Positions 1 through 6,679 of a stretch of 6,679 nucleotides of DNA are shown piece by piece. Positions within the stretch are counted from its first letter, which is position 1. The number at the start of each line of letters is the position of its first letter. The DNA is taken from the IMG/VR virus record IMGVR_UViG_3300029006_000021, positions 1 to 6,679 of that record. One strand, written 5' to 3'. The notes beneath the pieces are model-generated. The model was not told the origin of the DNA, did no database searches, and was given only the letters and a program-made list of their open reading frames with translations. The position numbers and the translations under genes were made by a program. This stretch comes from a virus. Taxonomy: Duplodnaviria; Heunggongvirae; Uroviricota; Caudoviricetes.

Positions 1-31
1 GGGCGATTAACATCGCCTTTTGCTGCTTCAT
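1..31 (-). CDS. hokD: Hok/Gef-family small membrane toxin, N-terminal 10 codons only; gene continues beyond the left edge of the window
   Basis: Minus-strand ATG at 29-31 preceded by SD-like AAGGAGA about 9 nt upstream; visible translation MKQQKAMLIA matches the N-terminus of HokD/RelF as I remember it (HokC/Gef would read MKQHKAMIVA). Only 10 residues are in the window, so the call is tentative. Confidence 0.45.
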   Translation of the reverse strand, partial: MKQQKAMLIA

Positions 32-152
32 AGCCTGCTTCTCCTTGCCTTTCGGCACGTAAGAGGCTAACCTACATGTGCAAAGCATGAAATTGGCCTC
101 AGATTAATGTTAAGCGTCTTGCCGGACGCGTAATGTTAACTGGGGCTTTTCT

Positions 153-188
153 CTGTCTGCCTTACGGTGGCATGCCCGAGGCAGACAG
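153..188. other. 10-bp inverted repeat (CTGTCTGCCT / AGGCAGACAG) with 16-nt spacer containing the palindrome GGCATGCC, in the leader upstream of the hok-like gene
   Basis: Read directly. Not followed by a U-tract on either strand, so not a typical terminator; could be part of hok-type mRNA folding or a protein-binding site. Confidence 0.35.
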
Positions 189-276
189 CCTCAAGCACCC
201 GCAGCAATTCTACTTAACTCTCGCTTTACCGCAAACCGTTTTTACCCGATATGGGAATCCCCATATCGCAATGAAA

Positions 277-381
277 TCAGTTTCCCATCCGATCCATCAA
301 AAACACAACCAGGCAGTAAACGCCCACAACAGAAATAACGGCCAGCGCGCCTTCCATTGCCAGTGAAAGATCATCCGACAT
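277..381 (-). CDS. Tiny hydrophobic peptide, 34 aa, predicted single transmembrane helix (MSDDLSLAMEGALAVISVVGVYCLVVFLMDRMGN); function unknown
   Basis: Not in the ORF track (too short). Minus-strand ATG at 379-381 preceded by near-consensus SD AAGGAGGG 4-5 nt upstream; TGA stop at 277-279; uncharged 19-residue core flanked by charged ends. Same strand and operon as the upstream genes. Confidence 0.5.
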   Translation of the reverse strand: MSDDLSLAMEGALAVISVVGVYCLVVFLMDRMGN

Positions 382-416
382 ATTCCCTCCTTTGGTGTGA
401 ATCCCGGCGAACGTTT

Positions 417-500
417 TTACTCCCACCGACAAATAACATATACTAAAAAAGCGATAGCCATAGCAACGCCTGTAATTGCAAAGGCTTCAGGCCAGTTCAT
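417..500 (-). CDS. Tiny hydrophobic peptide, 27 aa, predicted single transmembrane helix (MNWPEAFAITGVAMAIAFLVYVICRWE); function unknown
   Basis: Not in the ORF track. Minus-strand ATG at 498-500 overlaps the TGA stop of the upstream 101-aa ORF (ATGA overlap, translational coupling); SD-like GGAGGA upstream; TAA stop at 417-419. Confidence 0.5.
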   Translation of the reverse strand: MNWPEAFAITGVAMAIAFLVYVICRWE

Positions 501-802
501 CGTAAAACATCCTCCACACTTATCAGTCCATTTCGCTTCAGATAGTCCATCGCCTTATCCGGTAATTTGCAGTCCAACTTCGCTTTCTTCAGATGCCTGG
601 CTAACTGCTTTACCAGCATGGTTAACTCGTAGACCGAACGTTGATACTCCACTGGTTTGTATTCATGCAATTTACCAACTGGCTCTGCTTCCAGCAATGC
701 CAGTGCAATCCGTGCCAGTTCCATTTGTTCGCCACGGGTAAGTCCGTTATCAAGCGGATTTTTAATGAATAATTCGATACGTTCTTTGGTAATAGAATTC
801 AT
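497..802 (-). CDS. Hypothetical phage protein, 101 aa
   Basis: ORF track; ATG at 800-802 with SD-like AAGGTGA about 8 nt upstream; starts 1 nt after the stop of the upstream gene; same-strand operon context. No family recognised. Confidence 0.7.
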   Translation of the reverse strand: MNSITKERIELFIKNPLDNGLTRGEQMELARIALALLEAEPVGKLHEYKPVEYQRSVYELTMLVKQLARHLKKAKLDCKLPDKAMDYLKRNGLISVEDVLR

Positions 803-803
803 G

Positions 804-995
804 CTATTTCACCTTAATCTCAACATTTCGCAGCTTTAACTCTATTGGTAGGTCTGACTTTCCTGTTAATGCTAATGCGAGATTTTCAGGAGTAATGAGA
901 GCAGTTATTGTTTTCCCCATCGCCAGACGAATAATCATTCGTATTTCGCGATCGTCACATGCTCCTGGTCGAACAATTGATATTTGTCCGTTCAT
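804..995 (-). CDS. Hypothetical phage protein, 63 aa (track ORF 804..1037 trimmed to an internal ATG)
   Basis: Internal ATG at 993-995 has a strong SD AAGGAG about 7 nt upstream and lies 1 nt after the stop (997-999) of the upstream ORF; the longer track start at 1037 would overlap the upstream gene by 40 nt and lacks an SD. Confidence 0.6.
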   Translation of the reverse strand: MNGQISIVRPGACDDREIRMIIRLAMGKTITALITPENLALALTGKSDLPIELKLRNVEIKVK

Positions 996-996
996 C

Positions 997-1299
997 TCAC
1001 TCTCCTTTGATGCGAATGCCAGCAACACGTAGTGCATGTTCTAAGTCAGCCAGATAAAGCCAGCTGCCATTTTCCTTAGGTATCATAATATGGCGCTCAT
1101 CAGCATTTATCGGGTGTCCATAGCGAAGTTCATAACCAACCGGTAACTGGACTTCCCTTGCCTCCAGTTCTGCAATGCGCTTGTCTTTGGCCTCCAGTTC
1201 ATCAAGGACCTTTTTTATGGCTGGCGAATGTGTCATATAACTCGCAGCCGGACCAGCAAGCATTATCCTGAGCTGTACTTTCGCTTTTTCTATTTTCAT
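997..1299 (-). CDS. Hypothetical phage protein, 100 aa, with predicted coiled-coil-like segment (LDELEAKDKRIAELEAREV)
   Basis: ORF track; ATG at 1297-1299 directly abuts the TAG stop (1300-1302) of the upstream gene; SD-like AAGGTAA upstream. Confidence 0.7.
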   Translation of the reverse strand: MKIEKAKVQLRIMLAGPAASYMTHSPAIKKVLDELEAKDKRIAELEAREVQLPVGYELRYGHPINADERHIMIPKENGSWLYLADLEHALRVAGIRIKGE

Positions 1300-1593
1300 C
1301 TACGCCATTACCTTGTTTCGCAACCAGACACAAACCGGGCCATCTTCAGTATCATGAATGGAGCCAATAAACCAGCCTTCTCCCTCTGGTCGTTCCGGTT
1401 CCCAGGCGGAAATACCGGAGTCATCTGCATCTGAATTAAAATCATCTTCATCCATACTGCAAATAGTCCACTGAAGATTATTTACCTTCATCCAGGCGTC
1501 AAATTCCTCGGTGGAAATATATTCACGACCTGCGCAAAACTTTTCATACTCCGGATGTGTCCAGCAGCCATATTCATCACGTTCTACCTGCAT
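1300..1593 (-). CDS. Strongly acidic, Trp-rich small protein, 97 aa (about 23 Asp/Glu vs 8 Arg/Lys); function unknown
   Basis: Track ORF 1300..1677 trimmed to the ATG at 1591-1593, which lies 4 nt after the stop of the upstream DUF4406-like gene; the longer start would overlap that gene by about 80 nt. Composition counted from the translation. The SD is weak, so the start is uncertain. Confidence 0.6.
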   Translation of the reverse strand: MQVERDEYGCWTHPEYEKFCAGREYISTEEFDAWMKVNNLQWTICSMDEDDFNSDADDSGISAWEPERPEGEGWFIGSIHDTEDGPVCVWLRNKVMA

Positions 1594-1597
1594 TTCT

Positions 1598-1903
1598 TTA
1601 ATTTCGCTCACTTGTTGCCTCCTGGAAAATAACCGCATGTCCCAGTTTCTCCGCCAGTGCCAGCTCAGCCCTTGCACCTGCCGACTGCTGCCAGCCTTTC
1701 AGCATGTAAACCGCATCCACGCAACGGAGCATTGCCATGCAAATATCCATGTAGTGTGGCTGAGTCAGCCCGTCCGGAAGTACTGCCGGATTTAAAACGG
1801 TATGCCCTTCCCGTTTCAGCACCTCTTCCGCTTTGTGAAATGCCTCGCGGTTAAAATTTTCATATCCCGTCATCGGACCGGCGATATAAACCCTCACCCT
1901 CAC
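1598..1903 (-). CDS. DUF4406-like protein (nucleoside 2-deoxyribosyltransferase-like fold), 101 aa
   Basis: ORF track; N-terminal VYIAGPM motif typical of this family; GTG start at 1901-1903 with consensus SD AGGAGG 8 nt upstream, overlapping the TGA stop of the upstream gene (GTGA). Confidence 0.8.
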   Translation of the reverse strand: MRVRVYIAGPMTGYENFNREAFHKAEEVLKREGHTVLNPAVLPDGLTQPHYMDICMAMLRCVDAVYMLKGWQQSAGARAELALAEKLGHAVIFQEATSERN

Positions 1904-2154
1904 TCCTGAACCCTCCTGTCGAAATAAACGTAGTTATTCACTGCGCCCAACTTCATCCCAAACTTTTCGGCAATTTCCCGTCGGGGTACACCACGCTGAT
2001 GCAGTTGCCGCGCCAGCTCAATATCACGCTGTGAACATTTGGCTGACTGGTGATAATCACCCCGTAACATCATGCTGAGACCCAGTTCCCGCGCTTTCGT
2101 CCTGACGGCTGACTCACTACGGCCAATCAGATAACCGATGCTTTCGACTTTCAT
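1900..2154 (-). CDS. Small DNA-binding protein with two helix-turn-helix-like segments, 84 aa (track ORF 1900..2304 trimmed to first ATG)
   Basis: Segments SIGYLIGRSESAVRTKARELGL and VPRREIAEKFGMKLGAVNNYV look HTH-like. First in-frame ATG at 2152-2154; the track start at 2304 is non-ATG and would overlap the upstream 244-aa gene by 90 nt. SD weak, so the start is uncertain. Confidence 0.55.
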   Translation of the reverse strand: MKVESIGYLIGRSESAVRTKARELGLSMMLRGDYHQSAKCSQRDIELARQLHQRGVPRREIAEKFGMKLGAVNNYVYFDRRVQE

Positions 2155-2213
2155 CGTTCCCGCACACTGCCGGAGTATCAGGATTTCAGCCCGGCACCAC
2201 TTCTTCCAGCCAC

Positions 2214-2948
2214 TCACCGCTGCTGCTCTCTGGTGGCGGTAATATCCCGGAGAATATCCCTGTGTTTGTTCAGTTCCCGTAGCGCAGCACAGACTCGCTC
2301 CCACTTCTGAACATCACTTTTCGCCCGGCGCAGCTCGCGGTTAGCCACATGCAGCGATGGTAGAATCAGGTCATCTGCTTTCGCTTCAGTGACCGATGGC
2401 TGTAACTTCACAATGTCTTCCTCGATTTCTGTTTTCATTTCTTCCTGTGTCGTTGTTTCCTGGACTGGTAACGCAACTCCTGCTGGCTGAGGAAAGGCTT
2501 TACCATCCGTTTCCGCTGCGGATGCAGCTTCCGGCTCTGCTGGTAAATTATCGCCCGGCATGCAGTAACGAAATTTACCGCCCTGATTCACGCGAATCAG
2601 ACGCCCTTTGCTGATTGCCATTGCCAGCGATGAATTCGCCCGGCGGGAGGTAATTCCGAACATCAGTGCCAGTTCATCCGCCGTTTGTGGGCCATGTTGT
2701 TCAATCGCCTCTGTCAGCATTTGCGCTGTCACTTTCGGTACCGGTGACACCGGTTCACTTTCACCAGCCTGAGTCAGCCACCACATCGACCCCTTGTTAT
2801 CCGCTTCACCGCGGCGCTTCAGTTTCCACAGTTCGTTGACCGCCTCTTCACGGCTGATTCCAAGGCGCGATGCCACTACCTGTGAAGAGGCTTTTTTCAG
2901 TGCTTTCAGTGCGTCAAATACGGTTTCCATTAAAACGTCCTCCGACAA
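2214..2948 (-). CDS. Prophage protein with two tandem winged-helix-like domains and an acidic/Pro-rich linker, 244 aa (resembles the DUF1627-type proteins found after replication genes in enterobacterial prophages)
   Basis: ORF track; ATG at 2946-2948 with SD GGAGGA about 7 nt upstream, 3 nt after the stop of the DnaC-like gene. Domain assignment is from reading the sequence, not from a search. Confidence 0.8.
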
Positions 2949-2951
2949 AAA

Positions 2952-3698
2952 TTACTTCACAACCCTCTGATTGCTGACATTTGGACGCCAGCTATCCCAG
3001 TTAAACGTCACCCATCGACCACCGTTCATGGTCATGCGGTCCATAATCCTCTCACCGAGAAGCGTACTCATTGCGGCATGATTCAGGTTTGTTAACATCC
3101 CGACACTGCACAGTGATGCTGTCCGGCGATCAATTATCTGGTGCAATACCACCTGCTCGTTTTTCGTCTCACGCTGAACGCCTATTTCATCCAGGACCAG
3201 CAAATCAACCCCGCAAAGCTCCTGTAAAAATTTTTCCCCGGACTGGCCGTTGTCGTAGCTGTCATGCAACACACTCATGACGTCAGACACGGTGACGATA
3301 ATCACGCTGCTCCCCTTCGCCATCAGCCGGTTGCCCATCGCCGCTGCAAGGTGATTTTTCCCGGTGCCGGTTTTACCGCTGAACACAAAATTCGTGCACC
3401 CGGTCATCAGTTCGTCAGCGATGGATTTTGCCTGGCTCAGCGCGTGTTTTTGCCCGTCGTTCTGCACCTGATAATTCGCAAACGAGCATTTGCTGTGCAG
3501 AGGCTGGATGCCCGAACGATTCAGGATTTTTTCCACCCGCAACTGGCGATTCTGGCGGTTAATCTCCTCGCTGCGTTTTCGTCCTTCAGCAAGCTGCCAT
3601 TCCCGCCACTCCTCCACCGTCCGGTACGGTGGAACCGCCCCCTGTGGTGCAAGTCTGCGAATACGTTCAAGAACCCCGGCTGCCGCAATGTTTTTCAT
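2952..3698 (-). CDS. ydaV: DnaC-family replicative helicase loader (AAA+ ATPase), 248 aa
   Basis: Walker A FSGKTGTGKNHLAAA and Walker B DLLVLDEIGVQ, with C-terminal ...GERIMDRM...WVTFNWDSWR closely resembling E. coli DnaC; SD GGGGGTGA upstream of ATG 3696-3698. Symbol assigned by synteny and size with the Rac prophage, not verified. Confidence 0.9.
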   Translation of the reverse strand: MKNIAAAGVLERIRRLAPQGAVPPYRTVEEWREWQLAEGRKRSEEINRQNRQLRVEKILNRSGIQPLHSKCSFANYQVQNDGQKHALSQAKSIADELMTGCTNFVFSGKTGTGKNHLAAAMGNRLMAKGSSVIIVTVSDVMSVLHDSYDNGQSGEKFLQELCGVDLLVLDEIGVQRETKNEQVVLHQIIDRRTASLCSVGMLTNLNHAAMSTLLGERIMDRMTMNGGRWVTFNWDSWRPNVSNQRVVK

Positions 3699-3704
3699 GC
3701 CACG

Positions 3705-4667
3705 TCACCCCCTGAATCCAGGCGGTATTTCAGTGTCCGGTTCAGAAATGTGATTCACGCAACGCTGCGCGGGCGAACGCCCCAGGCGGATAACCAGTTC
3801 ATCCCATTTTTCCCGGAGTTTTGCCGGACTCATGATGTTTTTTACCCAGAACGAATCCCGCTGGACACGCCCAAACATTTCACAAATTTGTCTGTGAGTT
3901 CTGCCATCCAGCATCCGCATTGTGCGCACGTCATTGGCCCATGCTGTCCAGTTGGGTTCTTTCGGTCTCGTGATCTCGCCATCATCGCTGGCCGCCTGCT
4001 CGTAAAGACTCACGATTCGTCCCCAGATCCACTGTGCGCACACCAAATCTTCCTGACTTCCCCACTGGCGTTTTTTCGCACTGAACACAACCGCGTCAGG
4101 GTGTCGGGTTAAAAAATCCTGTTCAGCCGTCTGCGGGTCCGGTTGCGAAGCGTCCGGACAAGAAGATCTTTTCTCTGACGGATCAGGTTTTAATACTGAC
4201 GGATCGGGGTCAATCATCGCCCCCCTAATCGGCAGTTTTTTATCAACCGTTGATCCATCAAAATTTGACGGGTCAACCGTTGAGGGGTCAATATTTGACG
4301 GGTCAACTGTTAACGGGTCATTTTTTGCCGGGCTAATTTTTCTTTTCGGTTTATATGACTCACGCGCCGCCGCCGCAGCTGCTTCGAGTTTTTCCACATT
4401 AAGCCGATAGATATTGCTTACATTACGCCCACCGACCTTACGCTCTTCCTTCGTCAGCCAGCCCTCTTTCGCCAGTTCTGCAATAGCCGATTTCACGGTG
4501 GATTCACTTCTTGCACCGATCTGACGCCGGATAGTTTCAATGGCAGGCCATGACACGCCCTCGTCATTGCTGTAGTCTGCTAGACGGGCCATCACTGCCA
4601 CCCGGGATAAGATCATGCCGGTGAAGGCGCATCCTTCCCAGACAAGACCATGAAGCTTGCTGCTCAT
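3705..4667 (-). CDS. ydaU: Phage replication initiator (lambda O-like role): N-terminal winged-helix domain, repeat-bearing linker (DPSNIDPSTVDPSNFDGSTVD), C-terminal domain; about 320 aa
   Basis: ORF track 3705..4682; I prefer the ATG at 4665-4667 (MSSKLHGL...) with a GGGGG SD-like run upstream, over the GTG at 4682. Sits immediately upstream of the DnaC-like gene and contains the iteron array. Symbol by synteny with Rac, not verified. Confidence 0.85.
   Translation of the reverse strand: MSSKLHGLVWEGCAFTGMILSRVAVMARLADYSNDEGVSWPAIETIRRQIGARSESTVKSAIAELAKEGWLTKEERKVGGRNVSNIYRLNVEKLEAAAAAARESYKPKRKISPAKNDPLTVDPSNIDPSTVDPSNFDGSTVDKKLPIRGAMIDPDPSVLKPDPSEKRSSCPDASQPDPQTAEQDFLTRHPDAVVFSAKKRQWGSQEDLVCAQWIWGRIVSLYEQAASDDGEITRPKEPNWTAWANDVRTMRMLDGRTHRQICEMFGRVQRDSFWVKNIMSPAKLREKWDELVIRLGRSPAQRCVNHISEPDTEIPPGFRG
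4249..4323. repeat. Iteron array: four to five direct repeats of a 15-bp unit (core GGGTCAA, approximate consensus TTGACGGGTCAAC) inside the initiator coding sequence; putative phage replication origin
   Basis: GGTCAA cores at 4271, 4286, 4301 and 4316 (GGTCAT), exactly 15 bp apart, with a degenerate copy at 4249-4263; read directly from the sequence. Lambda ori iterons likewise lie within the O gene linker. Confidence 0.75.
4324..4365. other. AT-rich tract flanking the iterons (candidate DNA-unwinding element of the origin)
   Basis: Sequence TTTTTTGCCGGGCTAATTTTTCTTTTCGGTTTATATGACTC directly adjacent to the iterons; by analogy with lambda ori. Confidence 0.45.
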
Positions 4668-4689
4668 AAAACCCCCGAACACCGTGCTT

Positions 4690-5115
4690 TTAGTGCATCA
4701 CCACAGCATTCCCTGCCGGGCCGCCGCGATTCATCTGGTCATACAAAACAACCGCTGACGCAACAAAATCGTCGACATCCTTCACCAGCCGATCCCGCCG
4801 TTCGACGATCTCACGGTAATACTCAGAACTGTGGCTGCGCATACGGGCCACCAGCAAAGGCGGCATCGCCTTTTCGATCGCTGGTAACAGAGCCTGAATT
4901 TTTTCAACAGCATCAGGGGTGTCTTTATCCAACCAACGGAAAATTTTCTGGGTATTACGGGCCAGGGCTTCCGGATGACTGTCGTCATACAGTTCCGGGA
5001 ACGTCATCCCCAGTTCGAAATAAGTCCGGGCTATTTCAGCTGCAGGAACTTTCTCGCCATCAGGATATGCCCAGGCATTGATCGCCATGCGGATGTGTTC
5101 ATGCTTGATTTTCAT
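4690..5115 (-). CDS. ydaT: YdaT-like protein, 141 aa (lambda CII-like regulator; historically annotated as a toxin)
   Basis: ORF track; ATG 5113-5115 with SD GGAG about 9 nt upstream; 17-nt overlap with the upstream ydaS-like gene; position between Cro-like and O-like genes as in Rac. Symbol by synteny and size, not verified. Confidence 0.85.
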   Translation of the reverse strand: MKIKHEHIRMAINAWAYPDGEKVPAAEIARTYFELGMTFPELYDDSHPEALARNTQKIFRWLDKDTPDAVEKIQALLPAIEKAMPPLLVARMRSHSSEYYREIVERRDRLVKDVDDFVASAVVLYDQMNRGGPAGNAVVMH

Positions 5116-5380
5116 GAATCAAGCTCCTAGAAAGTGGTTGTGTTAACGTTTTGGTATCTTCCAGCTCAGGCCAAATATTCATCCAATCAAAAGGCCTTAG
5201 TTGCTGACGTGTAACTTCACCATTACTGGCTCGCTCAATAAGGACACATAACGATGCCCCTAACACTTGACCTTTACTCAATGCCTTTCTTAGATAACCG
5301 ATGCTGGTACCACACTCGCATGCAAACATACGCTGTTCATCTGACGAAAGAGAATTGAGAAATATTCTTAATTCTTCCAT
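5099..5380 (-). CDS. ydaS: YdaS-like Cro-type HTH regulator, 93 aa
   Basis: ORF track; ATG 5378-5380 with SD AAGGAG 5 nt upstream; HTH-like segment CGTSIGYLRKALSKGQ; first gene of the operon divergent from the repressor gene. Symbol by synteny, not verified. Confidence 0.85.
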   Translation of the reverse strand: MEELRIFLNSLSSDEQRMFACECGTSIGYLRKALSKGQVLGASLCVLIERASNGEVTRQQLRPFDWMNIWPELEDTKTLTQPLSRSLIHENQA

Positions 5381-5405
5381 AGCTACTCCTTAGTAAACAC
5401 AGCAA

Positions 5406-5433
5406 AGAATACCTATAGGTAAACAAAAGTCAA
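5406..5433 (-). promoter_or_regulatory. PR-like sigma70 promoter for the ydaS operon: -35 TTGACT (5428-5433), 16-bp spacer, -10 TATTCT (5406-5411), read on the minus strand
   Basis: Hexamers read directly; the -10 overlaps the perfect palindrome at 5410-5421; predicted transcript start sits about 20 nt upstream of the ydaS SD. Confidence 0.55.
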
Positions 5434-5487
5434 TACCTTTGGGTTGTTTACCTTACGGTAATCACATCTATTATTTACCTATGGACA
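5410..5487. promoter_or_regulatory. Operator cluster: four TACC-N4-GGTA-type palindromes (5410-5421 TACCTATAGGTA, perfect; 5434-5445 TACCTTTGGGTT; 5450-5461 TACCTTACGGTA; 5476-5487 TACCTATGGACA); candidate repressor binding sites
   Basis: Read directly; they sit between divergent repressor and Cro-like genes and overlap the predicted promoter hexamers, an arrangement like lambda OR1-OR3. Confidence 0.55.
5447..5474 (+). promoter_or_regulatory. PRM-like promoter for the repressor gene: -35 TTTACC (5447-5452), 16-bp spacer, -10 TATTAT (5469-5474); predicted start at or near the ATG at 5481 (leaderless mRNA)
   Basis: Hexamers read directly; there is no SD upstream of ATG 5481. Lambda cI is transcribed as a leaderless mRNA from PRM, which is the precedent. 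Confidence 0.4.
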
Positions 5488-5900
5488 AATATGAATTTAG
5501 ACGACAGCAGCTCATCAAAATTCGTGATGAGAAATGCGATGGTAAAGCGGTTAACGTAGCCAGAAAGATCGGTCGCGAGCCTTCTTATGTATCAAGAATG
5601 TTGTACCCAGAGGGGAAAAAGGGAAAAAAACGGATCGCTGATGATATGGTGGAGATTATCGAAGAGTCCTTTGGGTTACCCCGAGGATGGATGGATGGTA
5701 TCGTTTCATCATCAACGAACACAGCCTCCAATTATGAAACAAGGGTTCTAACGCCACGACAACGTATTTTTTTAGATCTCCTAGACGAGTTGCCAGAAAG
5801 TGAAGCGGATAACTTATTAAAAACTCTTGAAGAGAAAAAACAGTATTACAATATGATCTACGAAGAAATCCGTAAAAAGAAAGCACAAAACGCATCATAA
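5481..5900 (+). CDS. racR: RacR-like prophage repressor (cI analogue): N-terminal HTH, no S24 peptidase domain; 139 aa from ATG 5481 (alternative TTG at 5439 gives 153 aa)
   Basis: ORF track 5439..5900; HTH-like GKAVNVARKIGREPSYVSRML; divergent from the Cro-like gene with an operator-rich intergenic region. Start uncertain. Symbol by synteny with Rac, not verified. Confidence 0.8.
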   Translation: MDKYEFRRQQLIKIRDEKCDGKAVNVARKIGREPSYVSRMLYPEGKKGKKRIADDMVEIIEESFGLPRGWMDGIVSSSTNTASNYETRVLTPRQRIFLDLLDELPESEADNLLKTLEEKKQYYNMIYEEIRKKKAQNAS

Positions 5901-5943
5901 CTCACCAAACAACCAGTCACCAGTTAAGACACCTCAAAAAAGT

Positions 5944-5980
5944 TACCCACGGGTATTTACTTTTTAGATACCCGTGGGTA
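5944..5980. promoter_or_regulatory. Perfect 13-bp inverted repeat (TACCCACGGGTAT / ATACCCGTGGGTA) with 11-nt loop; each arm is itself a TACC-N4-GGTA operator-like motif. Candidate OL-like operator pair and/or bidirectional terminator
   Basis: Read directly; 44 nt after the racR stop. On the minus strand the stem is followed by CTTTTTT, on the plus strand by TTCTTCCTTTC. The shared motif with the racR/ydaS intergenic operators favours a repressor site. Confidence 0.5.
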
Positions 5981-6166
5981 TTCTTCCTTTCATACCAACC
6001 CACTCCGCCCCACAGAATGCAGGGCAATACCTCGAGTTACCCGGCAGTGGTCAGGGGTTAAGTAGCCAGCCCGAGGCGTATGAACATGACGGCGGGAACA
6101 CTTTGTATAACAGCGCAGCAGGTTTTTAGTTCCGCTACCCCGGCGTTAAGGGGAAATGAGGTCAAC

Positions 6167-6319
6167 ATGGATACTATCGAGCTTGGCAACAACGAATCTC
6201 TGGTGTGCGGCGTCTTCCCCAATCAGGACGGCACGTTTACCGCGATGACGTATACCAAAAGTAAAACGTTTAAAACCGAAGCTGGCGCGCATCGCTGGTT
6301 AGCCAGAAACGCCAACTGA
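6167..6319 (+). CDS. Small protein, 50 aa (MDTIELGNNESLVCGVFPNQDGTFTAMTYTKSKTFKTEAGAHRWLARNAN), downstream of the repressor gene; possibly equivalent to the small ydaG/ydaF-type genes of Rac
   Basis: Track ORF 6080..6319 trimmed to ATG 6167 with SD GAGG 5 nt upstream. Equivalence to Rac genes is by position only. Confidence 0.5.
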   Translation: MDTIELGNNESLVCGVFPNQDGTFTAMTYTKSKTFKTEAGAHRWLARNAN

Positions 6320-6485
6320 TTAGCGCCAGTAAAAACAGGTTTCCACAGGTTAATGTACCCTGAAAAGTCATGGCATAACACGAAAGCGCACGGAGAGGTT
6401 TCTTTGCATATAAGTCTTGTCGTTAAATTTCTTCGACCGTGCGCTTCCGGTTGTGTAGCCAGTGCAACCTCGTGGTGTACCCATT

Positions 6486-6524
6486 GGCGGCATCGGTTTG
6501 TTGCTGACTGATGTCCGCCCTTTT
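6486..6524 (+). terminator. Candidate rho-independent terminator: GGCGGCATC / GATGTCCGCC stem (one bulge) followed by CTTTTTAAA
   Basis: Read directly; the loop is large (about 14 nt), so this is weak. Confidence 0.3.
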
Positions 6525-6679
6525 TAAAGTGAATTTTGTGATGCGATGAATGCGGCTATGCGCACGCGGAACAGTTAAAGCAGTAAGGCGGTATTTTACT
6601 GGCGTAACAAGCATCAACTAACCCGGCGTTAATTGTTAACTGGTTAACGTCACCTGGAGGCACCAGGCACTGCATCACA

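What the first reader, a model, noticed from the sequence alone, without database searches (positions are those of the whole stretch)
1..276. Hok/Gef-family toxin gene start in a non-canonical context, with a structured leader
The minus-strand ORF starting at 31 begins MKQQKAMLIA, matching the HokD/RelF N-terminus, with a good SD. Unlike the K-12 relB-relE-hokD arrangement it is preceded by tiny membrane-peptide genes and a 245-nt untranslated stretch containing a 10-bp inverted repeat (153-188). An in-frame upstream ATG at 86-88 would give a 19-codon N-terminal extension. Whether a mok-like leader ORF and sok-like antisense RNA exist here, or hok is simply read through from the early operon, cannot be settled from the window.
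Basis: partly seen in the sequence, partly recalled or inferred. Interest (0 to 1): 0.6.

Follow-up and report, generated by a model that had tools for sequence, protein, structure and literature searches.

The report
Ordinary prophage hok/mok/sok toxin-antitoxin module
The left end of the window holds the front part of a well-known small toxin gene (hok), with its leader reading frame (mok) and antisense RNA antidote (sok), sitting in a lambda-like prophage; it is the standard, intact form of a module present in most E. coli genomes, so it is ordinary.

Summary
The "non-canonical context" reading is backwards. Window 1-234 is the 5' part of a canonical hok/mok/sok type I toxin-antitoxin cassette. 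It contains its own promoter, the mRNA 5' end at 200, the tac, ucb and dcb elements, the mok SD and ATG, the hok SD and ATG, and a 71-nt Sok antisense gene on the + strand (80-150) with its own promoter and terminator. Rfam RF01794 scores it at 117 bits (threshold 59). The leader is 187/200 identical to the annotated and experimentally studied hokW-mokW-sokW of phage 933W/Sp5. It occurs in 4,713 of 5,426 complete E. coli genomes. Relatives with the same start encode a 51-aa Hok (Pfam HOK_GEF), and where the 3' end was recovered they carry the 3' fbi element that pairs with the 5' end. K-12's relBE-hokD is the derived, truncated form: homology begins only at window 45, and Rfam finds no leader there. 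The rest of hok lies outside the window. Already known; low interest.

The parts
229..234 (-). hok promoter, -35-like hexamer TTGCGG (16-nt spacer to the -10)
   Evidence: Read from the sequence. Weak match (3/6), which is why the consensus scan missed it. Conservation across 80 loci starts to rise here.
207..212 (-). hok promoter, -10 hexamer TAGAAT, 6 nt before the mRNA 5' end
   Evidence: Aligns with TATAAT of K-12 hokC and of an IncFII plasmid hok at the same distance from the conserved 5' end. hokW mRNA is present in uninduced lysogens (PMC8621323).
189..200 (-). 5' end of hok mRNA: tac element GGGUGCUUGAGG
   Evidence: Position 1 of the RF01794 match. Identical in 38 of 42 related loci, 169-170 nt before the hok ATG. 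Pairs with the 3' fbi in 19/19 full-length relatives.
169..182 (-). Local partner of tac (metastable 5' hairpin of the nascent transcript)
   Evidence: In the fold of the leader alone, nt 1-13 pair with nt 19-32. This matches the metastable structure described for R1 hok (PMC9841398).
153..188 (-).
   Evidence: The pair at alignment columns 15/63 occurs as A-U, G-C and U-A (with two G-U) across relatives.
142..150 (-). ucb (anti-SD) AAAAGCCCC. Pairs with the mok SD in the full-length mRNA and with tac in the processed mRNA
   Evidence: Full-length folds: mok SD paired to this region in 19/19 relatives and in the window-leader chimera. With 40 nt removed from the 3' end, it pairs with tac instead. 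Rfam consensus helix 1.
97..100 (-). mok Shine-Dalgarno GAGG
   Evidence: 8 nt before ATG 88-86. R1 uses the same GAGG motif at a nearly identical distance from the mRNA 5' end (PMC9841398).
1..88 (-). mok reading frame (start ATG 88-86, MLCTCRLASYVPKGKEKQA, then in frame into hok); runs off the window
   Evidence: Maps exactly onto the annotated mokW start of 933W. The in-frame 70-aa form is found in 59/80 unbiased loci. K-12 MokC has the same in-frame design.
63..68 (-). dcb AGCCUC, partner of the mok SD in the processed (open) mRNA
   Evidence: Rfam consensus helix GAGGC/GCCUC. Alignment columns 120-124/154-158 are paired in 10-11 of 12 sequences.
41..46 (-). hok Shine-Dalgarno AAGGAG
   Evidence: Invariant in the 12-sequence alignment.
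1..31 (-). hok toxin ORF, first 10 codons (MKQQKAMLIA); the remaining 41 codons, stop and 3' fbi lie beyond the window edge
   Evidence: Relatives encode a 51-aa protein matching Pfam PF01848 at 83 bits and PHROG 251 'MokW-like host killing'.
45..73 (+). sok promoter: -35 TTGCCT (45-50), 17-nt spacer, -10 TAACCT (68-73)
   Evidence: Window 43-72 is identical to oligo YO-597, and window 49-67 is identical to the 3' part of mutagenic primer YO-421, which lies next to the -10 that was mutated to silence sokW (PMC8621323).
80..150 (+). Sok antisense RNA (71 nt): single-stranded 5' tail 80-94, long hairpin, UUUU tail 147-150
   Evidence: Both ends map from the annotated 933W sokW, with 64/71 identity. 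The same 5' end is obtained by alignment to annotated K-12 sokC. Fold -31.6 kcal/mol, z = -5.5. It covers the mok SD and ATG.

Best explanation
Window 1-234 is the 5' two-thirds of an intact hok/mok/sok type I toxin-antitoxin cassette of the prophage hokD/hokW type. It is carried as an autonomous module in the nin region of a lambdoid prophage.

Proposed mechanism, inferred from R1 hok/sok and from hokW-sokW:
1. A constitutive promoter (-10 at 212-207) makes an mRNA of about 390 nt that starts at G200.
2. While the mRNA is being made, its 5' tac element is held in a local hairpin.
3. In the finished mRNA, tac pairs with the 3' fbi element and ucb covers the mok SD, so nothing is translated.
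4. Slow 3' trimming removes fbi. tac then pairs with ucb, the mok SD is freed, and ribosomes translating mok run through the hok SD and start region, allowing Hok to be made.
5. The short-lived 71-nt Sok RNA, made from the opposite strand (80-150), pairs across the mok SD and ATG, blocks translation, and marks the duplex for RNase III.
6. When Sok supply stops, through loss of the element or prophage induction, the 51-aa membrane toxin is produced.

Shown here: all sequence elements at the expected spacing, the predicted alternative folds, covariation, and near-identity to characterised loci. Inferred: transcription, 3' processing, toxicity, and the intactness of the part outside the window.
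For: - RF01794 scores 117.2 bits (gathering score 59) over 200..26, full model length. This is comparable with K-12 hokC (118.3 bits) and 933W hokW (113.5 bits).
- The leader is 187/200 identical to 933W. Annotated sokW, mokW and hokW map to window 80-150(+), 88 and 31.
- Window 43-72 is identical to the hokW probe used in PMC8621323, and window 49-67 is identical to the 3' part of mutagenic primer YO-421, next to the sokW -10 that was mutated there.
- All relatives whose ORF is complete encode a 51-aa Hok; all 42 have a 19-codon mok extension, 38 of 42 have tac 169-170 nt before the hok ATG, and 32 have fbi at about nt 387. Pfam HOK_GEF scores 83 bits.
- Folding: tac/fbi end pairing and mok-SD/ucb pairing appear in 19/19 unique full-length relatives, and also in the window leader joined to a relative's 3' part. 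Removing 40 nt from the 3' end switches the fold to tac/ucb and frees most of the SD. The leader alone forms the metastable 5' hairpin, z = -3.7. The Sok fold has z = -5.5.
- Covariation: 12 pairs change on both sides, against 4.2 +/- 1.5 in shuffles and 1-5 in slid controls.
- Element spacing nearly matches R1: mok ATG at nt 113 versus 116, hok ATG at nt 170 versus 174.
- Cassette behaviour: conservation starts at about 212-240, and the neighbours on both sides vary.
- Present in 4,713 of 5,426 complete E. coli genomes.
Against: - Only 10 hok codons are in the window. The remaining 41 codons and the fbi element cannot be seen, and no exact source sequence was found (best matches 95-97%). A disruption just outside the window cannot be excluded.
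- Both promoters fall below the generic sigma-70 consensus scan. They are supported only by homology.
- No expression or toxicity data exist for this copy. Chromosomal hok loci tested earlier did not mediate post-segregational killing (bioRxiv 10.1101/2025.08.07.668861).
- Several pairs of the Rfam consensus are not standard pairs in this clade (helices 2 and 4).
Confidence: 0.9

Rival explanations
1. It is a decayed, non-functional hok/sok remnant, like the K-12 chromosomal copies. The 5' regulatory part looks intact, but the toxin gene or the 3' end beyond the window is disrupted, or the module is silent.
For: The window ends after codon 10, so the rest is unseen. Hok loci in K-12 are reported as inactive (PMC1635323). 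Tested chromosomal loci did not mediate post-segregational killing. The related locus L001 lies in a prophage with several pseudogenes.
Against: Every visible element is intact and matches functional hokW-sokW. Relatives not cut by a contig end carry a complete 51-aa ORF. In 80 loci the leader is strongly conserved while the flanks are not, which suggests selection on the module.
Confidence: 0.08
2. hok has no regulatory system of its own here. It is simply the last gene of the early rightward (nin) operon and is expressed by read-through, as the first reader considered possible.
For: It lies on the same strand as, and directly downstream of, the replication and nin genes. No strong intrinsic terminator separates them; the only candidates are a weak one at 326-310 and a palindrome without a U tract at 247-268. 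Read-through during induction probably does occur in addition.
Against: A conserved -10 sits at a fixed distance from a conserved 5' end that must be terminal to pair with fbi. The mok and sok elements are present. Homology to other phages starts abruptly just upstream of the promoter, and the upstream neighbours differ. hokW mRNA is present before induction and is not increased by it (PMC8621323).
Confidence: 0.02

Closest known systems
hokW-mokW-sokW of Stx2 phages 933W / VT2-Sakai (Sp5)
   Same: The leader is 187/200 identical. HokW is 51 aa and MokW is a 70-aa in-frame fusion. sokW is 71 nt and maps to window 80-150. The sok promoter region is identical, and the Sok hairpin has the same 18-20-nt extension relative to sokB and sokC. 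hokW-sokW has been shown experimentally to be a type I toxin-antitoxin system that aids phage release after induction (PMC8621323).
   Different: 7 of the 13 leader differences fall in the Sok 5' tail and mok codons 2-5 (MLCTC versus MLNTC), and there is a compensatory G-C versus A-U change in the 5' stem. In 933W the module sits at the far right end of the phage map, next to a YgiW/YdeI-like gene; here it is in the nin region.
hokD (relF) of E. coli K-12 Qin prophage (relB-relE-hokD)
   Same: The first 10 Hok codons and the SD are identical (45/45 nt). It occupies the same prophage position, upstream of rem, ydfU and the Q antiterminator, in a prophage with a dicB/dicF/ydfA-type region.
   Different: K-12 lacks everything upstream of window 45: promoter, tac, ucb, mok start, Sok target and sok -10 are replaced by relE. 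It gives no RF01794 hit. The window carries the intact version.
hok/mok/sok (parB) of plasmid R1 and IncF relatives
   Same: Same set and order of elements (tac, ucb, mok SD, dcb, hok SD, antisense Sok covering the mok start). The spacing is nearly the same: mok ATG at nt 113 versus 116, hok ATG at nt 170 versus 174. About 19 mok codons precede hok in both. The sok promoter has the same layout overlapping the hok SD.
   Different: HokW is only 44% identical in protein sequence to R1 Hok (PMC8621323). R1 mok is out of frame with hok (58-nt offset); here it is in frame. Sok has a longer hairpin here. The carrier is a prophage rather than a plasmid.
hokC (gef)/mokC/sokC of E. coli K-12
   Same: mok is an in-frame N-terminal extension of 19 codons (MokC is 69 aa). 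The 5' end GGGUGCUUGAGGCUGUCUG is identical. The annotated sokC 5' end aligns to window 80. RF01794 scores 118 bits.
   Different: About 70% DNA identity over the leader. sokC is shorter (59 nt). hokC is a core-chromosome locus flanked by IS186 in K-12.

Membership tests
[quoted passage not shown] | mRNA leader matches the family covariance model (Rfam RF01794, which models the hok-sense leader) | tested here: met
   117.2 bits against a gathering score of 59, full model 1-157, window 200..26. The model hits the hok strand in loci with annotated sokC, sokB and sokW.
[quoted passage not shown] | Toxin ORF of about 50 aa matching Pfam PF01848 (HOK_GEF) | tested here: inconclusive
   Only 10 codons (MKQQKAMLIA) are inside the window. 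They are identical to HokD and HokW. Relatives with this start that are not cut by a contig end encode 51 aa, and PF01848 scores 83 bits. The window's own continuation was not found.
[quoted passage not shown] | mok leader ORF with its own SD, translated across the hok start region | tested here: met
   GAGG at 100-97, ATG at 88-86, 19 codons in frame into hok. This coincides with the annotated mokW start.
[quoted passage not shown] | cis-antisense Sok RNA gene with promoter and terminator, complementary to the mok translation start | tested here: met
   Sequence-level test only. -35 at 45-50, -10 at 68-73, transcript 80-150(+), hairpin plus UUUU tail. 64/71 identical to annotated sokW. The promoter region is identical to the one mutated experimentally. 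Expression was not tested.
[quoted passage not shown] | tac at the mRNA 5' end with alternative partners: metastable hairpin, and ucb (the anti-SD for mok) | tested here: met
   Covariation in helix 1: 5 pairs with changes on both sides.
[quoted passage not shown] | fbi element at the mRNA 3' end, complementary to tac | not testable with these tools
   It lies about 190 nt beyond the window edge. It is present (CCTCAACGCACCC) in relatives and pairs with tac in 19/19 full-length folds.
[quoted passage not shown] | Hok toxicity neutralised by Sok | not testable with these tools
   Demonstrated for the close homologue hokW-sokW (PMC8621323), not for this copy.
relB-relE-hokD operon arrangement (K-12 Qin) | hokD directly downstream of relE, with no leader or sok of its own | tested here: not met
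   No relBE is present. A full leader is present where K-12 has relE sequence.

The most novel reading that the evidence does not exclude
The short stretch at 82-94 forms both Sok's single-stranded 5' tail and mok codons 2-5. It is the most variable part of an otherwise conserved module, with about 20 alleles among 80 loci whose Hok protein is identical. This stretch could act as a specificity determinant, so that the several prophage hok/sok copies in one E. coli genome (median 2, up to 10) are each controlled only by their own Sok. The window's allele would then be one specificity type, distinct from sokW. A further speculation: in the nin position, early rightward transcription after induction runs head-on into the sok promoter and could help to switch Sok off.
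Probability: 0.3. Interest if true: 0.4.

Novelty: already known. Interest (0 to 1): 0.1.

Why it matters
It matters little as a discovery. The module is annotated in phage 933W and VT2-Sakai, has been characterised experimentally as hokW-sokW, and is present in most E. coli genomes. The practical value is for annotation. The 245-nt "gap" should be annotated as a hok promoter, mok, and a sok antisense RNA gene, not as untranslated spacer. K-12's relBE-hokD should not be used as the reference arrangement, because it is the truncated form. The Rfam family named "sok" reports the hok-sense strand, so its strand should not be read as the strand of the antitoxin RNA. The allelic hot spot in the Sok tail is a modest lead for anyone studying cross-talk between co-resident type I toxin-antitoxin copies.

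Tried and rejected
I relied on homology to mapped and annotated loci instead.\n- **Exact 44-mer search in 185,579 species-representative genomes.** No hit, so the window's own left flank could not be recovered. The same 44-mer found 40 IMG/VR contigs, but none matches the whole window. The best complete-genome matches cover at most 79% of the window and are mosaic.\n- **A first ungapped identity comparison.** It was misleading because of indels and was replaced by blastn.\n- **Two scripts.** Both stopped on a locus with a variant ucb (AAGCCTC) and were rerun with a positional test.\n- **The 40 contigs selected by the 44-mer.** They are biased for the mok region, so they were not used for the variability analysis. 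A sample selected through the Hok protein was used instead.\n- **The idea that the two tiny hydrophobic peptide genes are part of the module.** Rejected: neither is present upstream in 41 of 80 loci, and they have no Pfam or PHROG family.\n- **The mir-2041 and STnc100 Rfam matches.** Both are far below their gathering scores and were dismissed.

Full report
**1. Observation**

- The ATG is at 31-29, followed by 10 codons, MKQQKAMLIA, before the window ends.
- AAGGAG lies at 46-41, 9 nt upstream of the ATG.
- An in-frame ATG lies at 88-86, 19 codons upstream (MLCTCRLASYVPKGKEKQA). The nearest upstream in-frame stop is at 106-104.
- The perfect 10-bp inverted repeat 153-162/179-188 is the core of a 21-nt imperfect repeat, 142-162/179-199.
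- Two small hydrophobic ORFs precede it: 34 aa at 381-277 and 27 aa at 500-417.

**2. What it is**

A search of the whole window against Rfam gave one strong match: RF01794 ('sok') over 200..26 on the minus strand, at 117.2 bits against a gathering score of 59, covering the full model.

That model describes the hok-sense leader, not the antisense RNA. In K-12 hokC and hokB and in 933W hokW, where sok RNAs are annotated on the opposite strand, the model hits the hok strand at 110-118 bits (annotations).

The leader is very common.
- It matches 4,713 of 5,426 complete E. coli genomes, with a median of 2 places and up to 10 per genome. The matches listed are annotated as hokD.
- It matches 79 phage records, several of which annotate it as mokW/hokW/sokW.
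- At least 576 IMG/VR contigs encode a relative of the toxin.

**3. Anatomy by homology**

Aligned with phage 933W (AF125520), which annotates all three genes, the window is 187/200 identical from the mRNA start to the window edge.
- mokW starts at window 88 and hokW at window 31.
- The 71-nt sokW maps to 80-150 on the + strand, 64/71 identical.
- The annotated 5' end of K-12 sokC aligns to the same base, 80.

The sok promoter reads -35 TTGCCT (45-50), a 17-nt spacer, and -10 TAACCT (68-73). Window 43-72 is identical to probe YO-597 of the hokW-sokW study. Window 49-67 is identical to the 3' part of mutagenic primer YO-421, which lies next to the sokW -10 that was mutated in that study to silence sokW (PMC8621323).

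The hok promoter reads -35 TTGCGG (234-229), a 16-nt spacer, and -10 TAGAAT (212-207), 6 nt before G200. The -10 aligns with TATAAT of hokC and of an IncFII plasmid hok at the same distance from the conserved 5' end.

**4. The RNA switch**

PMC9841398 summarises the family's defining elements:
- a 5' tac element that pairs with a 3' fbi element in the full-length mRNA;
- ucb acting as the anti-SD for mok;
- a metastable 5' hairpin in the nascent transcript.

The window contains tac (200-189), the local metastable partner (182-169), ucb (150-142), the mok SD (100-97) and dcb (68-63). The folds behave as expected.
- The leader alone folds with tac in the local hairpin, z = -3.7.
- The full-length mRNA of a 97%-identical relative folds with nt 1-12 paired to the 3' end and ucb paired to the mok SD, z = -7.6.
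- The same holds for all 19 unique full-length relatives, and for the window's own leader joined to a relative's downstream part.
- Deleting the last 40 nt switches the predicted fold to the tac/ucb stem and leaves most of GAGG unpaired.
- Sok (80-158) folds as a single-stranded 5' tail, a long hairpin and a U tail, z = -5.5.

On a 12-sequence alignment (this clade plus hokC, hokB and a plasmid hok), the Rfam consensus structure shows 12 pairs with changes on both sides. Shuffles give 4.2 +/- 1.5, and slid controls give 1-5.

The spacing is almost the same as in R1: mok ATG at nt 113 versus 116, and hok ATG at nt 170 versus 174.

**5. The unseen part**

The window's own continuation was not found. 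Among 42 related loci with the same hok start:
- all but the two cut by a contig end encode a 51-aa Hok;
- all have a 19-codon mok extension;
- 38 have tac 169-170 nt before the hok ATG;
- 32 have CCTCAACGCACCC ending about 387 nt from the 5' end. The others were cut by a contig end or did not match the exact pattern used.

Hok from a relative matches Pfam HOK_GEF at 83 bits and PHROG 251 'MokW-like host killing'.

**6. Context**

On the minus strand the window reads as follows:
- YdaS/YdaT-like regulators;
- an O-like HTH replication protein and a DnaC-like ATPase;
- DUF1627 and DUF4406 proteins and ORFs matching phage families of unknown function (their counterparts in relatives are annotated ead/Ea22-like and DUF551);
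- the two tiny peptide genes;
- hok/sok.

A ydfA-like ORF and a DicF-like element diverge on the + strand at the right end.

In relatives the module is followed by rem-like, ydfU (DUF968), rusA and Q genes. K-12 Qin hokD has the same position.

K-12 differs only in what lies upstream of hokD. Homology to this locus starts at window 45, and relE sequence replaces the leader. No RF01794 hit is found there. So K-12 is the truncated form and this window is the intact one.

The module behaves as a cassette.
- Across 80 loci chosen only by an identical Hok protein, per-position variability is low from about 200 down to the hok start. It rises steeply upstream of about 212-240.
- Homology to other phages begins abruptly at about 212, 223 or 243-250.
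- The tiny peptide genes are upstream in only 20 and 27 of the 80 loci, and neither is present in 41. Downstream neighbours vary as well.

**7. Function**

For hokW-sokW (PMC8621323):
- HokW is toxic.
- sokW neutralises it, partly dependent on RNase III and Hfq.
- Both RNAs are present in the uninduced lysogen.
- sokW disappears after mitomycin C, HokW then accumulates in the inner membrane, and deleting the locus halves phage release.

I infer the same for this copy. A stabilising (addiction) role or a defence role is also possible. A recent survey finds hok enriched in prophages and leaves its function there open (bioRxiv 10.1101/2025.08.07.668861).

**8. Verdict**

The Hok-family assignment is correct. 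The 'non-canonical' reading is wrong. This is an already-known, very common module, so interest is low.

The one mildly interesting by-product is a hot spot of variation at 82-91, which forms the Sok 5' tail and mok codons 2-5.
- It carries about 20 alleles among loci with an identical Hok, while mok codons 6-19 stay essentially fixed.
- 11 of the 80 loci use an out-of-frame 19-codon mok whose stop overlaps the hok ATG.

This could reflect Sok specificity alleles, but that was not tested.

Noticed in passing
window 82-94 (both strands): The Sok 5' tail / mok codons 2-5 region is the variability peak inside the conserved leader. It shows 0.87 bits per nt at 82-91, against 0.04-0.66 in the other bins from 200 to 1, and about 20 alleles among 80 viral loci with an identical Hok protein. 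The window's allele occurs in 3 of the 80. mok codons 6-19 (RLASYVPKGKEKQA) are essentially fixed. These may be Sok-target specificity alleles.
   Followed up: partly
loci L052-L131 (mok region homologous to window 31-88): 59 of 80 loci have the in-frame 70-aa Mok-Hok fusion seen in the window. 11 of 80 have an out-of-frame 19-codon mok (MRHIEISLLRTERSRRSRL) whose stop overlaps the hok ATG (ATGA). So two coupling designs coexist in one clade with the same toxin.
   Followed up: partly
window 247-268: A perfect 9-bp palindrome with a 4-nt loop (CGATATGGG gatt CCCATATCG) lies between the stop of the 34-aa peptide gene and the hok promoter, with no U tract on either strand. In an O157 relative the same site is an 11+11 palindrome with no loop. 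Its function is unknown; it could be a protein-binding site or an RNA end.
   Followed up: no
window 277-381 (-) and 417-500 (-): Two tiny hydrophobic peptide genes: MSDDLSLAMEGALAVISVVGVYCLVVFLMDRMGN (34 aa; the counterpart gene in relatives is annotated as a hypothetical protein) and MNWPEAFAITGVAMAIAFLVYVICRWE (27 aa). Neither has a Pfam or PHROG family. They lie upstream of hok in 20 and 27 of 80 loci respectively, and are not obligate partners of the module.
   Followed up: partly
window 6472-6520 (+): A diverged DicF-like small RNA with a terminator-like hairpin and T run. It scores 29 bits, below the Rfam gathering score of 48 (K-12 dicF scores 76.7). It sits in the syntenic position, downstream of a ydfA-like DUF1391 ORF (6080-6319).
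   Followed up: no
window 5944-5980: A 16-bp near-perfect hairpin follows the ORF at 5439-5900 (+) (unassigned in Pfam; the syntenic gene in a relative is annotated helix-turn-helix). It is probably a terminator: a T-rich tail follows it on the + strand, and only the + strand passed the terminator scan. It also produced spurious mir-2041 matches in Rfam.
   Followed up: no
Rfam RF01794, seen on window 26-200 and on loci L008, L009, L050: The Rfam family named 'sok antitoxin' models the hok-sense mRNA leader, from tac to the hok AUG. It therefore reports the strand opposite to the real Sok RNA, which is an annotation trap.
   Followed up: yes
L050 (933W) 2553-3291 compared with the window and L001/L007: In 933W/Sp5 the module lies at the far right end of the phage map, followed by a YgiW/YdeI-like OB-fold gene. 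The same hok + ygiW-like pair occurs in the nin region of E. coli A30 and on an IncY plasmid, so a two-gene unit appears to move between locations.
   Followed up: no

What the first reader, a model, noticed from the sequence alone, without database searches (positions are those of the whole stretch)
277..500. Two unannotated, translationally coupled tiny single-helix membrane peptides directly upstream of a hok-like toxin gene
Two ORFs of 27 and 34 codons sit at the distal end of the early operon. Both have strong Shine-Dalgarno sequences (GGAGGA; AAGGAGGG), and the first overlaps the preceding stop in an ATGA junction. Each encodes one hydrophobic helix with charged ends, the architecture of type I toxins, holin-like or membrane-regulatory micro-proteins. 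They fall below standard ORF-calling thresholds and replace the relBE genes that precede hokD in the K-12 Qin prophage. Candidates include new small membrane toxins, superinfection-exclusion peptides, or modulators of the adjacent Hok-type toxin.
Basis: partly seen in the sequence, partly recalled or inferred. Interest (0 to 1): 0.75.

Follow-up and report, generated by a model that had tools for sequence, protein, structure and literature searches.

The report
Two real prophage membrane micro-genes
Two tiny genes (27 and 34 codons) just upstream of a hok/sok toxin locus in a lambdoid E. coli prophage are real, conserved genes for single-helix membrane peptides: one is a widespread but almost never annotated phage family, the other is already annotated and known to be translated, and neither has a known function.

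Summary
Both ORFs exist as described, on the minus strand: ORF1 at 500-417 (27 aa) and ORF2 at 381-277 (34 aa). Both are under purifying selection in their own frame only (dN/dS 0.29 and 0.24).

ORF1 belongs to a family, M-x-W-P-E-A-F...C-R-W-G, almost always 27 codons. I found over 545 copies in IMG/VR, including 933W, VT2-Sakai, BP-4795, P1-like SJ46 and Klebsiella phages. Its start always reads ATGA and overlaps or abuts the stop of at least six unrelated upstream genes. Homology between contexts begins at its Shine-Dalgarno sequence and ends at its stop codon. It is missing from every phage and RefSeq record I opened.

ORF2 is not new. RefSeq annotates it (ECs_5710 in Sakai), and a published RIBOseq study reports it as translated in uninduced O157:H7 Sakai (XECs145). 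It sits at a fixed distance upstream of the hok promoter. ORF1 does not depend on hok: 43% of its contexts lack one.

Nothing supports a type I toxin role. I read both as accessory single-span inner-membrane microproteins. A link between ORF2 and Hok rests on synteny only.

The parts
497..802 (-). Upstream 101-aa early gene whose TGA stop overlaps the ORF1 start. Its C-terminal half resembles phrog_660 and its N-terminal half resembles phrog_60.
   Evidence: The A30 orthologue is labelled a truncated DUF551 pseudogene.
510..515 (-). GGAGGA, the Shine-Dalgarno sequence for ORF1, inside the 3' end of the upstream gene.
   Evidence: An SD-like motif is present in 103 of 108 ORF1 contexts.
417..500 (-). 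ORF1: a 27-codon gene, MNWPEAFAITGVAMAIAFLVYVICRWE. It is a single-TM microprotein of the M-x-W-P-E-A-F...C-R-W-G family, with an ATGA start/stop overlap.
   Evidence: dN/dS is 0.29 in its own frame (p=1.9e-15). 46 of 50 distinct nucleotide variants are exactly 27 codons.
385..392 (-). AAGGAGGG, the Shine-Dalgarno sequence for ORF2.
   Evidence: It is conserved in all MSDD-type copies printed.
277..381 (-). ORF2: a 34-codon gene, MSDDLSLAMEGALAVISVVGVYCLVVFLMDRMGN. It is a single-TM microprotein, equal to the RefSeq hypothetical protein family (ECs_5710 in Sakai) and to XECs145.
   Evidence: dN/dS is 0.24 (p=5.9e-8).
248..267 (.). 20-nt palindrome GATATGGGGATTCCCATATC between ORF2 and the hok promoter. 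It is a perfect palindrome in O157 and O111 relatives. No T-run follows it.
   Evidence: It is absent from Tritos-type and 933W-type arrangements.
229..247 (-). GGGTAAAAACGGTTTGCGG. This repeats the ORF1 3' end and its downstream sequence (compare window 424-409), and it aligns with the ORF1-to-hok junction of 933W. It contains the putative hok -35 (TTGCGG, 234-229).
   Evidence: The promoter assignment is by eye and by position.
207..212 (-). Putative hok promoter -10 (TAGAAT), inside the invariant AGTTAAGTAGAAT block.
   Evidence: It lies at a fixed 59-65 nt after the ORF2 stop in 183 of 188 copies.
26..200 (-). hok mRNA leader and sok region.
   Evidence: Rfam RF01794, 117 bits, E=8e-28.
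1..31 (-). 5' end of the hokD-type toxin gene (MKQQKAMLIA...), cut by the window edge.

Best explanation
The interval holds two independent, real protein-coding micro-genes in the early-right (nin-like) region of a Qin/Rac-type lambdoid prophage.

ORF1 (27 aa) is a mobile gene module made of its SD, its ATGA start and 27 codons. Mosaic recombination has attached it to the 3' end of many different early genes. It is translated by termination-reinitiation coupling with whichever gene precedes it.

ORF2 (34 aa) is a separate gene with its own SD. It travels with the hok/sok locus at a fixed distance upstream of the hok promoter, and it is translated even in uninduced lysogens.

Each product is a single-span inner-membrane microprotein. 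I infer that each acts as an accessory factor that packs its helix against a larger membrane protein or against itself, in the manner of MgrB, AcrZ, MgtR or KdpF-type small proteins, and not as a Hok-like poison. ORF2's partner or pathway is plausibly connected with Hok. ORF1's is not.

Shown: coding status, modularity, coupling geometry, hok linkage of ORF2, and translation of ORF2.
Inferred: membrane insertion, topology, and mode of action.

Rough confidences: real genes 0.9; TM microproteins 0.8; non-toxic accessory or regulatory role 0.5.
For: ORF1:
- tblastn finds it in 99 phage records and in more than 545 IMG/VR stretches.
- Among 236 copies there are 50 distinct nucleotide sequences, and 46 of those are exactly 27 codons.
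- Third-codon-position entropy is 22.6, against 10.9 and 6.3 for positions 1 and 2. Pairwise pN/pS is 0.34.
- Counts along a minimum spanning tree give 89.5 synonymous and 78.5 nonsynonymous changes, dN/dS 0.29, p=1.9e-15. The other two sense frames give 1.5 and 2.1.
- All 132 distinct contexts begin with ATGA at or overlapping the upstream stop. 103 of 108 have an SD.
- Similarity between contexts starts at the SD or ATG and ends at the stop codon, while both flanks are unrelated.
- Conserved small residues (A6, G11, A13, A15, A17, C24) and Trp at both ends (W3, W26) fit a packed TM helix.

ORF2:
- 199 copies, with variable sites by codon position of 11, 6 and 17. Synonymous variation is abundant and replacements are conservative. 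dN/dS is 0.24, p=5.9e-8.
- The hok promoter block lies 59-65 nt downstream in 183 of 188 copies.
- Tritos-type relatives keep the frame, the stop position and the place upstream of hok, without ORF1.
- RIBOseq in Sakai for XECs145 gives, in LB, translatome RPKM 346, RCV 4.35 and coverage 0.99. The authors predicted it to be inner membrane with one TM (PMC5597208).
Against: - No experiment shows that either peptide accumulates, inserts in the membrane, or has a phenotype.
- ORF1 was excluded by design from the RIBOseq study, which took only ORFs of at least 30 aa.
- The XECs145 interval starts inside the ORF1 3' end, and Sakai carries several near-identical copies, so footprints are not uniquely assigned.
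- The ORF1 substitution comparison between the window and O157 alone is mostly nonsynonymous, 4 of 5 changes. One common variant carries Asp in mid-helix (A17D).
- Topology signals are weak.
- The Tritos-type similarity to ORF2 is E=0.3 on its own. The Tritos versus HannyBb comparison shows 2 synonymous and 5 nonsynonymous changes.
- No binding partner is identified.
Confidence: 0.6

Rival explanations
1. ORF2, and possibly ORF1, is a protein-level modulator of the adjacent Hok toxin. It would be a small helix that binds Hok in the inner membrane and either blunts it in lysogens or tunes Hok-assisted lysis after induction.
For: ORF2 is followed by the hok promoter at a fixed offset in 183 of 188 copies. 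Its distant relatives in Tritos, Evi, mEp460 and HannyBb also sit directly upstream of hok, in an otherwise different neighbourhood. ORF2 is translated in uninduced lysogens. The hokW-sokW locus of Sp5 is a functional toxin-antitoxin system that aids phage release (PMC8621323).
Against: The evidence is synteny only. About 1,469 places in E. coli genomes carry the ORF1/ORF2 block, against 11,923 places with the hok region, so Hok loci work without it. 57 of 132 ORF1 contexts have no hok. No interaction test was possible.
Confidence: 0.2
2. The peptides are superinfection-exclusion, defence, or host-takeover factors. They would act on a host inner-membrane protein (a transporter, a DNA-entry route, a protease or a sensor), as small moron-type prophage genes do.
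For: Both lie in accessory early regions, namely the nin-like region, the exo-xis side next to xis/int, and a P1-like plasmid prophage. ORF2 is expressed in the lysogen. Both have single-TM architecture with conserved helix faces.
Against: There is no match to any PADLOC defence model or PHROG functional family. No target is known. ORF1 is coupled to early lytic-operon genes and is not placed behind an obvious lysogenic promoter.
Confidence: 0.15
3. They are additional type I-like membrane toxins, kept silent by an unseen antisense RNA.
For: They are small, very hydrophobic peptides next to a type I toxin locus. Two promoter-like matches lie on the opposite strand at 357-384 and 416-444.
Against: Those matches equal the shuffled expectation (2 found, mean 2.0). 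They fall in codons that differ in other ORF1 subtypes. Both ORFs have strong, unsequestered SDs. ORF1 is coupled to an ordinary gene. ORF2 shows RCV 4.35 in normally growing cells. Genomes carry up to 5 copies. Rfam finds nothing beyond sok. There is no Hok/Gef or other toxin family match.
Confidence: 0.08
4. Only the act of translation matters, for example to keep ribosomes on the early transcript up to the hok promoter, and the peptide sequences are irrelevant. Alternatively, the ORFs are chance ORFs in a conserved non-coding hok upstream element.
For: ORFs of this length are frequent by chance. ORF1 is always positioned for reinitiation.
Against: The synonymous excess is frame-specific in both ORFs. 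ORF1 keeps its length and residues across unrelated flanks. The antisense ORF that mirrors the signal varies from 50 to 260 aa with unconserved ends.
Confidence: 0.05

Closest known systems
RefSeq hypothetical protein family WP_001278450.1 / WP_001278454.1 / WP_077779993.1 (ECs_5710 of O157:H7 Sakai prophage Sp6; XECs145 of Hücker et al. 2017)
   Same: ORF2 is this protein. The exact window sequence is on 172 public contigs. It is 34 aa and sits in the same position, between a DUF551-type gene and hokD. RIBOseq translation is reported for it.
   Different: Nothing differs. The published ORF model carries a 20-codon 5' extension that ignores the AAGGAGGG-ATG start. Its function has not been studied.
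Small regulatory inner-membrane proteins of enterobacteria (MgrB, AcrZ, MgtR, MgtS, KdpF, PmrR, SgrT). This is a functional class, not a homologous family (own knowledge).
   Same: Both peptides are under 50 aa, have a single hydrophobic helix, have conserved small-residue helix faces, and contain no enzymatic domain.
   Different: There is no sequence similarity. No partner is known. The genes are phage-borne. ORF1 is shorter than nearly all characterised examples.
Hok/Gef type I toxins (PF01848) and other type I membrane toxins (Ldr, Ibs, TisB, ShoB, DinQ, ZorO)
   Same: They are small, hydrophobic and membrane-directed, and they are genetically adjacent to hok/sok.
   Different: There is no family match. 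There is no mok-like leader ORF, no conserved antisense promoter and no sequestered SD. ORF2 is translated in healthy cells.
Accessory genes of the lambdoid exo-xis and nin regions (Ea22, DUF551-type proteins, orf60a/61/63/73)
   Same: They share the genomic neighbourhood and the mosaic, module-wise inheritance. ORF1 usually follows a DUF551-type gene.
   Different: Those are soluble proteins of 60-200 aa. ORF1 is a 27-aa TM peptide and is missing from the annotations of 933W, VT2-Sakai and BP-4795.

Membership tests
Hok/Gef toxins (PF01848) | Sequence match to the Hok/Gef profile: about 50 aa, with an N-terminal TM and a periplasmic Cys-containing tail. | tested here: not met
   hmmscan against Pfam at E<=1 gives no Hok_Gef hit for ORF1 or ORF2. 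They are 27 and 34 aa with no extramembrane tail.
Hok/Gef toxins (PF01848) | Overlapping mok leader ORF, sok antisense RNA and a folded mRNA leader. | tested here: not met
   The Rfam sok match covers only 26-200, downstream of both ORFs. Both ORFs have direct SDs.
Type I toxin-antitoxin systems (general) | A cis- or trans-encoded antisense RNA with its own conserved promoter. | tested here: not met
   Opposite-strand promoter-like matches equal the shuffled expectation, and their sequence is not kept in other ORF1 subtypes. No transcript data were examined.
Type I toxin-antitoxin systems (general) | Translation kept off in growing cells. | tested here: not met
   For ORF2, XECs145 has RCV 4.35 and coverage 0.99 in LB. 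No data exist for ORF1.
Type I toxin-antitoxin systems (general) | Toxicity or membrane depolarisation on expression. | not testable with these tools
   This needs inducible expression with growth and membrane-potential readouts.
ORF2 = RefSeq hypothetical protein family (ECs_5710 / WP_001278450.1) | Near-identical 34-aa sequence in the same locus. | tested here: met
   The exact sequence is in the public collection. Relatives are 74-88% identical and nothing more distant was found among 1.84 billion representatives. The locus is the same in A30, O111, O157 and Sakai.
ORF1 family (M-x-W-P-[ED]-A-F ... C-R-W-G, defined here) | 22-29 codons (mostly 27), with the conserved motif, an SD, and a start overlapping or abutting the upstream stop. 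| tested here: met
   The window copy has all of these features. There are 27 peptide variants and 132 contexts, all starting ATGA.
Small regulatory single-TM microproteins (functional class) | Under 50 aa, one TM helix, sequence under purifying selection. | tested here: met
   Hydrophobic 19-residue windows score 2.45 and 2.58. dN/dS is 0.29 and 0.24.
Small regulatory single-TM microproteins (functional class) | Physical binding to, and modulation of, a larger membrane protein. | not testable with these tools
   No multimer prediction or interaction data were available. AF2 of a natural ORF1-ORF2 fusion shows only two helices (pTM 0.41).
Holins / lysis-cassette peptides | Location in the late lysis cassette next to endolysin and spanin genes. 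| tested here: not met
   The genes lie in the early-right region between the replication genes and Q, or next to xis/int.

The most novel reading that the evidence does not exclude
ORF2, perhaps together with ORF1, is a peptide partner of Hok. It would add protein-level control in the membrane to a classical RNA-controlled type I toxin-antitoxin locus, for example by holding Hok inactive in lysogens or by timing Hok-assisted lysis after induction. Separately, ORF1 would be a portable 27-residue helix that phages append to early genes to target a conserved host membrane protein.
Probability: 0.12. Interest if true: 0.7.

Novelty: new member of a known kind. Interest (0 to 1): 0.45.

Why it matters
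ORF1 is a conserved gene that is missing from the annotations of some of the most studied Shiga-toxin phages (933W, VT2-Sakai/Sp5, BP-4795). It occurs in at least 14% of complete E. coli genomes, which is a lower bound because the search detects only close DNA variants. At 84 nt it lies below the 90-nt minimum gene length that I recall for Prodigal (own knowledge, not checked here). In line with this, it enters protein databases almost only when a mutation lengthens it or a submitter's pipeline happens to call it.

It therefore marks a blind spot for deletion studies around hokW and the exo-xis region. It is also a compact candidate for work on phage microproteins. ORF2 offers a ready test of whether hok loci have protein accessories. 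Neither result changes any established concept yet.

Tried and rejected
- The search for homologous proteins and the search for related loci refuse single peptides shorter than 40 aa. I worked around this with alignments and with an ORF1 concatemer.
- The one-genome-per-species scan gave only 2 hits. One is a 431-bp Xanthomonas pisi contig carrying 933W-type sequence, probably contamination. The other is a 15-residue chance-like match. The family therefore looks confined to enterobacterial phages.
- tblastn of the SJ46-type peptide against plasmids gave nothing.
- Pfam, NCBIfam, PHROG and PADLOC gave only sub-threshold noise: PTR2 at 18 bits, phrog_38566 at E=0.004, and Cmr5 at E=0.02.
- The promoter and terminator scan of 1-1100 was at chance level and gave no minus-strand promoter for ORF1 or ORF2.
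- AF2 of the natural ORF1-ORF2 fusion P0033 gave two helices with pLDDT 71 and pTM 0.41. This was not informative, so I ran no fold search.
- I considered the antisense ORF (window 397-741, + strand, 114 aa). It has no stops across ORF1 and a similarly low pN/pS of 0.39. I rejected it because its length and ends vary from 50 to 260 aa across contexts.
- I considered a DUF551-ORF1 fusion in Shigella because of shared cluster membership. I rejected it after reading the sequences, which end at ...PPQEVNQ with no ORF1 part.
- Full-text and supplement searches for the peptide strings found only XECs145.
- I first believed ORF1 is never annotated. One search corrected this: a few GenBank submissions (for example ETJ68712.1, AOM45384.1, ASL59396.1)-aa forms as hypothetical proteins.

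Full report
**What is in the window**

The finding's ORFs lie on the minus strand.
- ORF1 runs 500-417 and encodes MNWPEAFAITGVAMAIAFLVYVICRWE. Its ATG overlaps the TGA of a 101-aa upstream ORF (802-497) as ATGA, and GGAGGA lies at 515-510.
- After a 35-nt spacer containing AAGGAGGG (392-385), ORF2 runs 381-277 and encodes MSDDLSLAMEGALAVISVVGVYCLVVFLMDRMGN.
- Downstream come a 20-nt palindrome (267-248), a putative hok promoter (TTGCGG at 234-229, TAGAAT at 212-207, assigned by eye), and the hok leader/sok region (Rfam RF01794, 117 bits, 26-200).
- The hokD-type gene starts at position 31 and is cut by the window edge.

**Genomic context**

Pfam hits on the larger ORFs, together with annotated relatives, show a Qin/Rac-type lambdoid prophage. 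The order is: a ydfA-like DUF1391 gene, the repressor, YdaS/YdaT-like genes, an O-like HTH protein, a DnaC-like ATPase, DUF1627, DUF4406, an Ea22-like gene, the 101-aa gene, ORF1, ORF2, hok/sok.

In full-length relatives the same strand continues to DUF968, RusA and Q. The locus is therefore mid-operon (nin-like), not the distal end.

**ORF1 is a real gene and a widespread family**

tblastn of the 27-aa peptide found 99 phage records. I read copies in 933W, Stx2a_WGPS2, BP-4795 and P1-like SJ46. Each has an ORF of 24-27 codons with the pattern M-x-W-P-(E/D)-A-F...C-R-W-G. Each starts on top of the upstream stop, and none is annotated.

In the loci I held there were 236 copies, 50 distinct nucleotide sequences and 27 distinct peptides. 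46 of the 50 nucleotide variants are exactly 27 codons.

The substitution pattern is that of a coding sequence:
- Entropy is concentrated at third codon positions, 22.6 against 10.9 and 6.3.
- Pairwise pN/pS is 0.34 in the ORF frame, against 0.84 and 2.2 in the other sense frames.
- Counts along a minimum spanning tree give 89.5 synonymous and 78.5 nonsynonymous changes, dN/dS 0.29, p=1.9e-15. There is no synonymous excess in the other frames.

The antisense frame that shares wobble positions mirrors this signal (0.39, no stops). However, its ORF varies from 50 to 260 aa with unconserved ends, so I treat it as an artefact.

**ORF1 is a mobile module**

Across 132 distinct contexts the gene always begins ATGA, and 103 of 108 have an SD-like motif. 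At least six unrelated upstream 3' ends occur. These are DUF551 '...PPQEV..', the window type '...SVEDVLR', 933W L0139, the SJ46 type, and others.

Similarity between contexts begins at the SD or ATG and stops at the stop codon. The O157 relative of the window shows this most clearly. Its upstream gene is unrelated, and homology begins at the ATGA.

Downstream neighbours also vary:
- ORF2 followed by hok: 58 contexts.
- The hok promoter directly: 17.
- A DUF4222-like gene next to xis/int: 36.
- Others, including terminator-like hairpins: 21.

ORF1 is therefore not tied to hok.

A Klebsiella phage has a 22-aa relative, MDWPTAFCIVGCAFAIAWLFRS, with a TAATG overlap. A scan of one genome per species found essentially nothing, so the family appears confined to enterobacterial phages.

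**Annotation status of ORF1**

ORF1 is absent from every RefSeq and phage record I opened. A search of 5.8 billion protein clusters with an ORF1 concatemer returned 40 clusters. All 40 are at least 29 aa long. The 20 I read are lengthened forms: stop-loss, frameshift, internal duplication, 5' extension or contig-edge calls.

Exact look-ups corrected my first impression that ORF1 is never annotated. A few GenBank submissions do-aa forms as hypothetical proteins, for example ETJ68712.1, AOM45384.1 and ASL59396.1. The window's own variant is not in the collection.

At 84 nt the gene is below the 90-nt minimum I recall for Prodigal. That figure is from my own knowledge and was not checked here.

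**ORF2 is real but already known**

PGAP annotates ORF2 in relatives as a 105-nt hypothetical protein. The exact window sequence is on 172 contigs. In Sakai prophage Sp6 it is ECs_5710.

Hücker et al. 2017 (PMC5597208) list it as the novel translated gene XECs145. Their model has a 20-codon 5' extension. Their values are as follows:

| Condition | Transcriptome RPKM | Translatome RPKM | RCV | Coverage |
|---|---|---|---|---|
| LB | 79.1 | 346.1 | 4.35 | 0.99 |
| BHI | 121.3 | 150.1 | 1.14 | 0.84 |
| BHI stress | 73.3 | 1.1 | 0.01 | 0.37 |

They predicted it to be inner membrane with one TM. They took only ORFs of at least 30 aa, so ORF1 was outside their scope.

In my sample of 199 copies, variable sites by codon position are 11, 6 and 17. 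Many changes are synonymous (for example four Arg31 codons) and replacements are conservative. dN/dS is 0.24, p=5.9e-8. phmmer against 1.84 billion representatives found six hits, all 74-88% identical, so ORF2 is a narrow orphan family.

**ORF2 travels with hok**

The hok promoter block AGTTAAGTAGAAT lies 59-65 nt after the ORF2 stop in 183 of 188 copies. A hok start follows within 330 nt in 178 of 188.

Weak tblastn hits (E=0.3) in phages Tritos, Evi, mEp460_ev081 and HannyBb are ORFs of about 30 codons: (M)VLVLKCALAIAAVMAIYCLAVVLMDRLSD, with an AGGAGG SD and a GTG start. They sit directly upstream of hokD, without ORF1, and with a divergent gene as upstream neighbour. The DNA aligns with ORF2 without gaps through the helix-coding part, and the stop falls at the same column.

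This deeper homology is plausible but weakly supported, because the Tritos versus HannyBb comparison shows 2 synonymous and 5 nonsynonymous changes. Conversely, only about 1,469 of about 11,923 hok-region places in E. coli genomes carry the ORF1/ORF2 block. Hok loci do not need it.

**Architecture**

After the ORF2 stop, the window type has an extra segment of about 34 nt that is absent from the Tritos type. It contains the palindrome followed by GGGTAAAAACGGTTTGCGG. That string repeats the ORF1 3' end and its downstream sequence, and it aligns with the ORF1-to-hok junction of 933W.

The simplest reading is modular shuffling among three units: ORF1, ORF2 and hok/sok.

**Mechanism**

Shown: both ORFs are coding. 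ORF1 is positioned for termination-reinitiation with whatever gene precedes it. ORF2 has its own SD and is translated in uninduced lysogens.

Inferred: each peptide is a single-span inner-membrane helix, with 19-residue hydrophobic windows scoring 2.45 and 2.58. ORF1 has Trp at both ends (W3, W26). It also has two conserved faces rich in small residues: A6/A13/A17/C24 and G11/A15/S22. That pattern is typical of helix-helix packing (own knowledge). ORF2 has an acidic N-tail (D3, D4, E10) and Arg31 near the C-terminus. By analogy with the Pf3 coat protein (own knowledge), this suggests an N-out/C-in topology.

I therefore favour accessory or regulatory microproteins that bind a larger membrane protein or self-associate. 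The toxin reading is disfavoured for these reasons:
- There is no family match.
- The SDs are strong and exposed.
- ORF1 is coupled to an ordinary gene.
- ORF2 has high ribosome density in healthy cells.
- Antisense promoter-like matches are at chance level and are not conserved.
- Genomes carry up to five copies.

A role for ORF2 in Hok control remains possible, on synteny alone. Takada et al. 2021 (PMC8621323) show that hokW-sokW is a functional toxin-antitoxin system that aids Sp5 release. They do not mention the upstream small ORF.

**Verdict**

ORF2 is already annotated and has been published as translated. ORF1 is a conserved, widespread, nearly always unannotated phage microprotein family. 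It is a new member of a known kind, namely small single-TM phage or bacterial microproteins. Function is unknown for both, so interest is moderate.

Noticed in passing
window 248-267 (either strand): A 20-nt palindrome, GATATGGGGATTCCCATATC, lies between the ORF2 stop and the hok promoter. It is a perfect palindrome (GATATGGGAATTCCCATATC) in O157 and O111 relatives. No T-run follows, so it is not a classical terminator. It could be a protein-binding site or an RNA hairpin. It is absent from Tritos-type and 933W-type loci.
   Followed up: partly
window 229-247 versus 409-424 (minus strand): The sequence GGGTAAAAACGGTTTGCGG after the palindrome repeats the ORF1 3' end and its downstream sequence (TGGGAGTAAAAACGTT). 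It also matches the ORF1-to-hok junction of 933W. It looks like a scar of modular recombination or insertion of the ORF2 cassette. The repeat finder did not report it because it is short and imperfect.
   Followed up: partly
P0044, P0047, P0016 (database proteins related to ORF1): Some ORF1 relatives carry expansions of the Ala-Met dipeptide inside the helix (IAMAMAMAMAMAVAL...) or an internal duplication of the first 15 residues. These are slippage-type length variants of the TM segment, and the added length is what brought them over the gene-calling threshold.
   Followed up: no
P0033, P0055 (database proteins): These are natural 74-aa ORF1-ORF2 fusions, apparently created by a frame-changing indel near the ORF1 stop (judged from the protein sequences). 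ORF2 is in the +1 frame relative to ORF1.
   Followed up: partly
L327 1198-1309 (Escherichia phage vB_EcoS-689R5, ON470583.1): The ORF1 homologue has a 1-nt deletion in codon 2. The record annotates the resulting out-of-frame 36-aa ORF (URC08898.1) as a hypothetical protein. This is probably a sequencing error or a pseudogene, together with a spurious gene call.
   Followed up: yes
L325 1408-1593 (Escherichia phage HannyBb, PP925841.1): A hypothetical protein is annotated on the strand opposite to the ORF2-like ORF that sits upstream of mokW/hok. It may be a mis-call of the mirror frame.
   Followed up: no
L088 (Xanthomonas pisi DSM 18956 contig NZ_JPLE01000323.1, 431 bp): This tiny contig carries a 933W-type ORF1 followed by the hok promoter and leader. 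It is almost certainly E. coli phage contamination in a Xanthomonas assembly.
   Followed up: partly
window 497-802 (minus strand): The 101-aa gene upstream of ORF1 looks chimeric. Residues 1-52 match phrog_60 and phrog_3323, and residues 52-101 match the C-terminus of phrog_660. The near-identical A30 locus has only its first half annotated, as a truncated DUF551 pseudogene. Pfam finds no DUF551 in it.
   Followed up: partly
clusters 3 and 6 of the protein collection: The 90%-identity clusters that hold the ORF1 and ORF2 peptides also contain unrelated proteins: 121-aa DUF551 proteins, and a 789-aa xanthine dehydrogenase subunit from Stappia. The DUF551 sequences I read have no ORF1 part. This appears to be a clustering artefact for very short sequences.
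   Followed up: partly
window 1300-1903 (minus strand): The listed 125-aa (1300-1677, GTG) and 101-aa DUF4406 (1598-1903) ORFs overlap by 80 nt. The true start of the downstream gene is probably later. Several genes in this operon join by 1-4 nt start/stop overlaps, as ORF1 does.
   Followed up: no

What the first reader, a model, noticed from the sequence alone, without database searches (positions are those of the whole stretch)
1300..1593. Highly acidic, Trp-rich 97-aa protein: candidate DNA-mimic or anti-defence factor
The translation has about 23 Asp/Glu against 8 Arg/Lys, with acidic clusters (MDEDDFNSDADDSG, EPERPEGEG) and six Trp. Small, strongly acidic phage early proteins are often DNA mimics that inhibit restriction enzymes or other DNA-binding defence proteins (Ocr and ArdA are precedents). 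Its place in an early accessory block is consistent with a host-takeover role, but this is hypothesis only.
Basis: inference. Interest (0 to 1): 0.55.

Follow-up and report, generated by a model that had tools for sequence, protein, structure and literature searches.

The report
Conserved acidic phage/plasmid protein, function untested
The flagged stretch is a real, selected gene for a small, very acidic, tryptophan-rich protein from a large uncharacterised family carried by phages, conjugative plasmids and integrative elements; indirect clues point to blocking a host DNA-handling or restriction protein, but nothing shown here proves it.

Summary
On the minus strand, 1300-1593 encodes the 97-aa sequence described (23 D/E, 7 K/R, 6 Trp, pI 4.1). 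The true start is most likely GTG at 1611, giving 103 aa. The gene is under purifying selection (median dN/dS 0.14). It belongs to PHROG 1372, function unknown, with at least 981 clusters at 50% identity. It has no Pfam, NCBIfam or PADLOC match.

The family is confined to mobile elements in every locus examined. These are lambdoid, P1-like and N15-like phages, virulent phages, 2,020 plasmids (1,752 of them conjugative) and P. aeruginosa ICE-like elements. It recurs fused to Lar-type restriction-alleviation domains. In phage mEp213 it sits at the position that ral holds in lambda.

My best reading is an autonomous acidic decoy that inhibits a host nucleic-acid-binding protein, most plausibly a restriction or defence enzyme (about 0.4). 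The function remains untested.

The parts
1300..1611 (-). Coding sequence of the 103-aa acidic protein. GTG start at 1609-1611, TAG stop at 1300-1302.
   Evidence: ORF list and translation. Homologues are typically 103 aa. PGAP annotates a 312-nt CDS in the 97%-identical copy. dN/dS is 0.136. phrog_1372 match at E=1e-49.
1618..1623 (-). Shine-Dalgarno AGGAGG, 6 nt upstream of the GTG start. It lies inside the 3' end of the upstream DUF4406 gene (1598-1903), so the two genes overlap by 14 nt and are probably translationally coupled.
   Evidence: Sequence read directly. No promoter-like or terminator-like site on the minus strand between 400 and 2400.
1546..1587 (-). Conserved N-terminal motif V-x-R-D-x-x-G-x-W-T-H-P-E-Y (residues 9-22). 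G15 and H19 are invariant. R11, W17, T18 and P20 are at least 90% conserved in the curated 45-sequence alignment (T18 falls to 70% across 227 domain copies).
   Evidence: Alignments A1 and A2. Per-column statistics on 227 domain copies.
1414..1452 (-). Variable acidic loop (residues 54-66, DEDDFNSDADDSG). It varies in sequence and length across the family but stays acidic with almost no basic residues. It is the lowest-confidence part of the model.
   Evidence: Per-column acid and base fractions. pLDDT of 63 and 62 for residue blocks 51-60 and 61-70.
1318..1404 (-). Conserved C-terminal motif W-x-P-x-x-P-x-G-x-G-W-F-x-G-S-I-H-D-T-E-D-G-P-V-C-x-W-L-R (residues 70-98). It forms the predicted beta-hairpin, with an acidic tip D87/E89/D90 that is acidic in 89-94% of copies.
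   Evidence: Alignments. Strands 80-88 and 91-99 in the AF2 model. This motif alone retrieves relatives in Erwinia and Pseudomonas phages.

Best explanation
The gene encodes an autonomous, single-domain acidic decoy protein of mobile elements. A compact alpha/beta core is held together by five conserved Trp and the G-W-F-x-G-S-I-H-D-T-E-D-G-P hairpin. That core presents acidic loops: residues 54-66, residues 71-79 and the D87/E89/D90 hairpin tip. The surface is almost free of basic residues. I propose that this surface binds the positively charged, nucleic-acid-binding face of a host protein and blocks it. The most plausible target is a restriction or other defence nuclease complex. In this prophage it would be made from the rightward early operon, after the replication genes.

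Shown: the gene is real and selected; acidity is conserved; the fold has no solved relative; in every locus examined the family lies on a mobile element; it acts as a cassette with no fixed partner; it is fused to Lar-like domains.

Inferred: that it binds a host protein, that binding is electrostatic mimicry of nucleic acid, and what the target is.
For: 1. Acidity is a family trait. Across 226 domain copies the mean is D+E 21, K+R 7, net -14, median pI 4.25, with 95% below pI 5. Only R11 and R98 are conserved basic positions.

2. Distribution. The family is in temperate and virulent phages of Escherichia, Erwinia, Klebsiella, Yersinia, Pectobacterium, Pseudomonas and Nitrincola. It is in 507 IMG/VR contigs and 2,020 PLSDB plasmids, 1,752 of them conjugative. 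It is also in P. aeruginosa ICE-like elements between parA and dnaB. This spread resembles that of ArdA/KlcA-type anti-restriction genes (my own knowledge).

3. Fusions. A Lar_restr_allev domain is joined C-terminally in a 262-aa P. aeruginosa protein seen on more than 800 contigs, and N-terminally in P0143 and P0206. There is also a Tad2-like fusion.

4. Position. mEp213_045 lies on the PL operon after N and before cIII/kil, which is the slot of ral in lambda (the lambda map is my own knowledge). In Pectobacterium phage Abuela the gene is the third annotated ORF, ahead of the helicase, and in phages Ymer and Koroua the match lies within about 700 nt of a genome end.

5. Autonomy. Among 80 close relatives the flanking ORFs fall into 9 upstream and 7 downstream families, so the protein needs no fixed partner.

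6. Small, single-domain and confidently folded apart from the acidic loop.
Against: No homology or fold similarity to any solved DNA mimic or anti-restriction protein. The best-conserved residues are Trp, Gly, Pro, His and Cys rather than the acidic cluster. That pattern would also suit a ligand, metal or specific peptide site. On plasmids the gene is inside the tra operon or between finO and repA, not in the leading region. The Lar-like zinc ribbon and this domain are both promiscuous mosaic modules, so fusion is weak evidence. Most fusion partners are themselves of unknown function. I could not inspect the model's surface charge. No experiment on any member was found.
Confidence: 0.4

Rival explanations
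1. A host-physiology modulator rather than an anti-defence factor. The acidic protein would bind a core host machine such as RNA polymerase, the replisome, SSB or a recombination nuclease. The mobile element would benefit in the cell where it is expressed, as TraR/lambda Orf73 or T7 Gp2 do.
For: In a Serratia F-type plasmid the gene lies between traV and traC, the slot of traR in F (the F map is my own knowledge). In 14 of 42 species-representative loci it lies immediately upstream of traU and is co-transcribed with pilus genes expressed in the donor. In the window it follows the replication genes O and P on the rightward operon. In PY54 and a Rouxiella prophage it lies next to recombination genes. 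Other fusions are to a 3'-5' exonuclease and a DHH phosphoesterase.
Against: The partners and positions are too varied to indicate one housekeeping target. The Lar and Tad2 fusions and the ral-like position point to defence instead. There is no similarity to TraR/DksA, Gp2 or any known RNA polymerase binder.
Confidence: 0.25
2. A small enzyme, or a metal- or ligand-binding domain. The invariant H19 and C94, the near-invariant H86, and D87/E89/D90 would form an active or coordination site, and the acidity would be secondary.
For: The strongest conservation is in His, Cys, Asp, Glu, Trp and Gly positions of two motifs rather than in the acidic loop. The domain is fused to catalytic partners: exonuclease and DHH/DHHA1.
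Against: A ~100-aa fold with no match to any enzyme or metal-binding fold. No Pfam or NCBIfam catalytic family matches. In the predicted hairpin, H86 and C94 should face opposite sides of the sheet; this is inferred from strand register only, not from coordinates.
Confidence: 0.12
3. An immunity or antitoxin partner that neutralises a neighbouring nuclease.
For: In the Klebsiella IncFII(K) plasmid examined in detail, the gene overlaps by 4 nt the stop of a DUF2726 gene (PD-(D/E)XK nuclease superfamily) and is followed by a PLD/Nuc-like gene (PMC3424549). A DUF2726 gene was also listed under the match in most of the other Klebsiella plasmid rows shown. Nuclease immunity proteins are typically small and acidic (my own knowledge).
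Against: That pairing was seen in one plasmid lineage only. In 80 close relatives and 42 species loci the neighbours vary and are mostly not nucleases. In the window the upstream gene is DUF4406, a nucleoside deoxyribosyltransferase-like protein. PADLOC finds no defence or toxin model for the DUF2726 protein.
Confidence: 0.08

Closest known systems
PHROG phrog_1372 (phage protein family of unknown function)
   Same: Full-length match at E=1e-49 over residues 1-95 of the 97-aa form. This is the family the gene belongs to.
   Different: The PHROG carries no function. Its profile is longer (194 positions) because many members carry extra domains.
Ocr (T7 gp0.3) and ArdA, the classical DNA-mimic anti-restriction proteins
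   Same: Small, with a comparable negative charge density (about -0.17 per residue here). Carried by phages and conjugative plasmids. Single-gene cassettes.
Lar (Rac prophage) and Ral (lambda), restriction-alleviation proteins
   Same: Lar-type domains are fused to this domain in three architectures. The mEp213 homologue occupies the ral slot after N.
   Different: The window protein has no Lar zinc ribbon and no similarity to Lar. The link is association only, not homology.
TraR (F plasmid) / lambda Orf73, accessory host modulators
   Same: The same dual habitat: accessory slots of F-type tra operons and early regions of lambdoid phages.
   Different: TraR is a DksA-like zinc-finger protein. 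No sequence or structural similarity was found.

Membership tests
PHROG 1372 (uncharacterised phage family) | Significant full-length match to the family profile | tested here: met
   E=1e-49, 169.8 bits, residues 1-95.
Ocr (T7 gp0.3) DNA mimics | Sequence homology to Ocr | tested here: not met
   No Pfam family at E<=0.1. The family profile against all PDB chains at E<=10 returned only a Strep-tagged construct.
Ocr (T7 gp0.3) DNA mimics | Elongated, mostly helical dimer whose carboxylates trace bent B-DNA | tested here: not met
ArdA anti-restriction proteins | ArdA sequence family and three-domain elongated fold | tested here: not met
   No Pfam hit. No PDB sequence or fold hit.
ArdA anti-restriction proteins | Located in the leading region of conjugative plasmids | tested here: not met
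   Plasmid copies lie between finO and repA, between traW and traU, or between traV and traC.
Generic DNA-mimic class | Small size, pI below 5 and more than 20% Asp+Glu | tested here: met
   103 aa, pI 4.12, 24% D+E. Family median pI is 4.25. This criterion is not specific.
Generic DNA-mimic class | Competes with DNA for the binding site of a DNA-binding protein | not testable with these tools
   Needs binding or competition assays, or complex modelling.
Lar family restriction alleviation (PF14354 / TIGR03655) | Lar zinc-ribbon domain present in the protein | tested here: not met
   No hit for the window protein. The Lar domain is present only in fused relatives.
Known anti-phage defence components (PADLOC) | Match to a defence-system protein model | tested here: not met
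   0 families.

The most novel reading that the evidence does not exclude
This protein is a member of a new fold class of anti-restriction or anti-defence decoy. The class would be shared by phages, phage-plasmids, F-type conjugative plasmids (including the IncFII(K) backbones of roughly 1,500 sequenced Klebsiella plasmids) and P. aeruginosa ICEs. It would act by electrostatic mimicry of nucleic acid on a compact Trp-stapled alpha/beta scaffold and would be functionally coupled to Lar-type restriction alleviation.
Probability: 0.25. Interest if true: 0.7.

Novelty: new variant of a known kind. Interest (0 to 1): 0.5.

Why it matters
If the family is an anti-restriction or anti-defence factor, it would add a structurally new inhibitor class. 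That class is already widespread in clinically important plasmids and ICEs (Klebsiella IncFII(K), P. aeruginosa) and in Shiga-toxin prophages. It would bear on how these elements cross restriction barriers and on phage host range. It would also give an experimental handle on the poorly understood Lar/Ral type of restriction alleviation. If instead it modulates a core host machine, it would be a new tool of host takeover shared by plasmids and phages. Either way, a family of at least 981 clusters with no Pfam entry and no structural relative deserves a first experiment.

Tried and rejected
Searches that found nothing for the target:
- Pfam, NCBIfam and PADLOC scans.
- A family-profile search of all PDB sequences. 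The only hit was a Strep-tag II (WSHPQFEK), which resembles the protein's WTHPEYEK.
- BFVD, which returned only uncharacterised family members.
- Literature searches for accessions, the PHROG id and sequence motifs.
- The supplements of an accessory-gene screening paper.

Not available: the afdb50 library was not on the machine.

Rejected or left unresolved:
- A fixed operon partner. Neighbours vary.
- The DUF2726 nuclease pairing as a general explanation. It was seen in one plasmid lineage only.
- The commonest fusion partner as a functional clue. It is another uncharacterised domain with no Pfam, NCBIfam or PDB match.
- An RNA-element or regulatory reading of the region. Rfam finds nothing at the locus, and there are no promoter-like or terminator-like sites on the minus strand.

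Full report
**1. What is in the sequence**

The feature is a minus-strand gene. The six-frame ORF list shows an open frame at 1300-1677.

Its composition is D+E 23, K+R 7, Trp 6, Cys 4 and pI 4.09.

The more likely start is the GTG at 1609-1611:
- A perfect AGGAGG lies 6 nt upstream of it.
- Full-length database homologues are typically 103 aa and begin M-[SN]-x-IKE.
- PGAP annotates the 97%-identical copy in E. coli FORC_069 as a 312-nt CDS (WP_001289674.1). That CDS overlaps the upstream DUF4406 gene by 14 nt.

The stop codon directly abuts the ATG of the next ORF, an Ead/Ea22-like remnant at 997-1299. No promoter-like or terminator-like site lies on the minus strand between 400 and 2400. 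The gene is therefore an internal cistron of a long operon.

**2. Is it real**

Yes. Among 41 distinct alleles from close relatives, the median dN is 0.09, the median dS is 0.76 and dN/dS is 0.136. A profile search of 1.84 billion representatives finds 981 clusters at E<=0.001 and 419 at E<=1e-10.

Within the window it is the outlier. Its net charge is -0.165 per residue and it has 5.8% Trp. The other 12 ORFs range from -0.02 to +0.08 and carry at most 3.1% Trp.

**3. Genomic setting**

The window is the immunity and early region of a lambdoid prophage of the type that carries Shiga toxin genes. The layout is:
- a cI-like repressor on the plus strand (5439-5900);
- then, on the minus strand: cro-like, YdaT/cII-like, O-like, DnaC/P-like, DUF1627, a small DNA-binding protein, DUF4406, the target, and Ea22-like and other small ORFs.

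The gene therefore lies in the nin-like accessory block downstream of the replication genes, on the rightward early transcript. "Early accessory block" is a fair description, although it is delayed-early rather than among the first genes expressed.

**4. The family**

There is no Pfam, NCBIfam or PADLOC match. The only named family is PHROG 1372, of unknown function (E=1e-49).

Alignments show two strongly conserved motifs:
- V-x-R-D-x-x-G-x-W-T-H-P-E-Y, residues 9-22;
- W-x-P-x-x-P-x-G-x-G-W-F-x-G-S-I-H-D-T-E-D-G-P-V-C-x-W-L-R, residues 70-98.

These motifs flank a loop (residues 54-66) that varies in sequence and length.

Acidity is nevertheless a property of the whole family. Across 226 near-full-length domain copies the mean is D+E 21.3, K+R 7.3 and net -14. 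Median pI is 4.25 and 95% of copies are below pI 5. Only two positions, R11 and R98, are conserved as basic. Acidic residues are conserved at D12, E30, E36, D54, D56, E78, D87, E89 and D90. Five Trp positions are at least 86% conserved.

**5. Structure**

AlphaFold2 with a 45-sequence alignment gives mean pLDDT 81 and pTM 0.72. The model has a short strand, two helices (20-26 and 34-43), a strand (46-52), the low-confidence acidic loop, and a beta-hairpin (80-88 and 91-99).

- Foldseek against the PDB gives nothing at E<=0.001.
- BFVD returns only uncharacterised members of the same family.
- A profile search of all PDB sequences returns only a Strep-tag II, which resembles WTHPEYEK.

The protein is therefore not a homologue or fold relative of Ocr, ArdA or any other solved DNA mimic. 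I could not inspect the coordinates. Statements about where the charge sits on the surface are inference from the sequence and the secondary structure.

**6. Where else the family lives**

*Phages.* It occurs in 34 GenBank phage records. These include lambdoid coliphages, the P1-like phage-plasmid D6, the N15-like phage PY54, and phages of Erwinia, Klebsiella, Pectobacterium, Dickeya, Pseudomonas and Nitrincola. It also occurs in 507 IMG/VR contigs.

*Plasmids.* It occurs in 2,020 PLSDB plasmids, 1,752 of them conjugative.
- In the Klebsiella IncFII(K) plasmid I examined, it lies between finO and repA. It overlaps by 4 nt a DUF2726 gene (PD-(D/E)XK nuclease superfamily, PMC3424549) and precedes a PLD/Nuc-like gene.
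- In F-type plasmids of Citrobacter and Enterobacter, and in loci from Pantoea, Erwinia, Enterobacter, Citrobacter and Siccibacter genomes, it lies immediately upstream of traU. This holds for 14 of 42 species-representative loci.
- In a Serratia plasmid it lies between traV and traC.

*ICE-like elements.* In P. aeruginosa, a 262-aa protein carries this domain at its N-terminus and a Lar-type domain at its C-terminus. It is seen on more than 800 contigs, in an ICE-like block between parA and dnaB.

*No fixed partner.* Among 80 close relatives the flanking ORFs fall into 9 upstream and 7 downstream families. The gene is an autonomous cassette.

**7. Domain fusions**

About 80 of 266 collected relatives carry an N- or C-terminal extension of 45 residues or more. 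The identifiable partners are:
- Lar_restr_allev, three architectures, in both domain orders;
- Tad2-like, one case;
- Rv2179c-like 3'-5' exonuclease, two cases, confirmed in Stutzerimonas and other Pseudomonadaceae genomes;
- DHH/DHHA1 phosphoesterase;
- KTSC.

The commonest partner accounts for 19 of 81 extensions. It is another uncharacterised helical domain with no Pfam, NCBIfam or PDB match. Most other partners are PHROGs of unknown function. The domain thus behaves as one of the shuffled modules of mosaic early proteins. This limits how much weight any single fusion can carry.

**8. Positional clues**

In phage mEp213 the homologue (mEp213_045) lies on the leftward operon just after N and before cIII, kil, erf and abc2. 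In lambda that slot holds ral (my own knowledge of the lambda map).

In Pectobacterium phage Abuela it is the third annotated ORF, ahead of the helicase. In phages Ymer and Koroua the match lies within about 700 nt of a genome end. These positions are consistent with early expression.

The tra-operon positions argue the other way. Genes there are expressed with the pilus genes in the donor. The traV-traC slot is where F carries traR, a host RNA-polymerase modulator (my own knowledge).

**9. Interpretation**

My best reading, at about 0.4, is an autonomous acidic decoy. It would bind and block the nucleic-acid-binding surface of a host protein, most plausibly a restriction or other defence enzyme. 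It rests entirely on composition, distribution, fusions and position.

The rivals are:
- a modulator of a core host machine (0.25);
- a small enzyme or a metal- or ligand-binding domain built on H19, H86, C94, D87, E89 and D90 (0.12);
- an immunity partner of a neighbouring nuclease (0.08).

A chance ORF is excluded.

Membership of the Ocr, ArdA or Lar families was tested and not met. Only the non-specific compositional criteria of DNA mimics are met.

**10. Verdict**

The protein is a member of a large, uncharacterised family found only on mobile elements in the loci examined, with no structural relative. If it is an anti-defence factor, it would be a new structural variant of a known kind of system. 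Interest is moderate (0.5). A handful of standard restriction-alleviation and pull-down experiments would settle the question.

Noticed in passing
window 26-200, minus strand: Rfam RF01794 sok antitoxin RNA (117 bits, full-length model), part of a hok/sok post-segregational killing locus. By alignment with the E. coli FORC_069 locus, only about the first 30 nt of the hok CDS lie inside the window; the rest runs off the left end.
   Followed up: partly
window 1540-1563, minus strand (residues 17-24 of the 103-aa protein): The conserved WTHPEYEK closely resembles Strep-tag II (WSHPQFEK). The only PDB sequence match of the family profile was a Strep-tagged construct. This is probably coincidental.
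   Followed up: no
relatives P0173, P0178, P0179, P0183, P0170, P0260 and others (not in the window): The commonest fusion partner of the family is another uncharacterised helical domain of about 95 aa (ERxRQ..EGWT..HDD..GELA.AA.Y..WPW..WKP..RR.LVKAGAL.LAEIERLDR). It has 826 database relatives and no Pfam, NCBIfam or PDB match.
   Followed up: partly
window 997-1302, minus strand: The target's TAG stop directly abuts the ATG of a 100-aa Ead/Ea22-like ORF. PGAP marks the corresponding ORF in FORC_069 as an N-terminally truncated pseudogene. Database protein P0014 looks like a read-through fusion of the two genes (my reading of the alignment).
   Followed up: partly
L005 9999-12961 (Klebsiella IncFII(K) plasmid, between finO and repA): A conserved five-gene block: PIN7-domain protein, a hypothetical protein, a DUF2726 (PD-(D/E)XK) protein, the acidic family member (4-nt overlap) and a PLD/Nuc-like protein with DrmC-like PADLOC hits. 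It could be a plasmid nuclease or defence module with its own inhibitor.
   Followed up: partly
window 1598-1903, minus strand: The upstream, overlapping gene is a DUF4406 protein (nucleoside 2-deoxyribosyltransferase-like; Pfam E=9e-37, phrog_355). It is the upstream neighbour in only 7 of 80 close relatives, so the pairing is not obligate.
   Followed up: partly
window 1900-2304, minus strand: The listed 134-aa ORF is probably over-extended. PGAP calls a 93-aa DNA-binding protein in the homologous locus, and only residues 33-133 match the phrog_323 transcriptional regulator family.
   Followed up: no

What the first reader, a model, noticed from the sequence alone, without database searches (positions are those of the whole stretch)
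1598..2948. Accessory cassette: tandem winged-helix protein, double-HTH protein and DUF4406-like protein, tightly coupled
Three consecutive genes with overlapping or near-abutting boundaries (GTGA overlap at 1900-1903) combine two DNA-binding proteins with a DUF4406 protein, a family with the fold of nucleoside 2-deoxyribosyltransferases. The combination could be a nucleotide- or DNA-modifying module (anti-restriction or nucleotide-pool manipulation), but DUF4406 proteins lack a demonstrated activity, so the function is open.
Basis: partly seen in the sequence, partly recalled or inferred. Interest (0 to 1): 0.5.

Follow-up and report, generated by a model that had tools for sequence, protein, structure and literature searches.

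The report
Three independent prophage accessory genes
The three tightly packed genes are real, but they are separately shuffled accessory genes in the early operon of a common E. coli Rac-like prophage, not a conserved three-gene machine; one encodes a small uncharacterised enzyme-like protein that keeps the catalytic residues of nucleoside deoxyribosyltransferases.

Summary
On the minus strand, directly after the O-like and DnaC-like replication genes, lie three genes.
- A DUF1627 protein, 2214-2930.
- A 105-aa HTH protein, 1900-2217.
- A 101-aa DUF4406 protein, 1598-1903.

GTGA stop/start overlaps join them at both junctions.

The DUF4406 model (pLDDT 89) has the NDT/DNPH1/MilB fold. The catalytic Glu (E80), Tyr6 and Ser74 are conserved across 60 diverse homologues.

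The "cassette" reading fails its own refutation test.
- In 38 DUF4406 loci from other species, none has a DUF1627 or HTH homologue within 4 kb, and no other neighbour recurs.
- E. coli prophages show DUF1627 alone, DUF1627-HTH without DUF4406, and DUF1627-DUF977-DUF4406.
- In complete E. coli genomes, DUF1627 occurs at 4905 places against 671 for DUF4406.
- HTH homologues in Salmonella, Pantoea and Citrobacter sit in the early-left operon.
- Tight spacing is general along this operon.

This exact trio is annotated at 98% identity in E. coli RefSeq genomes.

Best reading: three independent early-operon accessory genes. DUF4406 is probably a minimal N-glycosidase or transferase acting on nucleotides. 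Interest is low. The main lead is that K-12 ydaW, a DUF1627 fragment, was a screen hit that blocked the retron toxin RcaT.

The parts
2214..2930 (-). DUF1627 (YdaW-family) gene, 238 aa from ATG 2930 (the ORF extends to TTG 2948). Layout: N-terminal HTH/winged-helix-like region, a confident second winged helix, a disordered acidic/Pro-rich linker, and a long C-terminal helix.
   Evidence: Pfam PF07789 E=8e-83; phrog_630 E=3e-115. AF2 model: residues 65-125 pLDDT 81-87 with H-H-H-beta-beta topology, 131-189 pLDDT <50, helix 184-237. Foldseek gives only generic wH hits, all E>1e-3. It lies directly after the replication genes in all six annotated loci inspected.
2939..2943 (-). Shine-Dalgarno GGAGG, 8 nt upstream of the ATG at 2930
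   Evidence: Read from the sequence
1900..2217 (-). 105-aa small DNA-binding protein. The GTG start overlaps the DUF1627 stop (GTGA at 2214-2217). The C-terminal HTH is resolvase/IS-transposase/GcrA-like. The conserved N-terminal half is HTH-like by pattern only.
   Evidence: phrog_323 E=7e-26. HTH_7 and Sigma70_r4_2 hits fall below the gathering score. PDB profile hit 2lvs E=2.4e-4 over residues 48-90. hhalign to the GcrA HTH gives E=0.0013 at residues 65-93. N-terminal conservation (W7, RAEI, QCAG, GR..AVR) is.
1598..1903 (-). DUF4406 gene, 101 aa: a minimal (four-strand, three-helix) member of the nucleoside 2-deoxyribosyltransferase/DNPH1 fold superfamily. The GTG start overlaps the HTH gene's stop (GTGA at 1900-1903).
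1912..1917 (-). Shine-Dalgarno AGGAGG, 8 nt upstream of the DUF4406 GTG
   Evidence: Read from the sequence
2952..4682 (-). Context: replication module upstream in the same operon. O-like initiator 3705-4682, with 15-nt iteron-like repeats at 4243-4341. DnaC-like helicase loader 2952-3698.
   Evidence: phrog_391 E=1.5e-115, NF009043 E=7e-153, phrog_50 E=7.5e-83; tandem repeats
1300..1593 (-). Context: the next accessory gene downstream (phrog_1372). In about a third of close relatives it directly follows the HTH gene, with DUF4406 absent.
   Evidence: The start at ATG 1593 is inferred from where homologue matches begin.

Best explanation
The segment is the variable accessory stretch that follows the replication genes in the early-right operon of a Rac-like lambdoid E. 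coli prophage. The three genes are transcribed and translationally coupled with the rest of the operon, but each is an independent, separately exchangeable gene rather than a subunit of one system. (1) DUF1627 (YdaW family) is tied by position to the replication module. It is probably an oligomeric DNA-binding protein, with winged-helix domains and a C-terminal long helix (inferred). (2) The 105-aa protein is a small HTH DNA-binding protein that also occurs in the early-left operons of other enterobacterial prophages. (3) DUF4406 is a stand-alone, minimal enzyme of the NDT/DNPH1/MilB superfamily. With Tyr6, Ser74 and the Glu80 nucleophile conserved, the most likely chemistry is cleavage of an N-glycosidic bond through a covalent ribosyl- or deoxyribosyl-Glu intermediate. 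The substrate would be a free (deoxy)nucleotide or nucleoside in the pool. Ser at the position of DNPH1 Ser98, rather than the Asp of the T. brucei NDT (2a0k) that aligns there, favours a 5'-phosphorylated substrate. The enzyme would act during early lytic growth. Shown: gene structure, family and fold, residue conservation, lack of conserved partnership. Inferred: catalysis, substrate, timing, biological role.
For: Operon context. Independence of the genes: 0/38 cross-species DUF4406 loci have a DUF1627 or HTH homologue within 4 kb, and no neighbour family recurs in more than 7/38 loci. E. coli arrangements include DUF1627-DUF977-HTH-DUF4406, DUF1627-HTH-hypothetical, and DUF1627-DUF977-DUF4406; Rac-SA53 has ydaW-lygF-rac19. 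About 20 of 64 close IMG/VR relatives have DUF1627-HTH-orf125 with DUF4406 absent. Counts in 5426 E. coli genomes: DUF1627 4905 places, HTH 1167, DUF4406 671, whole trio in 512 genomes. HTH homologues lie between exoVIII/RecT and xis/int in Salmonella, Pantoea and Citrobacter. DUF4406 enzyme reading: fold. The profile hits T. brucei NDT at E=1.1e-4 with E80 on the AFEVG Glu. hhalign to human DNPH1, whose sequence was verified against the PDB, pairs Y6/Y24, S74/S98 and E80/E104. S74 is 60/60, E80 59/60, Y6 53/60 plus 6 Phe. The family is very large and phage-rich: 17,428 representative clusters and 593 phage records.
Against: No biochemical data exist for any DUF4406 protein in the literature searched. 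The residue at the usual general-acid Asp position is not conserved: D53 is 22/60, and position 55 is mostly Cys. The protein ends after beta4, so it lacks the C-terminal segment that in NDT and DNPH1 supplies active-site residues from the neighbouring subunit (from my knowledge of those structures; target lengths are 130-160 against 101). The hhalign match to DNPH1 is weak on its own (E=0.027). Within E. coli, about 82% of DUF4406-bearing genomes do carry the contiguous trio. A lineage-specific functional link therefore cannot be excluded, although the E. coli set is very clonal.
Confidence: 0.6

Rival explanations
1. One reading: the three genes form one coupled module. The two DNA-binding proteins target or regulate the DUF4406 enzyme to modify DNA or nucleotides, for anti-restriction or pool manipulation.
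For: Both junctions have 4-nt GTGA overlaps. The contiguous trio is found in 512 E. coli genomes. Retron type II effectors fuse an NDT-like domain to a DNA-binding domain, so that combination has a precedent (PMC7736814).
Against: 0/38 co-occurrence outside E. coli. Several alternative arrangements exist, and single-gene presence or absence of DUF4406 is seen. DUF1627 is about 7 times more frequent than DUF4406. HTH homologues sit in another operon in other genera. Tight spacing is general in this operon. Ten long DUF4406 proteins show no fused DNA-binding Pfam domain.
Confidence: 0.07
2. HTH plus DUF4406 is a two-gene toxin-antitoxin-like or self-regulated pair. The NDT-like protein would be toxic by depleting nucleotides, and the upstream HTH protein would neutralise or repress it.
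For: The HTH gene lies immediately upstream of DUF4406 in the window and in L001, L002 and L004. NDT-like retron effectors are toxins.
Against: DUF4406 occurs without the HTH gene in L005, in Rac-SA53 and in 38/38 loci from other species. The HTH gene occurs without DUF4406. There are no PADLOC hits. No own promoter was found.
Confidence: 0.05
3. DUF4406 is a phage counter-defence protein: either a sponge or an N-glycosidase for nucleotide- or NAD-derived immune signals, or an NADase-like enzyme. DUF1627 would be a blocker of abortive-infection toxins. Together they would make this stretch an anti-defence island of independent genes.
Against: No direct test exists. The ydaW hit comes from a preprint screen, and it is unclear whether it was among the 11 validated blockers. 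The Ren similarity is not significant by hhalign (E=0.14). The best structural matches of DUF4406 are NDT, MilB and DUF1937, not TIR.
Confidence: 0.15
4. DUF4406 is a catalytically inert structural or regulatory remnant of the NDT fold.
For: It lacks the C-terminal third of NDT and DNPH1, and the general-acid Asp is not conserved.
Against: Near-invariance of Glu80, Ser74, Gly9 and Tyr6 across homologues only 41-63% identical to the window protein, including representatives of 50%-identity clusters, indicates selection on the active-site positions.
Confidence: 0.1

Closest known systems
Nucleoside 2-deoxyribosyltransferases (NDT/PDT; e.g. T. brucei 2a0k, L. leichmannii 1f8x)
   Different: DUF4406 is about 55 residues shorter and lacks the C-terminal elements. 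It has Ser instead of the Asp of the aligned T. brucei NDT motif 'EPDCGT', six residues before the Glu. There is no conserved base-contacting Asp. No activity has been shown.
DNPH1/Rcl (2'-deoxynucleoside 5'-phosphate N-hydrolase) and the CMP N-glycosidases MilB/BcmB
   Same: Same fold. The S-x-G-x-x-x-E motif has identical spacing: S74/E80 against S98/E104 in human DNPH1. Tyr in strand 1 is shared.
   Different: The sequence relationship is only detectable at profile level (E=0.027). The second phosphate-binding Ser, supplied by the partner subunit, and the Asp80 equivalent are not identifiable. The substrate is unknown.
DUF1937 (PF09152; PDB 1t1j)
   Different: It is also uncharacterised, so the match carries no functional information.
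Rac prophage ydaU-ydaV-ydaW region (E. coli K-12; phage Rac-SA53)
   Same: Same operon layout: cro-like, YdaT-like, initiator, helicase loader, DUF1627 (ydaW), accessory genes, ead, hok/sok.
   Different: Rac-SA53 has lygF (DUF977) between ydaW and the DUF4406 gene (rac19), in place of the HTH gene. K-12 retains only a ydaW fragment.
Lambda ren / the nin-type accessory region
   Same: DUF1627 occupies the position right after the helicase loader. A run of small, translationally coupled, mosaic genes follows it.
   Different: Sequence similarity to Ren is not significant. DUF1627 is 2.5 times larger, with an extra domain, a linker and a coiled-coil-like helix.

Membership tests
DUF4406 (Pfam PF14359) | Match to the family HMM above the gathering score over the full domain | tested here: met
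   125.8 bits against a cutoff of 22; residues 4-93 match profile positions 2-91 of 91
NDT/DNPH1/MilB superfamily (N-ribosyltransferase-like fold) | Flavodoxin/Rossmann-like alpha/beta fold shared with solved NDT, DNPH1 and MilB structures | tested here: met
NDT/DNPH1/MilB superfamily | Catalytic Glu nucleophile at the start of the helix after strand 3 | tested here: met
   E80 aligns to the Glu of AFEVG in 2a0k and to E104 of DNPH1; 59/60 conserved
NDT/DNPH1/MilB superfamily | Tyr in the strand-1 motif that positions the Glu | tested here: met
   Y6 in VYIAGP aligns to IYIAGP of 2a0k and LYFCGS of DNPH1; Y 53/60, F 6/60
NDT/DNPH1/MilB superfamily | Conserved Asp that contacts or protonates the leaving base | tested here: inconclusive
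   D53 is only 22/60. The position that hhalign pairs with DNPH1 D80 is C55 (Cys 39/60, Asp 9/60). No structural superposition was available.
NDT/DNPH1/MilB superfamily | C-terminal segment contributing active-site residues across the dimer interface | tested here: not met
   The protein ends 8 residues after strand 4. Aligned targets are 130-160 residues.
NDT/DNPH1/MilB superfamily | N-glycosidic bond cleavage or transfer activity | not testable with these tools
   Needs an enzyme assay. No report for DUF4406 was found.
DUF1627 (Pfam PF07789) / YdaW family | Match to the family HMM above the gathering score | tested here: met
   276.3 bits against a cutoff of 28.1; profile positions 1-155 of 155. 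The K-12 ydaW fragment matches nt 242-428 of the gene.
Tandem winged-helix proteins | Two consecutive H-T-H plus beta-hairpin wing domains | tested here: inconclusive
   The second domain is confident (pLDDT 81-87, H69-79/H84-91/H95-107/E112-116/E119-123). The first is three helices at pLDDT 53-71 with no modelled wing. Pfam and Foldseek hits are generic and below threshold.
Double-HTH small regulators | Two recognisable HTH motifs | tested here: inconclusive
   The C-terminal HTH is supported. The N-terminal half has no Pfam hit and no significant PDB hit, and the two halves are not significantly alike.
Conserved multi-gene functional module (cassette) | The genes co-occur and stay adjacent across divergent genomes | tested here: not met
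   0/38 cross-species loci; alternative arrangements; unequal abundances; the HTH gene sits elsewhere in other genera
Known anti-phage defence systems (PADLOC) | Match to a defence-system protein model | tested here: not met
   No hit for DUF4406 or the HTH protein. There is only a marginal SWIM_XIII hit (E=5.5e-4) for DUF1627.
Lambda Ren | Sequence homology to Ren | tested here: inconclusive
   phrog_142 E=7e-5 with no stretch passing on its own. hhalign gives E=0.14 to a Ren sequence recalled from memory and not verified.

The most novel reading that the evidence does not exclude
The stretch after the replication genes is an anti-defence island made of independent genes. DUF4406 would be a widespread, minimal phage N-glycosidase that destroys or sequesters a nucleotide- or NAD-derived molecule used by host immunity, or reshapes the dNMP pool. 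The DUF1627/YdaW family would block abortive-infection toxins such as the NDT-like retron effector RcaT, through its Ren-like winged helix.
Probability: 0.12. Interest if true: 0.65.

Novelty: already known. Interest (0 to 1): 0.2.

Why it matters
As a "cassette" it does not matter. The arrangement is one of many mosaic combinations in Rac-like prophages, and it is already annotated at 98% identity in E. coli genomes.

What remains of value is general rather than specific to this window. DUF4406 is a very large, phage-rich family (over 17,000 representative clusters, about 600 phage genomes). It retains the catalytic residues of nucleoside deoxyribosyltransferases and DNPH1, yet has no known activity. 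DUF1627/YdaW is present in nearly half of complete E. coli genomes and has no known role. Either would be a reasonable target for a biochemical or counter-defence screen.

Tried and rejected
1. Domain fusions as a functional clue. Ten long DUF4406-containing representatives (194-358 aa) had no second Pfam domain.

2. Apparent dCMP-deaminase and MazG "fusions" in actinophage records. These are single-domain proteins of about 125 aa with inconsistent names, not fusions.

3. Direct sequence search of DUF4406 against the PDB. Nothing useful came from the single sequence or the shallow profile. Only the 60-sequence profile reached an NDT.

4. Ren homology of DUF1627. Not significant.

5. Internal repeat in the HTH protein, and an N-terminal HTH. 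No support. The weak HAD-phosphatase hits explain the occasional PGAP name "HAD family hydrolase" for this protein.

6. RNA elements, promoters or terminators inside the segment. None found on the coding strand.

7. Defence-system membership. None.

8. Compositional island. GC is 0.50-0.56, the same as the replication genes.

9. Literature on DUF4406, PF14359 and DUF1627. Only passing annotations exist.

10. The Foldseek search with the DUF1627 model gives only generic winged-helix hits, and the model is of low confidence overall.

Full report
**What is there**

The window is the immunity and early-right region of a Rac-like lambdoid E. coli prophage, with the early operon on the minus strand. 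In transcription order it holds:
- a cro-like gene, 5099-5380
- a YdaT-family gene, 4690-5115
- an O-like initiator, 3705-4682
- a DnaC-like helicase loader, 2952-3698
- the three genes of the finding
- a run of small ead/Ea22-type genes
- a hok/sok locus cut by the left end of the window

These assignments rest.

The three genes are:
- DUF1627. The ORF is 2214-2948. The most likely start is the ATG at 2930, behind GGAGG at 2939-2943, and database proteins are 238 aa.
- A 105-aa DNA-binding protein, 1900-2217. Its GTG start overlaps the DUF1627 stop as GTGA at 2214-2217.
- DUF4406, 1598-1903. Its GTG start overlaps the preceding stop as GTGA at 1900-1903, with AGGAGG 8 nt upstream.

No promoter-like site, and no terminator-like site on the coding strand, lies inside 1200-3200. 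No Rfam family matches there. However, tight spacing is a property of the whole operon, not a mark of these three genes.

**The DUF4406 protein**

Family and fold:
- Pfam PF14359 scores 125.8 bits. PHROG 355 is named "nucleoside 2-deoxyribosyltransferase".
- An AlphaFold2 model from 25 homologues has mean pLDDT 89, with a four-strand, three-helix alpha/beta core.
- Foldseek against the PDB returns NDTs, DNPH1/Rcl, MilB and BcmB (plus one entry, 7m5h, described only as a conserved protein), at probability 1.0 and TMq about 0.7.

Active-site residues:
- A profile of 60 diverse homologues hits T. brucei NDT at E=1.1e-4. Glu80 aligns to the Glu of the AFEVG motif, and Ser74 to the Asp six residues before it.
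- hhalign against human DNPH1, whose sequence I first verified against PDB entries, pairs Tyr6/Tyr24, Ser74/Ser98 and Glu80/Glu104. On its own that match is weak, at E=0.027.
- Across the 60 sequences, Ser74 is invariant, Glu80 is 59/60, Tyr6 is 53/60 with 6 Phe, and Gly9 is invariant. Asp53 is only 22/60, and the position paired with the DNPH1 general-acid Asp is mostly Cys.

The protein also ends just after strand 4, so it lacks the C-terminal third of NDT and DNPH1.

The Glu nucleophile is present and under selection, and the rest of the canonical site is only partly present.

The family is very large: 17,428 representative clusters at E<=1e-3. It occurs in 593 phage records across Actinobacteria, Vibrio, Pseudomonas and enterobacterial phages. 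I found no experimental characterisation.

**The two DNA-binding proteins**

DUF1627:
- It scores 276 bits to PF07789.
- Its model is poor overall (pLDDT 61). Residues 65-125 nevertheless form a confident winged helix (pLDDT 81-87).
- That domain is preceded by a low-confidence three-helix region. It is followed by a disordered acidic/Pro-rich linker and a 54-residue C-terminal helix.
- Structural matches are generic winged-helix proteins, all at E>1e-3.

The 105-aa protein:
- Its C-terminal HTH is supported by sub-threshold HTH_7 and Sigma70_r4_2 hits, by PDB 2lvs, and by the GcrA HTH.
- Its conserved N-terminal half (W7, RAEI, QCAG, GR..AVR..ARELG) looks HTH-like but has no tool support.

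"Tandem winged-helix" and "double-HTH" are therefore each only half verified.

**Is it a cassette?**

The test is met.

- Other species. 38 DUF4406 loci came from a one-genome-per-species collection, almost all from species other than E. coli. One is a short contig labelled Collinsella that is 90% identical to the window protein. tblastn found no DUF1627 or HTH homologue within 4 kb in any of them. Clustering of neighbouring ORFs found no family recurring in more than 7 loci.
- Alternative arrangements in E. coli:
  - DUF1627-DUF977-HTH-DUF4406
  - DUF1627-HTH-hypothetical, with no DUF4406
  - DUF1627-DUF977-DUF4406
  - ydaW-lygF-rac19 in the intact phage Rac-SA53
- Close viral-contig relatives. 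About 20 of 64 have DUF1627-HTH-orf125 with DUF4406 absent, as a single-gene presence/absence difference.
- Counts in 5426 complete E. coli genomes, at megablast sensitivity:

| Gene | Places or genomes |
|---|---|
| DUF1627 | 4905 places |
| HTH gene | 1167 places |
| DUF4406 | 671 places |
| Contiguous trio | 512 genomes, many of them clonal O157:H7 and other STEC |

- HTH gene in other genera. Homologues at 62-68% identity in Salmonella, Pantoea and Citrobacter sit in the early-left operon, between exoVIII/RecT and xis/int. Neither partner is nearby.

DUF1627, by contrast, directly follows the helicase loader in all six annotated loci inspected, whether the loader is DnaC-like or P-like. 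This is the position of ren in lambda (the lambda order is from my own knowledge).

**Mechanism**

The best-supported reading is three independent early genes.

For DUF4406 I commit to a Glu80-dependent cleavage or transfer of an N-glycosidic bond on a small (deoxy)nucleotide or nucleoside. A 5'-phosphorylated substrate is favoured by the DNPH1-like Ser. The probability that it is a real enzyme of this type is about 0.5.

The rivals are:
- a three-gene module
- an HTH-DUF4406 toxin-antitoxin-like pair
- a counter-defence sponge or NAD-directed enzyme
- an inert remnant

They are weighed in the structured fields.

One lead is worth recording. K-12 ydaW corresponds to the confident winged helix of DUF1627. 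It was listed among prophage genes that blocked the retron-Sen2 toxin RcaT in an overexpression screen (bioRxiv 10.1101/2020.06.22.160242). RcaT is itself an NDT-like domain fused to a DNA-binding domain (PMC7736814). This is a screen hit on a gene fragment, not a demonstrated function.

**Verdict**

- The family and fold assignments are correct.
- The functional-module interpretation is not supported.

The same trio is annotated at about 98% identity in E. coli RefSeq genomes. It is therefore an already catalogued, ordinary mosaic segment of a common prophage type, containing two large uncharacterised families. Interest is 0.2.

Noticed in passing
window 1-200 (minus strand): A hok/sok type I toxin-antitoxin locus. 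Rfam sok (RF01794) scores 117 bits at 26-200. The Hok ORF starts MKQQKAMLIA... near position 30 and runs off the left end of the window.
   Followed up: partly
window 4243-4341 (inside the O-like gene, 3705-4682): About five copies of a 15-nt unit (TTTGACGGGTCAATT; also scored as 30-nt units). These look like iterons and probably mark the prophage replication origin lying within the initiator gene, as in lambda. They encode the repetitive DPS/VDPS peptide stretch.
   Followed up: no
window 2214-2930; K-12 ydaW (match to nt 242-428 of the gene): K-12 ydaW is a fragment equal to the confident winged helix of DUF1627. A 2020 preprint lists it as a prophage-gene hit that blocks the NDT-like retron-Sen2 toxin RcaT. 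This is a possible counter-defence role for a family present in about 46% of complete E. coli genomes.
   Followed up: partly
L004 3187-3504 (NZ_CM195844.1): A 71%-identical homologue of the 105-aa HTH protein is named 'HAD family hydrolase' by PGAP. The N-terminal half gives weak chance-level hits to HAD phosphatases (GR..V..RA.ELGI), which probably explains the misnaming.
   Followed up: yes
L044 1480-1851 (Arthrobacter phage Leona gp53); L045 1474-1854 (Mycobacterium phage MiaZeal gp166): Single-domain DUF4406-like proteins of about 125 aa in actinophage records are variously named 'deoxycytidylate deaminase', 'MazG-like pyrophosphatase', 'hydrolase' or 'nucleoside deoxyribosyltransferase'. 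The annotation is inconsistent and not evidence of fusion. In MiaZeal the gene lies between a PAPS reductase and a true MazG-like gene.
   Followed up: partly
window 1300-1677 (minus strand): The longest ORF downstream overlaps DUF4406 by 80 nt. Homologue matches begin around residues 19-29, so the real gene probably starts at ATG 1593, 4 nt after the DUF4406 stop (phrog_1372, unknown function).
   Followed up: partly
DUF4406 residue 55 (window ~1739-1741): The position that aligns with the general-acid Asp of DNPH1 is Cys in 39/60 homologues and Asp in 9/60. Cys55 is invariant in the enterobacterial subgroup. It may be a lineage-specific replacement in the active site.
   Followed up: no
L001 6735-7481 (NZ_AP045179.1): In the closest long E. 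coli match, the DnaC-like loader gene is annotated as a pseudogene (internal stop), and the window as a whole is not covered at >=80% by any complete E. coli genome. The window's particular combination of modules is itself a mosaic.
   Followed up: no

What the first reader, a model, noticed from the sequence alone, without database searches (positions are those of the whole stretch)
4160..4365. Replication origin embedded in the initiator gene: 15-bp iterons, AT-rich tract and a GATC cluster
Four phased 15-bp repeats (core GGGTCAA) plus a degenerate fifth lie inside the coding sequence, producing a DPS/DGS pentapeptide-repeat linker in the protein. An AT-rich tract follows, and four GATC sites (4165, 4181, 4202, 4252) fall within about 90 bp alongside a repeated TGACGGATC motif. 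This is the signature of a lambda-type ori within the O gene; the GATC density hints at Dam/SeqA-sensitive control, which is not a recognised feature of lambda ori.
Basis: partly seen in the sequence, partly recalled or inferred. Interest (0 to 1): 0.5.

Follow-up and report, generated by a model that had tools for sequence, protein, structure and literature searches.

The report
Prophage replication origin with conserved GATC sites
This stretch is most likely the replication origin of a lambda-like E. coli prophage, built into the middle of its own initiator gene; it is ordinary in kind, but two Dam methylation sites (GATC) are frozen in every relative examined, which phage lambda's origin lacks.

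Summary
On the minus strand, window 3705-4667 encodes an O-like initiator, with a DnaC-like helicase loader gene after it.

- **Repeats.** The linker after the initiator's winged-helix domain holds six 15-bp-phased units, four good and two degenerate. Their core is the palindrome TGACnnGTCA. No shuffle of the window comes near this array.
- **GATC boxes.** Downstream of the units lie two iteron-like boxes, (C)TGATCCGTCAG, then a third GATC and a GC-rich block.
- **Relatives.** 85 non-redundant relatives from Enterobacterales share this layout.
- **Selection on the DNA.** Synonymous sites are saturated in the DNA-binding domain but frozen in the iterons and boxes. An Asp codon followed by C reads GAC in 134 of 135 cases in the iteron arrays and GAT in 168 of 178 in the boxes. 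GATC is therefore excluded from the iterons and fixed in the boxes.
- **Melting.** Across the family, the boxes are the most easily melted part of the gene.

The "lambda-type origin inside the initiator gene" reading is supported by anatomy, not by experiment. The Dam/SeqA idea gains comparative support but stays untested. The window's GATC cluster is not significant on its own. Only two of its four sites are family-invariant.

The parts
3705..4667 (-). O-like replication initiator gene, 320 aa from the ATG at 4667. An upstream in-frame GTG at 4682 is listed by the ORF tool.
   Evidence: ORF list. Full-length match to PHROG 391 'replication initiation O-like', E 1e-115. Annotated from the ATG in the 98.8%-identical E. 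coli copy.
4374..4667 (-). Coding region of the N-terminal winged-helix DNA-binding domain (aa 1-98).
   Evidence: Pfam HTH_36 over aa 30-76, E 2e-6, with a weak DnaD_N match. No Phage_rep_O match, unlike lambda O.
4333..4362 (-). A-rich tract upstream of the iterons in gene orientation, encoding YKPKRKIS. It holds the least stable duplex in this gene but is not conserved in the wider family.
   Evidence: GC 0.325. Nearest-neighbour stability: -26.4 kcal per 25 bp, top 0.6% of the window. Family profile.
4250..4336 (-). Iteron array of six 15-bp-phased units: a 12-mer TTGACCCGTCAA plus a 3-nt spacer. Starts at 4325, 4310, 4295, 4280, 4265 and 4250. The core palindrome is TGACnnGTCA, and the alternating spacers give a 30-bp super-period.
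   Evidence: The family-wide core TGAYNNRTCA occurs at 7.3/kb in the linkers against 0.10/kb elsewhere in the genes. The Ser codon is TCA in 74/74 and 77/78 sequences.
4208..4249 (-). Spacer between the array and the boxes. It contains TTGATAAAAAAC and a half-unit, TTGACCCC.
   Evidence: Sequence read. Family consensus gcAAAAAa...TTTcACCCGcCAGAATCTGG.
4196..4207 (-). GATC box 1, CCGATCCGTCAG, an iteron-like core with T in place of C. Its GATC is at 4202-4205. Invariant in the family.
   Evidence: Asp codon GAT in 85/85, Pro CCG in 78/85, Ser TCA in 68/68, Val GTA in 75/77. GAT-before-C in 168/178 cases in the boxes against 1/135 in the arrays.
4175..4186 (-). GATC box 2, CTGATCCGTCAG. Its GATC is at 4181-4184. 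Invariant in the family.
   Evidence: Asp codon GAT in 77/77 and Ser TCA in 70/70. 73 of 85 genes have two boxes. Spacing is 24 bp in 68, 18 in 6, 12 in 2, and 21 here.
4160..4174 (-). AGAAAAGATCTTCTT, the A-rich end of the easily melted segment, with the third GATC at 4165-4168.
   Evidence: GATC position. In one search the motif AGATCT[T/C]CTTGTC is visible in WIN, L010, L013, L015 and L016, while the other printed relatives read AAAAAACCTTCTTGTC. One search lists a GATC at the same offset in L011, L012 and L014. Family stability profile z about +2 over the box segment.
4130..4159 (-). GC-rich block after the boxes, with GTCCGG repeated at 4137 and 4152 and the palindrome GTCCGGAC at 4152-4159.
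   Evidence: Sequence read. Family consensus TTGTCcGG..GCTgCGCAACCnGAC and a stability dip of z -1.2. The Asp codon here is GAC in 71/72.
2952..3698 (-). DnaC-like helicase loader gene immediately downstream of the initiator gene.
   Evidence: NCBIfam PRK12377 at 507 bits and DnaC equivalog E 1e-89. Pfam IstB_IS21. PHROG 50.
5406..5433 (-). pR-like promoter (TTGACT, 16 nt, TATTCT). Its transcription would run through cro-like (5380-5099), cII/YdaT-like (5115-4690) and the origin.
   Evidence: Promoter scan, the only hit in 3650-5450. Pfam YdaS and YdaT matches.

Best explanation
Window 4130-4362 is the vegetative (theta) replication origin of a lambdoid E. coli prophage. It lies inside the linker-coding part of the prophage's own O-like initiator gene.

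**Inferred mechanism**
1. Dimers of the initiator's N-terminal winged-helix domain bind the six TGACnnGTCA palindromes, which are spaced 15 bp apart.
2. The resulting nucleoprotein complex destabilises the adjacent A+T-rich segment at 4160-4207. That segment carries two invariant iteron-like GATC boxes and is bounded by a GC-rich block.
3. The lambda-O-like C-terminal domain brings in host DnaB through the DnaC-like loader encoded next door.
4. Transcription from the pR-like promoter crosses the origin, as it does in lambda.

**The GATC boxes.** They are a cis-acting DNA element under selection in their own right. The most likely reading is that their Dam methylation state matters. Methylation may ease melting. 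Alternatively, hemimethylated boxes may bind SeqA after firing and delay re-initiation, as at oriC and the P1 plasmid origin.

**Shown versus inferred.** Shown here: the anatomy, its conservation, and DNA-level selection. Inferred: initiator binding, the site of unwinding, loader recruitment, and any role of methylation.
For: **The repeat array is real.**; 0 of 300 shuffles approach its score.

**Gene context.** PHROG 391 O-like initiator. HTH_36 N-terminal domain. C-terminal domain 39% identical to lambda O, E 3e-26. DnaC-like loader downstream. cro/cII-like genes and a pR-like promoter upstream.

**Family layout.** 85 non-redundant relatives were retrieved through N-terminal peptide patterns only. 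All carry 15-bp repeats directly after the winged-helix domain, with copy number from 3 to 8.

**The core motif is confined to the linker.** TGAYNNRTCA is 73-fold enriched in the linkers, and 15 bp is the dominant spacing.

**Half-site variants are symmetric.** Units read TGAC..GTCA, or TGAA..TTCA in some relatives, as expected for a dimer site.

**Selection on the DNA itself.** The mean major-codon fraction at conserved residues is 0.51 in the N-terminal domain. It is 0.91 in the iteron zone and 0.90 in the box zone (Mann-Whitney p 6e-5 and 3e-7). Individual box codons are 92-100% fixed.

**GATC is placed, not scattered.** GAC-C is 134 against GAT-C 1 in the arrays. GAT-C is 168 against GAC-C 10 in the boxes. 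The rest of the gene shows 131 against 102. GATC density is 9.0/kb in the linker, 2.7/kb elsewhere and 0.49/kb in the arrays.

**The box segment melts most easily.** It is on average the least stable duplex in the gene (z about +2). In 46 of 85 genes the single least stable 25-mer falls in or next to the box segment (the 0 and +25 bins). A GC-rich block follows.

**Precedents.** Iterons inside O/gene-18-type genes are an accepted inference for lambda, P22 and phage L (PMC8022706; PMC7466680). Origin methylation is essential for P1 and ColV-K30, whose iterons lack GATC (PMC2865523). The P1 oriR layout was read directly.
Against: - No experiment exists. Origin activity, initiator binding and the unwinding site are all inferred.
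- In this window the least stable duplex is the A-rich tract on the other side of the array (4333-4357). The box segment is only about the 8th percentile of the window. The site of opening in this particular phage is therefore uncertain.
- The window's GATC cluster is not significant alone.
- Box spacing varies (24, 21, 18 and 12 bp). It is set by the reading frame and shows no fixed helical phase, which a strict SeqA pair would favour (PMC2691817).
- T in place of C in the boxes could serve some other binding protein, with GATC incidental.
- This window carries no methylase gene.
Confidence: 0.8

Rival explanations
1. The origin reading is right, but the two boxes are binding sites for a protein and the GATC is incidental to Dam. 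The protein could be a second, lower-affinity class of initiator site. It could also be a host factor conserved across Enterobacterales, for example low-affinity DnaA-ATP sites of the GATC-containing kind found in oriC.
For: - The boxes match the iteron core at 8-9 of 12 positions.
- They stay constant in relatives whose iterons have switched to TGAA..TTCA and whose recognition helix differs. That points to a conserved partner.
- Box spacing is not helically phased.
Against: - The one position that separates boxes from iterons is exactly the one that creates GATC, and it does so in 168 of 178 cases.
- No DnaA box above chance lies near the origin.
- Resemblance to the oriC I-sites rests on my memory of those sequences and was not tested.
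Confidence: 0.3
2. The frozen box is a conserved junction sequence that promotes homologous recombination between initiator modules. On this reading it marks a mosaic boundary of lambdoid phages and has no role in the origin.
For: The box lies where N-terminal plus iteron modules join at least three different C-terminal domain types: lambda-O-like, Phg_2220_C, and others. DNA searches show that the C-terminal half recombines independently of the N-terminal half.
Against: - The conserved segment is short, about 45 bp.
- It coincides with the minimum of duplex stability and is followed by a GC-rich block.
- It keeps specific bases rather than overall identity.
- The iterons next to it show the same codon freezing, which a recombination linker does not explain.
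Confidence: 0.08
3. The repeats are only a flexible pentapeptide-repeat protein linker, and the DNA has no function of its own. The origin lies elsewhere in the prophage.
For: The repeats are in frame, and low-complexity Asp/Pro/Ser linkers are common. The window alone cannot exclude this.
Against: - Ser is encoded by TCA in 74/74 and 77/78 sequences at two iteron columns, although six codons are available. The N-terminal domain uses all six at conserved Ser residues.
- The peptide repeats differ between subfamilies (SDxSK, DPSNI/DPSTV, SEPSK) while the DNA core TGAYNNRTCA persists.
- The units are palindromic, which a peptide repeat does not require.
Confidence: 0.04

Closest known systems
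Phage lambda ori (four iterons plus an AT-rich tract inside gene O) and its Stx-phage variants with six iterons
   Same: - The origin lies in the middle of the initiator gene, between an N-terminal DNA-binding domain and a C-terminal domain.
- The repeats have dyad symmetry.
- An easily melted tract lies distal to the repeats.
- The C-terminal domain is homologous: 39% identity, E 3e-26.
- The operon runs from a pR-like promoter through cro and cII homologues.
- Iteron number varies among relatives, as between lambda and 933W/P27 (PMC7466680).
   Different: - The N-terminal domain is HTH_36, not Phage_rep_O.
- Units have a 10-12 bp core at a strict 15-bp period. Lambda's are 18-bp units at 20-24 bp.
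- The loader is DnaC-like, not P.
- Lambda's iterons and AT tract contain no GATC. Here two are invariant.
P1 plasmid origin oriR core (also the oriC 13-mer region)
   Same: - Short GATC(C)-containing repeats lie in an A+T-rich segment next to a GC-rich stretch and an iteron array whose iterons themselves lack GATC.
- P1 replication requires methylated origin DNA (PMC2865523).
- P1 carries its own Dam. Likewise, 28 of 76 relatives here have an adenine methylase gene right after the initiator gene.
   Different: - P1 has five GATC sites and two DnaA boxes, and its origin is intergenic. Its order is DnaA boxes, GATC heptamers, GC stretch, iterons.
- Here there are two or three GATC, no DnaA box above chance, everything is coding, and the GC block lies beyond the boxes.
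- P1 RepA binds as a monomer (PMC5043065). The palindromic units here imply dimers.
Putative origins in P22 gene 18 and phage L gene 18
   Same: Distantly related O-type initiators, each with its own iterons inside the coding region. The origin is inferred from repeats, as here (PMC8022706).
   Different: The repeats differ: four of about 20 bp in P22, and six 11-bp TGTCCAACGGA in L. The partner is a DnaB-type helicase (gene 12). No Dam-site element is reported.
Vibrio cholerae chromosome 2 origin (RctB 11- and 12-mers)
   Same: Initiator-type repeats that contain GATC, with methylation governing initiator binding (PMC2865523). This is a model for how the iteron-like GATC boxes could work.
   Different: In V. 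cholerae every iteron carries GATC. Here GATC is excluded from the main array and confined to two special sites. The initiators are unrelated.

Membership tests
Lambdoid origin embedded in the initiator gene (lambda ori type) | Tandem initiator-type repeats inside the initiator gene, between its two domains | tested here: met
   Six 15-bp-phased units at 4250-4336 lie between the HTH_36 domain (aa 30-76) and the lambda-O-like C-terminal domain (aa 182-300). All 85 relatives have repeats at the same place.
Lambdoid origin embedded in the initiator gene (lambda ori type) | Repeats with dyad symmetry, constrained as DNA rather than only as protein | tested here: met
   The core is the palindrome TGACnnGTCA, with symmetric variants. 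The Ser codon TCA is fixed. Major-codon fraction is 0.91 against 0.51 in the N-terminal domain.
Lambdoid origin embedded in the initiator gene (lambda ori type) | A+T-rich unwinding tract next to the iterons on the side distal to the promoter | tested here: inconclusive
   Met for the family: the box segment has z about +2 and holds the least stable 25-mer in 46 of 85 genes. In this window the least stable tract is on the promoter-proximal side (4333-4357), and the box segment is only about the 8th percentile.
Lambdoid origin embedded in the initiator gene (lambda ori type) | Initiator N-terminal domain of the lambda O family (Pfam Phage_rep_O) | tested here: not met
   The window protein matches HTH_36 and weakly DnaD_N, not PF04492. 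Lambda O matches PF04492 at E 6e-36. BLASTP aligns only the C-terminal domains.
Lambdoid origin embedded in the initiator gene (lambda ori type) | Initiator C-terminal domain homologous to that of lambda O | tested here: met
   39% identity over 119 residues, E 3e-26.
Lambdoid origin embedded in the initiator gene (lambda ori type) | Lambda P-type helicase loader encoded downstream | tested here: not met
   The downstream gene is DnaC/IstB-like. Eight of 76 relatives do carry a Phage_lambda_P gene there.
Lambdoid origin embedded in the initiator gene (lambda ori type) | The fragment supports initiator-dependent replication, and the initiator binds the repeats | not testable with these tools
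   This needs a plasmid origin assay and footprinting.
Dam/SeqA-responsive origin (oriC, P1 oriR) | Several GATC sites concentrated in or beside the unwinding element | tested here: met
   GATC at 4202, 4181 and 4165 lie within 41 bp of the box segment. Family density is 9.0/kb in the linker against 2.7/kb elsewhere. The window's cluster alone is not significant.
Dam/SeqA-responsive origin (oriC, P1 oriR) | GATC maintained by selection beyond what the coding sequence needs | tested here: met
   Asp is GAT in 85/85 and 77/77 at the two boxes. GAT-C is 168/178 in the boxes, 1/135 in the arrays and 102/233 elsewhere.
Dam/SeqA-responsive origin (oriC, P1 oriR) | GATC pairs spaced so that they lie on one face of the helix, the SeqA preference | tested here: inconclusive
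   Start-to-start spacing is 24 bp in 68 genes, 18 in 6, 12 in 2 and 21 in the window. These are multiples of 3 with no single helical phase. SeqA prefers same-face pairs but tolerates several spacings (PMC2691817).
Dam/SeqA-responsive origin (oriC, P1 oriR) | DnaA boxes in the origin | tested here: not met
   Only TTTTCCACA at 4390-4398 lies near the origin. The window has 4 matches against 5.5 expected.
Dam/SeqA-responsive origin (oriC, P1 oriR) | Methylation needed for firing, or SeqA binding to the hemimethylated origin | not testable with these tools
   This needs dam and seqA hosts, SeqA gel shifts or ChIP, and synonymous GATC knock-outs.

The most novel reading that the evidence does not exclude
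A large family of lambdoid prophage origins in Enterobacterales carries a conserved 'origin core' of two Dam sites set in iteron-like boxes within the unwinding element. On this reading, firing of these phage origins is gated by methylation state. Full methylation would be needed for opening or for initiator binding. Hemimethylation with SeqA binding would impose a refractory period after each round. This would be a P1/oriC-style control grafted onto a lambda-style origin. It could bear on how such phages limit early theta rounds, or stay silent as prophages. It could also explain why many relatives place an adenine methylase gene directly after the initiator gene.
Probability: 0.4. Interest if true: 0.6.

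Novelty: new variant of a known kind. Interest (0 to 1): 0.45.

Why it matters
This replication module occurs at 95-99% identity in more than 1300 complete E. coli genomes, O157:H7 and ST131 strains among them. Its relatives are spread through Enterobacterales prophages. Yet its origin is not annotated and, in the literature I could search, not described.

The present work defines the iteron core and a conserved GATC-bearing core. That gives a concrete, cheap test of whether Dam and SeqA control lambdoid phage replication at the origin itself, because synonymous GAT-to-GAC changes remove the sites without touching the protein. In lambda, SeqA has been linked only to the pR promoter.

The analysis also supplies a DNA signature, TGAYNNRTCA at 15-bp phasing followed by GATCCGTCA boxes, for annotating these origins in prophages.

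Tried and rejected
- **GATC cluster as stand-alone evidence.** Rejected. Four sites in 92 bp arise in 5.8% of shuffles, and the window as a whole is not enriched.
- **DnaA boxes.** One relaxed match at 4390-4398, below chance expectation.
- **Internal promoter or terminator in the origin.** None found.
- **Known RNA family.** Only sok at 26-200, none in the origin.
- **Solved structures by sequence.** Only a weak match of the C-terminal tail to DnaT; nothing for the DNA-binding domain.
- **Other reading frames.** No other ORF of 40 aa or more in any frame covers 4113-4649, which includes the whole origin. The codon freezing is therefore not due to an overlapping gene.
- **Helical phasing of the boxes as a SeqA signature.** Spacing is variable, so this was uninformative.
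- **Covariation of recognition helix and iteron.** Relatives with STVIT in the helix have TGAA..TTCA or TGGA..T[T/C]CA units. Some relatives with STVRT also have TGAA..TTCA units. This is suggestive only.
- **More distant HTH_36 initiators (Min27, ST64B, Vibrio Va_PF430-3, Pseudomonas LESphi3).** Min27 and LESphi3 have clear tandem repeats after the domain, and ST64B and the Vibrio phage only short ones. None has the GATCCGTCA boxes, so the boxes are specific to this family.
- **Literature.** Six searches found no description of this origin family or of Dam sites in a lambdoid origin. The library lacks most subscription journals, so absence is weak evidence.
- **Not run.** Structure prediction and the large protein-database searches were not run, because they would not change the verdict.
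Full report
**Setting.** The window is the early-right region of a lambdoid prophage, read on the minus strand. In order it holds:
- a pR-like promoter (5433 to 5406);
- a cro/YdaS-like gene (5380-5099) and a cII/YdaT-like gene (5115-4690);
- a 320-aa O-like initiator gene (4667-3705);
- a DnaC-like helicase loader gene (3698-2952).

The initiator matches PHROG 391 'replication initiation O-like' over its full length (E 1e-115). Its N-terminal part is a winged helix of Pfam HTH_36. Its C-terminal domain (aa 182-300) is 39% identical to that of lambda O (E 3e-26). The same module occurs at 95-99% identity in more than 1300 complete E. coli genomes, with a best match of 98.8%. It is annotated there only as 'helix-turn-helix domain-containing protein'.

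**The observation.**
- Tandem Repeats Finder finds a 15-bp period (5.2 copies, 4264-4341) and a stronger 30-bp period (84% matches, score up to 101). No dinucleotide shuffle of the window exceeds a score of 59.
- On the gene strand the unit is the 12-mer TTGACCCGTCAA plus three variable bases. Copies start at 4325, 4310, 4295, 4280 and 4265, and a sixth variant starts at 4250.
- The unit core TGACnnGTCA is a palindrome. Alternating spacers (AATAT/AATTT and ACGGT) produce the 30-bp super-period.
- The repeats encode DPLTV-DPSNI-DPSTV-DPSNF-DGSTV.

The GATC cluster is not significant on its own. The window holds 20 GATC against 23.8 expected, and 4 sites in 92 bp occurs in 115 of 2000 shuffles.

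**Relatives.** I collected relatives using the N-terminal domain only, so the search could not favour any linker feature. A tblastn search of phage records and a scan of one genome per bacterial species gave 85 non-redundant genes. Nearly all are from Enterobacterales, with 52-78% identity in the N-terminal domain.
- Every one has pentapeptide, that is 15-bp, repeats directly after the winged helix. Copy number runs from 3 to 8, with expansions even between close relatives such as L013 and L014.
- The peptide repeats differ between subfamilies (SDxSK, DPSNI/DPSTV, SEPSK), but the DNA core persists. TGAYNNRTCA occurs at 7.3 per kb in the linkers against 0.10 per kb in the rest of the genes, mostly at 15-bp spacing.
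- The commonest unit is the symmetric TGAC..GTCA. Some relatives use the symmetric variant TGAA..TTCA. This is what a dimer-binding palindrome predicts.

**Selection acts on the DNA.** At residues conserved in the N-terminal domain, synonymous codons are saturated. Asp31 is GAC 45 against GAT 40, and conserved Ser residues use all six codons. The mean major-codon fraction there is 0.51. In the iteron and box zones the fraction is 0.91 and 0.90 (p 6e-5 and 3e-7).

Downstream of the array, nearly every relative has the same sequence: GATCCGTCAGTAAAtTCAAAacatGATCCATCAGAtAAAAAaCC, followed by a GC-rich block, TTGTCcGG..GCTgCGCAACCnGAC. Codons in it are almost fixed:
- Asp GAT in 85/85 and 77/77
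- Ser TCA in 68/68, 68/68 and 70/70
- Val GTA in 75/77
- Pro CCG in 78/85

No other ORF of 40 aa or more in any frame covers 4113-4649, and no RNA family matches there.

**The GATC question.** The two boxes are iteron-like cores in which one base differs, TGATCC[G/A]TCA instead of TGACnnGTCA. That base creates the GATC. I counted Asp codons followed by C:
- iteron arrays: GAC 134, GAT 1
- boxes: GAT 168, GAC 10
- rest of the gene: GAC 131, GAT 102

GATC is thus avoided in the arrays (0.49 per kb) and fixed in the boxes.

For the window's four sites:
- 4202 and 4181 are the invariant boxes.
- 4165 is shared only with the nearest subfamily from Erwinia, Mixta, Edwardsiella and Morganella. The motif is visible in L010, L013, L015 and L016. 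A GATC at the same offset is listed for L011, L012 and L014.
- 4252 is sporadic, found only here and in L016.

The boxes remain unchanged in relatives whose iterons and recognition helix have changed. Whatever reads them is therefore common to the family or to the hosts. Lambda's iterons and AT tract contain no GATC.

**Where the duplex would open.** Averaged over the family, the box segment is the least stable part of the gene (z about +2). In 46 of 85 genes the single least stable 25-mer falls in or next to it. A stable GC-rich block follows immediately. This is the lambda order: iterons, then an easily melted tract, then a GC-rich end.

In this window the picture is less clean. The least stable 25-mer is the A-rich tract at 4333-4357, on the promoter-proximal side of the array. 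The box segment ranks only about the 8th percentile of the window. The A-rich tract is not conserved outside the nearest subfamily, so I treat the box segment as the likelier unwinding element, with reduced confidence for this phage.

**Mechanism.** The best-supported model follows lambda.
1. Initiator dimers occupy the palindromic iterons.
2. The complex destabilises the neighbouring box segment.
3. The lambda-O-like C-terminal domain recruits DnaB through the DnaC-like loader.
4. Transcription from pR crosses the origin.

None of these steps is shown here. They follow from the anatomy and from what is established for lambda (PMC7466680; PMC5043065).

For the boxes I favour a methylation-dependent role. 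The arrangement matches the P1 plasmid origin core, which I read directly: five GATCC-type heptamers and a GC-rich stretch beside iterons that themselves lack GATC. Origin methylation is essential for P1 and ColV-K30 (PMC2865523). In Vibrio cholerae chromosome 2, GATC inside the initiator sites makes initiator binding depend on methylation (same paper). In 28 of 76 relatives the gene immediately after the initiator gene is an N6-adenine methyltransferase. I ran no control set, so this is only suggestive.

Against a strict SeqA-pair model, box spacing varies between 24, 21, 18 and 12 bp. The main rival is that the boxes bind a protein and the GATC is incidental.

**Comparison and novelty.** Inferring iterons inside O/gene-18-type genes is routine for lambdoid phages (PMC8022706), so the kind is known. 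This origin differs from lambda's in four ways:
- a different DNA-binding domain family;
- a short palindromic core at a strict 15-bp period;
- a DnaC-like loader;
- the invariant Dam-site core.

Six literature searches found no description of this family or of Dam sites in a lambdoid origin. The library omits most subscription journals, so that absence is weak evidence. I rate it a new variant of a known kind and of moderate interest. A specialist would not be surprised by the origin. The GAC/GAT dichotomy is new, and it can be tested with synonymous mutations.

Noticed in passing
window 26-200, minus strand: A full-length match to the sok antitoxin RNA (Rfam RF01794, 117 bits against a gathering score of 59). 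This indicates a hok/sok-type toxin-antitoxin locus at this end of the prophage region. The related E. coli locus L002 annotates hokD nearby.
   Followed up: no
L001 4500-4680 (E. coli K-12 Rac prophage, ydaU): YdaU has an unrelated N-terminal domain (DUF1376), but its linker shows the same layout. GTTCAAACA-type repeats come first. An AT-rich stretch follows, AATAAAGATACAGATAAAGATCTAAAAACAGATCC, with two GATC 12 bp apart. A GC-rich block, CCCCCCCTAAATCCCCCCCGGGGG, comes last. A GATC pair in the easily melted part may be a wider theme in enterobacterial prophage origins. This may be the Rac origin.
   Followed up: partly
window 3705-3767 (initiator aa 300-320), and the C-termini of YdaU (L001), Sb42 (L092), SfII gp41 (L005), L003 and L008: The extreme C-terminal tail, ...IPPGFRG, is shared by initiators with different C-terminal domains. 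It weakly matches the C-terminus of the host primosomal protein DnaT (E about 0.01 in NCBIfam and PDB searches). It may be a short docking peptide. This probably explains the 'primosomal protein I' annotations.
   Followed up: partly
L010-L089, the gene immediately downstream of the initiator gene: Across 76 relatives the next gene varies: Pfam Dam in 20, MT-A70 in 5, D12 adenine methylase in 3, PerC in 14, lambda P in 8, C5 methylase in 3, and DnaC/IstB-like in only 2 relatives plus the window. Most family members therefore lack an adjacent helicase loader, and many have an adenine methylase instead. No control set was examined.
   Followed up: partly
L007, L008, L084, L088, L089 (iteron arrays): Some relatives use the symmetric half-site variant TGAA..TTCA instead of TGAC..GTCA. 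L084 and L089 have it together with Ile in place of Arg in the putative recognition helix (STVIT against STVRT). L008, which also has STVIT, uses TGGA..T[T/C]CA units. L007 and L088 have TGAA..TTCA with STVRT, so the covariation is imperfect.
   Followed up: partly
window 4390-4398, plus strand: TTTTCCACA fits the relaxed DnaA-box consensus TTWTNCACA and lies about 55 bp from the iteron array. It is within chance expectation for the window and is not conserved in relatives.
   Followed up: yes
window 3712-4172 compared with 4173-4667: Only the C-terminal half of the initiator gene matches other phages (mEp460, HannyBb, PhiR42_1) at 87% DNA identity. The N-terminal half and the iterons do not. 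This marks a mosaic junction at or just after the GATC boxes.
   Followed up: partly

What the first reader, a model, noticed from the sequence alone, without database searches (positions are those of the whole stretch)
4690..5900. RacR / YdaS / YdaT-type immunity module with a leaderless repressor transcript and TACC-N4-GGTA operators
The gene order is that of the Rac prophage, where the repressor is essential in E. coli K-12 because losing it derepresses the toxic ydaS-ydaT genes (established knowledge). Here the intergenic region has four copies of a TACC-N4-GGTA palindrome overlapping predicted divergent promoters, and the repressor ATG at 5481 has no SD and lies about 7 nt after a TATTAT -10, suggesting a leaderless mRNA as for lambda cI. 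The repressor lacks an S24 autoprotease domain, so induction is probably not by RecA-stimulated autocleavage.
Basis: partly seen in the sequence, partly recalled or inferred. Interest (0 to 1): 0.55.

Follow-up and report, generated by a model that had tools for sequence, protein, structure and literature searches.

The report
Lambda-like prophage immunity switch, leaderless repressor
This is an ordinary but previously undescribed version of the classic phage lambda "genetic switch" in an E. coli prophage: a repressor gene that probably starts exactly at its transcript's first base, a Cro-like and a CII-like partner, and five repressor-binding palindromes arranged as in lambda.

Summary
The perfect TACC-N4-GGTA palindrome occurs 4 times in the window against 0.05 expected. 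Two copies lie in the 100-bp repressor/cro spacer (5410, 5449) and two lie just after the repressor gene (5944, 5969). A conserved imperfect third spacer site is at 5434.

Across 33-40 related loci from gamma- and beta-proteobacteria, the same three sites sit at -72, -47 and -32 from the same MDKYE start codon. A -10-like hexamer ends 6-7 nt before that ATG, and there is no Shine-Dalgarno sequence. This supports a leaderless repressor mRNA. The sister switch of prophage CP-933P is experimentally leaderless.

The repressor is not a RacR homologue. It joins the DNA-binding domain of phage mEp043-type CI repressors, which carry an S24 domain, to a DicA/PaaR2-like helical C-terminus. Cro is 73% identical to mEp043 Cro. 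YdaT is 94% identical to CP-933P YdaT, and its published operator is present at 5105-5122.

Verdict: a heteroimmune member of the known lambdoid CI/Cro/CII (PaaR2/YdaS/YdaT) switch family, of moderate-to-low interest. How it is induced remains unknown.

The parts
4690..5115 (-). YdaT (CII-equivalent transcription activator), 141 aa
   Evidence: Pfam PF06254, 42.7 bits against a cutoff of 21. E=4e-88 to PDB 8BT1, the CP-933P YdaT. 94% identical to the CP-933P copy. 31% identical over full length to K-12 Rac YdaT. phrog_163, 'CII-like activator'.
5105..5122 (.). YdaT operator OM (TTGATTTTCATGAATCAA) at the cro/ydaT junction; marks the PRE-equivalent region that reads toward the repressor
   Evidence: Perfect match to the published YdaT site 5'-TTGATTN6AATCAA-3' (PMC9986795). 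It lies inside the segment that is 91% identical to CP-933P.
5099..5380 (-). Cro-equivalent (YdaS-like HTH protein), 93 aa, with Shine-Dalgarno AAGGAG at 5392-5387
   Evidence: 73% identical to mEp043 Cro. 36% identical to CP-933P YdaS, E=5e-17. Pfam YdaS 25.8 bits, below the cutoff of 30. phrog_35. A homologue lies divergently upstream of the repressor in 33 related loci. Anti-SD pairing -8.6 kcal/mol.
5406..5433 (-). PR-equivalent promoter: -35 TTGACT (5433-5428), 16-nt spacer, -10 TATTCT (5411-5406); predicted start near 5399
   Evidence: Promoter scan. The TCAA that abuts site B and the A/T flank of site A are conserved across 33 loci.
5410..5421 (.). Operator OR1-equivalent (site A), TACCTATAGGTA, overlapping the PR -10; centre at -65.5 from the repressor ATG
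   Evidence: Perfect palindrome. Present at -71 to -75 in 32 of 33 loci, with invariant TACC/GGTA and a variable Y-R-Y-R centre.
5434..5445 (.). Operator OR2-equivalent (site B), TACCTTTGGGTT, abutting the PR -35; centre at -41.5 from the repressor ATG
   Evidence: One mismatch. The right half is imperfect in essentially all relatives. The spacing is fixed at 24-25 bp from A and 15 bp from C.
5449..5460 (.). Operator OR3-equivalent (site C), TACCTTACGGTA, overlapping the PRM -35; centre at -26.5
   Evidence: Perfect palindrome. Starts at -32 to -35 from the ATG in 33 of 33 loci. The ATTTACC flank is conserved and the centre is not.
5447..5474 (+). PRM-equivalent promoter: -35 TTTACC, 16-nt spacer, -10 TATTAT; predicted +1 is A5481 of the ATG (leaderless)
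   Evidence: Promoter scan. An xAxxxT hexamer ends 6-7 nt before the ATG in 30 of 40 loci, and the mean -10 score peaks there. CP-933P paaR2 has GATAAT-6 nt-ATG and was shown leaderless by 5' RACE and N-terminal sequencing (PMC8630535).
5476..5487 (.).
   Evidence: Not found at up to 1 mismatch. Absent at this position in all other family loci. Seen only in close E. coli and Salmonella relatives, and degraded to TACT...GATA in Salmonella.
5481..5900 (+). Immunity repressor (CI-equivalent), 139 aa: N-terminal HTH domain (about residues 1-75), flexible linker, and a DicA/PaaR2-like helical C-terminal domain (about residues 89-138). No S24 domain.
   Evidence: phrog_5736, E=5e-70. The N-terminal domain is 70-85% identical to 221-242 aa S24 repressors, and the MDKYE start is conserved. 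The C-terminus is 33% identical to the DicA C-terminus, E=1e-7. NF007257 partial hit. PaaR2: 23% over 90 aa, E=9e-9. AF2 model pLDDT 82.7 with helices 3-18, 23-30, 34-41, 54-63, 92-103 and 106-138. Foldseek top hits are phage SPC32H Rep and XRE-type HTH proteins.
5944..5984 (+). OL/PL-equivalent: OL2 TACCCACGGGTA (5944-5955), -35 TTTACT (5956-5961), OL1 TACCCGTGGGTA (5969-5980), -10 TATTCT (5979-5984); predicted start near 5991. Bases 5944-5980 also form a 16-bp hairpin.
   Evidence: Two perfect sites. The same arrangement, site-TTGACn-site-TAnnnT with sites 25-26 bp apart, occurs downstream of the repressor operon in 29 related loci. It mirrors the PR layout. Homology to CP-933P and Rac resumes at 5992. 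Hairpin dG is -27.9 kcal/mol, z=-5.9. The terminator scan flags it.
5128..5991 (.). The exchangeable immunity cassette (most of cro, OR, repressor, OL/PL), flanked by sequence about 90% identical to CP-933P
   Evidence: blastn of the window against CP-933P: 91% over 2818-5127, 90% over 5992-6156, and nothing in between.

Best explanation
The region is the immunity switch of a lambdoid E. coli prophage. It is built like lambda's and like the experimentally studied switch of prophage CP-933P, but with a different immunity specificity.

Repressor binding (inferred). The 139-aa repressor (5481-5900) binds TACC-N4-GGTA operators as a dimer or higher oligomer.
- Sites A (5410) and B (5434) cover the -10 and abut the -35 of the leftward promoter that drives cro-ydaT-O-P. 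Their occupancy shuts off lytic and replication genes.
- Site B is centred at -41.5 from the repressor's own start. Lambda CI at OR2 activates PRM from this position, so positive autoregulation is likely.
- Site C (5449) overlaps the -35 of the repressor promoter. It would give negative autoregulation and be the likely first target of Cro.
- A second operator pair (5944, 5969) covers a PL-like promoter for the DUF1391-DicF-dicB-exo-xis-int operon.

Other steps (inferred from geometry and comparison).
- The repressor mRNA starts at the A of its ATG and is translated without a leader.
- YdaT binds its operator at 5105-5122 and activates a PRE-like promoter that reads back toward the repressor during establishment.
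- The helical C-terminal domain, which resembles DicA and PaaR2, mediates oligomerisation and probably OR-OL cooperativity over about 0.5 kb.

Induction (inferred, least certain). There is no S24 domain, so RecA-stimulated self-cleavage is not available. Induction would need an antirepressor, proteolysis by a host protease, or stochastic bistable switching as reported for CP-933P.

Shown here: the sequence features, their statistical excess, and their conservation. Inferred: binding, transcription start sites, the regulatory logic and the mode of induction.
For: Motif excess. There are 4 perfect sites against 0.05 expected. No site occurs in the Rac, Qin or CP-933P immunity regions. In 46.5 kb of the 98%-identical prophage, the only perfect sites are the two OR sites.

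Co-inheritance of the DNA-binding domain, Cro and the operators.
- Across the 43 sequences scanned (the window, 41 genomic loci and mEp043), perfect sites occur at 9.8 per kb in the 150 nt upstream of the gene and 0.27 per kb elsewhere.
- In 31 of 33 loci the layout is A-(24/25 bp)-B-(15 bp)-C, with C starting 32-35 nt before the ATG.
- TACC and GGTA are invariant while the centres vary.
- Family members with a changed recognition helix (L024, L040, L044) lack the motif or carry a different palindrome.
- A Cro homologue is present in 33 loci.

Leaderless start.
- The N-terminus MDKYE is conserved.
- There is no SD: +2.8 kcal/mol in the window. The family median is -2.8 against -4.7 for cro, p=5e-6.
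- The -10 hexamer sits at a fixed 6-7 nt before the ATG.
- CP-933P has identical geometry, where leaderless expression was shown experimentally (PMC8630535).

PL/OL. The operator-promoter arrangement is conserved in 29 loci.

YdaT and OM..

Domain architecture..

Prevalence. 814 of 5426 complete E. coli genomes carry at least 80% of 4690-6100. The closest relative is a full-length lambdoid prophage of about 50 kb next to ompW.
Against: - There is no direct binding, footprint or 5'-end data for this repressor.
- Site C is a perfect palindrome over the repressor's own -35. It could make autoregulation purely negative. The proposed weaker affinity of C rests only on its non-Y-R-Y-R centre.
- The predicted promoters are only 8-9 of 12 matches to consensus. 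PL scores 8 of 12 and was not reported by the scan.
- The B-C spacing of 15 bp has no lambda counterpart.
- No antirepressor is annotated in the related prophage, so the induction route is a guess.
- The structural match to SPC32H Rep is marginal (E about 1e-3, rmsd about 16 A).
Confidence: 0.8

Rival explanations
1. It is a Rac-type RacR/YdaS/YdaT module in the strict sense. The repressor is a RacR orthologue whose essential job is to hold down a YdaS/YdaT toxin pair.
For: - Gene order and the replication genes resemble Rac (78% nucleotide identity over ydaU/ydaV).
- YdaT is a true homologue.
- RacR depletion is lethal in K-12 (PMC5700377, PMC5700373).
Against: - The repressor shows no similarity to RacR (E=2.3).
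- The Cro-like protein matches only 28 residues of K-12 YdaS and is below Pfam's threshold.
- No TACC-N4-GGTA site occurs in the Rac region.
- CP-933P YdaT, 94% identical to the window's, was not toxic and acts as a CII-like activator (PMC8630535).
Confidence: 0.07
2. The pair of palindromes at 5944-5980 is simply an intrinsic terminator hairpin for the repressor transcript, not operators.
For: - It forms a 16-bp stem, dG -27.9 kcal/mol, z=-5.9.
- The terminator scan flags it, with tail TTCTTCCTTT.
- Stem complementarity is kept by compensatory changes in two diverged relatives.
Against: - Both arms are perfect copies of the operator motif.
- The same site-promoter-site arrangement occurs in 29 loci, where the central 4 bases of the two sites are complementary at only 0-3 of 4 positions.
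- The U-tract is poor, and worse in the relatives.
- The layout copies PR. A dual role as operators plus a weak terminator remains possible.
Confidence: 0.08
3. The repressor mRNA is not leaderless. It is made from an upstream start (for example the PRE-like promoter only) and translated from a leadered message, or it uses the TTG at 5439.
For: - A YdaT-activated PRE-like transcript would carry a long leader. In lambda such a transcript also exists.
- The PRM hexamers are imperfect (9 of 12).
Against: - Homologues from many genera begin at MDKYE.
- The 14 codons after TTG 5439 are operator DNA.
- No SD exists in the window or in most relatives.
- The distance from the -35/operator C to the ATG is fixed at 32-35 nt, while the intervening sequence diverges.
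- The CP-933P precedent applies.
Confidence: 0.1
4. The palindromes are chance or compositional features of an AT-rich promoter region, with no protein partner.
For: The region is AT-rich and short palindromes are common in promoters.
Against: - 0 of 200 shuffles give 4 sites.
- Position, spacing and the TACC/GGTA arms are invariant across gamma- and beta-proteobacterial relatives, while centres and flanks drift.
Confidence: 0.01

Closest known systems
CP-933P (Sp12) immunity region of E. coli O157:H7: PaaR2 / YdaS / YdaT (Jurenas et al. 2021, PMC8630535; Prolic-Kalinsek et al. 2023, PMC9986795)
   Same: - Divergent repressor and Cro-like genes, 97-100 bp apart, with several palindromic operators over two promoters.
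- A -10 hexamer 6 nt before the repressor ATG; the CP-933P repressor was shown to be leaderless.
- A PL/OL set downstream.
- YdaT 94% identical, with the same TTGATT-N6-AATCAA operator at the cro/ydaT junction.
- Flanking DNA about 90% identical on both sides.
- A repressor without S24 and with a helical C-terminal domain (23% identity, E=9e-9).
   Different: - The 864-bp immunity cassette (5128-5991) is unrelated at the DNA level.
- The operator is TACC-N4-GGTA rather than the GTTTAGTAA-type repeats, and no TACC-N4-GGTA occurs in CP-933P.
- The repressor DNA-binding domain is of another family, and Cro is only 36% identical.
- There is no paaA2-parE2 toxin-antitoxin pair after the repressor.
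Phage mEp043 cI/cro (and a family of about 220-240 aa S24 'LexA family' prophage repressors in Enterobacterales, Aeromonas, Neisseria, Burkholderiales and Xanthomonadales)
   Same: - DNA-binding domain 76% identical, with the same MDKYE start.
- Cro 73% identical.
- The same three-site operator layout at -72/-47/-32 and the same OL pair with an embedded promoter.
   Different: - mEp043 CI carries an S24 self-cleavage domain, where the window's protein has a DicA/PaaR2-like helical domain.
- mEp043 uses a lambda-type CII (PF05269-like) instead of YdaT.
- No operator study of mEp043 was found in the searchable literature.
Lambda cI / cro / cII with OR1-3, OL and leaderless PRM transcript
   Same: - The overall logic and geometry match.
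- Two operators 24 bp apart cover PR. The distal one is centred near -42 of PRM (own knowledge of lambda), and a third lies over PRM.
- There is an OL pair at PL, a leaderless repressor mRNA, and a CII-type activator site at the cro/cII junction.
   Different: - No sequence homology of the repressor, Cro or CII.
- 12-bp core sites instead of 17-bp sites.
- The second and third sites are 15 bp apart, against 23 bp in lambda.
- No S24 domain.
- OL lies only about 0.5 kb from OR.
DicA/DicC of the Qin prophage and RacR/YdaS/YdaT of Rac (E. coli K-12)
   Same: - Gene order is the same.
- The downstream operon is of Qin type: DUF1391, a DicF-like RNA, and dicB in relatives.
- The C-terminal 46 residues resemble DicA (33% identity).
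- The replication genes and PL leader resemble Rac.
   Different: - The N-terminal DNA-binding domain is unrelated to DicA's in sequence.
- There is no similarity to RacR.
- The operator motif is absent from both K-12 regions.
Salmonella phage SPC32H Rep (PDB 5D4Z/5D50), a non-cleavable repressor inactivated by an antirepressor
   Same: It is the best Foldseek match of the predicted structure: an HTH domain plus a helical C-terminal part. It also lacks an S24 domain.
   Different: The match is marginal (E about 1e-3, 16-17% identity, large rmsd). No antirepressor gene was found in the window or annotated in the related prophage.

Membership tests
Rac-type RacR/YdaS/YdaT module | Repressor homologous to RacR | tested here: not met
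   BLASTP against K-12 RacR gives E=2.3, with no meaningful alignment.
Rac-type RacR/YdaS/YdaT module | YdaS-family (PF15943) Cro-like protein | tested here: inconclusive
   Pfam score is 25.8 bits, below the gathering score of 30. 54% identity over 28 aa to K-12 YdaS. 36% over 78 aa to CP-933P YdaS, E=5e-17.
Rac-type RacR/YdaS/YdaT module | YdaT-family (PF06254) protein downstream of the Cro-like gene | tested here: met
   42.7 bits against a cutoff of 21. 31% identity over full length to K-12 YdaT.
Rac-type RacR/YdaS/YdaT module | Loss of the repressor is lethal through ydaS/ydaT expression | not testable with these tools
   Needs repressor depletion in a lysogen.
Lambdoid CI/Cro/CII immunity switch | Divergent repressor and cro genes separated by a short spacer with multiple operators overlapping two back-to-back promoters | tested here: met
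   100-bp spacer, three sites, two promoter-like elements, conserved in 33 loci.
Lambdoid CI/Cro/CII immunity switch | Second operator set at an early leftward promoter (OL/PL) beyond the repressor gene | tested here: met
   Two perfect sites at 5944 and 5969 with an embedded -35/-10. The same arrangement occurs in 29 loci.
Lambdoid CI/Cro/CII immunity switch | Establishment activator with a binding site at the cro/cII junction | tested here: met
   YdaT plus a perfect TTGATT-N6-AATCAA site at 5105-5122.
Lambdoid CI/Cro/CII immunity switch | Repressor with an S24 (LexA-like) self-cleavage domain | tested here: not met
   No PF00717 hit, only 139 aa, and a helical C-terminus. Relatives with the same DNA-binding domain do carry PF00717.
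Lambdoid CI/Cro/CII immunity switch | Leaderless repressor mRNA from the maintenance promoter | tested here: inconclusive
   The geometry and lack of SD fit and are conserved. The transcript 5' end itself cannot be measured here.
CP-933P PaaR2/YdaS/YdaT switch | PaaR2-like repressor followed by the paaA2-parE2 toxin-antitoxin genes | tested here: not met
   Only distant similarity to PaaR2 (23% identity, E=9e-9). No TA genes lie between 5900 and the DUF1391 gene.
CP-933P PaaR2/YdaS/YdaT switch | GTTTAGTAA-type 18-bp repeats as operators | tested here: not met
   The window's spacer carries TACC-N4-GGTA instead. CP-933P has none of those (PMC8630535).
mEp043-type CI repressor family (no Pfam model; phrog_5736) | N-terminal MDKYE...SYVSRMLY...GW(M/L)D DNA-binding domain | tested here: met
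   76% identical to mEp043 CI. phrog_5736, E=5e-70. Alignments.
mEp043-type CI repressor family (no Pfam model; phrog_5736) | Three TACC-N4-GGTA sites at about -72, -47 and -32 from the start codon, with a cognate Cro | tested here: met

The most novel reading that the evidence does not exclude
Two linked readings go beyond 'another lambdoid switch'.

(1) One DNA-binding-domain/Cro/operator cassette, with an invariant leaderless geometry, has spread across gamma- and beta-proteobacterial prophages. It has exchanged only its C-terminal effector domain: S24 self-cleavage in some, a DicA/PaaR2-like oligomerisation helix pair in others. The same operator wiring would therefore run with SOS-dependent or SOS-independent induction.

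(2) In the E. coli and Salmonella short-form clade, the two OL operators have been shaped into an exact inverted repeat. Compensatory substitutions maintain it in three diverged versions. The same 37 bp would then act both as the repressor's OL1/OL2 and as the terminator hairpin that stops the constitutive repressor transcript from reading into the dicB/kil-type operon.
Probability: 0.3. Interest if true: 0.5.

Novelty: new member of a known kind. Interest (0 to 1): 0.33.

Why it matters
About 15% of complete E. coli genomes (814 of 5426) carry this immunity cassette. Even so, its repressor is annotated 'hypothetical protein', has no Pfam family, and no paper in the searchable library mentions its operator.

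The analysis supplies several concrete things:
- an operator consensus (TACC-YRYR-GGTA);
- a map of OR, OL, PR, PRM and PL;
- a predicted leaderless start;
- the exact cassette boundaries relative to the well-studied CP-933P switch.

These make immunity typing, reporter design and prophage-induction studies of these prophages straightforward. The S24-bearing and S24-less relatives share the same DNA-binding domain. They offer a natural comparison for how induction signals are wired into an otherwise identical switch. The switch does not change current understanding of phage switches.

Tried and rejected
- RacR homology: rejected.
- Pfam, NCBIfam and PDB sequence searches for the repressor. Pfam gave nothing. 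NCBIfam gave only a partial DicA hit. PDB gave only chance-level ADAR Z-alpha hits.
- LexA box (CTGT-N8-ACAG) in the window: only chance-level 1-mismatch hits, and none near the switch.
- Antirepressor gene in the 98%-identical prophage: none annotated.
- Rfam at gathering threshold in the switch region: nothing. The mir-2041 hits at 5944-5980 merely reflect the hairpin.
- Literature searches for the motif, for mEp043 operators and for the RefSeq protein accessions: nothing relevant.
- The first attempt to read the K-12 loci from the script machine failed because the files were not yet present. I used protein comparison instead.
Full report
WHAT IS IN THE WINDOW

ORF listing, Pfam and PHROG scans identify the genes from right to left on the minus strand:
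- a Cro-like HTH gene (5099-5380);
- a YdaT gene (4690-5115);
- an O-like HTH replication gene (3705-4682);
- a DnaC/IstB-like ATPase gene (2952-3698).

On the plus strand lie a 139-aa ORF (5481-5900) and a DUF1391 gene.

The segment 4690-6100 is 98% identical to chromosomal prophages in many E. coli. At least 80% of it is present in 814 of 5426 complete genomes. In the best match, PGAP annotates the 139-aa ORF with the same start as 'hypothetical protein'. It is followed there by DUF1391, dicB, DUF1482, an exonuclease, xis and int next to ompW. The rest of that element is a full-length lambdoid prophage of about 50 kb.

CHECK OF THE OBSERVATION

The perfect TACCNNNNGGTA occurs four times in the window, at 5410, 5449, 5944 and 5969. 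The expectation is 0.05, and none of 200 shuffles reached four. Only two of these sites lie in the 100-bp spacer between the divergent genes. A third spacer site at 5434 has one mismatch.

It has two mismatches and overlaps the ATG.

The promoter scan returns exactly two hits in 5000-6100, and both overlap these sites:
- TTTACC-16-TATTAT on the plus strand, ending at 5474;
- TTGACT-16-TATTCT on the minus strand, 5433 to 5406.

Six bases separate TATTAT from A5481. The 20 nt upstream of the ATG have no anti-SD complementarity (+2.8 kcal/mol). The cro gene has AAGGAG six bases before its ATG (-8.6 kcal/mol).

WHAT THE PROTEINS ARE

YdaT is a genuine family member. It scores 42.7 bits in Pfam, is 31% identical to Rac YdaT over its full length, gives E=4e-88 to PDB 8BT1, and is 94% identical to CP-933P YdaT.

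The Cro-like protein falls below Pfam's YdaS threshold. It is nevertheless 36% identical to CP-933P YdaS and 73% identical to the Cro of phage mEp043.

The repressor is not related to RacR (E=2.3). A search of 5.8 billion proteins gave two kinds of hit:
- full-length relatives of 133-150 aa in E. coli, Salmonella, Serratia and Yersinia;
- many 220-242 aa 'LexA family/S24' repressors whose first 75 or so residues are 70-85% identical to the window's.

All of them begin MDKYE. Residues 89-134 resemble the C-terminus of DicA (33% identity, E=1e-7; partial NF007257 hit). The protein also aligns weakly with PaaR2 (23% over 90 aa, E=9e-9).

An AlphaFold model (pLDDT 82.7) shows a four-helix N-terminal domain in which helices 23-30 and 34-41 form the HTH. 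A disordered linker and a C-terminal helix pair (92-103, 106-138) follow. Foldseek places it nearest to the non-cleavable SPC32H phage repressor and to XRE-type HTH proteins, at marginal E-values.

The repressor is therefore a domain hybrid. It combines an mEp043-type DNA-binding domain with a DicA/PaaR2-type helical domain in place of S24.

COMPARATIVE TEST OF THE OPERATOR ASSIGNMENT

A scan of one genome per species with the N-terminal domain returned 43 loci. They range from Enterobacterales to Aeromonas, Xanthomonadales, Neisseria, Burkholderiales, Ferrovum and others.

The upstream layout is conserved.
- In 33 of these loci plus mEp043, the sequence upstream of the MDKYE codon reads: TTTACC-N4-GGTAA, about 12 nt, TCAATACC-N4-GGtn, 3 nt, TTTACC-N4-GGTA, about 20 nt, ATG.
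- Spacing is 24/25 bp and 15 bp in 31 of 33 loci. The third site starts 32-35 nt before the ATG in all 33.
- Perfect sites occur at 9.8 per kb in the 150 nt upstream and at 0.27 per kb elsewhere.
- Most of the 'elsewhere' sites are a pair 25-26 bp apart downstream of the repressor operon.
- In 29 loci that pair has the form site-TTGACn-(7-8 nt)-site-TAnnnT, which is an operator-flanked promoter. The window's 5944-5984 has exactly this form, and it mirrors its own PR read on the minus strand.

Specificity tracks the protein.
- The TACC and GGTA arms are invariant, while centres and flanks drift.
- Sites A, B and both OL sites favour a Y-R-Y-R centre. Site C does not.
- Three family members with altered recognition helices lack the motif or have a different palindrome.
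- A homologue of the window's Cro lies divergently upstream in 33 loci.

Negative controls are clean. The Rac, Qin and CP-933P regions contain no site. In 46.5 kb of the related prophage, the only sites are the two OR sites.

LEADERLESS START

The distance from the -35/site C to the ATG is fixed, although the intervening sequence diverges. The mean -10 score peaks for hexamers ending 6-7 nt before the ATG, and 25 of 40 loci have their best hexamer there. In 30 of 40 loci the hexamer at that position fits xAxxxT. The repressor genes have weaker anti-SD pairing than the neighbouring cro genes (median -2.8 against -4.7 kcal/mol, p=5e-6).

In CP-933P the geometry is GATAAT-6 nt-ATG. For that gene, 5' RACE, N-terminal sequencing and mass spectrometry showed leaderless expression (PMC8630535). 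I therefore regard the leaderless reading as well supported, although it is still not measured for this gene.

RELATION TO CP-933P AND MOSAIC STRUCTURE

The window is 91% identical to CP-933P over 2818-5127. This stretch covers the P-like and O-like genes, ydaT and the YdaT operator. Identity is 90% again from 5992, and nothing matches in between. The 864-bp block 5128-5991 is thus a swapped immunity cassette. It holds most of cro, OR, the repressor and OL/PL. Homology resumes at the predicted PL transcript start.

The published YdaT site TTGATT-N6-AATCAA is perfect at 5105-5122, at the cro/ydaT junction as in CP-933P. CP-933P carries paaA2-parE2 after its repressor. The window does not.

MECHANISM

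Inferred from the geometry:
- Repressor at A (centre -16.5 of PR) and B (abutting the PR -35) blocks PR.
- B is centred at -41.5 from the repressor start. Lambda CI at OR2 activates PRM from this position (own knowledge).
- C overlaps the PRM -35 and would give autorepression and a Cro target.
- The OL pair blocks PL.
- The helical C-terminal domain would provide oligomerisation. PaaR2 is reported to be octameric (PMC8630535).
- Without S24, RecA-mediated cleavage is not expected.

No LexA box and no annotated antirepressor was found, so the induction route is open.

AN UNRESOLVED DETAIL

In the window the two OL sites are exact reverse complements. They fold into a 16-bp hairpin (dG -27.9 kcal/mol, z=-5.9) 44 nt after the repressor stop codon.

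Two diverged short-form relatives keep a perfect or near-perfect stem through compensatory changes: CACG/CGTG, CACA/TGTG, and CGTG/CATG with one G.U pair. In the other 28 loci listed, the centres of the two OL sites are complementary at only 0-3 of 4 positions. The Serratia relative has a separate canonical terminator ahead of OL.

The pair may double as a weak terminator of the repressor transcript. The U-tract is poor, so this stays a hypothesis.

VERDICT

This is a real and well-organised lambdoid immunity switch. It is a heteroimmune sibling of the characterised CP-933P switch and a short-form member of the mEp043-type repressor family. The RacR label and the count of four spacer sites do not hold. 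It is a new member of a known kind and of modest interest.

Noticed in passing
window 26-200 (-): Strong Rfam match to sok antitoxin RNA (RF01794, 117 bits, E=5e-27). No intact hok ORF is visible inside the window; it may run off the window start.
   Followed up: partly
window 6472-6520 (+): Full-length but sub-threshold match to DicF sRNA (RF00039, 29 bits against a gathering score of 48, E=4e-4). 6484-6679 is 79.5% identical to the Qin dicF-dicB region. A weak STnc100 hit follows at 6522-6679. This fits a Qin-like PL operon.
   Followed up: partly
window 5992-6156 (+): The predicted PL leader is conserved at 85-95% in Rac (between racR and ydaG), in CP-933P and in several induced E. coli phages, even though their immunity cassettes differ. 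Its function is unknown. It could be a nut-like or other regulatory leader.
   Followed up: no
window 5944-5980; L052 1964-2000; L050 2000-2037: The OL operator pair forms a perfect 15-16 bp hairpin. Compensatory substitutions maintain it in three diverged short-form relatives, but not in the other family loci. It may have a dual operator and terminator role.
   Followed up: partly
L020, L026, L031, L032, L034, L036, L038, L039, L041-L043 (about 2400-2420, - strand): In beta-proteobacterial and Xanthomonas relatives the cro ATG lies about 6 nt after the GGTAAAnT that ends operator A. An example is cccacgggTAAATTgcgggaATG, with no SD. In those phages cro may be leaderless too.
   Followed up: no
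L040 2444-2467; L044 about 2437-2462: Two Advenella relatives have a different recognition helix (PASISHMLY or PATISHLLL). They carry a longer palindrome (CATACCGC-N8-GCGGTATG) in place of the three TACC-N4-GGTA sites. This looks like a specificity variant of the same family.
   Followed up: no
window 5099-5160 (-): The window's Cro is 93 aa, against 76 aa for mEp043 Cro. The extra C-terminal residues are encoded across the cassette junction (5127) and overlap the YdaT operator and the ydaT start by 17 nt. The tail is therefore probably a by-product of the module swap.
   Followed up: partly
L005, L007, L008, L010, L011 (Klebsiella): A Klebsiella subgroup with the same DNA-binding domain has a different spacer layout. 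ATTACC-N4-GGTAAT sits at -73, a TTTGCTATATTTT block replaces site B, and there is no homologue of the window's Cro. The TAAAAT/TAGAAT-7 nt-ATG geometry is kept.
   Followed up: no

What the first reader, a model, noticed from the sequence alone, without database searches (positions are those of the whole stretch)
5944..5980. Operator motif duplicated as a perfect hairpin downstream of the repressor gene: possible OL-like site or dual terminator-operator
The 13-bp perfect inverted repeat has arms (TACCCACGGGTA, TACCCGTGGGTA) that each fit the TACC-N4-GGTA pattern of the racR/ydaS operators. That makes it a candidate second operator locus controlling rightward transcription of the downstream small gene (6167..6319) and beyond, analogous to lambda OL/PL. 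Two operator clusters about 500 bp apart could allow repressor-mediated DNA looping. Read as RNA, the same sequence is a stable hairpin that could terminate transcription.
Basis: partly seen in the sequence, partly recalled or inferred. Interest (0 to 1): 0.5.

Follow-up and report, generated by a model that had tools for sequence, protein, structure and literature searches.

The report
Prophage OL/PL operator pair, terminator hairpin
The hairpin is the pair of repressor-binding sites around the early promoter that drives the ydfA-dicF-dicB genes of a Rac/Qin-like E. coli prophage, an ordinary lambda-style layout, except that the two sites probably also fold in RNA as the terminator of the repressor gene.

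Summary
There is a 13-bp perfect inverted repeat (16 bp with one wobble, loop 5) at 5944-5980. Both arms match TACC-N4-GGTA, a motif with 4 exact hits in the window against 0.05 expected, all next to the repressor gene.

The element is the OL/PL equivalent of this prophage. A -35 (TTTACT, 5956-5961) abuts site 1. The -10 (TATTCT, 5979-5984) starts inside site 2. This layout copies the ydaS (cro-like) promoter on the other side of the repressor gene.

A leader conserved across prophages with unrelated repressors begins at 5991, about 7 nt after the -10. Those other prophages carry their own operators and a promoter at the same position.

Repressors sharing this DNA-binding domain, from Yersinia to Paraburkholderia and phage mEp043, all have three upstream sites plus a 25-26-bp-spaced downstream pair around a promoter.

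The perfect stem is specific to this E. coli lineage. Here it is the only candidate terminator after the repressor gene, is far more stable than in relatives, and shows three compensatory pair changes. A dual operator/terminator role is therefore likely but unproven.

The repressor is not RacR. This is a known kind of element and of modest interest.

The parts
5944..5955 (.). Operator site OL-a (TACCCACGGGTA), immediately upstream of and abutting the -35 hexamer
   Evidence: Exact TACC-N4-GGTA match. TACC/GGTA never or almost never varies in 117-124 distinct sequence contexts, while the central 4 bp vary. The equivalent site is present in 12 distant loci.
5969..5980 (.). Operator site OL-b (TACCCGTGGGTA), in the promoter spacer and overlapping the first two bases of the -10
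   Evidence: It lies 25 bp start-to-start from OL-a, as in the related loci (25-26 bp).
5956..5961 (+). Predicted -35 hexamer TTTACT of the PL-like promoter
   Evidence: Read from the sequence. It matches 4 of 6 consensus positions and is nearly invariant in the lineage. A -35-like hexamer sits at the same position in all 12 relatives. It is homologous in position to the TTGACT of the ydaS promoter.
5979..5984 (+). Predicted -10 hexamer TATTCT (17-bp spacer), the same hexamer as in the ydaS promoter
   Evidence: Lineage variants are TAT[C/T/G/A][C/A]T, so T1, A2, T3 and T6 are kept. The total is 8 of 12 consensus positions, one short of the scan threshold.
5944..5980 (+). Stem-loop (16 pairs, loop 5) in the 3' UTR of the repressor transcript, followed by the tail TTCTTCCTTT (5981-5990). 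It is the probable intrinsic terminator of the repressor gene.
   Evidence: Flagged as terminator-like. Folds at -26.7 kcal/mol, z -6.6. Three compensatory pairs. No other structure lies between the stop codon and the hairpin. It is the most stable OL hairpin among 13 loci.
5936..5941 (.). A-tract upstream of the stem. Its length varies from 4 to 8 in relatives. It makes the hairpin look like a bidirectional terminator and could also act as an UP-like element.
   Evidence: No function was tested.
5991..6166 (+). Conserved untranslated leader of the ydfA-dicF-dicB transcript. Its 5' end is a sharp mosaic boundary and the predicted transcription start.
   Evidence: Matches from query position 692 (window 5991) onward are found in prophages with different repressors. 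Alignment A2 shows unrelated sequence before CATACCA and near identity after it. It is highly conserved, with no covariation detectable.
6167..6319 (+). ydfA-like gene (DUF1391), first gene of the PL-type operon
   Evidence: Pfam PF07151, E = 3.5e-29. RefSeq annotation of L001 places dicB downstream.
5481..5900 (+). Repressor gene (139 aa). Its N-terminal DNA-binding domain is of the phage mEp043 cI type. Its C-terminal tail is of the Tritos/FG92-1 short-repressor type.
   Evidence: phrog_5736 transcriptional regulator. 65% identity over residues 1-86 to mEp043 cI. 39% identity over residues 21-139 to the Tritos CI. No similarity to RacR.
5410..5460 (.). OR cluster of three sites at 5410-5421, 5434-5445 (one mismatch) and 5449-5460. 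It overlaps the ydaS promoter (TTGACT-16-TATTCT, 5433-5406, - strand) and the repressor promoter (TTTACC-16-TATTAT, 5447-5474, + strand).
   Evidence: The same three sites lie at about -73, -48 and -33 from the repressor ATG in most of 23 distant loci.
5099..5380 (-). ydaS-like (Cro-equivalent) gene, the likely second protein acting on the same operators
   Evidence: Pfam YdaS_toxin, E = 9e-6, below the curated cut-off. phrog_35 transcriptional repressor. The role is inferred from CP-933P YdaS (PMC8630535).

Best explanation
The inverted repeat is the OL/PL module of a Rac/Qin-like lambdoid prophage. It holds two 12-bp palindromic binding sites (TACC-N4-GGTA) for the prophage repressor encoded just upstream, and probably also for the YdaS/Cro-like protein. 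The sites are 25 bp apart and bracket a sigma-70 promoter. Site 1 abuts the -35 (TTTACT). Site 2 fills the spacer and overlaps the -10 (TATTCT). Bound repressor would exclude RNA polymerase and keep the rightward ydfA-dicF-dicB operon, which encodes cell-division inhibitors, silent in the lysogen. Transcription is predicted to start near 5991, where a leader shared by prophages of many immunity types begins. Two palindromic sites in tandem are automatically an inverted repeat. In this E. coli lineage the repeat has been sharpened into a 16-bp stem that lies 43 nt after the repressor stop codon. There it most likely also acts, in the repressor transcript, as the intrinsic terminator that stops read-through from the repressor promoter into the toxic operon. 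The operator motif, promoter architecture, conservation and covariation are shown by computation. Repressor binding, promoter activity, the start site and termination are inferred. Confidence in the OL/PL part is about 0.85. Confidence in the added terminator role is about 0.5.
For: 1. The motif has 4 exact hits against 0.05 expected, confined to the two sides of the repressor gene.
2. The segment 5942-5990 (+) finds its best non-self match among 13,064 positions of the window, on either strand, in the ydaS promoter/operator region read on the - strand. The score is 15 against a mean of -11.3 (sd 4.3), with 32 of 49 bases identical, the same operator/-35/operator/-10 order and the same -10 hexamer (I1/I2, 4, 66, 67).
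3. K-12 Rac (RacR), an O157 LexA-type CI prophage and FG92-1/Tritos have unrelated repressors. Each has a sigma-70 promoter scoring 9-11 of 12 that ends 6-10 nt before the same conserved leader. By eye each is flanked by repeats like those in its own cro-repressor intergenic region. In Rac these repeats match the footprint-derived RacR consensus.
4. Twelve loci encode the same DNA-binding domain (Yersinia, Klebsiella, Leclercia, Aeromonas, Paraburkholderia, Stenotrophomonas and others, plus phage mEp043). Each has a pair of TACC-N4-GGTA sites 25-26 bp apart, 0.09-1.3 kb downstream of the repressor gene, with a -35-like hexamer abutting site 1 and a -10 starting at the final TA of site 2. In mEp043, GenBank annotates this spot as putative PL, and N follows it.
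5. Within the lineage (117-124 distinct contexts) TACC, GGTA, the -35 and positions 1, 2, 3 and 6 of the -10 are essentially invariant, while the operator centres and the loop vary.
6. There are experimental precedents. PL933P with OL sites is repressed by PaaR2 and YdaS in CP-933P (PMC8630535). DicA represses dicBp upstream of ydfA in Qin (PMC10448788). Loss of RacR derepresses ydaG, ydaF and kilR (PMC6765115 and bioRxiv 10.64898/2026.09.06.749655).
7. For the terminator role, the scan flags the hairpin as terminator-like and the fold has z = -6.6.
8. Three stem pairs show compensatory double changes (only 4 of 500 shuffles reach this). Intermediates are observed, and 98.9% of cells are paired if G-U is allowed. 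The alternative of symmetry within each operator shows no compensatory change.
9. The 46 nt from the stop codon to the stem (5898-5943) are unstructured (-1.2 kcal/mol). The other immunity types and 8 of 12 relatives carry a separate hairpin or terminator upstream of OL.
10. The OL hairpin here is -25.2 kcal/mol, against -5 to -17.5 in relatives.
Against: There are no binding, start-site or termination data for this element.
The promoter matches only 8 of 12 consensus positions and was not called by the scan.
The U-tract is interrupted by C (UUCUUCCUUU here, UCCUUCUUUU in the commonest variant), so as a terminator it is suboptimal.
In the 12 distant loci, inter-arm complementarity in the central 4 bp is no better than chance (22 of 48 against 20.3 expected, p = 0.32). 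The hairpin is therefore not a family-wide requirement.
The covariation rests on three events in closely related sequences. The shuffle control does not correct for relatedness.
Template-switch mutation in quasi-palindromes (own knowledge) could create the same pattern without selection.
In the commonest variant the - strand also offers an 8 of 12 promoter-like arrangement (read from the sequences).
Confidence: 0.8

Rival explanations
1. Operators and promoter only. The hairpin is a geometric by-product of two palindromic operator sites in tandem and has no function in RNA. The compensatory changes come from mutational bias (template switching or gene conversion within a quasi-palindrome) or from chance in a small sample.
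For: Any two TACC-N4-GGTA sites already give 8 of 12 pairs. Distant relatives keep the sites but not the central complementarity. The U-tract is poor. Only three compensatory events were seen, all in closely related sequences. One uncompensated C-A mismatch variant occurs on two sequence backgrounds.
Against: The stem here extends 4 bp beyond the operators and is 8-20 kcal/mol more stable than in any relative. The OR pair in the same window has the same layout but gives only 9 Watson-Crick pairs and 1 G-T pair out of 12 (read). No other terminator lies between the repressor gene and the toxic operon, whereas other immunity types have one. Most single changes are G-U-compatible on the + strand.
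Confidence: 0.35
2. Pure intrinsic terminator of the repressor gene, perhaps bidirectional. Its resemblance to the OR motif is coincidental, and the ydfA operon is driven from elsewhere.
For: The hairpin lies 43 nt after the stop codon and has an upstream A-tract and a downstream T-rich tail. Both strands fold well.
Against: The motif enrichment is 4 hits against 0.05 expected. The outer stem bases TACC/GGTA are invariant rather than covarying. The same site pair lies 0.2-1.3 kb from the repressor gene in relatives, often behind a separate terminator. A promoter sits at the homologous position in three other immunity types.
Confidence: 0.04
3. Auxiliary operator cluster whose main role is long-range looping with OR (about 510-560 bp away) to tighten repression or autoregulation. 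Promoter occlusion would be secondary.
For: Two clusters of the same sites lie 0.5 kb apart. Lambda CI and PaaR2 octamerise (PMC8630535). The repressor has a C-terminal helical tail that could mediate oligomerisation (inference only).
Against: The length of the A-tract between the clusters varies by up to 4 bp within the lineage, so helical phasing is not conserved. The OR-OL distance ranges from about 0.5 to 1.7 kb in relatives. The invariant -35/-10 geometry points to promoter control. In 933W, which also has 3 OR and 2 OL sites, the repressor does not appear to bind adjacent sites cooperatively (PMC3317979).
Confidence: 0.1

Closest known systems
Phage lambda OL/PL with the upstream timm terminator of the cI-rexA-rexB transcript (established knowledge)
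   Same: Operators of the same sequence class as OR lie on the far side of the repressor gene. They overlap an early promoter that fires away from it. The repressor transcript must be terminated before that promoter.
   Different: Lambda has three 17-bp OL sites, a 2.3-kb OR-OL distance and a separate terminator. Here there are two 12-bp sites 0.5 kb from OR, and the sites themselves form the only candidate terminator. The downstream operon is ydfA-dicF-dicB rather than N.
dicBp and the DicA operators of the Qin prophage (PMC10448788 and the work it cites)
   Same: The promoter occupies the same genomic position, between a short non-SOS-type repressor gene and ydfA-dicF-dicB. Repression by the adjacent repressor has been shown experimentally for Qin.
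   Different: The repressor and operator sequences are different. Three operators are reported for Qin. A hairpin/terminator overlap is not described there.
PL933P/OL1-3 of cryptic prophage CP-933P (PMC8630535)
   Same: It belongs to a ydaS/ydaT-type immunity region. PL has -35/-10 elements copied from PR, and its operators resemble those at OR. Repression by both the CI-like (PaaR2) and Cro-like (YdaS) proteins was shown with reporters.
   Different: CP-933P uses different repeats (18-bp palindromes), has three OL sites, has a toxin-antitoxin pair between the repressor gene and PL, and has different downstream genes.
Phage mEp043 cI with its annotated putative PL (GenBank JQ182734)
   Same: The DNA-binding domain is the same (65% identity over 86 aa). 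It has the same TACC-N4-GGTA sites, three at OR and two at PL, spaced 25 bp, with the -35 and -10 in the same register.
   Different: The mEp043 repressor has a long C-terminal domain (228 aa in all). An extra gene and a canonical terminator precede OL. PL drives nutL-N. The OL hairpin is weaker (-17.1 kcal/mol).
Phage 933W operators (PMC3317979)
   Same: Five natural repressor sites are reported. From my own knowledge of the earlier work they are three at OR and two at OL.
   Different: The 933W site is a 15-bp sequence with a different consensus, so it is not the same specificity class.
K-12 Rac RacR operators (PMC9638921)
   Same: The region has the same gene order and the same conserved leader. 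In Rac the RacR-type repeats bracket TTGACA-17-TATAGT at the homologous position.
   Different: The motif is T/ATAGGC-N3-GCCTAT/A. RacR shows no detectable similarity to this repressor. A separate hairpin follows racR.

Membership tests
Lambdoid OL/PL-type early promoter-operator | Lies beyond the 3' end of the repressor gene and directs transcription away from it into early genes | tested here: met
   The element lies 43 nt after the stop codon. The ydfA, DicF-like and (in L001) dicB genes follow on the same strand.
Lambdoid OL/PL-type early promoter-operator | Contains two or more copies of the same operator sequence found at OR | tested here: met
   There are two exact TACC-N4-GGTA sites here and three at OR, against 0.05 expected.
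Lambdoid OL/PL-type early promoter-operator | Operators overlap the -35/-10 of a sigma-70 promoter | tested here: met
   TTTACT-17-TATTCT matches 8 of 12 consensus positions and sits in the same register as the ydaS promoter and as the promoters of 12 relatives. It is below the scan's 9 of 12 threshold.
Lambdoid OL/PL-type early promoter-operator | The module travels with the repressor as one immunity unit | tested here: met
   A sharp mosaic boundary lies at 5991. Upstream sequence is specific to the repressor type and downstream sequence is shared.
Lambdoid OL/PL-type early promoter-operator | Repressor (and Cro) binding, and repressor-sensitive promoter activity | not testable with these tools
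   This needs EMSA or footprinting and reporter fusions. Precedents exist only for other immunity types.
Intrinsic (Rho-independent) terminator | Stable G+C-containing stem-loop in the transcript | tested here: met
   16 pairs, 7 of them G-C, loop of 5, -26.7 kcal/mol, z = -6.6.
Intrinsic (Rho-independent) terminator | Uninterrupted U-tract directly 3' of the stem | tested here: inconclusive
   The tail is UUCUUCCUUU, with 5 U in the first 8. That is enough for the scan rule, but the tract is broken by C. The commonest variant has UCCUUCUUUU.
Intrinsic (Rho-independent) terminator | Placed at the end of a transcription unit with no other terminator | tested here: met
   The 46 nt from the stop codon to the stem are unstructured. 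Other immunity types have a separate hairpin there.
Intrinsic (Rho-independent) terminator | Stem maintained by compensatory substitutions | tested here: met
   Three pairs show changes on both sides (4 of 500 shuffles reach this). Symmetry within each operator shows none. The sample is small and closely related.
Intrinsic (Rho-independent) terminator | Transcript 3' ends at the U-tract in vivo or in vitro | not testable with these tools
   This needs Term-seq, 3' RACE or in vitro transcription.
   BLASTP finds no significant similarity. The motif differs from the published consensus. Only the gene order, YdaS/YdaT-like neighbours and the downstream leader are shared.
933W-type immunity | 15-bp 933W operator consensus | tested here: not met
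   The consensus positions described in PMC3317979 (G, A, A, C at positions 2-5) do not fit TACC-N4-GGTA. Only the number of sites is alike.

The most novel reading that the evidence does not exclude
One 37-bp sequence is read at two levels. As double-stranded DNA it is the two-site operator and core promoter of the early operon. As RNA at the 3' end of the leaderless repressor transcript it is the terminator that insulates that operon from the repressor's own promoter. In this E. coli lineage the separate terminator seen in relatives has been lost. The operator pair has been sharpened into a perfect stem and is kept so by compensatory substitutions in the operator centres, the bases the repressor tolerates changing.
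Probability: 0.45. Interest if true: 0.45.

Novelty: new member of a known kind. Interest (0 to 1): 0.3.

Why it matters
The result defines the operator motif (TACC-N4-GGTA), the site layout (three at OR, two at OL) and the early promoters of an uncharacterised immunity group. That group is found in 644 of 5426 complete E. coli genomes, and its DNA-binding domain is spread across Proteobacteria.

This promoter controls DicB- and DicF-type cell-division inhibitors, so knowing its operators makes derepression of these prophages directly testable.

If the dual role is real, it is a compact case of overlapping DNA-level and RNA-level codes. It would also be a natural design for insulating a toxic operon from an adjacent constitutive gene. 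Otherwise the element is a textbook lambdoid arrangement.

Tried and rejected
- **Rfam.** The hairpin only gave sub-threshold chance hits to a microRNA precursor model (29 bits against a gathering score of 70). I rejected these.
- **RacR identity.** I rejected it.
- **933W specificity.** I considered it because mEp043 cI is annotated as similar to the 933W CI. I rejected it on the published consensus.
- **Collection scan with GGTATTTACTTTTT.** I replaced it with an anchor outside the hairpin.
- **Family-wide hairpin conservation.** I tested it and did not find it.
- **Symmetry within each operator.** I tested it as the source of the covariation and found no compensatory changes.
- **+ strand RNA versus - strand RNA or cruciform.** By my count, about 11 changes create G-U wobbles and about 5 create mismatches. 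That favours the + strand RNA but is not significant.
- **Literature.** Searches for this operator motif or for an operator/terminator overlap in prophages found nothing relevant.
- **Conserved leader.** A consensus fold showed no covariation because the sequences are too similar.
- **Looping.** I could not assess it. I did not predict the repressor structure because it would not decide the question.

Full report
**Observation.** The window is the immunity and replication region of a Rac/Qin-like lambdoid prophage. The gene order is:
- repressor (5481-5900, +)
- divergent ydaS-like and ydaT-like genes (5380-4690, -)
- O-like and DnaC-like replication genes (-)
- ydfA/DUF1391 (6167-6319, +), to the right of the repressor gene
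- a DicF-like RNA

The closest complete genome is E. coli LZSFT34 at 98% identity, where dicB follows.

The reported repeat is exactly where stated. The arms are TACCCACGGGTAT and ATACCCGTGGGTA at 5944-5956 and 5968-5980. The repeat extends to 16 pairs with a 5-nt loop. As RNA it folds at -26.7 kcal/mol on the + strand (z = -6.6) and -25.9 kcal/mol on the - strand.

TACC-N4-GGTA occurs four times exactly, against 0.05 expected. The hits are at 5410, 5449, 5944 and 5969, with a one-mismatch copy at 5434.

**Anatomy.** Read on the + strand, the order is site 1 (5944-5955), TTTACT (5956-5961), a 17-bp spacer containing site 2 (5969-5980), and TATTCT (5979-5984).

The ydaS promoter found by the scan (TTGACT-16-TATTCT, 5433-5406, - strand) has the same order, and its operators are in the same register. 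Of 13,064 positions on both strands, that region is the best non-self match to 5942-5990, with 32 of 49 bases identical and a score about 6 sd above the mean (also I1 and I2). The element is therefore a second copy of the cro-side promoter/operator cassette, pointing rightward.

**Mosaic boundary and other immunity types.** Matches to the window in prophages with other repressors begin at 5991. I fetched three such types: K-12 Rac (RacR), an O157:H7 prophage with a LexA-family CI, and FG92-1/phage Tritos.

- Their sequence is unrelated to the window up to CATACCA and nearly identical after it.
- In each, the scan finds a sigma-70 promoter scoring 9-11 of 12 that ends 6-10 nt before that boundary.
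- By eye, each promoter is flanked by repeats like those in that prophage's own cro-repressor intergenic region.
- In Rac these repeats fit the footprint-derived RacR consensus (PMC9638921).

The window's -10 ends 7 nt before 5991. The immunity module therefore ends at the predicted start site of a shared transcript.

Experiments in relatives agree with this. DicA represses dicBp upstream of ydfA (PMC10448788). PaaR2 and YdaS repress PL933P (PMC8630535). Loss of RacR derepresses ydaG, ydaF and kilR.

**The repressor and its family.** The repressor is not RacR. Residues 1-86 are 65% identical to the cI of phage mEp043. The C-terminal tail resembles the short repressor of Tritos.

A scan of one genome per species found 23 loci encoding this DNA-binding domain, in Yersinia, Klebsiella, Edwardsiella, Aeromonas, Paraburkholderia, Stenotrophomonas and others.

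- Most have three TACC-N4-GGTA sites at about -73, -48 and -33 from the start codon.
- In 11 of them, and in mEp043, there is a downstream pair of sites spaced 25-26 bp, between 0.09 and 1.3 kb after the repressor gene.
- In every pair, a -35-like hexamer abuts site 1 and the -10 begins with the final TA of site 2, with a spacer of 17-18 bp.
- In mEp043 this spot is annotated as putative PL and is followed by N.

This recurrence, independent of the flanking genes, is the strongest evidence that the two arms are operators around a promoter.

**Is the hairpin itself functional?** In the distant loci the central four bases of the two arms are no more complementary than chance (22 of 48 against 20.3; p = 0.32). 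Their hairpins are weak, at -5 to -17.5 kcal/mol. Eight of the twelve have a separate terminator-like hairpin upstream of OL (also for the other immunity types).

The window's lineage differs in three ways:
- OL starts 43 nt after the stop codon.
- The intervening sequence is unstructured, at -1.2 kcal/mol.
- The stem extends 4 bp beyond the operators and reaches -25.2 kcal/mol.

I collected 117-124 distinct sequence contexts of this lineage from viral and metagenome contigs, using an anchor outside the hairpin. TACC, GGTA, the -35 and positions 1, 2, 3 and 6 of the -10 are essentially invariant. The operator centres vary.

On the 28 distinct hairpin sequences, three stem pairs show changes on both sides, and intermediates are present:
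- G-C to G-U to A-U
- U-A to U-G to C-G, on the window's own sequence background
- C-G to C-A to U-A

Only 4 of 500 shuffles reach three such pairs. 98.9% of cells pair if G-U is allowed. The alternative of symmetry within each operator shows no compensatory change.

This fits selection for an RNA stem on the + strand, that is, a terminator for the repressor transcript. The sample is small and closely related, the U-tract is interrupted, and mutational template switching in quasi-palindromes (own knowledge) could mimic the pattern. I put the terminator role at about even odds.

**Looping.** I could not test it. The A-tract between the clusters varies by up to 4 bp within the lineage, and OR-OL distances vary widely among relatives. 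Strict phasing is therefore not conserved.

**Comparison and verdict.** In function and position this is a lambdoid OL/PL module. It is closest in context to Qin dicBp and CP-933P PL933P, closest in specificity to the unstudied mEp043 PL, and resembles 933W in the number of sites. The defining sequence-level features of OL/PL are met. Binding and promoter activity remain untested. It is not a RacR or a 933W operator.

It is a new member of a known kind. The only unusual aspect is the probable reuse of the operator pair as the repressor gene's terminator.

Noticed in passing
window 5991-6166: A 176-nt untranslated leader upstream of ydfA is nearly identical in prophages with four unrelated repressors. 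The query, which includes this leader, matched in 4007 of 5426 complete E. coli genomes, with up to 7 places per genome. It starts at a sharp mosaic boundary and has no Rfam match. A consensus fold showed no covariation because the copies are too alike. Its function (processing, antitermination or translational control of ydfA-dicF-dicB) is unknown.
   Followed up: partly
window 6472-6520 (+): A DicF-like sRNA scores 29 bits in Rfam, below the gathering score of 48 (E = 0.003). It includes a terminator-like hairpin at 6489-6515. It is a divergent DicF copy in the expected place between ydfA and dicB.
   Followed up: no
window 26-200 (-), and 1-31 (-): There is a full-length match to the sok antisense RNA family (117 bits, E = 5e-27). 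The reverse complement of bases 1-31 begins ATGAAGCAGCAAAAGGCGATG..., giving MKQQKAM..., which looks like the start of a Hok toxin (from memory). The gene is cut off by the window edge.
   Followed up: no
window 4243-4332: Tandem repeats with a 15-bp period (TCAAC..TTGA/GACGGG type) lie inside the O-like replication gene (3705-4682, -). The arrangement is iteron-like and suggests the prophage replication origin, as in lambda, where ori lies within O.
   Followed up: partly
window 5105-5122: TTGATTTTCATGAATCAA is an exact match to the published YdaT recognition sequence TTGATT-N6-AATCAA (PMC9986795). It spans the ydaS 3' end and the ydaT start codon. It is the only exact match in the window and is a candidate CII-like control site.
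   Followed up: partly
window 5447-5481: The repressor promoter candidate TTTACC-16-TATTAT ends 7 nt before the ATG at 5481. The repressor mRNA is therefore probably leaderless, as reported for lambda cI, paaR2 and racR. The mechanical ORF call from TTG at 5439 (153 aa) is probably too long. RefSeq annotates 139 aa.
   Followed up: partly
window 5481-5900: The repressor is a domain chimera. Its DNA-binding domain is shared with long mEp043-type CI proteins (222-233 aa in other genera). Its roughly 55-aa C-terminal tail is shared with the short Tritos/FG92-1 repressors, which have a different DNA-binding domain and different operators. This suggests modular exchange of specificity and oligomerisation or induction domains.
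   Followed up: partly
L003 1454-1495 (K-12 Rac): RacR-type repeats (TTAGGCATAGCCTAT and TTAGGCATTACCTAT) bracket a near-consensus promoter, TTGACA-17-TATAGT, just upstream of the ydaG leader. This looks like the Rac PL/OL. The RacR papers I read describe only the racR-ydaS intergenic operators.
   Followed up: partly

What the first reader, a model, noticed from the sequence alone, without database searches (positions are those of the whole stretch)
6167..6319. Small gene in the position of the lambda PL-operon early genes (Rac ydaG/ydaF/kilR neighbourhood)
A 50-aa ORF with a reasonable SD sits downstream of the repressor gene and the operator-like hairpin. In Rac this neighbourhood encodes small proteins including the FtsZ-targeting killer KilR (established knowledge); whether this ORF is such a host-directed factor is unknown.
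Basis: partly seen in the sequence, partly recalled or inferred. Interest (0 to 1): 0.35.

Follow-up and report, generated by a model that had tools for sequence, protein, structure and literature searches.

The report
YdfA/YdaF-type small early prophage gene
The 50-codon ORF is a real gene, a copy of the E. coli prophage gene known as ydfA or ydaF (family DUF1391), whose function is still unknown; it is the first gene switched on when the prophage repressor is lost, and related domains in injected phage proteins hint at a role against host defences rather than in killing the cell.

Summary
Window 6167-6319(+) is a 50-aa ORF with a GAGG Shine-Dalgarno 5 nt upstream. It matches Pfam DUF1391 at 100.6 bits. 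It is 86% identical to K-12 Qin YdfA, 80% to Rac YdaF, and 100% to a RefSeq protein. Forty-five alleles give pN/pS 0.18 in this frame and 1.5-1.9 in the other two, so the protein is under selection.

The gene is the promoter-proximal cistron of a repressor-controlled, PL-like operon of the dicBF type. The order is short DicA-type repressor, two TACC-N4-GGTA operators, DUF1391, a truncated DicF-like RNA, then dicB just past the window end. It has no similarity to KilR, DicB or YdaG.

In published work, inducing the Qin operon without dicF and dicB was not toxic. This argues against a killer role.

Function is unknown in the literature searched. One new lead emerged: the same domain sits inside large phage and mobile-element proteins, next to DarA_N, ddrB-ParB and ArdC_N anti-restriction domains. 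It also sits in early-gene arrays of unrelated phages. My best guess, at about 0.35, is a non-toxic immediate-early counter-defence or host-binding module.

The gene itself is already known. Interest is modest.

The parts
5481..5900 (+). Immunity repressor gene, 139 aa. It is a short DicA-type repressor; no family library matched a peptidase domain.
   Evidence: phrog_5736 'transcriptional regulator', E 4.7e-70. The C-terminal 50 aa are weakly DicA-like (NF007257, 24 bits). PGAP annotates the same CDS in L001 at 8582-9001.
5410..5460 (.). Three TACC-N4-GGTA operator-like sites (5410-5421, 5434-5445, 5449-5460) between the divergent repressor and cro-like genes (OR-like region).
   Evidence: Pattern search. 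Promoter-like sites on both strands lie here.
5944..5980 (.). Two palindromic operators (5944-5955 and 5969-5980) forming the 'hairpin'; OL-like. The pair followed by a T-rich run also scores as terminator-like after the repressor gene.
   Evidence: That the repressor binds here is inferred, not shown.
5956..5984 (+). Putative early-left (PL / dicBp-like) promoter: -35 TTTACT at 5956-5961, 17-nt spacer, -10 TATTCT at 5979-5984, interleaved with the two operators.
   Evidence: Read from the sequence. It matches 8 of 12 consensus positions, below the scan threshold. Homology to Rac starts at 5991, just after the -10. This part is an inference.
5991..6154 (+). Transcribed leader shared with Rac (the region between racR and ydaG). 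The Rac ydaG gene is absent at the junction 6154/6163.
   Evidence: 85.6% identical to L003 4466-4621. It is not more structured than shuffles, z = +1.67. It has no boxA and no short hairpins.
6158..6161 (+). Shine-Dalgarno GAGG, 5 nt before the ATG.
   Evidence: Sequence.
6167..6319 (+). DUF1391 (YdfA/YdaF) coding sequence: 50 aa, 5.5 kDa, pI 6.5.
   Evidence: AlphaFold2 model with pLDDT 81: N-terminal hairpin, three-stranded sheet, C-terminal helix.
6472..6520 (+). Degenerate DicF/KilS-like RNA. The terminator hairpin at 6489-6515 is kept, and the 5' seed segment of DicF is missing.
   Evidence: Rfam DicF 29 bits, E 0.003, below the gathering score of 48. Terminator-like site. Alignment to Qin dicF, Rac kilS and L001.
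6522..6679 (+). Highly conserved 5' untranslated region of the downstream division-inhibitor gene (dicB here; kilR in Rac). The gene itself starts just beyond the window end.
   Evidence: Long invariant blocks in the alignment. dicB lies at L001 9894-10082, 25 nt after the end of the match to the window.

Best explanation
SHOWN. The ORF is a genuine, selected protein-coding gene, an orthologue of E. coli K-12 ydfA (Qin) and ydaF (Rac), Pfam DUF1391. It is the promoter-proximal cistron of the repressor-controlled early-left operon of a Rac/Qin-like lambdoid prophage. That operon runs on through a DicF-like RNA to dicB, a DUF1482 (ydfD-like) gene and an exonuclease gene.

The product is a neutral 5.5-kDa single domain with an N-terminal hairpin carrying the near-invariant LGNNE motif, a three-stranded Thr/Lys-rich sheet and a C-terminal GAxRWL helix.

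INFERRED. It is expressed immediately on loss of repression or on infection. It is not toxic, and it acts on a host macromolecule at the very start of the phage cycle. My favoured mechanism is counter-defence of the anti-restriction kind, because the same domain is built into proteins that other phages and mobile elements are predicted to deliver with their DNA. These are DarA_N-DUF1391(-ddrB-ParB) proteins encoded beside portal and tail genes, and ArdC_N-DUF1391-DUF3560 proteins. A lambdoid phage that cannot inject the domain would instead make it from the first early transcript, in the place where lambda carries ral.

Confidence by part: about 0.97 for identity and operon position, about 0.8 for 'not a killer', about 0.35 for counter-defence.
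For: Identity: Pfam 100.6 bits; 86%, 80% and 100% identity to YdfA, YdaF and RefSeq WP_000379611.1.

Coding: pN/pS 0.18 in frame against more than 1.5 in the other frames.

Operon position: in 92 related loci the gene follows repressors of at least four immunity types in the same orientation. In 62 of 66 loci dicB or kilR follows within 3 kb. The same arrangement is seen in the viable phage mEp460 and, with a LexA-type cI, in Serratia phage OS31.

Expression: published data show ydfA is transcribed from dicBp under DicA control (PMC10448788), and ydaF rises 40-70-fold when RacR control is disturbed (PMC11014345).

Not toxic: the Plac-ydfABC-ydfD strain lacking dicF and dicB grows and looks like wild type (PMC5069750).

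Counter-defence lead: an exhaustive phmmer search found 213 representative clusters. Thirteen of the 150 listed are longer than 200 aa. Of the 10 longest, 5 carry DarA_N, and a sixth cluster has a fuller-length member that does. Two carry ArdC_N plus DUF3560. One 1572-aa member also carries ddrB-ParB. The DarA_N-DUF1391 gene of L106 lies next to portal and tail genes and matches a PHROG described as 'released from the phage upon host infection'.

Stand-alone copies sit in unidirectional arrays of small early genes, next to orphan DNA methyltransferases, DUF932, DUF4942 or primases. [quoted passage not shown]
Against: No experiment assigns any function to a DUF1391 protein. Every paper read says it is unknown. 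Domain fusion and neighbourhood are guilt by association. Polyvalent proteins also carry domains with roles other than anti-restriction.

The protein is neutral (pI 6.5), so it is not an acidic DNA mimic like Ocr or ArdA. There is no significant structural or sequence match to any characterised protein. Rac carries its own restriction-alleviation gene (ralA, listed in PMC11014345) as well as ydaF, so a second one would be partly redundant.

The non-toxicity result is for single-copy Plac expression of the Qin homologue, not for this allele.
Confidence: 0.55

Rival explanations
1. A host-directed killer or cell-division inhibitor like KilR, DicB or lambda Kil (the possibility raised by the first reader).
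For: Early-left operons of lambdoid phages do encode such proteins. This operon carries dicB downstream, and Rac carries kilR.
Against: There is no similarity to KilR or DicB. Induction of the Qin operon with dicF and dicB deleted but ydfA intact gives wild-type growth, viable counts and morphology (PMC5069750). A filamentation screen attributes the Qin region hit to dicB and dicF (PMC6206680).
Confidence: 0.05
2. An N-like transcription antiterminator or processivity factor. It would let the early-left transcript read through the DicF terminator hairpin and the long untranslated stretches to reach dicB and the recombination genes.
For: It holds the same slot as lambda N, the first gene after PL. 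The operon contains a terminator-like hairpin at 6489-6515 upstream of dicB. No N homologue is seen in the window.
Against: There is no arginine-rich motif; the protein has only 2 Arg, both in the C-terminal helix. There is no boxA and no boxB-like hairpin in the leader, and the leader is not structured (z = +1.67). The domain also occurs inside virion-module polyvalent proteins, in a nin region and in early arrays of non-lambdoid phages. Known non-lambda N analogues such as mEp021 Gp17 keep the arginine motif (PMC11893012).
Confidence: 0.07
3. A lysis-lysogeny modulator analogous to lambda cIII: a small early-left protein that protects the CII-like activator (YdaT homologue) or otherwise tunes the immunity switch.
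For: Its size and position resemble cIII. The prophage encodes a CII-like YdaT protein (phrog_163, E 2.7e-47). The gene is tightly linked to immunity regions of several types.
Against: Linkage to many unrelated repressors argues for a function independent of the repressor. The domain occurs in phages and proteins with no such switch: the Pantoea LIET2-type 75-kb phages and the DarA_N and ArdC_N polyvalent proteins. No sequence relation to cIII was seen in any library.
Confidence: 0.12
4. A nucleic-acid-binding module with a sheet-plus-helix fold, like the AP2 or integrase arm-binding domains. It would coat or cap the incoming DNA (or an RNA) rather than bind a host protein.
For: The predicted topology is a three-stranded sheet packed on a C-terminal helix. 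Foldseek against viral models lists several phage HNH endonucleases and many small phage proteins with TM-scores around 0.6, but with E of at least 0.05. The fusion partner ArdC_N binds ssDNA, and DarA is stated to bind the transferred DNA (PMC5512222).
Against: Profile-profile comparison with AP2 domains gives probability 2.9%. No PDB fold match passes E 0.1. The protein is neutral and has few basic residues.
Confidence: 0.15
5. No protein function of its own. The ORF would be kept only as a translated leader that shields the transcript from Rho, or it hitch-hikes with dicB and dicF.
For: About 370 nt of untranslated RNA follow the ORF before dicB. The gene is almost always linked to dicB or kilR in Escherichia.
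Against: pN/pS of 0.18 with an invariant 40-residue core. The domain is conserved at 40-70% identity in many unrelated contexts and as part of large proteins. It folds confidently, pLDDT 81 overall and 92-94 averaged over residues 21-40.
Confidence: 0.04

Closest known systems
YdfA of the Qin cryptic prophage (E. coli K-12 b1571), first gene of the dicBF operon
   Same: 86% identical protein, same Pfam family. It holds the same place directly downstream of a DicA-type repressor and upstream of dicF and dicB.
   Different: Qin has ydfB and ydfC between ydfA and dicF, and the window has neither. The window's repressor and operators are of another immunity type, and its DicF copy lacks the seed region.
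YdaF of the Rac cryptic prophage (E. coli K-12 b4527)
   Same: 80% identical. The transcribed leader upstream is 85.6% identical to Rac. The replication and immunity genes on the other side are of the Rac type (YdaS-, YdaT-, YdaV-like).
   Different: Rac has ydaG in front of ydaF, sieB on the opposite strand after it, and kilS/kilR instead of dicF/dicB. None of these is in the window.
Lambda Ral and other early anti-restriction proteins (T7 Ocr; plasmid ArdA and ArdB)
   Same: A small protein made from the first early transcript. The proposed role is analogous only. For Ral, the early-left operon position is from established knowledge and from the ral entries in the prophage table of PMC6206680.
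   Different: No sequence or fold similarity was detected. The protein is not acidic like Ocr or ArdA. No anti-restriction activity has been tested for any DUF1391 protein.
Phage P1 DarA/DdrB-type and ArdC-type polyvalent proteins (Iyer, Burroughs, Aravind and colleagues 2017, PMC5512222)
   Same: The DUF1391 domain is a module of proteins with DarA_N, ddrB-ParB or ArdC_N domains.
   Different: The window protein is a stand-alone domain expressed after entry, not a virion- or pilus-delivered multidomain protein. DUF1391 is not named under that or related names in the paper's main text.
KilR (Rac) and DicB (Qin) division inhibitors
   Same: Same operon, and a similar size class.
   Different: Unrelated in sequence. 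The Qin homologue of this gene is not toxic.

Membership tests
DUF1391 / YdfA-YdaF family (Pfam PF07151, PHROG 751) | Match to the family profile above the curated threshold over the full domain | tested here: met
   100.6 bits against a cut-off of 27.3, covering profile positions 1-47 of 48. phrog_751 E 1.4e-35.
DUF1391 / YdfA-YdaF family (Pfam PF07151, PHROG 751) | About 50 aa with the conserved core LGNNES...GVFPNQDGTFTAMTYTKSKTFKT..GA.RWL | tested here: met
   All 39 columns that are invariant among the four aligned proteins (window, L001, YdfA, YdaF), 37 of them within residues 6-45, are therefore shared with YdfA and YdaF. The window protein also carries the near-invariant residues N8, E10, G15, G22, A26, T28, S32, F35, K36, T37, G40, A41 and W44 of the wider family.
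DUF1391 / YdfA-YdaF family (Pfam PF07151, PHROG 751) | Promoter-proximal gene of the repressor-controlled early-left operon, upstream of dicF/dicB or kilS/kilR (the Escherichia subgroup) | tested here: met
   Repressor 267 nt upstream on the same strand. DicF-like RNA at 6472-6520. dicB follows in the 94%-identical L001.
KilR (FtsZ inhibitor of Rac) | Sequence similarity to KilR | tested here: not met
   tblastn with KilR at E 1e-4 gave no hit in the window, while it found KilR in 11 related loci.
KilR (FtsZ inhibitor of Rac) | Inhibits cell division or kills on expression | not testable with these tools
   Published indirect evidence is against it: the dicF- dicB- operon with ydfA intact is not toxic (PMC5069750).
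YdaG (Rac) | Sequence similarity to YdaG | tested here: not met
   No tblastn hit in the window. The Rac ydaG segment is missing at the 6154/6163 junction.
Lambda N-type antiterminators | N-terminal arginine-rich RNA-binding motif | tested here: not met
   Only 2 Arg, at positions 43 and 47; the N-terminus is acidic and polar (and the sequence).
Lambda N-type antiterminators | nut site (boxA plus boxB hairpin) in the leader | tested here: not met
   No boxA within 1 mismatch in 5900-6679. No short hairpin other than a palindrome at 6028-6039. The leader fold has z = +1.67.
AP2 / integrase-arm-type sheet-plus-helix DNA-binding domains | Detectable profile homology to AP2 domains | tested here: not met
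   hhalign probability 2.9% over 18 columns. No AP2 hit in Pfam at E up to 10 for 48 members. Only the topology is alike.
Polyvalent proteins of phages and conjugative elements (PMC5512222) | Multidomain polypeptide with two or more effector domains, encoded in a packaging or transfer context | tested here: not met
   The window protein is a single 50-aa domain in an early operon. Only its homologous domain occurs in such proteins.
Known anti-phage defence proteins (PADLOC) | Match to any defence-system model | tested here: not met
   No hit at E up to 0.01.

The most novel reading that the evidence does not exclude
DUF1391 is a widespread, so far unrecognised immediate-early counter-defence module. 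It would most plausibly act against type I or other restriction systems, or against a nuclease that attacks entering DNA. Lambdoid prophages would express it as the first early-left gene. Other phages and mobile elements would deliver it pre-made, as a domain of Dar-like capsid proteins or ArdC-like transfer proteins. If so, YdfA and YdaF, two long-standing E. coli K-12 genes of unknown function present in most E. coli genomes, would gain a function.
Probability: 0.3. Interest if true: 0.6.

Novelty: already known. Interest (0 to 1): 0.3.

Why it matters
The gene itself is ordinary. An identical protein is already in RefSeq as a 'DUF1391 family protein'. A 780-bp query spanning the gene and its downstream region matched 4642 of 5426 complete E. 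coli genomes, with a median of 2 places per genome.

The finding still has some value for two reasons. First, ydfA and ydaF are among the K-12 genes that still lack any function, although they are the first genes of two much-studied prophage operons (dicBF and the RacR regulon). The domain recurs inside DarA_N, ddrB-ParB and ArdC_N proteins, which points to a job done at the moment foreign DNA enters a cell. If confirmed, that would add a small and very common anti-defence family. It would also explain why the gene is kept next to so many different immunity regions.

Tried and rejected
1. KilR, DicB, YdaG, YdfB, YdfC and SieB homology in the window: none.

2. Solved structures by sequence: the only hit is a 19-residue match to the phage 21 head-decoration protein SHP, E 0.033. 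I judge it to be chance. It probably explains the wrong label 'head-DNA stabilization protein D' on DUF1391 genes in some GenBank phage records.

3. Fold searches of two AlphaFold2 models (pLDDT 73 and 81) against PDB and BFVD: nothing passes E 0.05. The top hits were PH domains, Shiga toxin B, HicB3 and small uncharacterised phage proteins, and the fold is too simple to classify.

4. AP2-domain homology, suggested by the topology and by the HNH-endonuclease hits: hhalign probability 2.9%, rejected.

5. Weak Pfam matches for 48 diverse members at E up to 10: nothing consistent.

6. NCBIfam and PADLOC: no hit.

7. RNA explanations. No Rfam family overlaps the ORF. The mir-2041 'hits' at 5944-5980 are the operator palindrome. 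The leader is not structured.

8. N/nut system: no boxA or boxB. mEp021 Gp17 was checked as a possible relative and is an arginine-motif N-like protein, so it is unrelated.

9. Literature. 'ydfA' on plasmids R64 and pUA1135 is probably only a name collision: the text read uses the name for a plasmid ORF without describing the protein, and no sequence comparison was made. Most 'YDFA' hits are about fibre amplifiers. 'DUF1391' occurs in one paper of the library, where it is incidental. The polyvalent-protein paper does not mention the domain under the names searched.

10. The 79-aa form starting at 6080 was rejected as the true product, because the extension is not conserved.

Full report
OBSERVATION. 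The window carries an ORF at 6167-6319 on the + strand (ATG to TGA, 50 aa), with GAGG at 6158-6161, 5 nt before the start. The mechanical ORF list extends it to an upstream ATG at 6080 (79 aa). In homologues called with extensions, the added residues are unrelated to each other. NCBI's pipeline calls the 50-aa form in a 94%-identical prophage. A 50-codon ORF means little by itself, because the window has 70 ORFs of at least 30 aa. This one matches Pfam DUF1391 at 100.6 bits (cut-off 27.3) and PHROG 751 at E 1.4e-35.

CODING TEST. I collected 97 copies from related loci, of which 52 are distinct at the nucleotide level and 45 are exactly 153 nt long. Pooled Nei-Gojobori counts give pN/pS 0.18 in the annotated frame, against 1.95 and 1.54 in the other two + frames. 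Thirty-one of the 56 variable columns are at third codon positions. The protein sequence is therefore under purifying selection, and the gene is real.

IDENTITY. The product is 86% identical to YdfA of the K-12 Qin prophage, 80% to YdaF of Rac, and 100% to RefSeq WP_000379611.1.

SURROUNDINGS. To the left on the - strand lie a YdaS/Cro-like gene (5099-5380), a YdaT/CII-like gene (4690-5115), an O-like initiator gene and a DnaC-like loader gene. On the + strand, a 139-aa repressor (5481-5900) precedes the ORF by 267 nt. It is a short DicA-type protein with no peptidase domain detected.

The motif TACC-N4-GGTA occurs three times between the divergent genes (5410-5460) and twice at 5944-5980. The window has 8 matches against 1.3 expected, and no shuffle out of 200 reaches 8. 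Between and over them I read a weak sigma-70 promoter: TTTACT, 17 nt, TATTCT, at 5956-5984, matching 8 of 12 positions. This promoter is an inference.

Homology to Rac begins at 5991, right after the -10. It runs through a 164-nt leader (85.6%) and skips the Rac ydaG gene. The leader is no more structured than shuffled sequence (z = +1.67) and has no boxA or boxB.

Downstream of the ORF there is a degenerate DicF-like element at 6472-6520 (Rfam 29 bits, below the threshold of 48). It keeps the terminator hairpin but lacks the seed region. After it comes a near-invariant untranslated region shared by dicB in Qin and kilR in Rac. In the closest complete genome, dicB starts 25 nt past the window end. 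It is followed by a DUF1482 (ydfD-like) gene, a large exonuclease gene, xis and int, next to ompW.

Across 92 related loci, the gene follows repressors of at least four immunity types. In 62 of 66 loci with enough downstream sequence, dicB (51) or kilR (11) follows within 3 kb. The gene is therefore the first cistron of a PL-like operon of the dicBF type.

WHAT IS PUBLISHED. Papers on the dicBF operon and on the RacR regulon all state that ydfA-C and ydaF-G have no known function (PMC10448788, PMC5069750, PMC11430063, PMC11014345). They show that ydfA is transcribed from dicBp under DicA repression as part of ydfABC-dicF(-dicB-ydfD) transcripts. They also show that ydaF rises 40-70-fold when RacR control is disturbed.

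Inducing the Qin operon from Plac is lethal. The same construct without dicF and dicB, but with ydfA intact, grows, survives and looks like wild type. This is the best available evidence against the killer reading.

NEW LEAD. The word-indexed search found only close relatives from Escherichia, Shigella and Salmonella, all 80% identical or more. The species-level genome collection gave 17 loci, essentially all Escherichia or Shigella sequence, some sitting in mis-binned metagenome assemblies.

The exhaustive HMMER search reached much further. It found 213 representative clusters at 40-70% identity, and a profile of these found 1099 clusters. The wider family keeps N8, E10, G15, G22, A26, T28, S32, F35, K36, T37, G40, A41 and W44.

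Thirteen of the 150 listed representatives are longer than 200 aa. Among the ten longest:
- Five carry DarA_N (P0181, P0189, P0190, P0198, P0205), and a fuller-length member of the P0212 cluster does as well.
- Two carry ArdC_N plus DUF3560 (P0197, P0237).
- One has two DUF1391 copies in tandem (P0210).
- A 1572-aa member of the P0181 cluster carries DarA_N, DUF1391 and ddrB-ParB together.

The DarA_N-DUF1391 gene of contig L106 lies beside portal and tail genes. It matches a PHROG described as 'released from the phage upon host infection'. The ArdC_N gene lies in a mobile-element-like region with an integrase, SRAP and a methyltransferase.

According to Iyer and colleagues (PMC5512222), DarA_N and ddrB-ParB are confined to phage-type polyvalent proteins, which are predicted to enter the host with the DNA. 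They state that P1 DarA/DarB and plasmid ArdC bind the transferred DNA and protect it against restriction. For the DarA_N domain itself, they say only that the biochemical activity is obscure and that an early counter-restriction role is possible. They do not mention DUF1391 under any name I searched.

Stand-alone copies in other phages sit in early regions:
- after cI in Serratia phage OS31;
- after a helicase in E. coli phage Bas97;
- after a primase in Salicola phage CGphi29;
- in small-gene arrays of Pantoea LIET2-type phages and of metagenomic phages;
- next to two orphan DNA methyltransferases in L108;
- between DUF932 and DUF4942 in L107.

STRUCTURE. With a diverse alignment, AlphaFold2 gives pLDDT 81, with block means of 92-94 over residues 21-40. 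The model has a short N-terminal hairpin carrying LGNNE, a three-stranded meander and a C-terminal helix. No PDB or BFVD match is significant. The topology recalls AP2 or integrase-arm domains, and several phage HNH endonucleases appear among the weak hits. However, profile-profile comparison with AP2 gives only 2.9% probability. The protein is neutral (pI 6.5) and has two arginines. It is therefore neither an N-type RNA binder nor an acidic DNA mimic.

INTERPRETATION. Shown:
- The gene is real and selected.
- It is an orthologue of ydfA and ydaF.
- It is the first cistron of a repressor-controlled dicBF-type operon.
- The domain is shared with Dar-like and ArdC-like polyvalent proteins.

Inferred: a non-toxic protein made at the earliest moment of the phage cycle, acting on a host macromolecule. 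Counter-defence of the anti-restriction kind is my favoured reading, at about 0.35. Its logic is that lambdoid phages express from the first early transcript what other elements deliver pre-made, much as lambda places ral early in its PL operon.

The rivals are a DNA- or RNA-binding role (0.15), a cIII-like lysogeny modulator (0.12), an N-like antiterminator (0.07), a killer (0.05) and a mere translated leader (0.04). Each is discussed with its refuting experiment in the fields above.

VERDICT. The feature is an already known and very common gene family of unknown function. The interest lies only in the open function and in the testable lead found here.

Noticed in passing
window 1-200 (- strand): A hok/sok toxin-antitoxin locus at the left end. 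Rfam sok scores 117 bits (gathering score 59) at 26-200(-). The start of a Hok peptide (MKQQKAMLIA...) reads off the left end of the window on the - strand.
   Followed up: partly
window 6472-6520: The DicF-like RNA of this prophage is truncated. Compared with Qin dicF and the 94%-identical prophage L001, the 5' segment that holds the target-pairing region (CCTCTGTTATCA.TTTTCTGGTGA) is missing, and only the terminator hairpin at 6489-6515 remains. This copy may not act as a DicF-type regulator.
   Followed up: partly
window 6522-6679; L002 3940-4105; L003 3230-3400 (-): A long, almost invariant untranslated region precedes both dicB (Qin, L001) and kilR (Rac), although DicB and KilR are unrelated proteins. 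Something in this RNA or DNA is conserved independently of the gene it precedes. There is a weak Rfam hit to STnc100, 21 bits.
   Followed up: no
proteins P0181/P0336, P0189, P0190, P0198, P0205, P0341, P0197, P0237; loci L106, L110: The DUF1391 domain is a module of large proteins with DarA_N, ddrB-ParB or ArdC_N plus DUF3560. One such gene sits beside phage portal and tail genes. This association is not mentioned in the literature I could search.
   Followed up: partly
GenBank phage records ON470580, PV340562, ON470583, ON470595, ON470614, ON470616: DUF1391 genes are annotated as 'head-DNA stabilization protein D'. This probably stems from a 19-residue chance similarity to the phage 21 SHP decoration protein (E 0.033) and looks like propagated mis-annotation.
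   Followed up: partly
window 5481-5900 and 5410-5460 / 5944-5980: The repressor is a short DicA-type protein for which no autocleavage (peptidase) domain was detected, with five TACC-N4-GGTA sites as candidate operators. As described for DicA (PMC10448788), induction may need an antirepressor rather than RecA-mediated cleavage.
   Followed up: no
L001 6047-6793 and 13125-14256: In the closest complete genome (NZ_AP045179, prophage next to ompW), the DnaC-like gene has an internal stop and the integrase is frameshifted. That relative is therefore a decaying prophage, yet its DUF1391 gene is intact and encodes the identical protein.
   Followed up: no
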